Origin: Octopus vulgaris
Taxonomy: Eukaryota
NCBI GenBank assembly: GCA_951406725.2
Contig: OX597819.1
Location: forward strand, 55,614,001 to 55,678,000
Direction: 5' to 3'
DNA: 64,000 nt
Position numbers and translations under genes: made by a program. This document shows, in pieces, positions 1 to 64,000 of the stretch. Positions within the stretch are counted from its first letter, which is position 1; each line of letters starts with the position of its first letter. The notes under the pieces are model-generated. The model did not search any database, was not told where the DNA came from, and was given only the letters and a program-made list of their open reading frames with translations.

Positions 1-818
1 AGACATAGGGTCTTCCAGCAGCCACCCTCTTGACCCAGGGCAGCACTACCTCCTCCAGGCACTTGGTGTAGGCTTCCATGTTGAGTTTGAGACCGTGTGG
101 GTAGATGAATGGAGGCATAACGTCGCCATCAATAGTGATCACTCCAAACACTATGATGTTGACCCGATGTTTGATTTTTTATCACTTTTGGCGCCTGTTT
201 TGGGGACACAGAAATCCAACAGTCATTCTGTGTGTTCACCATCTGATCCTGGCAGAAATTCCTCTCATGTAAGAAAAACCGAAGTATGTTCAGTTGGGGG
301 GGATGCTTGAGTTTATTCAAAAGTGTCATAGTGCAGTCTTTCCTCTTGTCCTTGATGGCTTGGGATAAAAATTGGCCCTTTCTCATTTTGTATGAGGAAT
401 ACCGGGTGTCTTCATGCACTACCTGCCTGATAAGAAACTCACTATGGACCTGATTGACTTGGAGGGATCAATGTCAATCACGCCCTGTATCATACCAACA
501 AATTCAGGAGTTCTTTTCTTATCAGAATGATCAGAGTGAGTTTTCCGAGCTGCTGTACCTCTGTAATCACCATTAGACTCATCCAACTCTTTCTGAATCC
601 TCTGCACTGTCCTCAGATTGACACTCAAACACTCTGAAATGTTCATATTAGAGCTTCCAGTGTGAATGCCAAGCACTGCAGCATGTCATTTCCAAATTTC
701 TGACAGACAGTGCCCAACTGACCCCACTTTACTGTGTAGTTGACAAAATCAGAAACAAACAGTGTGCATGTATGAAATTAAAAATATAAAATGGCAACAA
801 TTTACCCATCATACCCTG
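1..818 (-). mobile_element. Tc1/mariner-superfamily (maT/DD37D-like) transposon, 5' part, decayed
   Basis: ORFs 419-676 (HTH-like, RTVQRI, DPSKSIRSI) and 129-419 (FF..E.NFCQDQMVNTQN..W); terminal repeat ...tttacccatcataccctg followed by TA at 819-820. Confidence 0.8.
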
Positions 819-819
819 T

Positions 820-925
820 ATGTATGTGTATATATATATGTATGTGTATATATATATGTATGCATATATATATGCATGTATGTGTATATATATGTCTATA
901 TATCTATGTATGTGTATATGTATAC

Positions 926-962
<37 letters not shown>

Positions 963-1196
963 TATGTGTGTATATATATATGTGTATATAAGTATGTATG
1001 TGTATATATATGTATATATGTGTGTGCGTGTATATATATATGTGTGTGTATATATATATATGTATATGGATTCAAGTAATCCGGTAGTACTTGTAAAAAA
1101 CTTTCTCATATATGTATATTGTATCAAGTGTACTTGAATGTATCTATATATGGACCTATTTGTGTATTAATGTATATGTGTGCCTGTATGCTTTTT

Positions 1197-1253
<57 letters not shown>

Positions 1254-1343
1254 GATTAAAACATTTTTGGTAATGTACAGGATAGTATATTAGTAATAAT
1301 AATAAGGTTAGTTAGAAGAAATGAAGGAATTTTCCCCTTTGTT

Positions 1344-1421
<78 letters not shown>

Positions 1422-1445
1422 TATATATATATATATATATAAATA
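820..1445. repeat. Compound (TA)n/(TG)n/(TC)n microsatellites (representative)
   Basis: Direct reading; similar tracts at 2130-2720, 10540-10640, 11195-11365, 12275-12326, 52815-52868, 53575-53632, 57803-57892, 63605-63820. Confidence 0.95.
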
Positions 1446-2131
1446 CAGGCACAGAAAATGAAATGCAATAGGATGATGTAAAATAAAATATTTACATCAT
1501 TACATTTAAGAATATGTCTACTACTTGAGAATGCTTGTGTCTCTACTCAAGAGAGAAAGTGCAATTTCCTTTATGTGAACACTTATGAGGACTGTGAGGG
1601 TATGGGTGTAAATTGAAGTGCATGAGGTAGTCACGTGACAATTTAAGGCTGATTGCAACAGTGATGTCAAGAGATGTGTTCGTCTTACTGTCTGTGTATT
1701 GTGTTCTATGTTAACCATAAGAACTATAGATCTGAGCCAAAATTATTTAAGAAAATTGATAGTATTTTATCGCCTCGTCTGATTGTCTATGTAAATGTGT
1801 TGCGTGTGTGAATAATGAGTAGTGACTGTTAAGAACACCATCATCATTTAGCATCTGCTTTCCATGTAGATGGTTTGACAGAAAACTGGTAAGCTGGAGA
1901 GCTGCACCAGGTTCCAGTCTGATTTGGCATGGTTTTTATGGATGGATGCTCTTCCTAGCGCCATCCATTCCAAAAGTGCAATGGGTGCCAGTCATCTGAT
2001 ACTGGCATTTGACTACAACTATGATTTCACTTGATGAGTCTTCACAAGCATAGAATATCGCCAAAGATCTTGGTCACTTATCTCCTCCATGAGGCCCAAT
2101 GTTTGAAGGGTGCCTGTTATGTGACACTGGC

Positions 2132-2182
<51 letters not shown>

Positions 2183-2292
2183 CAGATCTGACTGGCCTGG
2201 TGCAGCCTTCGGGCTCCCCAGACCCCAGTTGAACCGTCCAACCCATGCTAGCATGGAAATCGGACGTTAAATGATGATGATGATGATGATGA

Positions 2293-2332
<40 letters not shown>

Positions 2333-2366
2333 AATGTGACCTTCTCGGGATCTTTCCTTCTCCTAT

Positions 2367-2401
2367 GTTTCCGACGAAGAGCTCCGCTCGAAACATTAAA
2401 C
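2367..2401 (+). ncRNA. Variant minimal hammerhead-like motif (core CCGACGA)
   Basis: gttt CCGACGA a gagc-tcc-gctc GAAA ca TT aaac; stems I and II perfect, U4 replaced by C; lies in a short repeat (~2330-2500) between (TA)n tracts. Confidence 0.55.
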
Positions 2402-2496
2402 CCTCCTTCTTTCCTTCTTTCCTGAGCGTCCAATAATACTATATTTGTTCCACGTCCTCGCGTTGTTGTGTTTTTTGTGCTTTCTTGTTTGGATTA

Positions 2497-2538
<42 letters not shown>

Positions 2539-2620
2539 TGCACTTGGACATATACATTTAAACATATGTACAAAACGCATTCATAAAAATGCATATATAT
2601 ATATATATATATATATACCA

Positions 2621-2651
<31 letters not shown>

Positions 2652-2658
2652 CATACCA

Positions 2659-2690
<32 letters not shown>

Positions 2691-2859
2691 GTCATAATTA
2701 CCAACATGCACATATATGCATATAAATATTTGTTTGTAGTGTACAGAATTTATAAAAAATAGTAAAAAATTGCAGCAAAGTCCATTCAAACAGACAGTCA
2801 TGTTGAAGTGGCTACAAACAAACAAAATATTAAGATAGTTAAACAGTAATGAGTAGTAT

Positions 2860-4500
2860 TTTCATGCTATAGGAATTTTTGAAGACGAATATATTTTTTT
2901 TTCTTTTTGGTCACATTATTTTGGGTGCTTCTCCATTTCTAAATGATATGTCAAATCATCTCAAAAGCATTTGCTGATGGGAAACATCTTAAGTTCGTTC
3001 TTCTGGCAAATTTCAAAATGTTTTGAGAGATTATTTTTAGTTTTGGGCTACATATTTGTTGCACATGTATCCTAATCCATTCAGACAAAGAATTTCCAGT
3101 CTAGTGAATATGATTTTTCTTGTATTTGGAACAGTTGATGCAATATATAAAAGATTGTCCACTTCTGAACCAGTTTCCAATTTGTAATTGTTGCTGCTGC
3201 AAGTATTATATCTGTTATTTCCACAGGTTTTTACAGAAAACTTTGAAGTATTTTCCAAAGTGAATATTGCTTTGGCAAAAAGTTCCTCAACACTTTTTGT
3301 TAATAATTGGATTTTTGTTGATTAAATCTTTCATTTTTGTATTTTGCAAAAGGATTGGGAGCTTTGCTTTGATGCAAGTGGTTTTGCCATCAGAGCTAAA
3401 GGTGTTTTCTTCTGATCTTAATTGTAGAGCTTTGATGATGAAATCTGTTATGAAGTGTTTGTTAATCATGTCTCTATGCCTTCTACCCAATATTTCACTG
3501 CTGTTAAGCCTCCTAATGTCTGGTATATTGGCACAGAGACTAGTGACGTTAAAGTTTGTTAAAATGGTGCACTTTGGGACCATTGATGGTATGTATTTAA
3601 GGAAGTCCATTTTATCACATATGTAGCTTGGGCTCTTTGGTGAGAGTAGCTTAAATCTATTAGGTGACATAGGTGTTGTGTTGATGATTGTGGTCCTATC
3701 ATTGTTGTTCTCAGTGTTTCAGTGTATTAGTTATTTTGTTCATTTACAGCTTCCTGCATTTTCAAGCCCTCATGAGCTTAGGGCAATCTGTAAAACCTGC
3801 TTGCTTTACTTTTGAAATTACAAACATTGTCAATTTCTTTCTCTGTGAAAGGAGCTTCAGCATAAGTTGGTTTAACCCTTTAACATTTAGATTACTCTGT
3901 CAAAAGTACTGCTTATTTATTCTTGTTATTTTGAATTAATCATGCATTATCTTGAAGCTTCAAAATTTCAATGATGTGATAGTTTATTTTTAGAATGACA
4001 TTATAGGGTAAGTGCGAGAGGTTGGATGTGGTCAGTTTGAACATTAAACAGATAGAATATCATGGCCAGATGTTGGTTTAAATGCTAAAGGGTTAATGAG
4101 CTGATTTCATTACTTTATAGTTGTTTTCCCCAGGTTTCTTATCTCTTCTTTGCAGCAGTTACTACCCATTAATTGTTCAAGTAGTTTTCCATTGTAATAT
4201 TCTGTATCCATAATGATAATTGCCCTGTTCCTTATTGGTTTCAATTAGTATCATTCTCCAATTTTTGTACAGCTTTTTTCTCTTCTTTCTGAAGGTTCTA
4301 TTTACATTTATGGCTGCTAATGGTGAATTTTGATATCATATCACTGTAAGTAGCCAAATGTTCATCTCTTCCTTTATGCAGAGTAAAACTGGATATATTC
4401 ATGACAAATGAATTGTCCTTTTCATCTTTGCTGTCATTTAAGAATTTTTGTTAGGTGGAGGCATTGGCTAAAGTTTTGAATGTCTGCTTTCATCACAGTT
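2860..4500 (-). mobile_element. Decayed Penelope-like retroelement (RT plus GIY-YIG remnants)
   Basis: ORF 3287-3670 has SYI.D..DFL..IP..VP..TIL..F.VTSL..NIP (PLE RT motif A region) and N.FS.DGK; ORF 3037-3258 has KTCGNNR..TC...TG and NLLY of the Zn/GIY-YIG region; many stops and frameshifts; boundaries approximate. Confidence 0.75.
3876..4092. mobile_element. piggyBac-type MITE (related copy at ~31262-31480)
   Basis: ttaa|ccctttaacattt ... aaatgctaaaggg|ttaa. Confidence 0.8.
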
Positions 4501-4699
4501 ATATTTAAGATTAGTGCAGGAGTAAATTTGAATCCTCTTAAAAGTAAGTAAATTTCGTTTTTGCTTAAATCCCTTTTCGATAAATTTCATATTTTCTAGT
4601 CAATAAATAGACAACAGCACTAAAAAGGCAACAAAACTAACTGAGTATATCTCAACTTAGGACACCCTAACAAAAAGTAGGGGAGAATGTATGTACTTT

Positions 4700-5105
4700 T
4701 TCTGTCTTTTACTTGTTTCAGTCATTTGACTGCAGCCATGCTGGAGCACCGCCTTTAGTTGAGCAAATCGACCCCGGGATTTATTCTTTGTAAGCCCAGT
4801 ACTTATTCTATCGGCCTCTTTTGCCGAACCGCTAAATAACGGGGACGTAAACACACCAGCATTGGTTGTCAAGCAATGCTAGGGGGACAAACACAGACAC
4901 ACAAACACACATGCATACATACATATATATATACATATATACGACAGGCTTCTTTCAGTTTCCGTCTACCAAATCCACTCACAAGGCATTGGTCGGCCCG
5001 GGGCTATAGCAGAAGACACTTGCCCAAGATGCCACGCAGTGGGACTGAACCCGGAACCATGTGGTTGGTTTGCAAGCTACTTACCACACAGCCGCTCCTG
5101 CGCCT
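4700..5105 (-). mobile_element. Abundant tRNA-headed SINE family A (representative copy)
   Basis: Head ggcgcaggagtggctgtgtggtaag...ggttcagtccc, internal (CA)/(TA) tract, tail ...gaaacaagtaaaag. Other copies near 7700, 9540, 11365, 11882, 18970, 23282, 25251, 26905, 29720, 30352, 46780, 49050, 55620, 58530, 59713. Confidence 0.9.
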
Positions 5106-6029
5106 GTATGTGTATAATTTATGTATAACAAAAGTCGGGATGCATGGCGTTCAGTTATTCCATAAATGAAAAATGCATTGAGTACTACAAAACGTACATG
5201 TAGGACAGACGTGTATTTATATGTGCGTGTGTGAGTTTGCATGTGTATATTCATATATATGTGTGTGTGTGTATGTGTATGCATATGTGTTTACGTGTGT
5301 GTATTTGCACATATATTTGTATTGACAAAGAGAAATCGATACACTAAATATCTGACTGACATTAACATTGAGATCAATATAATCAATTGTGCCTCACAGT
5401 GGCCACAGTCCAATGACCGAAAAGCATTAAAACAACAGTAAAATAAATAACATAAAACTATATGATAACCATGATAGCAATATATAGACTTAGTTGATTG
5501 TGTTGTAGCAAACCACAGCTCAATACTGACCCAAAGACACTAAAACTTCCACTGAATATAGTTTGCCTTCCTCTTCCACTTGTGTATAAATAAACTAAGG
5601 AACAGTTCCTTTGTTTCTTCAGGCTAACTTTATTGTTATTACTGAGATACATATATATCCCCAGTCGAAAGACGCCTGTTGTTATGTCCTGTTATTATTA
5701 TTATTATTGTATTTTTGTATTTATATTCGTGTAACATCGTTTGTTTTTCCGTCCTTGTTTTCATATACATTCGATGCTTTTTTTTCCAAGGAATCTAACA
5801 CTCTGAGCTTAGTTTTTCCTTGGGGCTGGCCAGATTGGAGCAATCTCAAGATTAATCAGCCGAAATTGTGAGGATGATCCGGTTCTTGACTGAGGATAAA
5901 AGGCTTCGAATGACCTGTCCTTGTTTTTTTGTATTGTCTATCTGGATATTTTGTTGTCCCTTTTTGTATCACCTAGTTGTCTGGATGTTTTGCGTTCTTG
6001 TCCCATTTTGTATTTTACACACACACACA

Positions 6030-6283
6030 TTTCCTAGTTTCCTTGGCGTATAGGTTCCCCACCTGGATGGGATGCTGGTCTGTTGCAGGTGAGCTGCTAG
6101 ATGCAGGAGGAAAGAGTGAGAGAAAGTTGTGGCAAAAGAGTCAGCAGAAGTTTGCCATTACCTTCTGCCAGAGCCGGTTGGAGTTTAGGTGTTTTCGCTC
6201 ATAAATACACACATCGCCTGGTCTGAGATTTAATCCTGCGACCGCGAGTCCGCTGCTCTAACTACTAGGCCATGTGCCTCCAC
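6030..6283 (-). mobile_element. tRNA-headed SINE family D
   Basis: Minus head gtggaggcacatggcctagtagttagagcagcggactcgcggt; related copies ~22615-22911 and ~31990-32215. Confidence 0.8.
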
Positions 6284-6298
6284 ACACACAGATATATA

Positions 6299-6891
6299 TC
6301 TATATATATAAAACTCAACTTGTGTGTCTGTGTGTTTAACTTCCCGGCACATCTCCTCCTAGCCAACAAATCGTAGAACCACCAAAAATGGGTCACTTAA
6401 AGTTTAGGCGAATGAAAATTGAACTGCGCTATTTCTGTTCCGAAATTCATCTTGCAAGTGCAAAAATCGATAATGTGTTTGTTTAGGCCTTATCCCATGC
6501 ATTGAATAGTGAACTTTACTCAGTCAGCTGTTTGACGTGAACTGTGTTCACCACGCGTGCAAGCATGCATAAATTGCATGAAAAATAAAAAATCAAGATA
6601 TAAAAACAAATCGCTGTAAACATTGTAGAAATTCGGCAAAGAAATGAATTTTTGGGATGTAGCCTGGAGGGTTTTTTCGTATTAATCGTTTGGACTTTGT
6701 GAACACATACCAATTGTTTTCAAAACATTTTTAATGCTTTGAATTAAATGTGACCATTTTGCGTTGAGTCTGCAGTTTGAATCACTTTAACCAAATTTTA
6801 GCAGGCCGGATTTTTGATCATCACGATACATCGCCAGCAACTCCCTGAAACTCTACTCTGAAATCCCCGTTGAGCCGGGCAATACTGCTAG
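6299..6891 (+). mobile_element. Non-autonomous Helitron
   Basis: a|TCtatatatataaaa 5' end; cccg...cggg hairpin then atactgCTAG|t 3' end; no TSD. Confidence 0.8.
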
Positions 6892-7499
6892 TATATATAT
6901 ATATATGTATATATATACTGTATTTGATGGCCTATTTGACGCAATTTTTTTACCCCAAAATGGCTTTAAAAATCTCCTTGTGTCCAATGCACTCAATGTA
7001 GGCTCAAAACGTGCCCAAAACAGTATGTATGTTTACAAAACTTGTGCTGCCATTTATTGCCGGTGGCATGTAAAAAGCACCCACTACACTCATGATGTGG
7101 TTAGCATTAGGAAGGGCATCCAGCTGTAGAAACACTGCCAGATCAGACTGGAGCTTGCTGCTGCCTCTTGGCTTCCCAAACCCCGGTTGAACCATCCAAC
7201 CCATGCTAGCATGGAAAATGGACGTTAAACGATGATGATGATGATGGTAGTGGTGGACTGGAAGCCACTTGAATAATGGAAAAGAGTTACCTGCATCATG
7301 ATGATTTGTGCTAGGTATCGAAGTGTGAACATTGTGACTGTTGTCCAATGCTCTGTGAACACTTTAAAGGATGTAAGATATGACATGGGCAGCTGCAACA
7401 AAGAGACTACAAAGCTATAGCCAGCAAGAAGGTACACAACTGATTGCATCTGCGCACCTAAATTCATGTCCATGTCTTTGAACAGATCCTTAGGCTCAA

Positions 7500-8527
7500 C
7501 TCAGGCTGCTATGTGAAGCTGCTGGTAACTGTGATCAAACCCTGACTGGAGAGATTTGCTACTAGAAAACCATTTGTATGGCGACAGGATTCAGCTCCTT
7601 GCCATACCTCTGGAGTCATTCAGAAGTGGTTGCTGGAAAATTTCTATGGTTTCAGCAGCCCCAATTTCTGGTCTCCTAATTTCACCAATTGTAATCCCAT
7701 GTTGGAGCACCACCTTTAGTCACATATATTGACCCCAGAACTTATTCTTTATGAGACTAGTACTTATTCTATCGGTCTCTTTTTGCTGAACCACTAACTG
7801 ACGGGGACATAAGCACAACAACATCGGTTGTCAAGAGATGGTGGAGTGACAAACATATACATAACATTTATACACATATATGTATATGACATGCTTCTTT
7901 CAGTTTCCGTCTATCAAATCCACTCACAAGGCTTTGGTCAGCCCGAGGCTATAGTAAAAGACATTTCCCCAAGGTACCACGCAGTGTGACTGAACCTAGA
8001 ACCATGTGGTTGGGAAGCAAGCTTCTTACCACACAGCCACTCCTGCACCTATAATTATATATATCTTTTGTCTTTTATCTTATACTTGTTTCAATTATTA
8101 GACTGTGGTCGTGATGGGACACAGCCTTGAAGAATTTTTAGTCAAAAGAATCAACCCTAGTACTTACCCCACTAGCCGTGGGGTAAGTAACTTGCTTACC
8201 AACCACATCGCACCTTGGGCAAGTGTCTTCTACTATAGCCTCAGGCTGACCAAAGCCTTGTGAGTGGATTTGGTAAGACGGAAACTGAAAGATCAAAAAG
8301 GCGTTCAAAAATCTTCCTAAGGATACAGTGAAGAATACATGTGCCAGATTCTGGAGCTATCTTGCAGCCATGGTGGAAGCTGCGGGTGGCTACTTTGAGT
8401 AAACTCTTATCTCTCAGCCATAATCTAGTTGATATATTTTGATTTTTAAAATACTTTTATTTTTGGGTCAGATATTGTGTTTGCTTTCGGTTTTATGCAA
8501 ACTGTCAAATTTAGCCTGAACACCTTA
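7500..8527 (+). mobile_element. Same-type Tc1/mariner transposase 3' remnant, interrupted by the 7697-8292 insertion
   Basis: WRQDSAPCHTS...QKWLLENF...PNFWSPN..NCNPM before the insertion; IKKAFKNLPKDTVKNTCARFWSYLAAMVEAAGGYFE-stop after; TIR-like end aaatttagcctgaacacctta. Confidence 0.8.
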
Positions 8528-8557
8528 TATATATGTGTATTTTTCTTTGAATTTCAG

Positions 8558-8685
8558 ACATCAGTACTTGGTTTAAATGAGCACCACCAAGCTCAAGTGG
8601 TTGCATACATGCGTTTTGTCCGATTTCATCGAAGTCAGCAACTTCGTGCAATAAATTCCTGTTTTAATGATGTAAAATGCAGTAG
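8558..8685 (+). CDS. LZTFL1: LZTFL1/BBS17 coding exon A (first visible; presumed exon 2): TSVLGLNEHHQAQVVAYMRFVRFHRSQQLRAINSCFNDVKCS(R)
   Basis: Acceptor ttttctttgaatttcag, donor gtaagt; 128 bp, phase 0 to 2. LGLNEHHQ..V..YMRF and SCF.D.K.SRL match the LZTFL1 N-terminus as I recall it. Confidence 0.93.
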
Positions 8686-9860
8686 GTAAGTTTATATGTG
8701 TACATTATATATTTGGTCATTTTACCAAATATATACGTTTTATTTATTATTTTGCACATTACTTAATCATTGGTATATGTTTTTATGTTACATTTAATTT
8801 TTTTTCTATAGGATGTAATTTTTTTTCCATATGGTATAATTTAATTTTTTCATTGCTGAATTGATAAAAGGTGGTTTTTTTTCTAATTTATATATATATA
8901 TATGCAGAGAGAGAAAGGGCTAAGTCTGTCACTGCTGCACCTTTCTCATTATCTGTATTGTTTGTCACTACTCATTTGTGCTGTTCACTGGTTTAGGACC
9001 CAACTATTTTCCATTCTCCTCACTAACTCCATCATCTGACCTGCCCAGCCCATCTTGAAGCCTGTGCATAGTAGGTTGCATTAGACCAATTGTTCCGTGT
9101 TCACTCTACCTTCACCCTTCTCTGCCGTGCTGCTTATTTTCATCTTAGTTTCACTGTCATCATATTCTTGCATCTACCCTTCCATGCATCCTGAATCTCT
9201 ATCATTGCTCCATCGATGGTAATTTCTTCTCTTGAAAAGGCGGCGAGCTGGCAGAAACATTAGCATGCTGGGTGAAATGCTTAGTGGTATTTTGTCTGCC
9301 ATTACATTCTGAGTTCAAAGCCCGCCAAGGTTGACTTTGCCTTTCATCCTTTCAGGGTTGATAAATTAAGTACTAGTTGCGTACTGGGGGTCAATCTAAT
9401 TTACTGGCTCCCTCCCCCCAAATTTTGGGCCTTGTGCCTAAAGTAGAAAGAATTTCTTCTCTCGAGGTTACTTGACTGTACATAACTATATTTCATTCAA
9501 CACTGTTTGCATATATATATGTATATATGTTCTTATATTTATTTTACTTGTTTCAATCATTTGACTGTGGCCATGCTGGAGCACCACCTTTTGTCGAACA
9601 AATCAACCCCAGGACTTATTCTTTGTAAGCCTAGTACTTATTCTATCGGACTCTTTTGCCAAACTGCTGAGTTACGGGAATGTAAACACACCAGCATCGG
9701 TTGTCAAGTGATTGTGGGTGGGGGGCAAATATAGACACACAAATATATACATACATTCATATACACTCACACACACATATATACACATGCTGTGAAAGCA
9801 CACAGCACCCACGTGTGTTTTCAGTACGTATTAGCTGTATAAATTTATATCAATTTTAGT

Positions 9861-9934
9861 AACCTCACTGATGAATGTACAGATGACAAATTAATTTATT
9901 TGCTCGTTAATACAGAAACTTGAGTTTGGGGTTA
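9861..9934 (+). ncRNA. Minimal type I hammerhead ribozyme motif, copy 1 of tandem pair
   Basis: Stem I aacctca/tggggtt; CTGATGA 9868-9874; bulged A; stem II tgta/taca extended by atga/tcgt and caaat/atttg; GAAA 9915-9918; near-palindromic stem III act-tg-agt; GTT triplet, predicted cut after 9926. Confidence 0.72.
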
Positions 9935-10343
9935 ACTATAAAAATATTTTTTATTTTCATTCTCTTTGAAATTGCTTTTATTCGTGGTTTGGGTTTTGAC
10001 TGCCCTTTCTAGCATCTAAGGTGTCCTGTCAAAGGTTACCTCTTTCGTGTATAAATACTTAATTGTTTGTACACTATTATATATGAAAATATGTTGTCTA
10101 TTGACTTTATTACGCATGCTAGCCACTGGTATGAACAATTTTCTAAATTTTCAACCCTTATTATTCTCTTAGTAAAATTTTCGTAATTTCGAAGCCTTTC
10201 TGGTGTGCAGTTTTAAATTTGTTATTATTTGTTGCTGAATGTCACTGCACTTACACAGTGTATTTGAAAATATAATGTATAAGTATGCAGTACTCGTGAG
10301 TTTTCAGTACGTATTAGCTGTATAAATACATATTAATTTTAGC

Positions 10344-10415
10344 GACCTCACTGATGAAGTACAGATGAGAAATTAATTTATTTGCTCATTAATACAGAAA
10401 CTTGAGTTTGGGGTT
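10344..10415 (+). ncRNA. Minimal type I hammerhead ribozyme motif, copy 2 of tandem pair
   Basis: Stem I gacctca/tggggtt; CTGATGA 10351-10357; stem II gta/tac (A-A at its base) plus atgag/ctcat and aaat/attt; GAAA 10397-10400; same stem III; predicted cut after 10408. Confidence 0.68.
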
Positions 10416-10538
10416 AAATATAGAAATATTTTTTATTTTCATTCTCTTTGAAATTGCTTTTATTCATGGTTTAGGTTTTGACTGCCTTTCTAGCATGTAA
10501 GGTGTCCTATCAAAGTCACCTTTCATGTATCAATACTG

Positions 10539-10592
<54 letters not shown>

Positions 10593-10611
10593 ATATATGT
10601 ATGTGTGTGTG

Positions 10612-10641
<30 letters not shown>

Positions 10642-10642
<1 letters not shown>

Positions 10643-11195
10643 TCCCTTCTTGGGACACAAAACTCTACTTGTGAAGACGTGTTGAGGCAAGTGAGGATCA
10701 GAATCGAAATCGATCAATGGAAATTGCGGATGTGCTACCAGTGCCGGTGGCATGTCGAAACTCTGCTTGTGAAGACCCATTGAGGCAAGTGAGGATCAGA
10801 ATCGAAATCGATCAATGGAAATCGATCAATGGAAATTGCAGATGTGTTACCAGTGCCGGTGGCATGTAAGAGAACTTTCCGTTTCGCGACCGTTGCCAGC
10901 ACCGCTCCGTTTCGTGTCCGTTGCCAGCCTCACCTGGCCCTCGTGCCGGTGGCACATAAAAAGCACCATCCGTTCGTGGCCGTTTGCCAGCTCTGTCTGG
11001 CACCAGTGTGGGTGGCACGTAAAAAGCACCCACTACACTCACGGAGTGGTTGGTGTTAGGAAGGGCATCCAGCCGTAGAAACACTGCCAGATTTGACTGG
11101 GCCTGATGAAGCCTTCTGGCTTCACAGACCCCAGTAGAACCGTCCAACCCATGCTAGCATGGAAGACGGACGCTAAATGATGATGATGATGATGA
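10642..11195 (+). mobile_element. Repeat family C: 5'-truncated 3' UTR of the RTE LINE, (GAT)n tail (representative copy)
   Basis: 5' part matches the sequence just downstream of the RTE stop at 54135-54275; ends ...ccatgctagcatggaa..ggacgttaaa(tga)n. About 20 copies, e.g. 2183, 7058, 13124, 20878, 33991, 38905, 47350, 52215, 56275, 57892, 63301. Confidence 0.85.
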
Positions 11196-11235
11196 TATAT
11201 ATATATGTATATATATATGTGTGTGTGTGTGTGTG

Positions 11236-11280
<45 letters not shown>

Positions 11281-11329
11281 ATATATGTGTGTGTGTGTGT
11301 ATATATATATATGTATATATGTATATATA

Positions 11330-11365
<36 letters not shown>

Positions 11366-12272
11366 CTCTTTACTCTTGTTTACTCTTTTACTTATTTCAG
11401 TCATTTGACTGTGGCCATGCTGAAGTACCGCCTTTAGTCGAGTAAATCGACCCCAGGACTTATTCTTTGTAAGCCTAGTACTTATTCTATCGGTCTCTTT
11501 TGCTGAACCACTAAGTTACTGGGACGTAAACACACCAGCATCGGTTATCAAGCCATGTTTGGTGGACAAACAGACACACAAACACACACATATATATACA
11601 TATATATGACGGGCTTCTTTTCAGTTTCTGCCTACCAAATCCACTCACAAGGCTTTGGTCAGCCTGAGGCTATAGTAGAAGACACTTGCCCAAGGTGCGA
11701 TGCAGTGGGACTGAACCCGGAACCATGTGGTTGGTAAGCAAGTTACTTACCCCACGGCTAGTGGGGTAAGTACTAGGGTCGATTCTTTTGACTAAAAATT
11801 CTTCAAGGCTGTGTCCCATCACGACCACAGTCTAATAATTGAAACAAGTATAAGATAAAAGACAAAAGATATATATAATTATAGGCGCAGGAGTGGCTGT
11901 GTGGTAAGAAGCTTGCTTCCCAACCACATGGTTCTAGGTTCAATCCCACTGCATGGCACCTTGGGCAAATGTCTTTTACTATAGCCTTGGGCTGACCAAA
12001 ACCCTGTGAGTGGATTTGATAGACGGAAACTGAGAGAAGCCTGTCATATATGTGTATAAATGTTATGTATGTGTTTGTCCCCCCACCATCGCTTGACAAC
12101 CGATGTTGCTGTGTTTATGTCCCCGTAAGTTAGTGGTTCAGCAAAAAGAGACCGATAGAATAAGTACTAGTCTTATAAAGAATAAATTGTAGGGTCAATT
12201 TATTTGACTAAAGGTGGTGCTCCAGCATGGCCACAGACAAATGACTGAAAGAAGTAAATGTAAAAAAAAGTA

Positions 12273-12324
<52 letters not shown>

Positions 12325-12328
<4 letters not shown>

Positions 12329-12689
12329 TTGCTATTATGCAAAAGTGTCATAAGTCCAAAATGTTGCCATTTCTTTTTACATTAGCAACAGTTTCAGCTT
12401 AACAATAATACTTTGTTGGGTACATAGAATTTTAACTCCATGCATGTATGATATTTTCAGTCTTAGAAATATTTTTGGAGTTACTACAATATGTTGGAGT
12501 TACTACACTTTTGAAAAATGTTAAACTATTTTACTACACTTTGACAATTTTTGATAGCTTGGCATCTGAAGCAGCTGGAGATACGATAGTTTGACCAAAA
12601 GGACCGGCTATTGCAAGCAAAATTAAATATTGAAAAAAATGCATTTGTCCAAATTTGGACATATGACAGTTTAACATAATAGCAACAAT
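12325..12689. mobile_element. MITE with ~35-bp TIRs (superfamily unassigned)
   Basis: gttgctattatgcaaaagtgtcataagtccaaa versus tttggacatatgacagtttaacataatagcaac. Confidence 0.72.
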
Positions 12690-12742
12690 ACACACACACA
12701 TAGTTTTTCCAAATTTGTGTAAATGTGTATAGAATAATATAT

Positions 12743-13123
12743 CAGTTGAATAAAGTTAAAATATGGTCTGGTTTTCATGTTTTTTCAAGTTCAATTAGCA
12801 CTTACATATATTCATAGTAATCATCAGATTTCAAAAAGTATTTAACCATATTAAAAAAATTCATCTTGTTGGAGCCTTCTAAGAGGTATAAAAAAGGAAG
12901 AAGTCAGTAATTTAATTCAGTTGTCAAGTACTCAACTGTCAGCATTTTGAAATCTGATGATTACTATGAATGTATGAAAGTGCTAATTGAACTTTATGAA
13001 CATTACAAAATATTTTTTTAATGTTTAACACACTTCAACATTGTAAATTTTTTTTTTTAAATACAATAATAAAAACTAAAATACAATTATAAAACAAGAC
13101 CATGTTTTAACTTTATTCAACTG
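12743..13123. mobile_element. Foldback-type MITE with bipartite long inverted repeats
   Basis: Outer IR cagttgaataaagttaaaatatggtc / gaccatgttttaactttattcaactg; inner ~60-bp IR 12778-12837 / 12945-13003. Confidence 0.75.
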
Positions 13124-13712
13124 GGCACGTAAAAAGCACCATCCGATTCGTGGCCGTTGCCAGCTTCGTCTGGTCTCCGTGCCGGTGGCACATAAAAAGC
13201 ATCATCTGATCGTGGCCGTTTGCCAGCCTCGTCTGGCACCTGTGCTGGTGGCACGTAAAAAGCACCCACTACACTCACGGAGTGGTTGGCGTTAGGAAGG
13301 GCATCCAGCTGTAGAAACACTGCCAGATCAGACTGGGCCTGGTGCAGCCTTCTGGCTTCCCAGACCCCAGTTGAACCGTCCAACCCATGCTAGCATGGAA
13401 AGCAGACGTTAAACGATGATGATGATGATATATATATATATGTGTATATATGTGTGTGTGTGTGTATACATATATCATCATCATTGTTTAACACCAGGTT
13501 CCAATCTGATTTGGAAAGGTTTCTACAGCTGGTTGCTCTTCTTAACGCCAATCACTCTGAGAGTATAGTGGGTGCTTTTTACGTGCCACCGGCGTGGGGG
13601 CCAGTCAGGCGGTAATAACATCAACCACACTTGAATGGTGCCTTTTACGTGCCACTGGCATATATATATACTGGAGTAAGCACATAAATGTGAAACAAGG
13701 TAGAATAATATG

Positions 13713-13866
13713 CTTTATTTAAAAGCAGAAGAAATATAACAAAAGCTGTTACTCAGAGTTTCACATTCCTGTTTGTCGGACAGTTCTTGTTTTAACAAGA
13801 ACTGTCCAATGAATGGGAAATTCTGAGTAACAGGTTTTGTTATATTTCTGCTGCTTTTAAATAAAG
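13713..13866. repeat. Inverted repeat of a degenerate hammerhead-bearing segment (PLE pseudo-LTR-like)
   Basis: About 78-bp arms around tt at 13792-13793. Minus-strand arm reads ctgt ccgacaa ac-aggaat-gt GAAA ctctgag TA acag; plus arm has a deletion in stem II/GAAA. Confidence 0.7.
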
Positions 13867-14123
13867 TGTGTGTATATATATATATATATATACATATATG
13901 CATATCTTCAAAGCTGAGTATCTTATTTCTTGTCCGTCCTTTGAGTAGCTTTGATGAATGTACAAGAAACTCAGAGTAACACTGGAGTGAGGGTTCAACT
14001 TCAAATGAATGAATAAAACCTACAGCATGTATTGCATACTTTTCCTCTTGGTTCTAAACACACACACACACACATACATTTGCATATGCTTTTGGCATAG
14101 TAATTATTTTCTTTGTACTTTAG

Positions 14124-14318
14124 GCTCACTGAAGATACTTACACTAATTATGAAGTTGAAGAATTGTTAGATGGACTACTTCAAGTGATTAGAGGTGATA
14201 TGGAGTCAGAACTGATTAACATGGCTCATACCAACATATTGCTTTTGCGACAAATGTTTCAGCAATCGGAGAACTGGCATTTGAAATTGAAGGCTGATAT
14301 ATCTGAACTTGAGAATGT
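14124..14318 (+). CDS. LZTFL1: LZTFL1 exon B: (R)LTEDTYTNYEVEELLDGLLQVIRGDMESELINMAHTNILLLRQMFQQSENWHLKLKADISELEN(V)
   Basis: ctttag acceptor, gtaagt donor; 195 bp, phase 2 to 2. Contains the conserved ESELIN.A.TN.LLLRQ.F and DISELEN motifs. Confidence 0.96.
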
Positions 14319-14408
14319 GTAAGTATCATGATCACTTTCAACTATTTACTTTGTTATACAAATTTTATGATTATTTTTCCACAGCTTTACTCAAACGTTG
14401 GTGATGTA

Positions 14409-14963
14409 TAGGGTTGTCTGGAAAGTTTGTGCTGATTTTTAAAAGAAAGAAAATACTTGCCATTACATTTTTAATCACCCAAATGTGAACCATTTTGTTG
14501 CACAATGCATCTCCATCTTTCCTTTAACTTGAAAATACTCTCTTCCCAGAATTGAGGTGGTTTCATGGCAAAGAATTCATCAAGGTATCTTTTTACGTCG
14601 TCCAAGGAATTGAAATTTTTACCATTAAGTCTATTCTGCAGAGACCTGAATAAGTGGAAATCCGAAGGAGCAATATCTGGTGAATATGGAGGGTGGGGTA
14701 ACACATCCCAGCCGAGCTGCAGCAATTTTTGTCTGGTTCCCAAAGCATCAAGTGCTGAAAATGAACTTTCTTATCTTCCATTTTAAAAGGTTACAGAATT
14801 AACACAGGTTATAGGAACATAAATCTTCTTCCATGAAAAGATAGCTTAAACTGTGCTCTAAATGGAGGTGTAGTCAAATCCTATTTTACGGACTCAACCA
14901 TGTTCTAAAATAAGTTGAAAGGTAAGCTACTATAAATTGGCACAAACTTTCCGGACAACCCAA
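14409..14963 (-). mobile_element. Internally deleted mariner (DD34D-type) element
   Basis: About 30-bp TIRs (gggttgtctggaaagtttgtgc / gcacaaactttccggacaaccc) with TA flanks; N-terminal MEDKKVHFQHLML fused to C-terminal WDVLPHPPYSPDIAPSDFHLF...L.ERW. Confidence 0.92.
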
Positions 14964-15344
14964 TACTTTAGAAGATATAAACCTGGACAACTTTCATCAT
15001 GATCATCATGATCATCTTCATCATCCTTATGATGATGATCATGATCATCATTTAATGTTCATTTTGTATGCTGGCATAAGTTGGATGGCTTGACAGAAGC
15101 TGACAAACTGGAGAGCTGCACCAGGTCCCAGTCACCTGTTTTGGCATGCTTTCTATAGCTGGATGCTCTTCTTAATGCCAACCACTTTACAGAGAGTGCT
15201 GTGTGCTTCTTATGTGACACTGGTATGGGTGCTTTCCAACATGGGTGCATTTTATGTGACACTGGCACAGGTACTTTTTGTGTGACACCAGCATAGCTGC
15301 ATTTTACGTGGTACCACCCCAAGTGCTCATTAACCTAAAACTTC

Positions 15345-15830
15345 TACAATATCCTCTACAACCTGTTCTGTAACATCTCGTCACATGCCTTTTCATGGTC
15401 TACAAAGCAAGCATACACCTCTTGACAATATTCCCTTGATTTCTCAAAGATTTGTAGAGTGAATATCTGGTTGGTTGCGCCGCATTTAGGATGGAAATCA
15501 CACTGTTTTGTTAGCAAGCTTGAGTTCGGCAATTTCCCTGCATCTTTTTCCCAGACACCTAGTATAAACTTTATCAAGGAGATTCCTCTTTAGTTAGAGC
15601 GCGCTCTCTCTTATTACCCTTCTTAAAAGTTGAGATTATCAATCTGGATTGTCTTTGCTTTGGTGTCTTTCCAGAGGTGCATGCCACCACGACACCATAC
15701 ACAAGTCAGCTAGGGAATACCTTCTCTATTTGAGGCTTTTAACATCTCAGACTGGATTTCATCTTCCCCTGCACCCTTTCCACACTGGGGCACTTTAATC
15801 ACACCACTGACTTCAGCCTCTGTGAGATTT
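15345..15830 (-). mobile_element. Decayed LINE RT fragment
   Basis: QC.F.P......QIFTL.IFEKSREY...VYACFVD.EKA.D; continues at ~17030-17150 beyond the Helitron. Confidence 0.75.
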
Positions 15831-15838
15831 TATATATA

Positions 15839-17011
15839 TCTCTTATTATAAAAGGCAGATTTTATCTGCCTCCCTTTGGGAGTTATACAAATCTACAATA
15901 TAGGATTTCTTCAATTACAATTTACCTAGCAGTTTTAAGAGTACAATGCATCGCGTCATGCCAGGTCCAGTTTTTAAAATTTAAACTCCAATTAAGCAAA
16001 ATTTACAGAAAACTCACATTCTGGTGTGTGTGTCAAATGCTTTTCTTAGTCTGGTTTACACCACACGCAAACGCACACACACAGTGGGCAACGAATAAAA
16101 TGAAAGTAAATGTAATATTTGTTTCTGTCTATCACGCTGATAGATACATGAGTAAAATGTATGGGAAGCTAACAGATAACAGTGAGTGAAAATGTTCTTG
16201 GAAGAGAGTAAATTAGCGACAGTGATTTGAGGAAGACTAAACTGAAACTATGAAACAGTGTTTATGTATAAACAGACGACACTTATATAAACCCTTTCGT
16301 TACCAAACCGCCCGAATTTACCTATTCATATTTAAATGAGAATATCAGAGTAAATCTCTTTAGTACATTCGTGAAAACACGTATTATACTTCGTAAACAC
16401 TTCAAATACAGTTTTGTACAAAAATCGAAGTGTAATTTTAATTCCATGAATTATGGGAGATTTTTTCCCGAAATTTGTTCCTATTGTGTTTTCAAAATTT
16501 GTAATTCTGACAAAAAATGGATACGAATTTCATTATATCAAGCAGCGAGTCAGAATTCGAAGGATTTTCTACTGAAGACCTTCATAAATCTAACTCTATG
16601 ACTGAAAAAAAAAAGCATCTTTATATAAGAGTGAAGTTGTGTGTCTGTCCCCTTCGATTTACATTCGTAATTACTCCCACATTTTGCGGTGCAGTTTAAC
16701 CAAAAGCGGGTATCTTATAGTCGTGATTCATATCGAGCCCTTCTGGGTATTAGCGCGCGTCTACGATGAGTCTACGATTTAAAAAAAATTTACCATCATA
16801 TTTTTCCATTTTAATGCATTTTTTTCGCTTTTATATAAGGGAAGTAACTCTTTAAAAATATCTACGATGTGTCAACGATTTAAAAAAAATTTACCTTAAT
16901 TTTTTTCAATTTTTAATGCATTTTTTTTGCTATTTTTTGGCTATAACTCTCTAAAAATGCTTATATAGTTATTTCCCTTACAACCCGAGCAACGCCGGGC
17001 GATACTGCTAG
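15839..17011 (+). mobile_element. Composite non-autonomous Helitron
   Basis: a|TCtcttattataaaa 5' end; cccgagcaacgccgggcgatactgCTAG|t 3' end; a second 5'-end-like start at ~16618; splits an RTE remnant. Confidence 0.8.
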
Positions 17012-18431
17012 TGTATATATAAATACACACACTTAAGTGTTGAGTATGTTCCTAGTAGGAAGCTGATGAAATATGTACACTGCCTATATCTGCCAGATGT
17101 CATCTACAGTGTTAATCCAATTATTGCTGGATCTACATTGGGAGTTCCTCAGTGTGTGTTGAGTATATAACAAATGATAGAGACAGAAAATGCAACACAC
17201 AAGAAACTTTATTGCTCACAATGATTGTTTCAATGTGTTCTGCATGGAAACGATGATTGTGAACAATAAAGCCTCTCATATGTTCCATTTCCCATCTCTA
17301 TCATTTATTATATATTTAAAAAATAAATATGCATGTTCTTCATCTTTGAGAAGAGATTCTATCTCTTTTAATGACAAATTCACCACCTGGAGCAAAACAT
17401 GTATATATGTATAGATATATATTTGTGTGTGTGTCTGTTTTAATACAGAATTATCAATTTACTAGAATGCCAACTGACCAAAGATGGAGTGAATATGCGA
17501 GCAATATATACTCAAAAATACATGCTGATTAAAGCAGGACCCAAAAATCCACATGCAACACAAAGCCGTATGCAAATTAGAACTATTATTTGTACAAATT
17601 GACAAAATACAAATGCATTTGCAAAAGTCACCAAACTCAGTTCGATACCTAGTCAGAATTGAATTAGAGCAATATAACGGCGTCCTTGTCTTAATATCCT
17701 TTTCTACTCTAGGCACAAGGCCGGAAATTTTGGGGGAGGTGGCCAGTCAATTAAATTGACCCCAGTACACAACTGAGACAATTTATCAACCCTGAAAGGA
17801 TGAAAGGCAAAGTTGTCTTTGGTGGAATTTGAACTCACAACGTAAAGACAGACGAAATACTGCTAAGCATTTCACCTGGCATGCTAACGTTTCTGCCTGC
17901 TTGCTGCCTTATCCTTGTCTTAATAGCATGTGATGTTTGTCACTGTCTTACAAATAATGTAAAGTGCTTTGTTGTTTGGTGTGACAATTTCCTTGAATAC
18001 AGCTTTGTTAGATGATAAAGAGGAGAGTCTTAATGAGGTGTTCTTGACAAGGTTTTTGGGGGTGGTTGGAGTGTCTGCATGCTTTTTAGTTGAGTAGCAT
18101 ATTTATTTTGTTTTTACTAAGACAAGGTTAACACTTAATTCTGTGTCTGTGTGTGCCTGTGTTCCATCGTTTGACAACTAGTGTTGATTTGTTTCTGTTG
18201 CTGTAACTTAGTAGTTCAGCAAAAAGAGACCAATATGTGGTAGCTACCTGATCTTGGAATATAAACCAAGATCAATCTGATCGATTAAGTTCTTCAGAAC
18301 TGTGCCCCAGTATGGCTGTTGGACAATGGCTGACGGAAGTGAAGCCTAAAAACAAGTAGTACTAAGTTGAATTGAAATAAAGCATAATTTGTTTGGTATT
18401 GTTGCTATCTAATTGTTTTTTTCTTTTCTAG

Positions 18432-18555
18432 AGAACTTTTAGAAAAAATTAAATTATTTGAAGAACAAGAATTTTCAAGCAAAAAGAAAGACTCTCCTGT
18501 TAGAGTAAAACTGATGCCAATGAATGAGTCTGGTGGTTCTGATTTACTTCAGATG
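18432..18555 (+). CDS. LZTFL1: LZTFL1 exon C: ELLEKIKLFEEQEFSSKKKDSPVRVKLMPMNESGGSDLLQM
   Basis: Long T tract + ttctag acceptor, gtatgt donor; 124 bp, phase 2 to 0. ELLE....FE and KL.P.NE.GG..LL match LZTFL1. Confidence 0.93.
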
Positions 18556-20707
18556 GTATGTGTATTTTAATTAGATTAAATGATGAAACAAAATTGTTTG
18601 TAGACATTTATACATATTTATTCCTTCTAGAATATCAAACATTGTGCTGACTATAGCTATATAATGACAATGATGTTAATAATTTGGGATCCTATCACAA
18701 TATATTAATATCTGTATTGATAAAAGACTTGGAATTATTAGAGCTGGCAGAATTGTTAGCACGTCAGGCAAAATGCTTGGTGGCATTTCGTTTGTCTTTA
18801 CGTTCAGAGTTCAAATCCCACCAAGGTCAACTTTGTCTTTCATTCTTTCAGGGTTGGTAAAATAAGTTCCAGTTGAGCACTGGGGTCAATAATTGACTAG
18901 CCCCCTCCCCCGAAATAGCTGGTCTTGTGCCCAAAATTGAACCATTATGAAATTAAATTAATCACATACAGGCGCAGGAGTGGCTGTGTGGTAAGTAGCT
19001 TGCTTACCAACCACATGGTTCCAGGTTCATTCCCACTGCGTGGCACCTTGGGCAAGTGTCTTCTACTGTAGCCCCGAGCTAACCAAAGCTTTGGGAGTGG
19101 ATTTGGTAGATGGAAACTGAAAGAAGCCTGTCGTATATATGTATATATATATATGTGTGTCTGTGTTTGTCCCCCACCAACATTGCTTGACAACTGATGC
19201 TGGTGTGTTTATGTCCCATAACTTAGCGGTTCGACAAAAGGGTCCATTAAAATAAGTACTAGGCTTACAAAGAATAAGTCCTGGGGTTGATTTGCTCGAC
19301 TAAAGGCGGTGCTCCAGCATGGCCACAGTCAAATGATTGAAACAAATAAAAGAGTAAACATATTTTATATTGATAAGTTCAGAATGAGACGATTAGGTGC
19401 CACTGTTTGGATGTTAATGATCTGACATGGCTGCCTTGACAATCAACCTGTTTTGGTGATTGTACTTTTCGGCACTGGAGGCAAATGCACATACCCAAGC
19501 ACATGCATGCAGAGAAATATACGCATGCAGATAGGAAGGATAAGAAAGAGGGGAGAGAGACATTACAAGTTAGTTACTGAACACAGCTGACAGAAACATG
19601 TTTCCTCTCTTCGTACACATAAAGCTGATGACATGTAAAAAGGACCCATTACACTCTTGGAGGGGTTGGCATTAGGAAGGGCATCCAGCCATAGAAACCG
19701 TGCCAAATCAGATTGGAACCTAGTGTAGCCCTACAGCATACCACTTTCACAGTGAAATTATCTAACCCATGCCAACATGGAAAGCAGATGCTAAATGATG
19801 ATGATGATGATGATAATGAAAGAGAAATATACTTACACACACAAACAGAGAGGGAGAGAGAAACATTAAACAAATAAGAGAAACATTAAATATTTAAGGC
19901 GGCGAGCTGGCAGAAACATTAGCACGCTGGGCGAAATGCTTAGCGGTACTTCGTCTGCCGCTACGTTCTGAGTTCAAATTCTGCCAAGGTCAACTTTGCT
20001 TTTCATCCTTTCGGGGTCAATTAAATAAGTACCAGTTACGCTCTGCATCATCATCATCGATATAATCGACTTAATCCGTTTGTCTGTCCTTGCTTGTCCC
20101 CTCTGTGTGTAGCCCCTTGTGGGTAGTAAAGAAATATAAAACATTAAACAAGTAAAACATTAAAACTTCTGATTTCAAATAAGTTGGCATTGTATCAGTG
20201 GTACCAACTAAGACAGCACCACAACTGTACCAGAACGTCTCATATCTTTATCAGTTATATTATTATTAGTTAGCTCTTAGGTGGTGAGCTGGCAGAACCA
20301 TTAGTGCATTAGGCAAAATGTTGAGCAGCATTGCTTCTGCCTCTTTACATCCTGAGCTCCAATCCCACCAATGTCAACTTTGCCTGCCTTTCATCCTTTG
20401 GCGGTCAATAAAATAAATACCAGTCAAGTACTAGGGTCAACTCCTTTCCCTTAAAGCTGTTGCTATGTGCCAAAGCCAGAAAGTATTATTATGTGCAATT
20501 TGATGGTTGCTTTTTCTCAAACACTTTTGCAGTGTATTCTGCTGTTTATTTAATTGCTTACGCACATTTTGTGATTTTATATTAAATTTGATTGCAAAGA
20601 GAATAAATACAGTAACAAAACATATGATCATTATTACTAGTCAGTATTCTTGAATTCAGTCACTGATATTTCATTGATAACTCAGTATTTAATTCATATA
20701 TTTTCAG

Positions 20708-20773
20708 CGTATTACTGAATTAGAAGAAGAAAATGCTCGACTTAAACAAAAACTATCACGCCTTGAAGGTCAG
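20708..20773 (+). CDS. LZTFL1: LZTFL1 exon D: RITELEEENARLKQKLSRLEGQ
   Basis: ttttcag acceptor, gtaaat donor; 66 bp, phase 0/0; coiled-coil L.EEN..LK..L pattern. Confidence 0.92.
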
Positions 20774-22422
20774 GTAAATAGCTGGGTTTTTTTTTGTTTC
20801 TTAAATGTCTGACAGATTTTCTCCTGAAACATAATGAACATTGGGCCATATTACTTTGTTGAAATTATATTATCATATTGCCGGTGGCACGTAAAAAGCA
20901 CCATCCGAACGTGGCCAATGCCAGCACCGCCTTGACTGGCTTCCGTGCCGGTGGCACGTTAAAAGCACCAACCAATTGTGGCCGCTGCCAGACTCCCCTG
21001 GCACCTATGCCAGTGGCACCTATGCCAGTGGCACGTAAAAAGCACCCACTACACTCGCGGAGTGGTTGGCGTTTGGAAGGGCATTCCAGCTGTAGAAACA
21101 CTGCCAGATCAGACTGGAGCCTGGTGCAGCCCCTGGCTTCCCAGACCCCGGTCGAACCGTCCAACCCGTGCTAGCGATGATGATGATGATGATGATGATT
21201 AATATGTTAGAAAGGGCATCCAGCCATTGAAACTGTGCCAAAGCTGACTTTGGAACTTGACACAGCACTGAGGTTTGCTGAATTCTGTCAGACCATCCAA
21301 CCCATGTCAGCTTGGAAAATTGATGTTAAATGACAATGACAGCAACAGCTGCTGCTACTACTGCTATTAAAAAGAAAATGGACCTCTGTTGGTTTTGATG
21401 GGGAGGTTTCAGTTGTTTGAGTGACTGAAATCCAGGAGACCTCAAATTAGTATGTAAGTGGCTGAGTATTCCACAGACATGTGCACCTTTAACATAATCC
21501 TCTGTCAAAATCAGTGTGTAAAAGTGTGAGTGACCAGGTTGTACCTTCGAATTATTTGTACAATTCACTAATGGGCTTCTGTATTCACAAGGCTTTAGTT
21601 GACTTGAGGCAATGGTTAAAAGATACTTGCACAATATGCCACACTGTGAAATTGAACCTGGGACCCTGTGATTGTGAATGGACCTCCTTAATCATCAGCT
21701 GTGTTGCATCCATACTTAAATAAATGTTTAAAATTTTAGCAAACCCCAGAATGTTTAGAGATATATTCATTGCTTAAGGATGGGAAAAACTATTATATTA
21801 AATGCTTTTAGTTCTATGGTTGTGAGCCTGTGTTAACCTGTGAAATGAAGTCTGTGGTAACAAACCCTGCTATGTTCATTAAGTTTGAGATTAATATTGG
21901 TTTTCCCAACTAAAAATAAATACAGGTACAACCCCAAGTTTTGGGACACGATGGTCTGGAACCTCTTGTAGCCCACACTAATTTATACTAATGTACAGGT
22001 GCCTGTATTTCATTTAAGTCATCATCATCATCGTTGTCATCATTTAATGTCCATTTTCCATGCTGGCATGGGTTGGCTGGTTTGACTGGAGCTGACAAAC
22101 CAGAGGACTGCACCACATTCCATTCTCAGTTTTGGCATGGTTTCTACAGCTGGATGCCCTTCTTAACACCAACCACTTTACAGTGTGTTGATTGTTTTGT
22201 ACATGGCACTGGCACCAGGAGAGTCACCAAGTAACTTGCAATCCAAAGATCTCTCCTCCTCCACAACTGGGAGGGAGAGTAGTATTGAGAGAGGTGGCTT
22301 TGTGCCAGTCGAGAGGTTAAAGTATAATAATGGGATAGAAATAGGTGCCTTGCTTTAGAGGAGGTACTTGGCTACCCCAGATAGAAAAGAAAGAGAAAAA
22401 AATAGAGATAATTAATTTAGAG

Positions 22423-23046
22423 CAGGGATTCTCAACCATTTTTTTTTTATCTATGGTCCCCTTCGACCCCCATTTCCATTCATCGTTTAAAAACTAGTTT
22501 TATAGAAATTTCTCTCAAAATTCCTATTTTGTTTTTCACACATTAATTGTGTAGGTTGAGCTATGTAAAATGTTAGAGGAAAAAACCTAGCTGTTTCTTG
22601 CAGTACATACCAATTTTTATTTATTTATGCGCCCTTTTCAAGCCTAGCTAGGCTCATGGGCCCGGTTTCTGTGGCGTATGTGTTACGGGATGCCAGTCCA
22701 TTGCAGCATTACTTATCAAACAGGACGAAAGAGTGAGAGAAAGTTGGGGCGAGAGAGTACAACAGGGGTCACCACCACCCCCTGCCGTAGCCTCGTGGAG
22801 CTTTTAGGTGTTTTTGCCCAATAAACACACACAATGCCTGGTCTGGGAATCAAAACCGCAGTCTTCTGATCGCGATTCTGCTGCCCTAACCACTGGCCAT
22901 TGCGCCTCCACACATACCAATACATAGATAGATCTAAAGTAAAATTTTTTCAGGGGTACTTAATATACTATTGTGAATCCCCAATTTAATATTTTGTTGT
23001 GTGGACTCCCCCAAAATTTTATATGGACCCCAATTGAGAACCACTG
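22423..23046. mobile_element. hAT (Charlie-like) MITE with a nested SINE
   Basis: TIRs cagggattctcaa / ttgagaaccactg; 8-bp TSD atttagag / atttagaa; tRNA-SINE at ~22615-22911 flanked by acataccaat repeats. Confidence 0.82.
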
Positions 23047-24295
23047 ATTTAGAATGTTGACCAAAATGACCACCCTTGGTTCAAGAAAATCATTAATCTA
23101 GAAAAGCTTTGGAATCAAAGGTTCAAGAAAATCGATTTTGTACCCATGTCACTCTCAATTAATGGTTGCTCCATCAATTCATGTACAAATATTTATTGTG
23201 GGTCAGACAGGCATTATAAAAACTGGATTATGTCCATTGCCTGAAGAGACACTATGATAGTATTATTTTTTAATGCAGATATAGGCACAGGAGTGGCTGT
23301 GTGCTAAGTAGCTTGCTTACCAACCATATGGTTCCGGGTTCAGTCCCACTGCGTGGCATCTTGGGCAAGTGTTTTCTAAATTTGCCTTGGGCCGACCAAA
23401 GCCTTGTGAGTGGATTTGGTGGACGGAAACTGAGAGAAGCCCACCGTATATATGTATGTGTGTGTGTGTATGTTTGTGTGTCTGTGTTTGTCCCACCAAC
23501 ATCACTTGACAACCAATGCTGGTGTGTTTACGTCCCTGTAACTTAGCGGTTCAGCAAAAGAGACTGATAGAATAAGTACTAGGCTTACAAAGAATAAGTC
23601 CTGGGGGTCAATATGCTCGACTAAAGGCGGTGCACCAGCATGGCCACAGTCAAATAACTGAAACAAGTAATATATTTTCTTAAATATGCTTATTTTCATG
23701 CCTAGCCATGTGTTTATGTAGATGTACTTAGTGATTCTTTTTCAGTATTTTGGCAAGTATGGTGAAGGATAAGGCTATACTTTGTTGATGAAGTTTAATA
23801 AAATTGAAACATATTTCTAGTTGTTCCTGTACTAGTCAGAATAATTAAAATAATATTTGTTTGTTTCTTTATTTCTTTATTGCCCACAAGGGGCTAAACA
23901 TAGAGGGGACAAACAAGGACAGACAAAGGGATTAAGTCAATTACATTGACCCCAGTGCATAACTGGTACTTATTTAATCGACCCTGAAAAGATGAAAGGC
24001 AATTTTGACCTCGGCAGAATTTGAACTCAGAACATAGAGACAGTCAAAATACTGCTAAATATTTCGCCTGGTGTGCTAATGTTTCTGCCAACAGGAATGG
24101 TTATGTAGTTAGGAAGCTTGCTTTCCAATCATGTAGTTTCAGGTTCAGCCCCAATGCATGTCACTTAGGGCAAGTGTCTTCTATTGTAGCTCCAGGCCCA
24201 GCAAAGTCTTGTAAATCATCATCATCATCATTGTCATCATATTCATTTAATGTCTGTTGTCCATGTTGGCATGGGTTGGACAGTATTACCAGAGC

Positions 24296-24530
24296 AAGGC
24301 GGCGAGCTGGCAGAAACGTTAGCACACCGGGAAAAATGCTTAGCAGTATTTCGTCTGTCGCTACGTTCTGAGTTCGAATTCCGCCGAGGTCGACTTCGCC
24401 TTTCATCCCTTCGGGGTCGATTAGATAAGTACCAGTTACGCACTGGGGTCGATGCAATCGACTTAATCTGTTTGTCTGTCCTTGTTTGTTCCCTCTGTGT
24501 GTAGCCACTTGTGGGCAGTAAAGAAATAGG
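24296..24530 (+). mobile_element. SINE family B (representative copy)
   Basis: aggcggcgagctggcagaaacgttag...gagttcgaattcc...gcctttcatcc.ttcggggtcga. Other copies near 9238, 17700, 18740, 19897, 20279, 23870, 33467, 35300, 38769, 45030, 60853, 61045. Confidence 0.88.
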
Positions 24531-25839
24531 TATTACCAGAGCTAGCAAGCTGCAGGGCTGCACCAGACTCCAGCCTGAGTTGGCATGGCTTCTACTGCTG
24601 GATGTCCTTCCTAACGCCAGCCACATGATAACTGGAAACAGTCATCAGCATCATACAAGCTGTGTCGCTCATTTCCAGTTTTCCAAGAAAACATGTCTGG
24701 CCATGGAGAATTTATTACCTTGCTTAAAAACAAAAAAATACGTGAAGGTTGGTGACAGGATGGGCATCCGGCCATAGAAAATATACCTCATTGAATTCTA
24801 TTTGACACATGCAAACATGGAAAAGCGGACATTAAAACAACGACAGGGTTGATGATAATGATAGTCATTAGCTAATATTGTCTCTTATTTTTACGTAATT
24901 ATTCATAATCAACTTTTTAATGCATGGCTATATTAAATGTTGTGTCATTAACTTGACTATTATTTTTCATGTGTATGGGTTCTCTAAGTAATTTATATCC
25001 CAATAGTCTGTTTCACTTAAACTGTGACATTCTGTTCCTGTTAGTCATAAATCCATTTATTCTAATGGCTTCTTTCTATGGAACTCACTGCCATCATCTT
25101 GTATTTTTCTTTGGTCAATGATATTCATTCCTTTTAAGCTTCTTGTGAATCATCATCTTTTGAATTTGTAGGACCCTTCTTTTCCTTCTTTATAGCTACA
25201 TTTTCATAGTCCCAAGCCTTGTTTAGGATAAAATCTTAAAAAAAAAAACATAGGTGCAGGCATGGCTGTTTGGTAAGAAGCTGCGGGTAAGCAGAGATCG
25301 GCGAGCATCGCTTGTTACCCTCATTTATCATCATTTTCATTTGTCATTTCATATAACATTATGTCTATGTCCAGCCCGTAGCTTCCTTTCTATTTAAGGC
25401 CTTTATGGCCAATATAATGAATAAAAGAAGCTTGCTTCCCAAACCACATGGTTTGGGGTTCAGTCCCATTGCATGACACCTTGGGCTGACCAAGGCCTTG
25501 TGAGTGGGTTTGGTAGACAGAAGCTGAAAGAAGCCTGTCATATATATGTGTGTGTGTGTGTGTGCCTTTGTGTCTGTGTTTGTTCCCCCATCACTGCTTG
25601 ACAACTAGTGTTGGTGAGACCAATAGAATAAGCACTAGGCTTAAAAAAAAATCCTGGGGTCAATTTGTTCAACTAAAACCTTTCAAGGTGGTGTTCTAGT
25701 ATGGCCACAGTGAAATGACTGGAACAGATAAAAGAATATTCAATTTATTACATTACACCAACAGAAAACGTCTTCTGCTTATATTTCTATATTTCACCAT
25801 CATAAATTCATGCCAATAAAGTTCAATTTGCTTTTGCAG

Positions 25840-25932
25840 GCAATTGATGTTCTGAATGAGAAAGAAAAATTATCTGAGAGGCTCATCTTAAGTGAGAAAC
25901 AATTAAAAAATATTCCTAATTGGCAACATCAG
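25840..25932 (+). CDS. LZTFL1: LZTFL1 exon E: AIDVLNEKEKLSERLILSEKQLKNIPNWQHQ
   Basis: cttttgcag acceptor, gtgagt donor; 93 bp, phase 0/0; A...L.EK.KL pattern follows the preceding exon as in LZTFL1. Confidence 0.88.
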
Positions 25933-26065
25933 GTGAGTTTCATTTCACTGTTTTCCATTTTTATAAAATCTCTCCTGTATAGCTTTGGACCAGAATGAAT
26001 GTGTTATCTTTTTCTATGGTGTACTCATTGAAGCTGCCATTCAGTGCTTTCGTTATACTGATGAT

Positions 26066-26409
26066 GGAGGAGGAGACCGCTTTCGGTCATGAATGACCAT
26101 GGCATTGCACCTAGAAAGTTACCCTCCGAGTCACAAGTCTGGGCAAGGTTGTTTGTGAAAGGCTAGCAGTCGCCCATGCATACCAGCCTCCTCTCTCCAC
26201 ACAACTGATGTTATCCGAGGGAAAAGGCAAAGGCCAATACAGCTTGGCACCAGTGATGTTGCAACTCATTTCTACAGCTGAGTGAACTGGAGTAACATGA
26301 AATAAAGTGTCTTGCTCAAGAACACAACATGCAGCCTGGTCTAGGAATCAAACTCACAACCTCACGATCGTAAGCTCGACGCTCTAACCTCTGAACCATG
26401 TGCCTTCAC
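26066..26409 (-). mobile_element. tRNA-headed SINE family E, full length with TSD
   Basis: 11-bp TSD atactgatgat at 26055-26065 and 26410-26420; related copies ~37565-37930 and ~48440-48597. Confidence 0.85.
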
Positions 26410-29400
26410 ATACTGATGATACATCACAAATAATACACCAATTATTTCCATATGACAAAAAAAGAAGTAAAAAACAATGGGCAGCTTCCAATCACATGCT
26501 TAAGGAGAATACTGGCTGCAAAGAGTGCGAAATGACACAGTTGAAAGAGCAATGTGCATCAACAGGCTCTGTGATGAAATATGATGCAGATGTTGGAGTT
26601 GGATTAGACACATTCTCATACAAAATCGAGAAAAGCATTGCATGGTGGCACTAAAGTGGAAGCTTGAGGGGGAAAAGAGCAGCAGGGCATCCTAAAACCA
26701 CATGGTGAAGGACCATTGGTAAGGAAAGATGAGAAGGGTGGAGAAGCTGGAATGAGACCTGAACAGTGACAAAAAAACAAAAAAACAGATTTGGTTGGAG
26801 AGATTGTGTTGCAGCTGCTTGTACTTCATGGCACAAAGAGAACTAACTAAACTAACTAATTAACTATCTCCTTGCGACACAGCAATACCAAAATGGTTTT
26901 TTTAAAACTTGTTTCAGTTATTTGACTGCGGTCATGCTGGAGCACTGCCTTTAGTCGAGCAAATCGACCCCAGGACTTATTCTTTGTAAGCCTAGTACTT
27001 ATTCTATCGGTCTCTTTTGCCGAACTGCTAAGTTACGAGTACGTAAACACACCAGCATCGGTTGGCAATCGCTGTTGGGGGGACAAACACACACACACAC
27101 ACACATACATACGATGGGCTTCTTTCAGTTTCTGTCTACCAAATCTACTCACAAGGCTTTGGTTGGCCCGAGAAGACACTTGCCCAAGGTGCCACCATAC
27201 AGTGGGACTGAACCTGGAACCATGTAGTTCGTAAGCAAGCTACTTACCACACAGCCACTCCTACACCTATGTTGTATGTTATATCATTTAAACAAAGTTT
27301 AGTTATTACTGTGATTCCTGGAGGAAAAGTATGGAAGAGGCTGCAAAGCAAATAACTTTGACAACGACTGCTAAATTAAGTAACCTGTTATCAGTTGTGT
27401 ATATTTTAATACGTGCTGGATTTTAGAATAGTTACACCATATACCTGTGTATTGTATGAGGCTATAAAAAAGTGGGCATCAAGAAGAGCACTTGGCTGTA
27501 AAACTCTGACCACCAAATTCCTGTCCAATCCATGCTTGCATGGAAATGTGAATATGAAAGTGAATAGTTGCATTGATATGGGAAATGGATTACTTACCAC
27601 TTAGGAAAGATTTTTATTTATTGTTTCAGGCGTATTGTTATATATAGACATACTAAATCTCAGGACACACAGTGAAGATGGGATATTAAGGTGTAGCTTG
27701 TATTTCTGAGTTAGTGCAATCAAACTATTTTTTGGCTCAAATTGCTCCACTTAACTGAAATCTTTCAAGTTGGCAACTCTTCATGTTGTAGGTGGTGGTG
27801 GTAGTGGGTGTGGCTGCAACTGCTGTTGTTTAATTCCCACACCAGACCTTTATCCAGAGGACTGACCAGGCTTTTGATCAGAGGAATTCCAGACACAGCT
27901 ATCTCTTTATACATCTGTCTACATTGTTCAAAGTCTCCCTCTTTCTTTTTAAGATAATAGGGTGTGATCTGAGGGTGATTTGGCTCCTATTTCTAGAAGG
28001 CCAAGCAACTAGATAGAGCAGTGGTTCTTAACCCATTGTAGCTGAATGCTCCCTTATACAGAATGGCATTTTACGAACAGCCCCTCTCCATGATTTGAAA
28101 AAAAGAAATGCAGATTATGTTAATCAAACTACAATTAATTTTGTATGGTGGTTTATGAAAAATCTAAATGTATTTAGTAAGCTGGATGAGGACAGCTGCA
28201 TAAAGAAGTGCTGAGCTCAAATTATGGAGGGTACCTGTGGAAGGGGTAGACCCAGGAAGACGTGGGACGAAGTGATGAGAAAGGATCTTCAGATGCTGGG
28301 CCTCACTGAGGAAATGACAAGGGACCAGGAGATATGGTAATTTGCTGTACTTGATAAAGCAATGTCAGGCTAAGTACTCGTACAGGCTTGTCCTTTCAGG
28401 AACTGATGCCAGTTAAAAAGCACCCGTGCTGGTGTTATGTAAACACACCTGTGCTGGCGGCACATAAAAAGCACCCAGCACACTCTGATAAGTGGTTGAC
28501 GTTAGGAAGAGCAACCAGTTGTAGAAACCATGCCACAATAGACATTTGGGGTCTGGACAGCTCTCGGCGAGCCAGCTCAATATGTCAAACCGTCCAACCC
28601 ATGCCGGCATGGAGATCAGATGTTAAATGATAGTGATGATGACGATGACCACCACCACCACCACCACCATCATTATCATCATCATCATCATCCAGTATGG
28701 TCTTCATTTGCATGGGCTACTTAAAGTTTTATATGAATAATTGAAGAAGGTGAGGATTTATATGTTGAAATTACATTGGGGCTAGGTGCATCATGAGGCA
28801 CAACAAAGATTTTTTTTTGAAAATGCATTTAAACTATAAGTATTGTATTTGATTTAAATATTCAACTCATGACTGCTCTAAACATCCACAGCCATAATGT
28901 CCCCTTGACATTTACTGTCCCATTCTTCCTTAGGGGATGCTACTGCCCATATTAAGAACCTCTGATGTGGAAAGTGTCTCCTAGTCAGCTAAGGTCTGCA
29001 CTAATGAGTTAAACTATGTAGTGCTGGCTGAAGAGGTTCAATAATACTGAAACATGTCAACATACTGCTAAACATCAGTCTCATATCCTATTGTATACAA
29101 TATGTAGTTTTATAGTTTAGCGGTTGTTTTCCTCTTTTTTTTTTTTTTTACCAGAATTAGTCTTTTATGAAAATGAATGCTTTCATCATTAAACATGTAA
29201 TTTTAATAATTTAAATTTCTTGACTTAATATATCAAATATGCTATCACTCACTTCACTATACATAATTTATGTAGGAAGCACCTAACACCCACAGTTGTT
29301 ATGTTAAAGCTTGAAGGGGATAAAGATTCTAGTACATTTTTCATTTTTCAAATTGGCTTACGGTACCTGATTGTTATCTGTTAATTGGTAATTTTGTTAT

Positions 29401-29472
29401 GGTGCAATAATTTAAATTTCATTGATGATGATGATGACTTTAAAAAAAAATTTTTTTAATTTTTTTTTTAAG

Positions 29473-29544
29473 AAACCAGATGATGATGGGATCATCCAAG
29501 ACCTGGAAAAACAAATGACTGATTTGAAGTCTGAACTCCAGATG
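29473..29544 (+). CDS. LZTFL1: LZTFL1 exon F: KPDDDGIIQDLEKQMTDLKSELQM
   Basis: T tract + taag acceptor, gtttgt donor; 72 bp, phase 0/0; LE.....LKSE.Q motif. Confidence 0.86.
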
Positions 29545-30762
29545 GTTTGTATTTTTGCTATTATGCATTTCGATGTTGTAGAGAGCAGATTTAAATAGTG
29601 GCTTGTGTAGGACTCATTGATAATGAGATGAGTTATAATAGAGCTCAAGTAAATACAGGGCCATGTGGCTTAGGTTTGTACAAATATTGAAAAGCAATTT
29701 GTTTTAACTTGATATACTCATTTACTTGTTTCAGTCATTTGACTGCGGCCATGCTGGAGCACCGCCTTTAATCGAGCAAATCGACCCCGGGACTTATTCT
29801 TTGTAAGCCCAGTACTTATTCTATCGGTCTCTTTTGCCAAACCGCTAAGTGATGGGGACGTAAACACACCAGCATCGGTTGTCAAGCAATGCTAGAGGGA
29901 CAAACACAGACACACAAACATATACACACACATACACATATATATATATATACATATATACAACGGGCTTCTTTCAGTTTCCGTCTACCAAATCCACTCA
30001 CAAGGCTTTGGTTGGCCCGAGGCTATAGCAGAAGACACTTGCCCAAGATGCCACGCAGTGGGACTGAACCCGGAAGCATGTGGTTGGTTAGCAAGCTACT
30101 TACCACACAGCCACTCCTTTCTATCGAAATGCACTGCCTTTCTTTTCATGTATAATCTTCCATGCATATATTTCTGGATATGGAGAAATATTACCTATCT
30201 TGGAAACAGGTGAAGTTGGCAACAGGAAGGGCCCCAGGACTATAGAAAATCTGCTTCAATGAATACCATCCAAGCCGTGTGAGCATGAAAAAGTGGACTT
30301 TAAAATGATCATAGCAATGACAGCTATTATTATTATCATTATTTGCCAGACCTTTACTCTTTTACTTGTTTCAGTCATTTGACTGCAGCCATGCTGGAGC
30401 ACCACCTTTAGTTGAGCAAATTGACTCCAGGACTTATTCTTTGTAAGCCTACTACTTATTCTATTGGTCTCTTTTTGCCGAACCACTAAGTTACGGGGAT
30501 GTAAACACACCAGCATTGGTTGTCAAGCGATGGTGGTGGGGGACAAACACAGACACACAAACATATATACACACACATACATATATACATATATACAACG
30601 GGCTTCTTTCAGTTTCCGTCTACCAAATCCACTCACAAGCCTTTGGTCGGGCCGAGGCTATAGTAGAAGACACTTGCCCAAGCTACTATGCAGTGGGACT
30701 GAACCTGGAACCATGTGGTTGGTAAGCTAGCTACTTACCACACAGCCACTCCTGTGCCTATA

Positions 30763-31680
30763 ACAGATACTAAAGGAGTGTTTATATGTCTTGTTGAGGA
30801 AGAATTTTCTAAATCAAAGGGGATTCCTCTTGCAAATATAATGATATCTGCAACTGATGGAGCTCTTATAATGGTGGACTGCCATATTGTACAATGGATC
30901 CACTGTACACTTAAAAGTGTCTGTACTGAATGTATTGAAGGTGTATTATGGGATTCATTGCCAATGTTTGATTGCAAAACCACCTCTGAAACTTTAAGAA
31001 TCACCTACATAGGACTCCGTAATACTTTACTACTTTAATTAAAATAATTAGCAAAACCAGGAACAATTATTTCAATGACTGATTAGCTGAATAGTTGTGT
31101 GACAAAAGAAAGAAATTTAATTGCTTGCTATTCCACAGTGAAGTATTCTGGTTGTCTGCCTGAGTACCACTCTGAATAATTTTTTTATAGTTCTTTTTTT
31201 TTAAACAGTTTTGGAATTTTTGAAGACAAAGTTGTTTTGACACAAGACAATTTGAAGAATTTTAACCATTTAACATTCGGATTACTCTGTCAAATGCAAC
31301 GCTTATTTATTCATTGTTTTGATTATTCATGCATTATCCCATACCTTCAAGACTGATGGTGTATTTGTTTATTTTTAGAATTACACTGTAGGTTATGTGT
31401 GAGAGGCTGGATCTGGCCAGTTTCAACATAAAACAGGTTGAAAATTTGATCGGATACAGTCTATTTAAATGCTAAAAAGTGGGAAGTTGTGTAACTTAAA
31501 TGTCAGATTTATAATTGAAGTTAAAAGGAATGAATGTGCAGCTAAATGGAGATGAGTGGAATTTCATTAAAATGAAAGCTATTTCATATGTACATTTGTT
31601 TCAAGGCTTATTCTGTTCAAAGGGAATTTGACACTTCGGTAATTTTACCAATTTCTGAGTTTACTGAAAGAAATGACAGA
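30763..31680 (+). pseudogene. Decayed hAT (Charlie/ZBED-like) transposase
   Basis: TDTKG...IPLANI...ATDGA.IM, LL.HSEV.WLS and N.QL.G....IK.K motifs across frameshifts; interrupted by a TTAA-type MITE at ~31262-31480. Confidence 0.65.
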
Positions 31681-32552
31681 AATACATTGTCATTGTTGGC
31701 GTTAGCATCAGTTTATTGGCAGTGGTATCATCACGTCCATCACCATGCTGTTGCTTCTTCTTCTTCCAATCAGGACTCACGCCATTAGCCACAAATAATA
31801 ATCTCTAATTTGAGCCTACTCTAAGCTACTAAGAATGTGTGTGGCAACTTGAAGATCCACCCACCACACGCGATAGACTGGCGGTTGCACGGGCGTGAAA
31901 GCTACGTTGTTATCCTCATTCCATAAACGGTGGCTTTTAACGGGTGGAGAGCTGAACCATCCTGGGGTACAGAGGATTTGCAATCTAGACTAGGGTCTGA
32001 AAGTTTTACCACACCATGGTTCCTCTCCTAGAAGTAGGAAGAAAGAGTGAGAGAAAGTTGTGGTAAAAGAGTACAGTGGGGTTCACCACCTTTCCCTGCC
32101 ACAGCCTCATGGAGCTTAGGTGTTTTTGCTCAATAAACACTCACAATGGGAATTGAAACTGCGTTCTTACAACTGCGAGTCCACTGCCCTAACCACTGGG
32201 CCATTGCGGCTCCACCCATGCTGCTGCTGCCACTTATGCCAATTGCTGACATTTCCAACTCATGCTGCATGAATGGAAAAGCCGATGTAAAATTGATGAT
32301 GGTATAAATATTTATTTTGCATAAATAAATCCATGTGGTTTCACTTAGAATTATTTTATTTGAATGATTTTTTAAATGGTACTGAATAGTATCTTTTTAA
32401 AACTATGTATAAGTCTATGAATTTCATTATTCAAAGCAAATAAATTCACTATACACGTTAAAAACAAAACGAAGAAAAACATTTGGTTGCTGGGAATGAA
32501 AAATGTCCCAGGAAGCATTTGAATAAAAGTTTTCATTTCTTTAAATTTTCAG

Positions 32553-32654
32553 AACAAAGACACACAACCGAAATTGCTGGCTGTTGAATCTGATCTTTCT
32601 GATACCAAACAGGAACTGCTGAAAGTAAATGAAATGTTGGAGTTAGCTGAAAAG
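32553..32654 (+). CDS. LZTFL1: LZTFL1 exon G: NKDTQPKLLAVESDLSDTKQELLKVNEMLELAEK
   Basis: ttttcag acceptor, gtaaac donor; 102 bp, phase 0/0; K..LL.V.E.L..AEK motif. Confidence 0.92.
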
Positions 32655-32933
32655 GTAAACAATTGCCTTATACTAAAAGAATTTGTCATTATTTACCTTG
32701 TTTCATATATACGTCATATGTAGATACTGCCTCCTGTCCAGCCACGGGGGTCAAAGAAATTCCTTTTTCTAATGGAACTGCTGTTGCTCAGTAAGCATCT
32801 GATATTCTTTGACAATATTCTTTCACAACACCATGTGACCTGCCTTGACCAATTGCAGCCTACCTTCTGAGACTCCTGTAAGGGGCCATTGAAACTTTAA
32901 GTTGCACAGAACCAAATCAAACTGTTTTAAATA

Positions 32934-32999
<66 letters not shown>

Positions 33000-33988
33000 T
33001 GAGAGTTTTACAAAGAAAATAGTATTCTGCTTTAATAGAAGCATTATACTGCACACCATAGAACAAAACTAAATAGGAAAATATTAACAGAAAATTCCTT
33101 ATAGGATACACCACAGAAATAGACAATTGAATAGGAAAACAATACTAATATCACAATATAAGGCTATAATTAACATGCAACATACATACATCACTAATGT
33201 GAATCTGATGCAGTAAAGCCTAATGCTCTGATGGACAAATTCTAGGGGCGGTGTCTGTATAAACATAAGCCACCTTCTATAAAAAAGATAAAGAAGTTGA
33301 AAGCACTCCAAATCCTTATGATGAGGCTGAGATAGTCTGGAAATTGTGCTAAATATGAATATAGGTACTTTATTGTTTCAAATGAACAATAAAGTTTTGA
33401 TATACAGATTTGAAAAAGCTGTAATAAAAAAAGATCAAGTTGGGACATTGTTGTGTTTTCAATATTAGGTGGCAAACTGGCAGAATCATTAGCACACTGG
33501 GCAAAATGCTTTGTGGCATTTTGCCCATCTTTATGTTCTGAATTCAGATTTCATAGAGGTTGACTTTACTTTTCATCCTTTCTGGGTCGATAAAATAAGT
33601 ACCAGTTGACCACTGAGATTGATGTAATTAACTTACCTGCTCCCTGAAACTACTGGCCTTGTGGCAAAATTCAAAATCATTGTAACACATGCAAACATAC
33701 ACACACACACACACACATGCACAGTAGGTTTCCATACACTTTCCACCTGCCCAGTCCACTCACAAGCCATCGGTTGGCCCAAGGCTACAATAGAAGACAC
33801 ATGCTGAAAGTGCCGTGCAGTAAGATAAAACTACCATCTGGTTACAAAGTGAAGTCCAAACATGAAATTTTGATGGAAGGAATTAATTTGTATCATTTTA
33901 AAATTAAAAAACTTGTATTATAGAACCAGGGTTAATCTCATTCAGCTTGGTTACAAAGGGGTTGCATATGTTAACACTAATGCTGTTA

Positions 33989-34020
<32 letters not shown>

Positions 34021-34556
34021 TTAGCATCCGCTTTCCATGCTAGCATGGGTTGGACGGTTCAACTGAGGTCTGGGAAGCCCGAAGGCTGCACCAGGCCCAG
34101 TCTGATCTGGCAATGTTTCTACAGCTGGATGCCCTTCCTAACGCCAACCACTCCGTGAGTGTAGTGGGTGCTTTTTTACGTGCCAGATGAGGCTGGCAAA
34201 CGGCCATGATCGGATGGTGCTCTTTACGTGCCACCGGCATGGAGGCCAGTCAGGGCGGTGCTGGCAATGGCCACGTTAGGATGGTTCTCTTATGTGCCAC
34301 CGGCACTGGTATCACAGCTTCAATTTCCATTGATTGATCGAATAAAAGAAATAAAATAATGAGGAATACACATGTACTTGTACATGATGAACAAAATGGA
34401 TAATAATGATAACAATGTAATATAAATAAAATATCAAATGTTTTGGTATGTGACTTTTGGTCCACCTGTACATATATTTATAATGCTTGCTAAATTTAAT
34501 TTTCATTAATTTTGCTTTGCTTTTTCCTTTTTTTTCAACTGCCATTCTGTCTACAG

Positions 34557-34660
34557 GAAATGGAGAAGAAGGTATCCCAGACAGCACCTTTCAAAAATCT
34601 CAAATCAATGCTACAGAAGAAAAACGAGCAGATAAAAGAATTGAGGCAAAGATTATCAAA
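34557..34660 (+). CDS. LZTFL1: LZTFL1 exon H: EMEKKVSQTAPFKNLKSMLQKKNEQIKELRQRLS(K)
   Basis: ctacag acceptor, gtaaga donor; 104 bp, phase 0 to 2; E.EKK..QTA...N.K..L.KKN.QIK.LR.RL leucine-zipper end. Confidence 0.95.
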
Positions 34661-35516
34661 GTAAGAATAAAGCTATTTCATTTCCTAATTAATTTTGTAC
34701 AAAACCATTTCTTCTATGTTTGTTCATTCTTTTAACATCCATTTTCCCTTGCAAGCATGGTTCGAACAGGACTATTTGTGACAACATCTTGCAGCAGGAT
34801 ACCCTTCTTGTTGCCAACCTTTACTTAACTTTCAAATAAAGAATTTTTTCCCCTGGTCTTCGAAAGTGTAGAGGGACTGATTGTTATATCAACAAGGAAT
34901 ATCAACACATATCACTGCTTTGCTCAGATGGTGACAAGTGAAACTCTAGACTGTCAACATTCATTTTCATACATGCACACGTATTCTTCTACATACACAT
35001 GTGAACTCTCTTTCACTTACAGACACACTCACTCACACATGCACAATCATACACATACACATTGTTCCTAAGAAGCCATGCCAAAGCTAACTTTTGTACA
35101 TAATTCTATGTACTGTACATGCACCTTTGATAAGTTGTAGTGCACCGGAGCACTATACACTAATTTCATTGTTATTATTATAATGCATATAATTAATTGA
35201 ACATTAATGGCTAACATCCATGACTTCCAGTATGTTTTGATGAAGATGGTGAATACAACTTCAGGGACAGAATCAATTTTGTTATTTCAGTTATAATAAT
35301 AATCCTTTCTGCTGGAGGCACAAGTCCTGAAATTGTTTTGGTAGCGGGAGTAGTTGATTACATCGACCCCAGTGTTTTACTGGTACTTAATTTATCAACC
35401 CTAAAGGATGAAAGGCAAAGTTGACCTCAGCAGAATTTGAGTTCAGAACGTGAAAATGGATGAAATGCTGCTAAGCATTTTCCCTGGTGTGTGAACAATT
35501 CTGCCAGCTTGCCACC

Positions 35517-35568
<52 letters not shown>

Positions 35569-35801
35569 TGATGATAATAATAAGTGAAAATGTGACACAT
35601 CCAAAAGAATTTAATAAACAAATTGAGAGCATAGACTGAATAAGTGGAAAGTGTAAGCAATGTATGGGCAAAACCTCAGAGAAATGGAAGTGGAAGACAA
35701 GACCAACAACTGGAGGTGGTTCAGGAAAGTGATCTGAAAGGATGCTCTAAGGTATTGATTTGTAGTGCTCAGGAACAAGCTTTGAAAACTAATTACACCA
35801 A

Positions 35802-36262
35802 CATTATTTACATTTGACAGATATTTGTCCTCATCTTGTTTGTTATTAACACGTTTTGGCTCATGTACCTTCCAGCCTTCATCAGGTGTCTTGGGGAAAT
35901 TTTGAACCTAAGGTATTTTTACGATGTTGTTGTTATTGTTATTATTCAGGTCACTGCCTGGAATCAAACTCGGAATCTTGGGGTTAGTAGCCTGCACTCT
36001 TAACCACTACGCCATATGCCCTTGGCATATGGCATTCGATTCCAGGCAGTGACTTGAATAATAATAATAACAATAACAATAACAACAACATCGAAAAAAT
36101 CCTTAGGAATGAGAACCCGGGTTCAAAATTTCCCCAAGACACCTGATGAAGGCTGGAGGGTATATCAGCCGAAATGTCGTGTTAACAACAAACAAGATGA
36201 GGACAAATATCCATCAAATGTAAATAATATACATAATTCCTCATCTCTTAAATATAGAATTG
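35802..36262. mobile_element. Palindromic insertion of a tRNA-headed, hammerhead-tailed SINE-like element
   Basis: Arms ~35803-36020 (minus; A box tggcgtagtgg, B-box-like gagtttgattcc) and ~36024-36262 (plus) are reverse complements. Flanked by the 12-bp direct repeat taattacaccaa at 35790-35801 and 36263-36274; interrupts a LINE remnant. Confidence 0.8.
36138..36183 (+). ncRNA. Minimal type I hammerhead ribozyme motif in SINE tail
   Basis: gacac CTGATGA a ggctg[10 nt]cagcc GAAA tg TC gtgtt; stem I gacac/gtgtt; stem III essentially absent (dimer type); predicted cut after 36178. Confidence 0.75.
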
Positions 36263-36821
36263 TAATTACACCAAGTTCCAAATAGATAAGAGTACTGAAT
36301 CACCCCCTTTGTAAGATGTGTGACATCAAAAATGAAACAGTTTCACATATTGTGAATGAGTATAGCAAATTGGCTCAAAAGGAATACAAAATGGGACATG
36401 ATAACATAGTTAGGTAGTTCATTGGAGAGTGTGTGAGAAGTACAGTCTTAAAAGGGCATTGAAATGGTATGTCACTGAGAACATTGAGTATAAAATCTAG
36501 TGAGATTTTACAATCCAGTGTTATTCAGTGATAGATGCATGAAGACCAGACATTGTTGTTGATGAAATGACAAAGGAAACTGAGTTCATAGATATTGCCA
36601 TACCTGGGGGTGTACATGTGGATGATAAAGAACTGGAAAAGATTGAGAAGTACGAGCTATTAAAAGATGGGATTGCATGAATGTTGGCAGTGAAGAAAGT
36701 AACTGTCATCCAAATAATTGTAGGGTTTTAGGGGCATTAACAATCAGATTTGAGAAGTTTGGATTCACACGAGGGTATGACTTGCTCAGAAAATGGCTTT
36801 ATTGGGGACAGCTCTGCTTAT

Positions 36822-37252
36822 TTATTTCAAACGTAAAATCTGTGCTTTTGTATGGCTCTGAAACATGGTGAGCCACCTGCAGCAACTACAAGAAGATCCA
36901 GACCTTCATCAACAAATGTCTCCGGGCAGAAGTGGTTCGACAGATTGCCAAACACCGACCTGTGGGAAAGGGCCAACCAGGAGCCCATACATGTTCAGAT
37001 TAGACGAAGGAAATGGAGATGGATCGGACACACACTGCGGAAAGAACCCTCAAATGTGACACGACAAGCACTTGACTGGAACCCGCAGGGGAGAAGGAAG
37101 CGAGGACGCTCGAAGCAGACATGAAAGCAGAGCATTTTGGATGAGCTCAGGACCACTGAACTGACATGGGAAGCAGCCAAGAAACACACCAATGACTGCA
37201 AAAAGTGGAAAACAACTGTTGAGACCCTATGCTCCACAAGGGGCAAAAGGAT
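36822..37252 (+). mobile_element. 3' fragment of a different RTE-type LINE nested in an RLE LINE
   Basis: KSVLLYGSETW; RRRKWRWIGHTLRK...RQALDWNPQGRRKRGR. Confidence 0.88.
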
Positions 37253-39559
37253 TAAGAAAAATTTGGATGTTAAGTATTGTGGAAGAAGACCTTGTGAGAC
37301 CCTTAACAACAGGTTGTTGTCCACTTTTACAGAATTAACCAGAGCAATTGAAATTGCGCTCTCAGAAGTGAAATATACAACAATATTCTTATTGGTTCAC
37401 ATCACATTACATTATGGAGTTTACAGTCGTGTCTTACTATTCTTAACAACAGTGTGTCATTTGTCATTGAGGTGCTCACACACATATTCTGTCCCTGAAG
37501 TTGTATTCAGCATTTTCATCAAAACACACTGGAAGTCATGTATGCTAGCTATTAAAAAAAAACCTTGACTCCGTCTGTCACAAATGACCATGGGTGCACG
37601 TAAGAGGCTCCTCTCCGAGGTGCAAGTCTGGGTGGAAAGTTGCCTCACTGGCAAACGCACAACCTAGGGTTGTTTTTATAGAAGACTGGCAGTTACCCAT
37701 GCATACCAGCCTCCCCTTTCTGTGCCACCGATGTTATCCAAGGGAAAGGCAAAGGCAGATACAGCTTGGCACCAGTGACGTTGTGACTCATTTCTACAGC
37801 CAAGTGAACTGAAGCAACGTGAAATAAAGTGTCTTGCTCAAGAACACAACATGCAGCCCGGTCTGGGAATTGAACTTACAACCTCACAATCGTATGCTTG
37901 ACACTCTAACCACTGAGCAGTGCGCCTTTACATGCTGGCCATGAATGTTCTATTAATTATATGCATTAAGAAGGGCATCCAACTGTAGAAGCCATGCCAC
38001 AGCTGACCTGGTGCAGCCCTCTGGCTTGTCTGTTCTTGCTGAATTGTCCAACCCACGTCTTCAGGGAAAAGGGGGCATTAAATGATGATGATGAGGGGGA
38101 GGAAATCTGAATTAATTGTATCAAGCTTTAGAATAAACGTCTTAGATGATGCAGCATGGAATTTTGTCAGTGAACAGGTCGTGGTCTCAAAACGACAAAA
38201 ATATTTTGACAAATTAAATTGAAATGTTGAAGTGAATCTAATAGTTTTTGTGTGTTTCTTAAATGGCTTATAAACACCTTCCACGTTGCAATTGTTGTCG
38301 TCTTAGATGAGTTTATCGTTTAAAAAAAAACATCACCACCACCCCAATCAACATCATTACCTGCACCATCACAATCATCATCGTATCTGCTTTTCATACT
38401 GGCATGGACTAAACCTCAATTGTTTCATGTACTCTTTATTTCAATCTGTTTATTCTGTACATCAGTAATCCAACCTTTGTCCTAACTAAGGGCAGTAACT
38501 CTCTTATCCATTATGATATTTGGTTTAGGAACGAATGTTTCTAGTTCAATTCGGTTTGGTTACTACGTATAAATGCATATAGAGAAATAAGACATCTAAT
38601 TATGATCAACGAGCAAGCTACTTGAAAGGTAGGGTAAATGTAAATATTTTAAAAAATACTCCCTTGCTATATAATCTAAAAAATTGTAAAAGCATTACAT
38701 TTTAAATCCCCAAGTAGAGATTTGGAATCTTTTATATGTTTATATGTATTAATATCTGTAGCAAGATGAAGGCGGCAAGCTGGCAGAATCGGTAGGAGCA
38801 TTTCATCCGTCTTTATGTTCTGAGTTCAAATTCTGCCATGGTTGACTTTGTTTTTCTTCCTTTTATGCTTGATAAAATAAGTACCAGTTGAGCACTGGGT
38901 TTGATCATCATCATCATCATCATCCTTGTTTAACATCTGCTTTCCTTGCTAGCATAGGCTAGACGATTTGACTGAGGACTGGCGAGCCAGATGGCTGCAC
39001 CAGGCTCCAATCTGATCCGGCAGAGTTTCTACAGCTGGATGCCCTTCCTAACGCCAACCACTCCAAGAGTGTAGTGGGTGCTTTTACGTGCCACTGGCAC
39101 GAGGGCCAGTCAGGCAGTACTGGCAATGGCCACGTTCAAGTTGTATTTTTTTACATGCCACCTGCACAGGAGCCAGTCCAGTGGCACTGGCAACAACTTC
39201 GCTTGAATGTTTTTTCACGTGCCACTAGCACAGGTGCCAGAAAGTTTTGATATACTTAGAAAGAAAGCATTAGAAATGAGGTCTGGTTGTAAAATACTCC
39301 TTCAAGAAGTTTTATCCAACCTGTTCCAACATGGGAAAAGTGGTTATATAAATGACAATGATGAAGCTGATATATACTCACAAGTCATAGAAACCATGCC
39401 AAAACATACATAGGAGTTTGGTGCTGCCCTCTAGCTTACTAGCTACTGTCCAACCCATGCCAGCATGGAAGACAGATGGTAAATGATGATGATTATTGTT
39501 ATTATTATTATTATTATTTTATGTTTGACTTTTGCTTTACATTTGTACAAGTTGGCTCC

Positions 39560-39990
39560 AAGTCTTACCCAGAGACCTCAAGAGACAATAAGTTGGAAGT
39601 TCATGTTGGTGTTATGCCTAGGGTGCCATATATTTGGTTTTGTACATAGTGTTGTTGTTCTAGAGAATGTTTAAGAAACCATAAGAAAATTATGTTTGTT
39701 TTAAGACTTGAGATTACATAGAAAGTATTTTGCATAGGATATGGGCAGTTCCCATGAGCACTATCTTTTGAATTTCTGCCGTTTTGGGCTTTCCTGGTAT
39801 CTGAGCTAGGTAGCAATCAGCCCCTTTTGCTATCATTCCCAGGACACCTATAACAACAGGTATTGTTTTAGTCTTTAGGTTCCATATTTTGCTAATTTCT
39901 ATTTCAAGATCTTTATACTTGCTCAGTTTTTGGTAGGTTTTGACAGATACGTTTATATCGATTGGGACAGTCATATCAATGGTAGGCCTT
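39560..39990 (-). mobile_element. RLE-type non-LTR element 3' end
   Basis: IDMTVP.D.NV..K..QKLSKYKDLEIEI...W......IPVVIG.LG...EIQK.VL.GTAHIL. Confidence 0.85.
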
Positions 39991-40580
39991 GACAGATACA
40001 TTTGGTAGGTCTTGACAGTATTATTATTATTATTATTATTATTTTTATTACTGTTGTTGTTATTGTCGTCACCACCGCCGCCGTTCACTCATTAATTCCA
40101 GGGAGTGACATGTTCAAAAGAAGCTATGCGTGGCCGCTTAGAATAAAGAACTCAAAGATAGGTTTGAGAGTGAATATTGTGATGGCAAGATATTGCTTTG
40201 CTTGGAAACAGGGAAGGGTTGGTGATCTGCCTCTACATGGAAAAGTAGGCATTAGATAGTGATGAAAATACTGATGTGTGTGTATGTGTGTGTGTGTGTG
40301 TGTGTGTGCATGCATGCACACATACATACGTTTGTGATAAGTTTTTTACCTAGGTTGTGTCTACCAAATTCCAATCTGTCAAACAGAAGCTGTGATAGAA
40401 AGCATTCGGTCAATGTGTCACAAAGTTTACAAATTTCCTCATTACAGTCATACCTGTACTCACCTCAAATTGAAGTCTTCAGTTAGAGCACAATGAGTTA
40501 TCAACTTTTAATTTTTCTTAATAAAAAAATGATTGTAATACCATATCAATACAACTTAAATTTCTTTTCTTTTTTCCTAG

Positions 40581-40605
40581 ATATGAAGAAACTGAGGATG
40601 CATAG
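40581..40605 (+). CDS. LZTFL1: LZTFL1 terminal coding exon: (K)YEETEDA-stop
   Basis: Strong pyrimidine tract tttcttttcttttttcctag; phase 2 fits the previous exon; YE..ED resembles the LZTFL1 C-terminus; TAG at 40603-40605. The nine exons total 909 nt in one frame. Confidence 0.9.
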
Positions 40606-41170
40606 AGATAATGTAGAGAAACTGAGGATGCATAGCAACCATGCAAATGGTAACCGTCCATCTGTTAAGTCCGTCCAGTTGCACATAATCATTCCACACT
40701 TAAAATTTAAAAGCAAAAATCCTCAATCTTTTTTTTTATATTAATTTATGCTATGACACAAATGCTTTTCTCTTTTTCTTTTCTTATTTTCCTTGATAGC
40801 ATCTGTCTGTCATTAGATGAATTGTGGGGATGTGTTTGCTGATCAAACAATTCATTCGTACTCACGCAGATGTAAATAGTACTTGCGATCTATTAAGCAG
40901 TTCTATTAGATCAAACCTTTATTTATCACACTGAGATATTTGAATTATTTAGGAATTGTTGATTACTAGCTTATTCATTCTTGATCTCTTACCAGATTAT
41001 CAAATTCCACTGCAGTATTATTTCCACCTTTATCTCATGGATTAACTTAATGAAAATAAAAGCACCTTCTCATGCATTTTCACAAAATATAAAGTATTTT
41101 CACAGTAAAAGAAAATTACTAAATAATAAATAATGTTCCGTCCTATCACATTAAAGATGAACACGATTAT
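40606..41170 (+). promoter_or_regulatory. Probable LZTFL1 3' UTR with candidate poly(A) signals
   Basis: Repeat-free AT-rich sequence after the stop; AATAAA at 41055-41060 and 41125-41130. True 3' end unknown. Confidence 0.5.
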
Positions 41171-41220
41171 ACATATCAAAGCTGCCTTAACTCTGTAACA
41201 TATATATATATATATATGTA

Positions 41221-41749
41221 TATAAATTAGAGAAGAACCAACCTTTTATCAGTTCAACAATGAAATAACAATGATATAATTAAATTATACCATATAGAAA
41301 AAAAATCATATATACAATAAAAACATATACAAATAATTAAGTAAAGTATACAATAATAAATAAAAAGTATATAATTGGTAAATTATATACTTCATATAAT
41401 ATTATATAAATTATATATATATATATATCTACTTTATATATATTATATAAATTAAATTCCTTTTACCAATTATATACTTTTTATTTATTATTGTATACTT
41501 TATTTACTTAATCATTGGTATATGTTTTTATTGTTTTTATTGTATATATAATTTTTTTTCTATATGGTGTAATTTAATTAGAAACATTGCCAGATCAAAC
41601 TGGGCCTGGTGCAGCCTTCTGGCTTCCCAGACCCCAGTTGAACCGTCCAACCCATGCTAGCATGGAAAGCGAACGCTAAACGATGATGATGATGATGATT
41701 GTTATTTCATTGTTGAATTGATAAAAGGTCGGTTCTTCTCTAATTTATA
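41221..41749. repeat. AT-rich inverted repeat (~160-bp arms), right arm interrupted by a family C tail
   Basis: 41221-41382 versus 41462-41579 plus 41700-41749; a related single arm at ~8720-8890. Confidence 0.82.
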
Positions 41750-41840
41750 TGCGTATATTATATATTGTGAAATTTGATTTAGCATTACTAAATTCAATTT
41801 CTCCTTGTAAGTTTGGAATAATATTCCCTAAGATTATTAT

Positions 41841-41874
<34 letters not shown>

Positions 41875-42138
41875 CATACATACATAAATATACACACACA
41901 TATATATGTATATATGATGAATTGAGTAGATGGAAACTGTGGAACTCCATTGAATAGACCATACTTGTGATAGAAGATCCCAGTCATGTCTCTCACAATA
42001 TCACATTAATTCTGATTGAAGAACATATGGTAAATGTCTGCATATGTTTGTTGAATATTCATCAGATTTATATTTTGATTCACTGCATACATATTTCTAT
42101 TGATTGAATTACTGAAAATCTGTATTAGAGTCTATTGC

Positions 42139-42170
<32 letters not shown>

Positions 42171-42404
42171 TGTATAAGTGTTAATTTAAGGTCATTATTT
42201 TAAAGCAAGCTTTATAGAATAATAAAGTATTTACTGATTGTGAGAGTCAATATTGTCAGATTGTGAGAGTCAATATTGAAAGTTGAGTCAAAGGTTATAA
42301 AATTAATTTCGATTGGGACAGGTTGAATAATATGCCATTTGGTGAAACTTAAAGGACCCAGTGAAAATGAAATTTACAATATGTGTGTGTGTGTGTGAGT
42401 GTAG

Positions 42405-42455
<51 letters not shown>

Positions 42456-43007
42456 TAGATATAATATTATCTGTACCCAGGTCAACCTAATCAAGTCAAA
42501 CGCATAAACTGTAAACAAGTCGAATCTAAATCCAATTAAGTCTTACATATAGAAATGTAATATGTATACATTTATGGATATTTACTTTTACACATACATT
42601 CATATTTAAAATGTTTGCATTTCGTTTTATGATATTTTATTATCTTACAAAAGTGTAGTTACTTAGTAATTATATTTTGTCTGTTAATACTTTCTCTCTT
42701 CACAAATTCAAAAATAAAATTTCGAAAATTTCACTTGTTTTGTTTTACTTTCCATATGAAAGATTTGGTTTTGATATGCTATGCTTGTATTATATTGACA
42801 AAACCTTTGGTTTCTTAAAGCATTACTTTATTCCATTCAAAGAGACATGGTTTAAACTCTATCATAAGCTTAAACTTTGCCTCTAGAAATGTGTTTGGTG
42901 GAATTGTGGTTTAAGCATCCCATATAACCCTTCATAACTTTATTTTTTGGAATTTTGTGAAATTTTTTGCAAATTTGTATTCTACATTTGGGAATTCACA
43001 CAAATTA

Positions 43008-44668
43008 TCATCATTATCATTATCATCAATTAACATCTGTTTTCCATGCAGGCATGGGTTGGACGGTTTGGCCGAGGTCTGGAGAGCACCAGGCTCCAAT
43101 TTGATCTGGCAAAGTTTCTACAGCTGGATGCCCTTCCTAATGCCAACTACTCTGAGAGTGTAATGGGCACTTTTTACATGCCACCGGCATGGGAGCAGTC
43201 AGGTGGACCTGGTATTGACCACGTTTGGATGGGAGTCAGTCTGTAGGTACTGGCATTGGCCACGTTTGGTTGGTGCGTTTTATGTACCACCAGCACAGGA
43301 GCCAGTCAGGGGACGCTGGACCCCGCTATGATATTGGTTTTACTTGACTCAACAGGTCTTCTCAAGCATATCATATTGCCCAACGCATCAGGGGTATTCT
43401 TAACAGGGTTGGACATGCATGCTGCGATCTCACTTTAGTTGCTGGGTTTTCTCAATCACAGCATATCTCTAAAGGTCCCGGTCTCTTGTCATTGCCTCTG
43501 TGAGGCTTAATGTTCAAAGGTCATGCTTCACCACCTCATCCCATGTTTTCTTGGGTCTACCTCTTCCACAGGTTCCTTCTACAGTTAGGAAGTGGCACTT
43601 CCTCATACAGCTGTCTTCATTCATATGTAACACATGGCCATACCAGCGCAGTTGCCTCTCTTGCATACAACATTTGATTCTTCTTATGTCCAACTTTTTT
43701 CTCAGGGCACTTACACTCTGTCGTGTTTGCACACTGACAGTATATATCCAGCCGATCATACTAGCTTCATTTCTTTCAAGCCTACACATGTCCTCAGCAT
43801 TCATGGCCAATGTTTCACTGCCGTGTAGCATGGCAGTTCACACACATGCATCATACAGTCTACCTTTCACCCTGAGTGTGAGGCCCTTAGTTGCCAGCAG
43901 AGGTAGGTGCTCCCTGAACTTTGCCCAGGCTATTCTTACTCTAATCGCTACACTTTCAGAGCAACTACCCCCACTACAGATTTGGTCGCCTAGGTAGCAG
44001 AAGCTATTAGCGTCTAGTTTCTCTCCCTGGTATGTGATGGAATCTGTTTTCTGTACATCTTCAGTGTTTATTGTCCCAGTGCATCTGCCACATACAAAAA
44101 CTATTTTCCTGGTTAACCTTCCTTTGATATTGTGGCACCTTTTATGTGTCCATAGCTTACACCGGGTACATCGTATGGAGTTTCTACCCACACCTTTCTA
44201 CAGATCGAGCGGGGCTATCTACCTGAAATGGGTCGTGATTTGACAGCCTTCCTACTTACTAAGACTTTGGATTTGGCTAGGTTAACCCTAAGGTCCTTCG
44301 ATTCTAGACCTTGCTTCCACACCCTAAACTTTATCTCAGTTCTGGCAGTGACTCAGCTATTAGAGCAAGGTCATCAGCATAGAGGAGCTCCCAGGAGCAG
44401 CCTGTCTTGACTTCCTCTGTTATTTCCTGGAGGACTATAATGAATAAGAGGGGGCTGTGGACTGATCCTTGGTGGACCCTTAGCTCTACTTGGAATTCTT
44501 CACTATACTCGTTGCCAACCCTCATCTTATGGACAGCATCCCTGTTCAGGGCTTGTACAGCTCTTACCAGCCACTTGTCTATCCCCAGTTTCTGCATTGA
44601 CCACCAGATAAGGGATCAGAGAACCCTGTTGAAGGCTTTCTCCAACTCAACAAAAACCAAGTACAGAG
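43008..44668 (-). mobile_element. 5'-truncated RTE-clade LINE (RT C-half, C-terminus, 3' UTR, (GAT)n tail)
   Basis: VHQGSV.SPLLF, ELLYADDL, RLYDACV..AMLHGSET, ERQLRWYGHV, GRGRPKKTW; frameshifted. Confidence 0.93.
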
Positions 44669-45837
44669 GCGTGGAAAAAAAAAATTTTGTGTATGGTCTA
44701 AGGGGAGTTTTTGTCTAATTTTTAACCCACTTCCACCATAAATCTTAAAAGTTCTGCTCTTTGTGGTTTTTTTTTTTTTTACATCAGAGTTTAAATTACA
44801 GAGTCCAAATTTTTGTTGCTACCCAGCAATGGACCATTAGTGTGTTTATGGGGAGAAAAATATTGAAAAACAATACATGTCAGAGCGACAAAGAAATGAG
44901 GACGGTATCAGATGGTCATGAGATGTGCTAAAAACATCAGCTAAATCTCCCTTAAATCACACAAAATTCACCAGCACTAATAGTAATATTACTCTCCAAA
45001 GTGCTTGGTTAGTAATATTAAATTTAAAATGATGGCTGTGAGTAGCAGAATTGTTAGCATGCTGGTTGAAATGCTTAGTGGCATTTCGTCCATCTATACG
45101 TTCTGAGTTCAAGTTCTGCTGAGTTTACTTTGCCTTTCATCCTTTTGGGGGTCTATAAAATAAGCACTGGGGTCGATTTAATCATTGACTCAGACCCTCC
45201 CTTAAACCCGCTGGCCTTATGTCAAAATTGGTTAGAGTGAATAATGATTTTTGTACCATATTTTTCACATGTCCTTGCATGTATATAAGCGGACATAACA
45301 CCAGAGGCAATGACAAATGACCAAGACCTTTGGCATTATGTCGTGCTTCAGAAGAAGACCCATCAAGCCAAGTGAAATCGAAGTTGGGGTGGACACTGGT
45401 GTCATGCAACTGGCATGTAATAGCACCTATTAAATTCTCGGACTGGTTGGCATTAGGAAGGGCATCTAGCCGTTGAAACTGTGCCAAATCAAACTGGAGT
45501 CGAGTGCAGCCCATCAGCTTATCAGCCCTGGTCAAACCGTCCAACCCCTGCCAACGGACATTAAAAGATAATGAAATTCTTGTAAAAATTTGTATGGTTA
45601 ACAGGGGAGATAACTGTTGCACAATTATTGTAGTTAAGTCCCTTTAACTCATCGTTAAAAAACGTAAGATATACTCGATATTATCCCCATCGTTCTTGTT
45701 AGGTCAACTGAAATACCTCTTCATTAAATGAACATTTGGCTGGCGGCCCCTTTTAATTACAGTGTCTACCTAACCAATTTCGCTAATTATGGGTAAACCG
45801 AAGGCCATAAAAAGTTAATAAGCATTTATTCGAAATT

Positions 45838-45908
45838 TTACACTGGGATTGAAAGCAAGACCTCAAAGTCGGGAAGCGAACGCCTTAACCATTCAGCCGT
45901 ACTGGACC
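45838..45908 (-). pseudogene. tRNA-like (Gly-like) sequence, probably a SINE head or pseudo-tRNA
   Basis: Minus strand ...ggctgaatggttaaggcgttcgcttcccgactttgaggtcttgctttcaatccc: A/B-box-like motifs but poor stems. Confidence 0.4.
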
Positions 45909-45999
45909 AACAGGTATACTAGGACTTTATCGGTATCGTAATTGTTCAGACATATGATCGAAACTATTTCATCTGTTTTGACTGACATAATACTTAAAC

Positions 46000-46400
46000 A
46001 AGGCGCATTCCAGAAGTTTTGCGATATTTTCAGGAGAGACATTTATTAAATTCAAATATGTACAAAATCTTCTTCAAAGTAGGATCGTCTGATTTCACTG
46101 TGTGTTTGTTGTGGCGCTCGAGCCACTTTGTGAAGGTGTCCAAGGCTCTTGTTACATCTTATCAGTTCTTGTTACTTCATCTTTTCAATGACTTCAAAAC
46201 GACTACACCTGAGGTTTCCCTTCAGCTTGGGGAACGGCCGCAAGCCACAGGGAGAGAGGTCTGGACTATAGGGAAGCTGAAGAACTGTTTTGTTGCCCAT
46301 CTCTGTGAAATGGTTGATTACTTGGATGGAATTGTGACAAGCAATGTTGAACAAGGTGTGTTCAAAGTGCTGTTACAGCTGTCTCCTATCTGGAATGACA
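46000..46400 (-). mobile_element. Decayed mariner fragment
   Basis: ORF 46172-46354 VLQLPYSPDLSPC..PFPKLKGNLR..RFE.IE. Confidence 0.7.
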
Positions 46401-49365
46401 AAAGTTGACATGTCAGCTTATTAGATGTATAATAATGATATACTAAAATTGCAATAATCTAAGACAATTATAACTGCCTCTCCTGAGAGAGTCTTAAAAC
46501 TTCTGGAATTACTCTTGCATTTCATATTTGTCTTCAGTTTGCAAGATTCTTCTATCTTTGCAGACCCAGAGTAGAGAAGACATGTTGTTGATGAGGTTAC
46601 AAGTGGCAATGAAAGGACTTTGACAAATCTATTTGTCTGACTGAGTGAATAATCAAATGATTAGTTGATTGGTTAAATGTAAATTTGGAAAGGGATCTAT
46701 GACAAGCGAAAAGCCAGAAATAGTTAATAGAGAAAGGTGAGGGTAGGGGAGTAAATGTAAATGCAGAGTGTAATGAAAGTCTTTTACTTTTATTTATTTC
46801 AGCCATTATGCTGTGGCCGTGATGGGGCAAAACCTTCAAGGATTTAATTGAATGAAATGAACCCAGCATTTATTTTTCTTTAAAGCCTGGTGCCTATTCT
46901 ATCGGTCTCATGCCAAACTGCTAAGTTATGAGGCTGTAAATACATCAACACCTGTTGTCAGCCGGTGATGGGGGACCAACAAAGACACACACTTGTGCAT
47001 GTGCACGTGCACACACACGCACACACACAATAGGCTTCTTTCAGTTTCCATCAACCAAATCCACTCACAAGGCTTTGGTTGGCCTAAGGCTTTAGTAGAA
47101 GACACTTGCCCAAAGTGCCACGCAGTGGGACTGAACTCAGAACCATGTAGCTGGGAGGCAAACTTCTCACCACACAGCCACACTTGGCAGGTACATTTAT
47201 TCATGTGGCTAAGGAGATCATCATCATCATCATCATCATTTGATGCCAGAGAGAAAGAACAATGATACCAGAAGGAGCAGAATAGGAGGAAAGACAGAAG
47301 GAACAAGAGTATAATGGGAAGCATTGTCTGTCTAGCAGAATGAACCAAGTCATCATCATCATTATCGTTTAACGTCCATTTTCCATGCTAGCATGGGTTG
47401 GACGGTTCGACTGGGGTCTGGGAAGCCAGGAGGCTGCACCAGGCCCAGTCTGATCTGGCAGCATTTCTATAGCTGGATGCCCTTCCTAACACCAACCATT
47501 CCGTGAGTGTAGTGGGTGCTTTTTACATGCCACCGGCACAGGGGCCAGAGGAGGCTGGCACAGCCACGATCGGTTGGTGCTTTTTATGTGCCACCGGCAT
47601 GGAAGCCAGCCAGGGCGGAGCTGGCATCGGCCACGTTCAGATGGTGTTTTTTACGTGCCACCGGCACGGGTATCACAACTACAATTTCCATTTGATTTTT
47701 ATTTTGATGTTGATGTACTTGATTCAATAGGTCTCCTCAAGCACAGCAAGTCGCCCCACAATCCAAGGTAAGTACAGCAGGCCGTCCTGTGATCCAAAGT
47801 ACTTTGAATGGGCTGGGGCTGGTTGTGTGAAGCTGGTGTTGGATACAGCCATGAACTCACTTTATTTATTGGGTCTTCACACAGTTGATTATTAAGTTCC
47901 TATCCAAAGAAATGGGGCTGTTACTAGCTTAAAGAAACCCTTATATGATCTTTTAAAAACTTTAATTTGTCTTGAAACATTGCTGTGTCTTAGTAGTTCT
48001 TTGTCAGCAACAAAAACAAATTTAAAATTAAAATACTGTTCTGCTTGCTATAAGCTATATTTTCCCATGAAACTTTCACAGGATTTTAAAAAATAACATC
48101 TTTTATGTTCCCTATGTAATCTTATTCTTAATTATTAACCTTTGTTATCAGAATATATACATTAGATTACAAAATACTACTGAAGATAATTTATGAAGTA
48201 TGGAAATATGGCTGAAGGAAAGACAGACTGTTGTGATAATAAATGAATTAAACTTTACTCTATAACTTATACTCTCTCTATTACAGATGTCATTACTTAA
48301 CATGATAGACTCACCCATCGAAAATGATGTATGATTGTTCAGTTTTTGCCAAATGACCTGCACAAATGATTTGTTTATGGTGATCAAAAGTATGTACTGT
48401 ACATTAGCTCACTTTATCCATTGAATTGATGAGGTTTGAACAGGGGCACACTGTGTCACGTGTTGAAATGACTGCAGAGCAGTGTGAAATGAAGTGTTTT
48501 GCTCGAGAACTCATTGCACCACCTGGTCTAGGAATTGAAACCTCAATCTTGCAATTGTTAATGTAACTCCCTAACCACTAGGCCAGTGCGTTCTCACATT
48601 ACATATCACTGTCAATTCAACTGAAAAACTTCATAGTTATGTGGCTAGAAATGTAACAGCTTCAATTATAAAAGTAATTTCTTTGATGATTTATTGGTTA
48701 CATTTACTATTTACTATCATTACCTGCACTACATCTTGATGTAAAGGGTCTCTGCTTATTCTCAATAGCTTTGTTTATTTTGTGCTTCTGTTTTAGTCTT
48801 CATCAAGTCACGAGCTCCTCTTCCCCTCCGCATTGTTCTCAGCCAAGTAATCCTTACACCTTCATCTGCTATCTGTTTTACTGCTTGGTGTATTTGATGA
48901 TGTTCTGACTTTAATTCAAACATTGCCATTGGAAATGAAGGATACTGCTTGTCCACAACTATCAGGACAAGGAAACATAAACACACACTCACACACATAT
49001 GCATTTCTATACATACACCAGGTTTAGCCAAAAGTTTTTTTTCAGATTTTTACTCTTTTACTTGTTTCATTCATTTGACTGTGGTCATGCTGGAGCACCA
49101 CCTTTAATCAAGCAAATCGACTCCAGGACTTATCCTTTGTAAACCTAGTACTTATTCTATCGATCTCTTTTTGCCGAACCGCTAAGTTACGGGGAAGTAA
49201 ACACACCAGCATCGGTTGTCAAGCGATGGTGGGGGGACAAACACAGACACACAAACATATACACACACTTACACATATATGTACATATACACGACAGGCT
49301 TCTCTCAGTTTCCGTCTACCAAATCCACTCACAAGGCTTTGGTGGGTTGGTATTAAATGGGTTAA

Positions 49366-49587
49366 CCCTTTCATTACTGTATTTATTTTGAGATGCTCTG
49401 TATTTTTTTTCAATTACTTTAAATAAAACAAAGAATTTTATAAAATAACTTAGTTATCATTAAGCTGGTGTTAGGAACATAAATTATGACTAAGGTTTGG
49501 TGGAAGAATTTAATTCAAAACTTATGAAAACAAGACATTTGTACTACAGAGCCAGAGCTGGTTTCAGCCGGGTTGGTAACGAAAGGG
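49366..49587. mobile_element. piggyBac-type MITE
   Basis: ttaa|ccctttcattac ... gtaacgaaaggg|ttaa. Confidence 0.8.
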
Positions 49588-50088
49588 TTAAAATTCATTT
49601 TAGAAATCTTTCCTATTTCAGAGATAAATAAGGAGTAATACTGTAATAGTGATCTTAAAGTTTGACCTAATTACCAGCTGACATTACTATTTAGATAAAC
49701 TTCTGTTGCCTAATTTTTACCTCAAATTTCTCACATTTTGTTTTTTTCTTTCACATGCTCTCTATATATCTGCCTCCCTCCACCTTTCACACACACAAAT
49801 TCAGAAATTATTTATCATGCTTTTAGCAACCACTGAAATATTTCTGAAGCTAGTGAGAATTAAAACCTTCAGGATAGTAAAACACCAGGAAGGGACTCGA
49901 ATGTTGGACACTAGTGAGCTAGTCTTCTGTCAACCAAATCTTATCAACCTGTACTAGTAAGCTCTTAATGGGAATAGTTGCATATCACACTGGTTATCTC
50001 TGGCAAAGACAAAACTGATCCCCAAAAGCAGAACCATGTGGCAAAAAACTATCAACTAATTGAAGGTCAGAATTTAATGTATAAAATA

Positions 50089-50603
50089 CTAGCAGTATCG
50101 CCCGGTGTTGCTCGGGTTTGTAAGGGAAATAACTATATAAGCATTTTTAGAGAGTTACTTCCCTTATAGATGCCAATTCGGGCTTTCTTAGCCATTTCTG
50201 TTTTGGTGTCTTCAAGCCATGAAGTCGTTGTTCTAAAAGAACGCTGGTCTCCTTGACAACGCTTTACAACGTTGATTTCCTTACACTCCCTTCCCCACAG
50301 CTTCACGATGGGAGGGAAGAAGGGGGAGAAGCAAACAGGTGCAGGTGTGACCATGGACGCCAACTCCGCCGCCATCAACACACGAAAAATTATGCATTAA
50401 AATGGAATAAAAAATGATGTTAAATTATTTTTAAAATCGTAGACTCATCGTAGACGTGCGCTAAATACTCAGACGGGCTCGATATGAATCACGACTATAA
50501 GATACCCGAATTTGGTTAAACTGCACCGCAAAATGTGGGAGTAGTTAGGAATCTAAATCGAAGGGGACAGACACTCACACAACTACAGTTTTATATATAT
50601 AGA
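50089..50603 (-). mobile_element. Non-autonomous Helitron, same family as 16618-17011
   Basis: Reverse-complement ends ctagcagtatcgcccggtgttgctcggg and tatatataga; shared blocks with 16640-17011. Confidence 0.85.
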
Positions 50604-50609
50604 TATACA

Positions 50610-51700
50610 GAAGTGTTTAAACCAATTCCTCCAAGTAATAACATCATCACAGCAGAACAAGTAACTGAGAAGTGAGTTTGAGAATGTACCAAGTAATTGT
50701 TGATAAACAAAACTGTAATGTCAGAGGACTATAGGAACACCTTTGGCTCAAACCTTCACTTGCGGATATTAGAATCCATCTACTTGCTAAAGTTCCAGCA
50801 AGCATAGTCAAAGCCATAGCTGATCTGACTTCCTCATGGGCCACTATCTTGGAAATATATATAAGGAATGATTGCATTATCACTGATAAAATACAGTAGT
50901 GCAGAGGTATATTCCAAGTGGATGGCTTCTCTATGGTGCTGTTCATACTTCCAGTAAACCCCTTATCATTTATGCTGAGGAAATCTCAAAGGTATCTCAC
51001 TAGTTCACAAGGAGATAAAAATAGCAAAATTACACACTGCTTCTTTGAGGATGACTTGAAGCTGTATGTCTGGACTATGCATGAGACAAAAAAGAGCCTT
51101 GAGCATGTTACAACATTCTTAAAGGATATAGAGTTGGAATTTGGTGAGGATAAATGGTCCTGTATCGTTGGAAATGAGAGAAAACTGTAAACCAGATTAG
51201 CAACATCTCCATTAATGACTTGATGACTGATTCTCTTATATCTGATGAGGAATGATACAGGAATCTAGAGTTAGATGAAAATATATCATACGTTGGTATC
51301 TGTAGCAAGAAATATGTCACCAAAGAATAATACAGCTGGGTAAGAAAAATATGGGCCTTGGAAATTTCTGCATTCAATAAAACAGTGGCCCACAATGTGT
51401 TTGCACTACTGATAGTCATATCAATATTTGGGATACTTAATTGGACATTTGATGAGATCTGAGCCATTGATGTGAAAACTCAGAAGATACTGACCAGCAC
51501 AAATGATTTTCACATAAATGTTTATGTAGATCACCCCTACCTAAAATGAAAGCAAGGCAACAGAGGCTTAACATCTATCCAGACTACTTTATATCCCTTT
51601 GGCAACATCTTTTAGCCACCAAGTATTAAAGTGCATCCCTTGACCAAGTTTACATACATAAAGCAGATAACATCAGAAGACTTGAAAAACAGTTGGGCCT
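50610..51700 (+). mobile_element. Decayed R4/Dong-like RT fragment
   Basis: RGIFQ.DG.S.VLFIL.VNPLS and ITH.FF.DDLKLY, DI.LEFG.DK; many stops. Confidence 0.75.
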
Positions 51701-52811
51701 CATGGAAGCAATGAGTCCTTTGGCATTATGTTGTGCTTGAGATGAATATCCATCAAGCCAAGCAAAATTGCAGTCATGGCAGATACCAGTATCATGCAAA
51801 TGACACCCATGCCAGTAGCACGTAAAAACACCCATTACACTCTAGGAGTGGTTGGCATTGGGAAGAGCATCCAGCTATAGAAAACCATGCCAAATCAGGC
51901 TGTAGTCTGGTGCAGCCTTCCAGCTTACCAGCCCTAGTCAAACTGTCCAACCCATGCCAGCATGGACAATGGACATTAAATGATGAGGATAATGATACAT
52001 ACATACATACATATATGTGTGTGTGTGTTCATGTAAGTATATGAAGAGTAGATAGACAGCTGACAACTGATCAAGAGTTCTTTCTCTGCCGACAACTGAT
52101 GAAGGGTCCTTTCTCTGTATTTACATGTCCTGTTTTCCATATTTTTCTTGTTGTTTATGCATTTAACTCGTTTGTTTATGTATTTCATATTGTTTGCACA
52201 ATTGGTGATGTCCTGAACCTCGTGGCCTATGCCAGGGGTGTAACCAGCCCACTTATGCATACCTTTCCTTCATTGGACACTAAACTCTGCTTGCGAAGAC
52301 CTGTTGAGGTAAGTGAAATCGAAATCAAATTCGATGACTAGCATCCATGCTAGTGGAGTGCTAAGAGCACCATCCGAGCATGATCGTTGCCAGAGCAGCT
52401 AACTGGCTTCCATGCCAGTAGCACGTAAAAAGCACCATTTGAGTGTGATCGTTATCAGCGTCGCCTTACTGGCACTTGTGCCAGTGGAATGTGAAAACAC
52501 GTTCGAGCAAGGTCATTACCAGTGCCGCAGGACTGGCTCCTGTGCAGGTGGCATGAAAAAAAACACCATTTGAATGTGGTCGTTGCCATTACCGCCAGAC
52601 TGGCTCTCATGCCGGTGGCACGTAAAAGCACCCACTACACTCTCGGAGTGGTTGGCATTAGGAAGGGCATCCCGCTGTAGAAACTCTGCCAGATCAAGAT
52701 TGGAGCCTGGTGCAGCCATCTAGTATGCCAGTCCTCAGTCAAATCATCCAACCCATTCTAGCATGGAAAGCGGATGTTAAACGATGATGATGATGATATA
52801 TCTATTATTAT

Positions 52812-52870
<59 letters not shown>

Positions 52871-53381
52871 CAGCCTTGATTAAATCAGAAATCAATAACT
52901 TCAATTATTCAGATCTTTAATTAGCCAGAGATGATCCATCAATATTTATAGCTTAAAGATATATCCTGTTCAGCTTATCACAATCTAAAGAAGTCTTGTT
53001 AATTAAGTATGACCAGCCTGAGGGCCGCAAGGCTTATTTTGCATTATTTATTATCAAGCTTATTACTCATGATATTTCCATTGAAACCCAGCAAGATTTA
53101 TGAAGGCCATCAATAATGAATTGTTGTTTCATAGTCTGGTGAATAAAGTTGTTAAAATCTTGGAAATTTCATAAAAAATTGATTTGGATCAGTCAGGGTT
53201 TTTTTTAGTTCTTTTTACTGGGGAAATATATTGCAAAAATAATTAATGCTCTAATTAATTAGGTATTAAATGAAACTATGATAGAATGCTCTACTCTCTC
53301 TCTCCCTGTCTCCCTCTCTTTCATTCTCTCTCTCTCTGTGCCTCTCTCATCATCATTATCCTCATCACTTATCATCATCAC

Positions 53382-53573
53382 TAGCAAAAAGGCCACCCTC
53401 CAGGCAGTTTTCTACTAGCCATTTGATATTTTCACATTTGATTCTCAATTCTAATAATTTTTATGGTATTTTACATTGAATTGCAAAATTCTAATGTGAT
53501 ATTTGAGTAATAATGAAATCAAACCTGGAGTACTTGTGTGTTTATATTACAGAGACAGTGTGTATGTTTATAT

Positions 53574-53580
<7 letters not shown>
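53382..53580 (-). mobile_element. Possible short Helitron-like element
   Basis: a-ctag-ca start with GC-rich patch, ending ttatattagaga. Confidence 0.4.
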
Positions 53581-53635
<55 letters not shown>

Positions 53636-54134
53636 ATTGCAGACAATGAATGAAATAAACATGAAATGAAAAAATCGTATAAATAAAAGCTCGTTAAAAG
53701 CTATCTTGTACTGAATACTGAAATTTGTGAACTTGAAATATTCAATAATAAAAGGAAGTTCAGAAAGTAAATTTTCCTGAAAACTTCAATTTATAAAAAA
53801 TTTCACTTGCTTAGTAATTATTTCTTTCAATAATTTATCGTTGTTGCAATATATCTCTTATTTAAACAAACTTCAAGGTAACACAACTACGTTTAGCATG
53901 CTAGAAATAGCAGCAATCACATAGTTGCAATTATAAGGCTTACAGCATTCCAAACAGCCATACCAACAAAATCACTTCTTAATTTAAAAAAAAAAAATTA
54001 TGCCGGTTTATTAAAAAATTTTCATTTTATCAAAAATATTCATTTAACAGACTCTGGAAACTGATATTATTCTTGAAATTGTGCTTTGTATCATAAACCT
54101 CAAAGTTATACAGCTATTGTGTCTAACAGCATTT

Positions 54135-55054
54135 ATTCTGATTTGGTTTGATTTTGATTTTGACTTTCACTTGCCTCAACGAGTCTTCACAAGTGGAGTT
54201 TTGTGTCCCAAGAAGGAAAGGTATGTATAAGTCGACTGGCTACATACCAGGTAGAGGCTACGGGTTATGGTCTCACTAGTCTTGCCGGGTCTTCTCACGC
54301 ACAGCATACTTCCATAGGTCTCGGTCTCTAGTCATTTCCTTGGTGAGACCTAAAGTTCGAAGGTCGTGCTTCACCACCTCATCCCAGGTTTTCCTGGGTC
54401 TGCCTCTTCCACAGGTTCCCTCAACTGCTAGGGTGTGGCACTTTTGCACACAACTATCTTCAGCCATTCTTGTCACATGACCATACCAGCGCAAACGTCT
54501 CTCTTGCACACCACAACTGATGCTTCTTAGGTCCAACTTTTCTCTCAAGGTACTTACACTCTGTCGATTATGAACACTGACATTACACATCCATCGGAGC
54601 ATACTGGCTTCATTTCTTGCGAGCTTACGCATATCCTCAGCAGTCACAGCCCATGTTTCACTACCATGTAGCATGGCTGTATGTACACATGCATCATACA
54701 GTCTGCCTTTTACTCTGAGCGAGAGGTTTTTTGTCACCAGCAGGGGTAAGAGCTCTCTAAACTTTGCTCAGGCTATTCTTACTCTAGCAGTTACACTTTC
54801 AGCACACCCAGCCCCGCTACTGACTTGGTCACCCAGGTAGTGGAAGCTATCAACTACTTCTAGTTTTTCTCCCTGGAACGTGGTAGAAGTTGGTCTCTGC
54901 ACATTTTCAGTGTTTATTGCTCCTGAGCATCTGCCACAGACAAAAACTATTTTCCTAGTTAGCCTTCCTTTGACATTGCTACACCTCTTATGTGTCCATA
55001 GCTTACACTTGGTGCACCTTATAGAGTTTCTACCTACACCTTTTTTACAGATCG
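54135..55054 (-). mobile_element. RTE-clade LINE fragment, same family, less decayed
   Basis: ORFs 54768-55050 and 54276-54737: DSFHYLG, MLHGSETW, ERRLRWYGHV, GRGRPRKTW. Confidence 0.93.
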
Positions 55055-55612
55055 AAAGCCATGTGTGTGGCAGCAGATTCTTGCCATACCTCCAGAAAGA
55101 GTCAGAAGCACTAGCATAGCTAGTGGTGATGGCTGGTGTGGCCCGCACGGGGTGGCACTTTAAAAGGGGTTCCATTTTGGGGTCTGCGGTAGGCAATATG
55201 TGTTTTTTGTGGGGTCCAGGGACGGTAATTGGAAGGCCTACCCCAGGTGGCACACACTCTAGCTACGCTAATGGTCAGAACTGGTTGACTGAGAATTTCT
55301 ACAAGAATTTCACCAGCCCCAATTTCTGGCCTCCTTATTCCCCTAATTGTAATCCTCGGCTTACTATGTTTGGGTTGCAGTTGGGAAAGACACCAACTGC
55401 TCTGCCTGCAGCACAAAGGCCAAACTGGTGACCAAGAACAAAGAGGTGTTCGAAAATCTTCCAAGGGATGCAGTGAGGAACATATGCATCAGGTTCTGGA
55501 GCTATCTTGAGGCCAAGGTGGAGGCTGATGGCAGCTACTTTGAGAAAACTGTTATCATCCAGCCATAATTTAGTTTATATTGTTTGATATTTTTAAAATA
55601 CTATTATTTTTG
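55055..55612 (+). mobile_element. Third fragment of the same Tc1/mariner family
   Basis: CHTSRKSQ..WLTENF..FTSPNFWPPYSPNCNP and FENLPRDAVRNICIRFWSYLEAKVEADGSYFE; alignable to 7580-8460. Confidence 0.8.
55109..55273. mobile_element. 165-bp hAT-type MITE
   Basis: TIRs cactagcatagctag / ctagctacgctaatg (13 of 15 match); 8-bp TSD gtcagaag / gtcagaac. Confidence 0.8.
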
Positions 55613-55887
55613 AATGGGATACTCTCTTTACTCTTTTACATGTTTCAGTCATTTGACTGTAGCCATGCTGGAGCATCGCCTTTAGTCGAGCAAATCGACC
55701 CCAGGACTTATTCTTTGTAAGCCTAGTACTTATTCTATCGGTCTCTTTTGCCGAACTGCTAAATTATGGGGACATAAACACACCAGCATTGTTGTCAAGC
55801 GAAGTTGGGGGGATAAACACAGACACGCAAACATATACACACACACTCACATGCATATACATATATATATATACAGATATACGACGG

Positions 55888-56032
55888 GCTTCTTTCAATT
55901 TCCGTCTACTAAATCCACTCACAAGGGTTTGGTTGGCCCAAGGCTATAGTAGAAGAGACATGTCTTCTTCTATAGCCTCAGGCTGATCAAAGTCTTGTGA
56001 GTGGATTTGGTAGACGGAAACTGGAAGAAGCC
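55888..56032. repeat. Spacerless foldback of two opposed family A SINE halves
   Basis: About 70-bp arms meeting at gacatgtc (centre 55960/55961). Confidence 0.8.
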
Positions 56033-56136
56033 TGTTTTATTTATATATATATATATATATATATGTAACATATGGTATAATTATAAACCGGGCAAATTTT
56101 AGCCATTTCTCTGCAGACTGGAAAAATGATGAACAA

Positions 56137-56179
56137 CCTTTATTGATTTTTGAACCTTATTGGGTTCTCATCAGAGGGA
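56137..56179 (-). ncRNA. Degenerate hammerhead motif
   Basis: Minus strand: tccct CTGATGA gaacc-caataa-ggttc AAAA atcaa TA aagg; 5-bp stem II intact, GAAA changed to AAAA at a CpG site, stem I imperfect. Confidence 0.5.
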
Positions 56180-57464
56180 TCCTCCCCCACCATTGCAAGT
56201 CCTGGGGTCGATTCCTTTGACTAAAACCCTTTAAGACAGTGCTCCAGCATGGCCACAGTCAAAAGACTGAAGCATAAGCACTGTCCAAACGTGGCAGATT
56301 CCAGCACTGCCTGACTGGCATCCGTGTCGGTGACACGTAAAAGCACCAACCGATCGTGGCTATTTGCCTGGCTGCTCTGGCCCCTGTGCCGGTGGCACGT
56401 AAGAAACACCCACTGCACTCATAGAGTGGTTGGTGTTAGGAAGGGCATCCAGCTGTAGAAGCACTGCCAAATCAGACTAGAGCCTGGTGCAGCCTCTACG
56501 GCTTACCAGACCCCGGTCGAACCGTCCAACCCATGCTAGCATGGAAAACGGACGTTAAATGATGATGATGATGATGATATATATATATATATATATATAT
56601 GTTATTCTTCAACAATATTAGTATTGACAGTGACTTCAAAGTTTTAGCCTGCTAAGCCATCATCAAACTGTGGTACATTTGAGTCCATCTTGGTTTTATG
56701 CAGTCTCTGTTAAGTTAAAATTTTCTGGGTCGGTAGACCTTTACTGAATCATAATTAGGTTGTAGGGTAGGTTAGTATGAAAAGATATTATGGAAGATTT
56801 TTATTGATTAACTTTGGGGTTGTGTTATTTTCAGAATTCAGTCATGTATGTAGAACTTTGTTATTGTATGTGTCTATTTAAGTGTGTCAGCTTCAAGTCT
56901 TGGAGTTATTTTTTAAGGGTCTACAAAAAAATGTAGGTAGGTGAAATGGTTAGCTGGACAGCAGATGCACCAATAGATTAAATTGTTGTTGGTTTTATTT
57001 CTCTGCTAATGGGAAATTTAACCTTTTCTTTTGGGAGTGTGAAGGTTAAAGTTCAAAGTTCAGTCAATTAATTAGACATTTGTAATTAGGTGTGTTTATT
57101 TAGGTGTGCCGACTCTTAGGTCATGGTGCTTTTAAAGATTCAGGAAGGGATATAAGTAGGTAGAAATGTTAGTCGGTCAGCAGATTTCTTAATTGTTGGT
57201 GTTATTTAGGAGATTTAATTTGTTTGTTTTGGGAAGGTGGAGGTTAACAGTGAAGCATGTAAAAATTCAGCATTTAGGTGTGTTTATTAGGGCGTTGACT
57301 TCAGGTCAAGATGTTGTTAACATAGAAATTTGTTTATTTTGTATTTTAGATATAAAGGTTAGTTGGTCAGCAGATTTCTATCTATGATGTTATTTGATTT
57401 TGAAAAAATGTGTGTGTGTTTTTATTTATTTTATATTTATTTATAACTTAACATTATGTACTTT

Positions 57465-57593
57465 ATAATCTCTGATGAAGCCTAGAGAAACACCCAACTC
57501 CCTCAATTTCATTTACTTATTACTTCAGTCTACTTGAGTAATAAAGGTAGAATGAGGTATTTTTGCCTCTTGGCTGAAACAGCTGTAAGTTAT
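57465..57593 (+). ncRNA. Type I hammerhead ribozyme motif with large stem II insertion
   Basis: ataatct CTGATGA(57472-57478) agcc...ggct GAAA(57576-57579) cagctg TA agttat; palindromic stem III acagctgt; stem II continues agag/ctct; GTA triplet, cut after 57587. Confidence 0.75.
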
Positions 57594-57800
57594 TTTCCCA
57601 ATTTATAATCATGTATGTTATATTGTAATAATTACTGGTATCTTTATATATCAATATATTTTATATCTTATTTGTAAAGCATAATATGTTATACATGTAT
57701 ATATATTCTTGTAATTGTCAGTTTAGTAAATAAATAAGTTAACATAATATAATGTCTAAAAGTTGAGGAACCACCTATTGATTCCCTCCATTTTCTCATT

Positions 57801-57896
<96 letters not shown>

Positions 57897-59099
57897 GAAG
57901 GGCATCCAGCTGTAGAAACATTGCCAGATCAGACTGGGCCTGGTGCAGCCTGATGGCTTCCCAGACCCCAGTTGAACCGTCCAACCCATGGAAAGTGGAC
58001 GCTAAACGATGATGATATATATATATATATATGGTTGTTATATATATATATTTTTTTGATAGAATAATAAGTTAGATAGGATGATGTCCATATTACAATA
58101 CTACAATAACCAATAATATGCTGTGCATGAAATTAGCATTAGCTTATCTCGCTCTTTCTCGCGGAACCCCTAGGAACCTTTTGTGGAACTCCGGTTGAGA
58201 AACACTGCTCTAATAGGATGAAGAGCACTCAACTAACATTGTTGTTGATTGAGATATACAACATGAAATTACCAAATATATTTGAAGACAGAGATACCTG
58301 GTTAGCATGGTGAAATGACTCTTGGTTGTGGCTATCTGAAGAAGAAAAAAAATCTGTTAATGTGGTATTATCATGGAATATAGGATTATTATAAAAGAAT
58401 ATTGAATAAGAAAAATGGTGTGATATAAGGATACATAAATGAAAATGAGATTTTGTGGGAAAAGATAAAATTGTATGAGGGTATGTATTATGTATTGTTA
58501 TGAATTTAGTTAATGTTACTCCCTTTTACTTATTTTTACTTATTTCATTTATTTGTCTGTGGCCATGCTGGAGCACTGCCTTTAGTCGAGCAAATCGAAC
58601 CTGGGACTTATTCTTCATAAGCCTAGTACTTATTCTATCAGTCTCTTTTGCCGGACAGCTAAGTTATGAGGACGTAAACACACCAGCATCAGTTATCAAG
58701 TGATGTTGGGGGGACAAACACACAAACATAAACACATATATATACACACATATACGACAGGCTTCTTTCAGTTTTTGTCTACCAAATCCACTTACAAGGC
58801 TTTGGTCGGCCCGAGGCTATAGTAGAAGACACTTGCCCAAGATGCCACACAATGGGACTGAACCTGGAACCATGTGGTTGGTAATGTTAGATATGTAAGA
58901 TTATTATATCATTGAAATCAATTTGGTTCTGATAAAGGTCTGGTAGAATTGAAAATTTGATTTAACGTGTCTCAAGTCTCTGCATAGGTTTAAAATTGGG
59001 ACGTTTTTGTCTGATGTGCTCACAAATCTGCTAGTTTGTCACCTCGTCAACAGTTATGGATCCATGCAAAATAAAGTAATAGTTAAATCAAAAGTAACA

Positions 59100-59500
59100 G
59101 AAACTGTTTAAAATTGTCAAACTAGATGAAAGTTAAAAAACAGGATAGTGATCTAAGTGTAGGTTGCATGAATAATGAATTATAGGAATTAAGTAAAGAG
59201 AAAATATATATGCTGTGAGCCTACATAAAAGGTCATTTGTAAATTGCACAAGCATTTCATATTTGAATAAAGGCAAAATGTAAATTTTATCAAAATATGA
59301 GCTGGAACTAAAGAAACCATCAAATTATTAGTTTAGGCTAATGTAGGATTTGTGAGCTAGTTTAGAAACTGCCAAAAGAAGGAAGAGTGGTCTAATCTAA
59401 CTAAAGGTCATTGATAATTGATTGTAAGATAGGAGGCAAAGGTAAAAAGTTCATGCAAGATAGTAAATGTTAAGGAATATGTGTAAGTGTAAAGTAGGTA
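59100..59500 (+). mobile_element. Possible very decayed PLE GIY-YIG endonuclease fragment
   Basis: Across frameshifts reads ..YI..CEPT.K..L.LHKH.F....K.K...LSKYELELKK.., the HK.SF...LSKY pattern of PLE endonucleases; heavily degraded. Confidence 0.35.
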
Positions 59501-60206
59501 TGTGGGGTAATAAACTAGGTTGGTTAAGAACATGTGTGGTCAGTAAAAAATAGTTGAAACAAGTAGAGATGTAGGAATCATAGATAAATAGTAAACATTT
59601 TAAGGAAGTTATAAAGGGGTATTAAATAGGTTGATAACATATAAGTAGCAGGTAAGAAGCACTTTAAAGAAGGTGTAAGATTTAGTCAATAGAATTCCAT
59701 GATAATACCACATAGGCATAGGAGCAGTTGTGTGATAAGTAGCTTGCTTACCAACCACATGGTTCTGGGTTCAGTCCCACTGCGTGGAATCTTGGGCAAG
59801 TGTCTTCTACTATAGCCTCAGGCCGACCAAAGCCTTGTGAGTGGATTTGGTAGACAGAAACTGAAAGAAGCCCATTGTATATATGTATATGTAAATATGT
59901 GTGTGTGTATGTTTGTGTGTCTGGGTTTGTCCCCCACAACATTGCTTGAGAACCGATGTTGGTGTGTTTACATCCCCATAACTTAGCGGTTTGGCAAAAG
60001 AGATTGATAGAATAAGTACTAGGCTTACAATTTGCTCGACTAAGAGGCGGTGCTCCAGCATGGCCACAGTCAAATGACTGAAACAAGTAAAAGAATAAAG
60101 AGAGAATGAACTAAACACTAAACCTTCCACCTTCTTTAAATCACTTCATAACTGTTACTTGTTTGACCAAGTCAATGAAATTAACTTAATCTTCCATCTT
60201 CTTTAA

Positions 60207-60693
60207 TCCTTTTGATACCATTTTTATTTTGGTATTCACTGCTTCATTTCACATAATTTTGAAAATAATAAAGAATTTAATAAAATAACTGTCATTATTG
60301 TGGTGTATGTAGGAGATTTGAAATAAGGACACCTACCTTCTCTTCGTCGATGCAGACCTCCCCAGTGGTAATGCACCCTTCCACGTGGCCCGACCCGAAC
60401 GCTAAAAATAGCAGCTGCTTTTCCCCTACCTTGACAAAGCGCTCACATGTCCAGCTTTGTCGGCTACCCCGATTGAAAAAGCCCAATGCTTCCCTTGCAC
60501 GCACGTCACTCATGCCCTTTTCTGTTCTGGTCAGCTCCCCAGCTGCTGACGTCATCCCACAATTATCAAAATGGTGTTTGAAGTATAAATCAAAATGAAA
60601 TTTTTATGAAAGGTTTTAATTTAGATTACTTTAAACAGGTTGTTTTGTGTCATAGAACCAAGAGTGATCTCAGGTGGTTTTGTGTCAAAAGGG
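60207..60693. mobile_element. piggyBac-type MITE related to 49366-49587, carrying an insertion
   Basis: ttaa|tccttttgatac ... gtgtcaaaaggg|ttaa; internal sequence alignable to the 49.4-kb copy on either side of 60299-60561. Confidence 0.72.
60299..60561. mobile_element. Probable solo LTR (263 bp)
   Basis: Starts tgtgg, ends ccaca; 5-bp TSD attat on both sides; GC/CpG-richer than flanks. Confidence 0.72.
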
Positions 60694-61569
60694 TTAAATT
60701 TCTTCTTACCTATTACTCGTAGGACTAAGGAAATAAAATTAACATAGTTATCCACCCTTTTTAAAGTACTCCAACCTGCTACCTGTTGGATTAAATTAGC
60801 AAAATGAATATATTCTAAAGCAAATGGTATAATTAATATTTAGGGGTAGAATGGTGGTGAGCTGGCAGAAACTTTAGCATGCCGAGCGAAATGCTCAGTG
60901 GTATTCCATCTGTCTTTACATTCTGAGTTCAAATTCTGCTGAGGTCAACTTTGCCTTTCATCCTTTCAGGGTCGATAAATTAAGTACCAGTTGCCCCCTT
61001 CCCAAAAATTTTGAGTTGTGTGCCTAGAGTAGAAAAAATATTTTAAGGTGGCGAGCTGGAAGAAACGTTAGCACGCCAGGTGAAATGCTGAGCAGTATTT
61101 TGTCCATCTTTATGTTCTGAGTTCATATTCTGCTGAAGTCAACTTTGCCTTTCACCCTTTCAGGGTTGATAAATTAAGTATCAGTTGCACACTGGGGTCG
61201 ATCTATTGAACTAGCCCCCTCCCCCAAAGTTTCAGGCTTTGTGCCTAGAGTAGAAAAGAATATTTAGGGATAGAACTCAAATAGTGACTAAGTTGTGTTT
61301 ATTTCCATCGTCTGAGCTTCCAAATATCTCGAACAATGACCTCAACTTTATATTTTCATCCACTTGAGTTTGACAGAAAGGCAGAGATTAAAAGATGCAC
61401 GTTCGAAGCTGCTATTATGAATAGGAATTCCATTGCTTCTAAGCTTGGAAACTTGTATAATGGATAACTCCGACTGCATCATCATCATCACCATCATTGC
61501 CATCACCATCATCATCATTGCCATCATCACCATCATCATCATCTTCGTTTAACATCCGTTTTCCATTCA

Positions 61570-62290
61570 AGCCAAGCGGTATACCACACTCTTCAGTGAT
61601 TATACCTCCATTATTCAAGTAGATCCTGCAGCATAGAAGACAACTTATACACTCATTGCATCTCCTCATGTGGAGTACCTTTGAAGTTGACAAGATCATT
61701 CTTGGTGATTTCAATGACAGAGCAGGTAAGAATTAAGAAGCCTGGAAAGGAGTCCTTGGAAAACACTGCATTGGAAACTGCAATGGTATGAGGTGAGTTT
61801 TGCTCATGTTTTTTCTGTAGCAGCAATTCACCAACACCAACATCCAGCAGAAAGATAGTCTGAATGCATTCTCAGTCCAAGTATTATCACCCCAGAAACT
61901 ACATTTTGGTGTGATAGAAACCCATCCAAGTAATACTCTGTACAGAGTTTCATATGAACTATTAGTCAAGTCTGCTGTAAACTCAATCTCCATTCCAAAC
62001 TGAAGCCAAAAAGAGGAGGAATTCTAGAGATGTTTCAAGCTGCCAATATACAGTCTGACGAAGTGAAAGCAATTGTCCAGTAGGATGTTCAGATGGTACT
62101 TGAGGATTCCAGCTTCCAAAGGGATCCTTTCAATAAGTGTTGTGGGAACACCTAAAATATTCAATCTGCAATCCTCTGTAAAAAGTCCCAATGTCTCCCT
62201 AGAAAAAAAAAAGAATAAGGGCTGATTTGATGAAAACAACCAAGAAATGCAGTAATTGTTGGTTGAAAGAAACCTACTTCATCAGATACA
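61570..62290 (+). mobile_element. Decayed RTE/BovB-like APE endonuclease and linker fragment
   Basis: DKIILGDFN.R.G...WKGVLGKH.IGNCN, later degraded WFDEN-like segment. Confidence 0.65.
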
Positions 62291-62949
62291 GCTTATCCTG
62301 GCTAGAATTATCAGCCAAATCTCCTTCAAATCACACACTACACTCCTAATAGAAGAAAAACACATTTCTTTCATAGGTTTGAACTACAAAATTCAGTAAA
62401 GGCTTATTAGTTATAGATATTATGGGCTTCTTCACAATTGCCAGTCATTAAATTTCCTCACACAAAGTGACTAAACCATACACCCATATCCTTGACAGGA
62501 GAACATGACTGTTAGAAAAAGTGGCCTGCTCCCTCAGGTCCAACATACATATTATTTTATATTGCTGATGCTAAGCAATTTTGAGTATTATGTGTAATGA
62601 TAATAAATGAATATGTAAAAGGATATTGCAAAATTCTCATGAAAATTGCATCATAAAGTAAGCATCTAATCAAAAGGGTGTTTAATGTTTACTTACAGTA
62701 AATCCCATTGATCATTAAACGTTTACTATCCAGTTATAAAAACTTGTGGCAATTTGCCATTCATTACGTATGAGATAATCTAAGATTGAGCATGACGAAA
62801 AACTGACTTTCAGATCTATACAACACACACACATTTATATGCATACATACCTTTATATATATATGCATATACATAAATACATACATACATATATATATAT
62901 ATGTGTGTATGTATATAGATGCATGTTTGTATGTATGTATATATATATA

Positions 62950-62953
62950 TAAT

Positions 62954-63008
<55 letters not shown>

Positions 63009-63300
63009 ATTGATATATATATATATATAAATTATATATATATATAATTGATATATATAATTTATATAAATATATATATATAATTGATATATATATTTAT
63101 ATAAATTATATATATATATAATTGATATATATATTTATATAAATTATATATATATATAATTGATATATATATTTATATAAATTATATATATATATAATTG
63201 ATATATATATTTATATAAATTATATATATATATAATTGATATATATATTTATATAAATTATATATATATATAATTGATATATATATTTATATAAATTATA
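62950..63300. repeat. AT-rich minisatellite, ~38-bp unit
   Basis: Repeated tatatatatatataattgatatatatatttatataaat. Confidence 0.85.
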
Positions 63301-64000
63301 TCATCATCATCATCATCATCGTCGTTTAGCGTCCGTTCTCCATGCTAGCATGGGTTGGACGGTTCGACCGGGGATCTGGGAAGCCAGAAGGCTGCACCAG
63401 GCTCCAGTCTTATCTGGCAATGTTTCTACAGCTGGATGCCCTTCCTAACGCCAACCACTCCGTGAGTGTAGTGGGTGCTTTTTACGTGCCACCTGCACAG
63501 GTGCCAGGCGAGGCTGGCAACGGCCACGGTCGGATTGGTGTATTTTATGTGCCACCGGCACGGAAGCCAGACGAGGCGGTGCTGGCATCGGCCACGAGTA
63601 TAATTGATATATATATATATACATATATATATATGTGTATATATATACATATGTATATATATGCATATATATATGTATAAATGTATATATGTGTATATAT
63701 ATACATATTTATATATACATATACACACACACACACATATATATATATTTATATATACATATACATATATATACACATATGTATATATGTATATGTATGT
63801 ATATGTGTGTGTGTGTGTATCAATTAACAAACGAACGTAGGCGACAGCGTAAGTGCGTAAAATGTACACAGCACTTGTAGGAGGCTAATACTTCTGAATA
63901 AGAAATATTATGATGTAAAAGGGTATATCTAGTGCTCACAGGAGACAAATATTCGCGAGACATCAACGATAATGTTGCTAACGATAAATGACTATAATGA

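What the first reader, a model, noticed from the sequence alone, without database searches (positions are those of the whole stretch)
9803..10537. Retrozyme-like tandem pair of hammerhead ribozymes in the sense strand of an LZTFL1 intron
Seen: two ~250-bp direct repeats, each with stem I-CTGATGA-long stem II-GAAA-act(t)gagt-T-stem I. Predicted cuts after 9926 and 10408 define a 482-nt non-coding monomer. Some differences between copies keep pairing (A-U vs G.U in stems I and II). Established: minimal type I hammerheads with a short palindromic stem III occur in Penelope-like pseudo-LTRs and metazoan non-LTR retrozymes, cleave as dimers, and tandem copies can release monomers that circularise. 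Inference: this is a cephalopod retrozyme/non-autonomous PLE whose two motifs could form the dimer in cis, cut the LZTFL1 pre-mRNA and release a 482-nt linear or circular RNA. I do not know of such a family described in octopus but cannot search. The copies have diverged and may be dead (stem III looks like CpG-decayed actcgagt; copy 2 has an A-A at the base of stem II).
Basis: partly seen in the sequence, partly recalled or inferred. Interest (0 to 1): 0.85.

Follow-up and report, generated by a model that had tools for sequence, protein, structure and literature searches.

The report
Old hammerhead retrozyme in LZTFL1 intron
Two hammerhead-ribozyme motifs 482 bases apart in an LZTFL1 intron are one diverged insertion of a dispersed non-coding repeat family whose copies end the way Penelope-type retrotransposon insertions do, so the family was likely spread by that machinery, likely from a self-cut RNA circle, and this decayed copy is probably inert.

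Summary
Observation confirmed: two 91%-identical repeats, period 482 bp, each with a type I hammerhead, sense in an LZTFL1 intron (8686-14123). It is a 1.5-unit copy of a dispersed non-coding family. Across 88 copies all six stem I pairs show compensatory changes, so the ribozyme fold was likely under selection in the master lineage. The A·A at the base of stem II is the family state, not damage. Copies are 5'-truncated and end in (TA)n at two fixed sites 80 bp apart. In 37 of 38 classifiable inverted insertions the two arms use different sites: the Penelope 'tail' signature. No near-identical young copies were found among those sampled. This copy's repeats differ by 7%, both palindromes are CpG-decayed, and the predicted double hammerhead collapses when flank is added. 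No partner element was found; expression is untested. The same genome holds a young 353-bp retrozyme with 97-100% identical arrays of up to 5 units and the same signature. It is the better subject, and offers a direct test of whether Penelope enzymes build retrozyme arrays from RNA circles. Verdict: new member of a known kind; a role in LZTFL1 is unlikely.

The parts
9803..10537 (+). 1.5-unit insertion of a 482-bp non-coding retrozyme-type family; 5'-truncated near 9803-9810, 3' end at the family's first end site (after a short deletion), running into (TA)n
9857..9938 (+). Hammerhead copy 1: stem I 9862-9867 with 9927-9932, outer helix 9857-9859 with 9936-9938, core 9868-9874 and 9915-9918, stem II 9876-9914 with a private 1-nt insertion, decayed palindrome 9918-9925, predicted cut after 9926
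   Evidence: 97.6 bits; this copy is in the model's training set
10340..10420 (+). Hammerhead copy 2: stem I 10345-10350 with 10409-10414, core 10351-10357 and 10397-10400, family-type A·A at the base of stem II, one broken pair in upper stem II and one in the outer helix, decayed palindrome 10400-10407, predicted cut after 10408
   Evidence: 98.4 bits; in the training set
9927..10408 (+). Predicted cut-to-cut monomer, 482 nt, 30% GC; circular fold -97 kcal/mol, z -2.6 against 60 shuffles
10084..10096 (+). End site E1: first cluster of family 3' ends (82 of 172 segments), inferred reverse-transcription start site 1
10168..10174 (+). End site E2: second cluster of family 3' ends (62 of 172 segments), inferred start site 2; E1 to E2 is an ~80-bp PLE-type tail
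10538..10642 (.). (TA)n/(TG)n microsatellite at the 3' end, the family's usual insertion context (128 of 172 3' ends against 27 of 172 5' ends)
8567..8685 (+). LZTFL1 coding exon upstream of the insertion (its 5' edge not fixed); donor GT at 8686
14124..14316 (+). Next LZTFL1 coding exon (Pfam Leu_zip 24-88); acceptor AG at 14122-14123

Best explanation
This is a diverged 1.5-unit insertion of a dispersed, non-coding 482-bp repeat family with a covarying type I hammerhead fold, likely mobilised in trans by a Penelope-like element's reverse transcriptase/endonuclease, likely from a ribozyme-cut and re-joined RNA circle, and this particular copy is probably inert. Proposed cycle: (1) a transcript with two hammerheads pairs them through the stem III palindrome and cuts out a 482-nt monomer (inferred from fold and precedent); (2) the monomer circularises (inferred); (3) the PLE enzyme nicks both strands of a (TA)n target and starts copying at two fixed internal sites 166 and 248 nt behind the cut site, one site per strand (end positions shown, enzyme inferred); (4) copying runs through the ribozyme junction and stops at random, giving truncated, inverted and more-than-unit copies (shown). 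The window copy landed in the LZTFL1 intron very roughly 10 million years ago (inferred) and has decayed since. If it still cuts, folding predicts that copy 1's core acting on site 10408 is the likelier half.
For: Family: 62 matches from 40 scored of 1827 candidates, 75-93% identical; 172 unique segments from 233 loci, median 263 nt, 28 of at least one unit. Selection on the fold: in 88 motifs 87.6% of cells pair, covariation 0.207 against 0.129±0.005 (0 of 500 shuffles) and 0.05-0.07 for slid partners; all 6 stem I pairs and the 10.2-11.2 pair change on both sides. Nine common polymorphisms lie in the ribozyme and none in the 11 core positions. Position 17 is G in 1 of 27 motifs where the pattern left it free. 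PLE footprint: two 3'-end clusters, (TA)n targets, 55 inverted 5'-to-5' pairs of which 37 split E1/E2, 1 is E1/E1 and none E2/E2 (binomial P 5e-11). This matches the tail found on one end of PLE insertions (10.1101/2021.04.23.441226) and the two internal RT start sites of a PLE in vitro (PMC11167929). 116 of 172 segments run through the cut site. The two repeats of one insertion agree at 103 of 124 subfamily-diagnostic cells. A young autonomous Neptune-type PLE in the same genome also ends in (TA)n and has a ~30-bp tail in 2 copies. A young 353-bp family repeats the whole pattern, with arrays of up to 5.1 units. Probably inert: repeats differ at 17 of 243 sites; the palindrome duplex is -5.8 against -10.7 kcal/mol for an intact natural copy; only 1 of 9 genomic Xenopus dimers cleaved in vitro (10.64898/2026.07.22.740005).
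Against: No autonomous partner sharing sequence with the unit was found; the young Neptune shares none and has a different hammerhead. Nothing here shows a circle: read-through of the cut site fits an uncut linear template equally well, and the PLE tested in vitro used unprocessed RNA. Only 1 of 172 segments exceeds two units. Covariation counts are inflated by relatedness, and the 88 motifs were picked for intact cores. The G10.1-C11.1 pair is present in only 9 of 88, which could mean low activity. Against 'inert': the window copy is the least diverged of 21 more-than-unit insertions (7.0% against a mean of 15.4%), keeps all core bases, and folded alone forms the swapped stem I and palindrome helices with probability about 0.65.
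Confidence: 0.6

Rival explanations
1. Same family and same PLE enzyme, but the template is an uncut linear transcript from a tandem master locus. The hammerhead is kept for another step (release from a read-through transcript, RNA turnover) and no circle is needed.
For: Poseidon in vitro used unprocessed RNA and no RNA ends were seen at its cut site (PMC11167929). Family copies rarely exceed 1.5 units (9 of 172 at 650 nt or more). No 5' end falls exactly on the first base after the cut (0 of 172).
Against: The young 353-bp family has arrays of 1 to 5.1 near-identical units at scattered sites, each ending at one of the two start sites, which a small circle explains simply. Mussel, coral and axolotl retrozymes accumulate as circles (PMC7229834). 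No consistent 5'-repeat versus 3'-repeat differences of a fixed tandem master stood out (weak test).
Confidence: 0.27
2. The repeats are pseudo-LTR remnants of an autonomous Penelope-like element (a truncated partial tandem), not an independent non-autonomous element.
For: Truncation, inversion, tail and palindromic stem III are all pLTR features. Retrozymes are proposed to derive from pLTRs.
Against: Wherever copies extend upstream of the ribozyme they continue into the unit itself, with period 482-485 in four subfamily groups down to about 65-72% identity. No RT or endonuclease sequence is contiguous with the unit; nearby Neptune pieces are separated from it by (TA)n or flank.
Confidence: 0.06
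3. The insertion was kept because its ribozymes cut the LZTFL1 pre-mRNA and tune splicing or output, as proposed for conserved intronic hammerheads in amniotes.
For: Sense orientation, two motifs in cis, all core bases intact, lowest repeat-to-repeat divergence of 21. The DNA is held at half of its words or more by runs of four organism labels.
Against: Changes since insertion look like decay: CpG loss in both palindromes and in loop 1 of copy 1, and two broken pairs in copy 2. With 250 nt more upstream flank, the swapped helices fall to about 1e-5. Youth explains the low divergence.
Confidence: 0.04
4. A local tandem duplication or satellite unit grown by unequal crossover; the hammerhead likeness is incidental.
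For: The bare motif is near chance level in the window, Rfam gives no hit, and unequal crossover is the model offered for retrozyme arrays.
Against: Dispersed copies with the same junction and fixed ends, covariation in all stem I pairs, and pattern counts of 11, 36 and 28 against 0.
Confidence: 0.03

Closest known systems
Metazoan non-LTR retrozymes (Cervera and de la Peña 2020, PMC7229834; mussel, coral, axolotl)
   Same: Non-coding, low-GC unit with one type I hammerhead per repeat, more-than-unit copies, 2-bp stem III with a palindromic loop. A mismatch at the base of stem II has a precedent (U·U in axolotl HHR_Amex2, which cleaves better as a dimer).
   Different: Unit of 482 nt is above the 170-400 nt quoted for invertebrates; stem II is about 13 pairs with internal loops; copies are mostly truncated or inverted single insertions rather than long arrays; circles and cleavage not shown here.
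Penelope-like elements of the Neptune/Poseidon type and their pLTR hammerheads (PMC4209133; 10.1101/2021.04.23.441226; PMC11167929)
   Same: 5' truncation, partial tandems, inverted 5' arm, tail on one end, two fixed 3' ends, AT-rich targets, palindromic stem III.
   Different: No RT/GIY-YIG frame; tail about 80 bp rather than 30-40; 6-bp stem I with internal loop and outer helix rather than a minimal motif; G10.1-C11.1 lost in most subfamilies.
Vertebrate non-LTR retrozymes as PLE derivatives (Li, Clavereau, Pollet 2026, 10.64898/2026.07.22.740005)
   Same: Co-occurrence with PLEs, monomer and dimer copies, intronic copies common in number.
   Different: That work links them by pLTR similarity in Xenopus and sampled no mollusc; 'tail' does not occur in its main text. 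Here the link is the insertion footprint, and no pLTR relative was found.

Membership tests
Type I hammerhead ribozyme | Core CUGANGA, GAAA, U16.1 and H17 in register | tested here: met
   Both window copies; N7 takes all four bases; G at 17 in 1 of 27 unconstrained motifs
Type I hammerhead ribozyme | Three helices with the ends in stem I, supported by covariation | tested here: met
   All 6 stem I pairs and 4 stem II pairs change on both sides in 88 motifs; relatedness inflates the counts
Type I hammerhead ribozyme | Conserved G10.1-C11.1 pair | tested here: not met
   G-C in 9 of 88, no standard pair in 71; window: A·A in copy 2, U-A by insertion in copy 1. Highly conserved but not universal (axolotl U·U), so the motif is filed as a variant
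Type I hammerhead ribozyme | Rfam hammerhead model match | tested here: not met
   None at E<=5 for 9000-11500; none at gathering score for five loci, including three short-stem families
Type I hammerhead ribozyme | Self-cleavage in Mg2+ | not testable with these tools
   Needs in vitro transcription
Non-LTR retrozyme | Non-coding, low-GC repeat with a hammerhead in each of at least two consecutive units | tested here: met
   30% GC; no frame of 110 codons or more over 9803-10537; two-motif insertions here and at L020, L137, L295
Non-LTR retrozyme | Dispersed multi-copy family | tested here: met
Non-LTR retrozyme | Long head-to-tail arrays | tested here: inconclusive
   1 of 172 segments is over two units; the sample is limited to top-scoring hits
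Non-LTR retrozyme | Expressed as circular RNA | not testable with these tools
   Only contigs could be laid; they cannot show strand, ends or circles
PLE-mobilised insertion | Two fixed 3' ends (tail) split between the ends of an insertion | tested here: met
   37 of 38 classifiable inverted pairs; 17 further pairs had an arm outside both clusters
PLE-mobilised insertion | 5' truncation, inverted 5' arm, AT-rich target | tested here: met
Autonomous PLE | RT plus GIY-YIG frame between pLTRs | tested here: not met
   None contiguous with the unit in the loci fetched
Plant LTR retrozyme | Type III hammerhead in LTRs with PBS, PPT and 4-bp target duplication | tested here: not met
   Topology is type I; PBS/PPT not searched; target duplication unreadable in microsatellite

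The most novel reading that the evidence does not exclude
Retrozyme arrays in this genome are written in one step at insertion: a Penelope-type enzyme primes both target strands at two fixed sites on a ribozyme-made RNA circle and runs round it. The 482-bp family is an extinct passenger of this route and the 353-bp family (97-100% identical arrays of 1-5 units, several hundred identical ribozymes) is using it now. This would be a direct genomic footprint of PLE mobilisation of animal retrozymes, and a natural series of hammerheads that stayed mobile with A·A, A·G, U·U or C·A in place of G10.1-C11.1.
Probability: 0.5. Interest if true: 0.72.

Novelty: new member of a known kind. Interest (0 to 1): 0.5.

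Why it matters
Which enzyme moves animal retrozymes, and how their arrays arise, is open. The 2020 paper calls PLEs a strong candidate, and the 2026 preprint argues from shared terminal sequence and invokes unequal crossover for arrays. The split of two fixed 3' ends between the arms of inverted insertions ties two unrelated retrozyme families to the PLE two-start-site mechanism. The young family supplies the material for a direct test. I found no description of cephalopod hammerheads or retrozymes in searches, nor in the text and supplement of the 2026 O. vulgaris repeat annotation. Repbase/Dfam entries, subscription papers and bioRxiv supplements were not visible and may hold these families. 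The intronic copy itself is most likely a bystander.

Tried and rejected
Partner search: none found. L042 has a family hammerhead directly followed by a young Neptune piece, but a (TA)4 lies between them and full Neptune copies share nothing with the unit. A subgroup with motifs 1064 bp apart (L137) turned out to be the same unit with another repeat inserted. Upstream flanks shared by three copies were a common high-copy repeat. 5' ends at the cut site: 11 lie in the 10 nt after it against 5.1 per 10 nt upstream (Poisson P 0.015), but none exactly on it, 14 lie in the next 15 nt, and 90 loci were selected on the region just behind the cut; inconclusive. A 9-bp inverted tail at 9790-9798: 1 of 65 solo segments against 2 of 65 in control flank, so chance level. 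Folding as evidence of activity: probability of the swapped helices 0.46, 0.03 and 1e-5 for three RNA lengths; not usable. Expression: no RNA holder listed. The one guessed-RNA run laid gave a single 163-nt contig about 91% alike and is no evidence either way. A contig of X4 covers 9791-9936 with one difference but has too few letters left of the junction to count as bridging it. Rfam: nothing. One search used a structure string one column out of register and is discarded; one search is the corrected count on 45 motifs (weaker: score 48 of 500 shuffles). Two of 90 regex hits were dropped as non-family before alignment A3. Earlier scan findings: none returned. The Lünse 2017 paper on PLE hammerhead dimers was not held; only its title was seen.

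Full report
Observation. The two repeats are real: spacing 481-483, 91% identical over 248 columns. Each carries CTGATGA, a long stem II, GAAA, a near-palindromic 8-mer, U17 and a 6-bp stem I; predicted cuts follow 9926 and 10408 and define 482 nt at 30% GC. Pfam Leu_zip positions 24-88 match 14122-14316 on +. An upstream exon ends at 8685, and a GT..AG intron 8686-14123 joins the two in frame (the upstream exon was found with a short recalled motif). So the element is sense and intronic. The bare motif is near chance in 64 kb (6 against 2.1) and Rfam has no hammerhead hit; the case rests on the family.

The family. A search of G000 gave 1827 candidates, of which 40 were scored, yielding 62 matches at 75-93%. 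From 233 loci fetched I extracted 172 unique segments: median 263 nt, 28 of at least one unit, 9 of at least 650 nt, 1 over two units. The sample consists of top-scoring hits and is not a census. Upstream of the ribozyme, copies always continue into the unit itself; no RT or endonuclease frame is contiguous with it. Best identities between segments have a median of 89% and a 95th percentile of 93% (148 segments); the only exceptions are two pairs at 97-99%, one of them the two arms of a single locus. No young burst was seen. Family sequence was also laid from runs labelled organisms B, C and E.

The ribozyme. Exact patterns gave 11, 36 and 28 genomic matches against 0 in reversed controls and exposed at least four subfamily groups, the most distant 65-72% identical to the window. 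In 88 aligned motifs (90 hits, 2 non-family rows dropped; cores intact by selection) 87.6% of cells pair, the covariation score is 0.207 against 0.129±0.005 (0 of 500 shuffles) and 0.05-0.07 for slid partners. All six stem I pairs change on both sides, for example U-A 29 / C-G 25, C-G 38 / U-A 27, A-U 66 / G-C 10, and 10.2-11.2 is G-C 46 / C-G 32. Stem I was not constrained by any pattern. Cells count sequences, not events, and the two measures that count pairs or types did not exceed the shuffles. In 28 loci chosen on whole-element similarity, 9 of 30 common polymorphisms fall in the ribozyme and none in the 11 core positions; core identity is 93.6% against 88.7% for base-matched positions (P about 0.03). 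Position 17 is A 16, U 9, C 1, G 1 where left free. The 10.1-11.1 pair is G-C in only 9 of 88 and mostly A·A, so copy 2 shows the family state and copy 1's U-A is a private insertion. An axolotl retrozyme with U·U there still cleaves, better as a dimer (PMC7229834).

How copies were inserted. 3' ends cluster at two sites, E1 (82 of 172; window 10084-10096) and E2 (62 of 172; 10168-10174). 128 of 172 3' ends abut a microsatellite against 27 of 172 5' ends. There are 55 inverted pairs joined at their 5' ends and none joined at their 3' ends. Of the 38 with both ends in a cluster, 37 have E1 on one arm and E2 on the other (P 5e-11); 17 have an arm outside both clusters. PLE insertions are described with truncation, an inverted 5' arm and a 30-40 bp tail on one end (10.1101/2021.04.23.441226). 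A Poseidon enzyme nicks and extends both strands of AT-rich DNA and starts at two internal RNA sites that bound the tail (PMC11167929). I infer that a PLE enzyme made these copies, one start site per strand, with a tail of about 80 bp. 116 of 172 segments run through the cut site, so the template was either uncut or re-joined. The data do not separate these; 5' ends show no sharp pile-up at the cut.

This copy. Its repeats differ at 17 of 243 sites, the least of 21 more-than-unit insertions (mean 15.4%). If they were identical at insertion and the calibration quoted in PMC13282606 applies (JC 0.09 = 25 My), the age is about 10 My; this is rough. Both palindromes carry the same CpG change, weakening the dimer helix from -10.7 to -5.8 kcal/mol. 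A cis double hammerhead is nested and feasible. Folded alone, the half in which copy 1's core faces site 10408 forms its helices with probability about 0.65 and the other half about 0.07. With the core held open this drops to 2e-2, and with added flank to 1e-3 and 4e-7. Folding therefore neither supports nor excludes activity. Only 1 of 9 genomic Xenopus dimers cleaved in vitro. I put measurable in vitro cleavage of this copy at about 0.3 and a role in LZTFL1 at about 0.04.

Where the evidence led. A looser pattern gave 1096 matches against 0 in the control. By my hand count, 48 of the 100 listed are one identical 33-nt hammerhead with a canonical G-C pair and the same palindrome, often 353 bp apart. 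These loci hold arrays of up to 5.1 units at 97-100% identity, ending in (TA)n at +171-174 or +216-224 after the cut. All 6 inverted pairs with both ends in a cluster split the two sites (L239, L241, L244, L247, L250, L257); four others could not be classed. The 353-bp unit is unrelated to the 482-bp unit outside the ribozyme, though the model from A3 finds its motif at 31-35 bits. The genome also has a young Neptune-type PLE (RT and GIY-YIG, many identical intact 781-codon frames) with (TA)n ends and a ~30-bp tail in 2 of the 27 distinct ends printed. It shares no sequence with the 482-bp unit and is not shown to be the partner of either family.

Comparison and verdict. It works like a metazoan non-LTR retrozyme and meets the sequence-level criteria. 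Cleavage and circles could not be tested, the G10.1-C11.1 pair is not met, and it is not an autonomous PLE. Papers seen: 10.64898/2026.07.22.740005 parts 1-3 of 5 and passages (supplements closed); PMC7229834 part 3 of 6 and passages; PMC4209133 parts 1-2 of 4; PMC11167929 part 1 of 4 and passages; 10.1101/2021.04.23.441226 passages; PMC13282606 passages and its one supplement; PMC6765202 passages. Searches listed no cephalopod hammerhead or retrozyme paper; repeat databases were not available. Hammerhead numbering and the NUH rule are from my own knowledge. Novelty: new member of a known kind. Interest 0.5, carried by the insertion footprint and the young family rather than by the intronic copy.

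Noticed in passing
L262:1033-2110, L325:1274-3076, L326 and many more (listing): Young 353-bp retrozyme family: identical canonical hammerheads (48 of the first 100 of 1096 pattern matches), arrays of 1-5.1 units at 97-100% identity, (TA)n ends, two 3' end sites about 45 bp apart split between inverted arms. Expression not tested.
   Followed up: partly
L092:768-2204 and 2126-4468; L093 likewise: Young Neptune-type PLE with many identical intact 781-codon RT/GIY-YIG frames, preceded by an overlapping 479-codon frame with no Pfam match over cut-off, 504-bp terminal repeats and a U3/A8-type hammerhead variant. An upstream frame is unusual for endonuclease-bearing PLEs, which are described as single-ORF.
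   Followed up: partly
L236-L238, L252-L254, L256, L259, L327: Further short-stem hammerhead families with the same palindrome and U·U or C·A at the base of stem II, related to the 353-bp unit at 72-89%.
   Followed up: partly
window 36138-36183: Another minimal hammerhead-like motif on +, with stem II, a probably CpG-decayed 4-nt palindrome and a 5-bp stem I; fold z only -0.4.
   Followed up: partly
L137:6948-7567: Five to six near-identical 126-bp tandem copies of the part of the unit behind E2, upstream of a two-motif insertion; possibly template slippage.
   Followed up: no
L042:1501-2512: A young Neptune piece sits directly behind an old family hammerhead, separated by (TA)4; read as shared targeting of (TA)n.
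   Followed up: yes
window 9240-9460, 9542-9763, 11386-11565: Very high-copy short repeats flank the insertion (summed contig depth in the millions); the same kinds interrupt other family copies (L016, L137).
   Followed up: no
window 54279-55488 (-): Three adjacent open frames that look like the end of a LINE-type reverse transcriptase gene (likeness recalled, not searched).
   Followed up: no
L020:2578-2654 and 3070-3146; L026; L007/L008: Other hammerhead-like motifs with different palindromes in the flanks of family loci, one pair inverted; L008 lies beside a GIY-YIG fragment.
   Followed up: no
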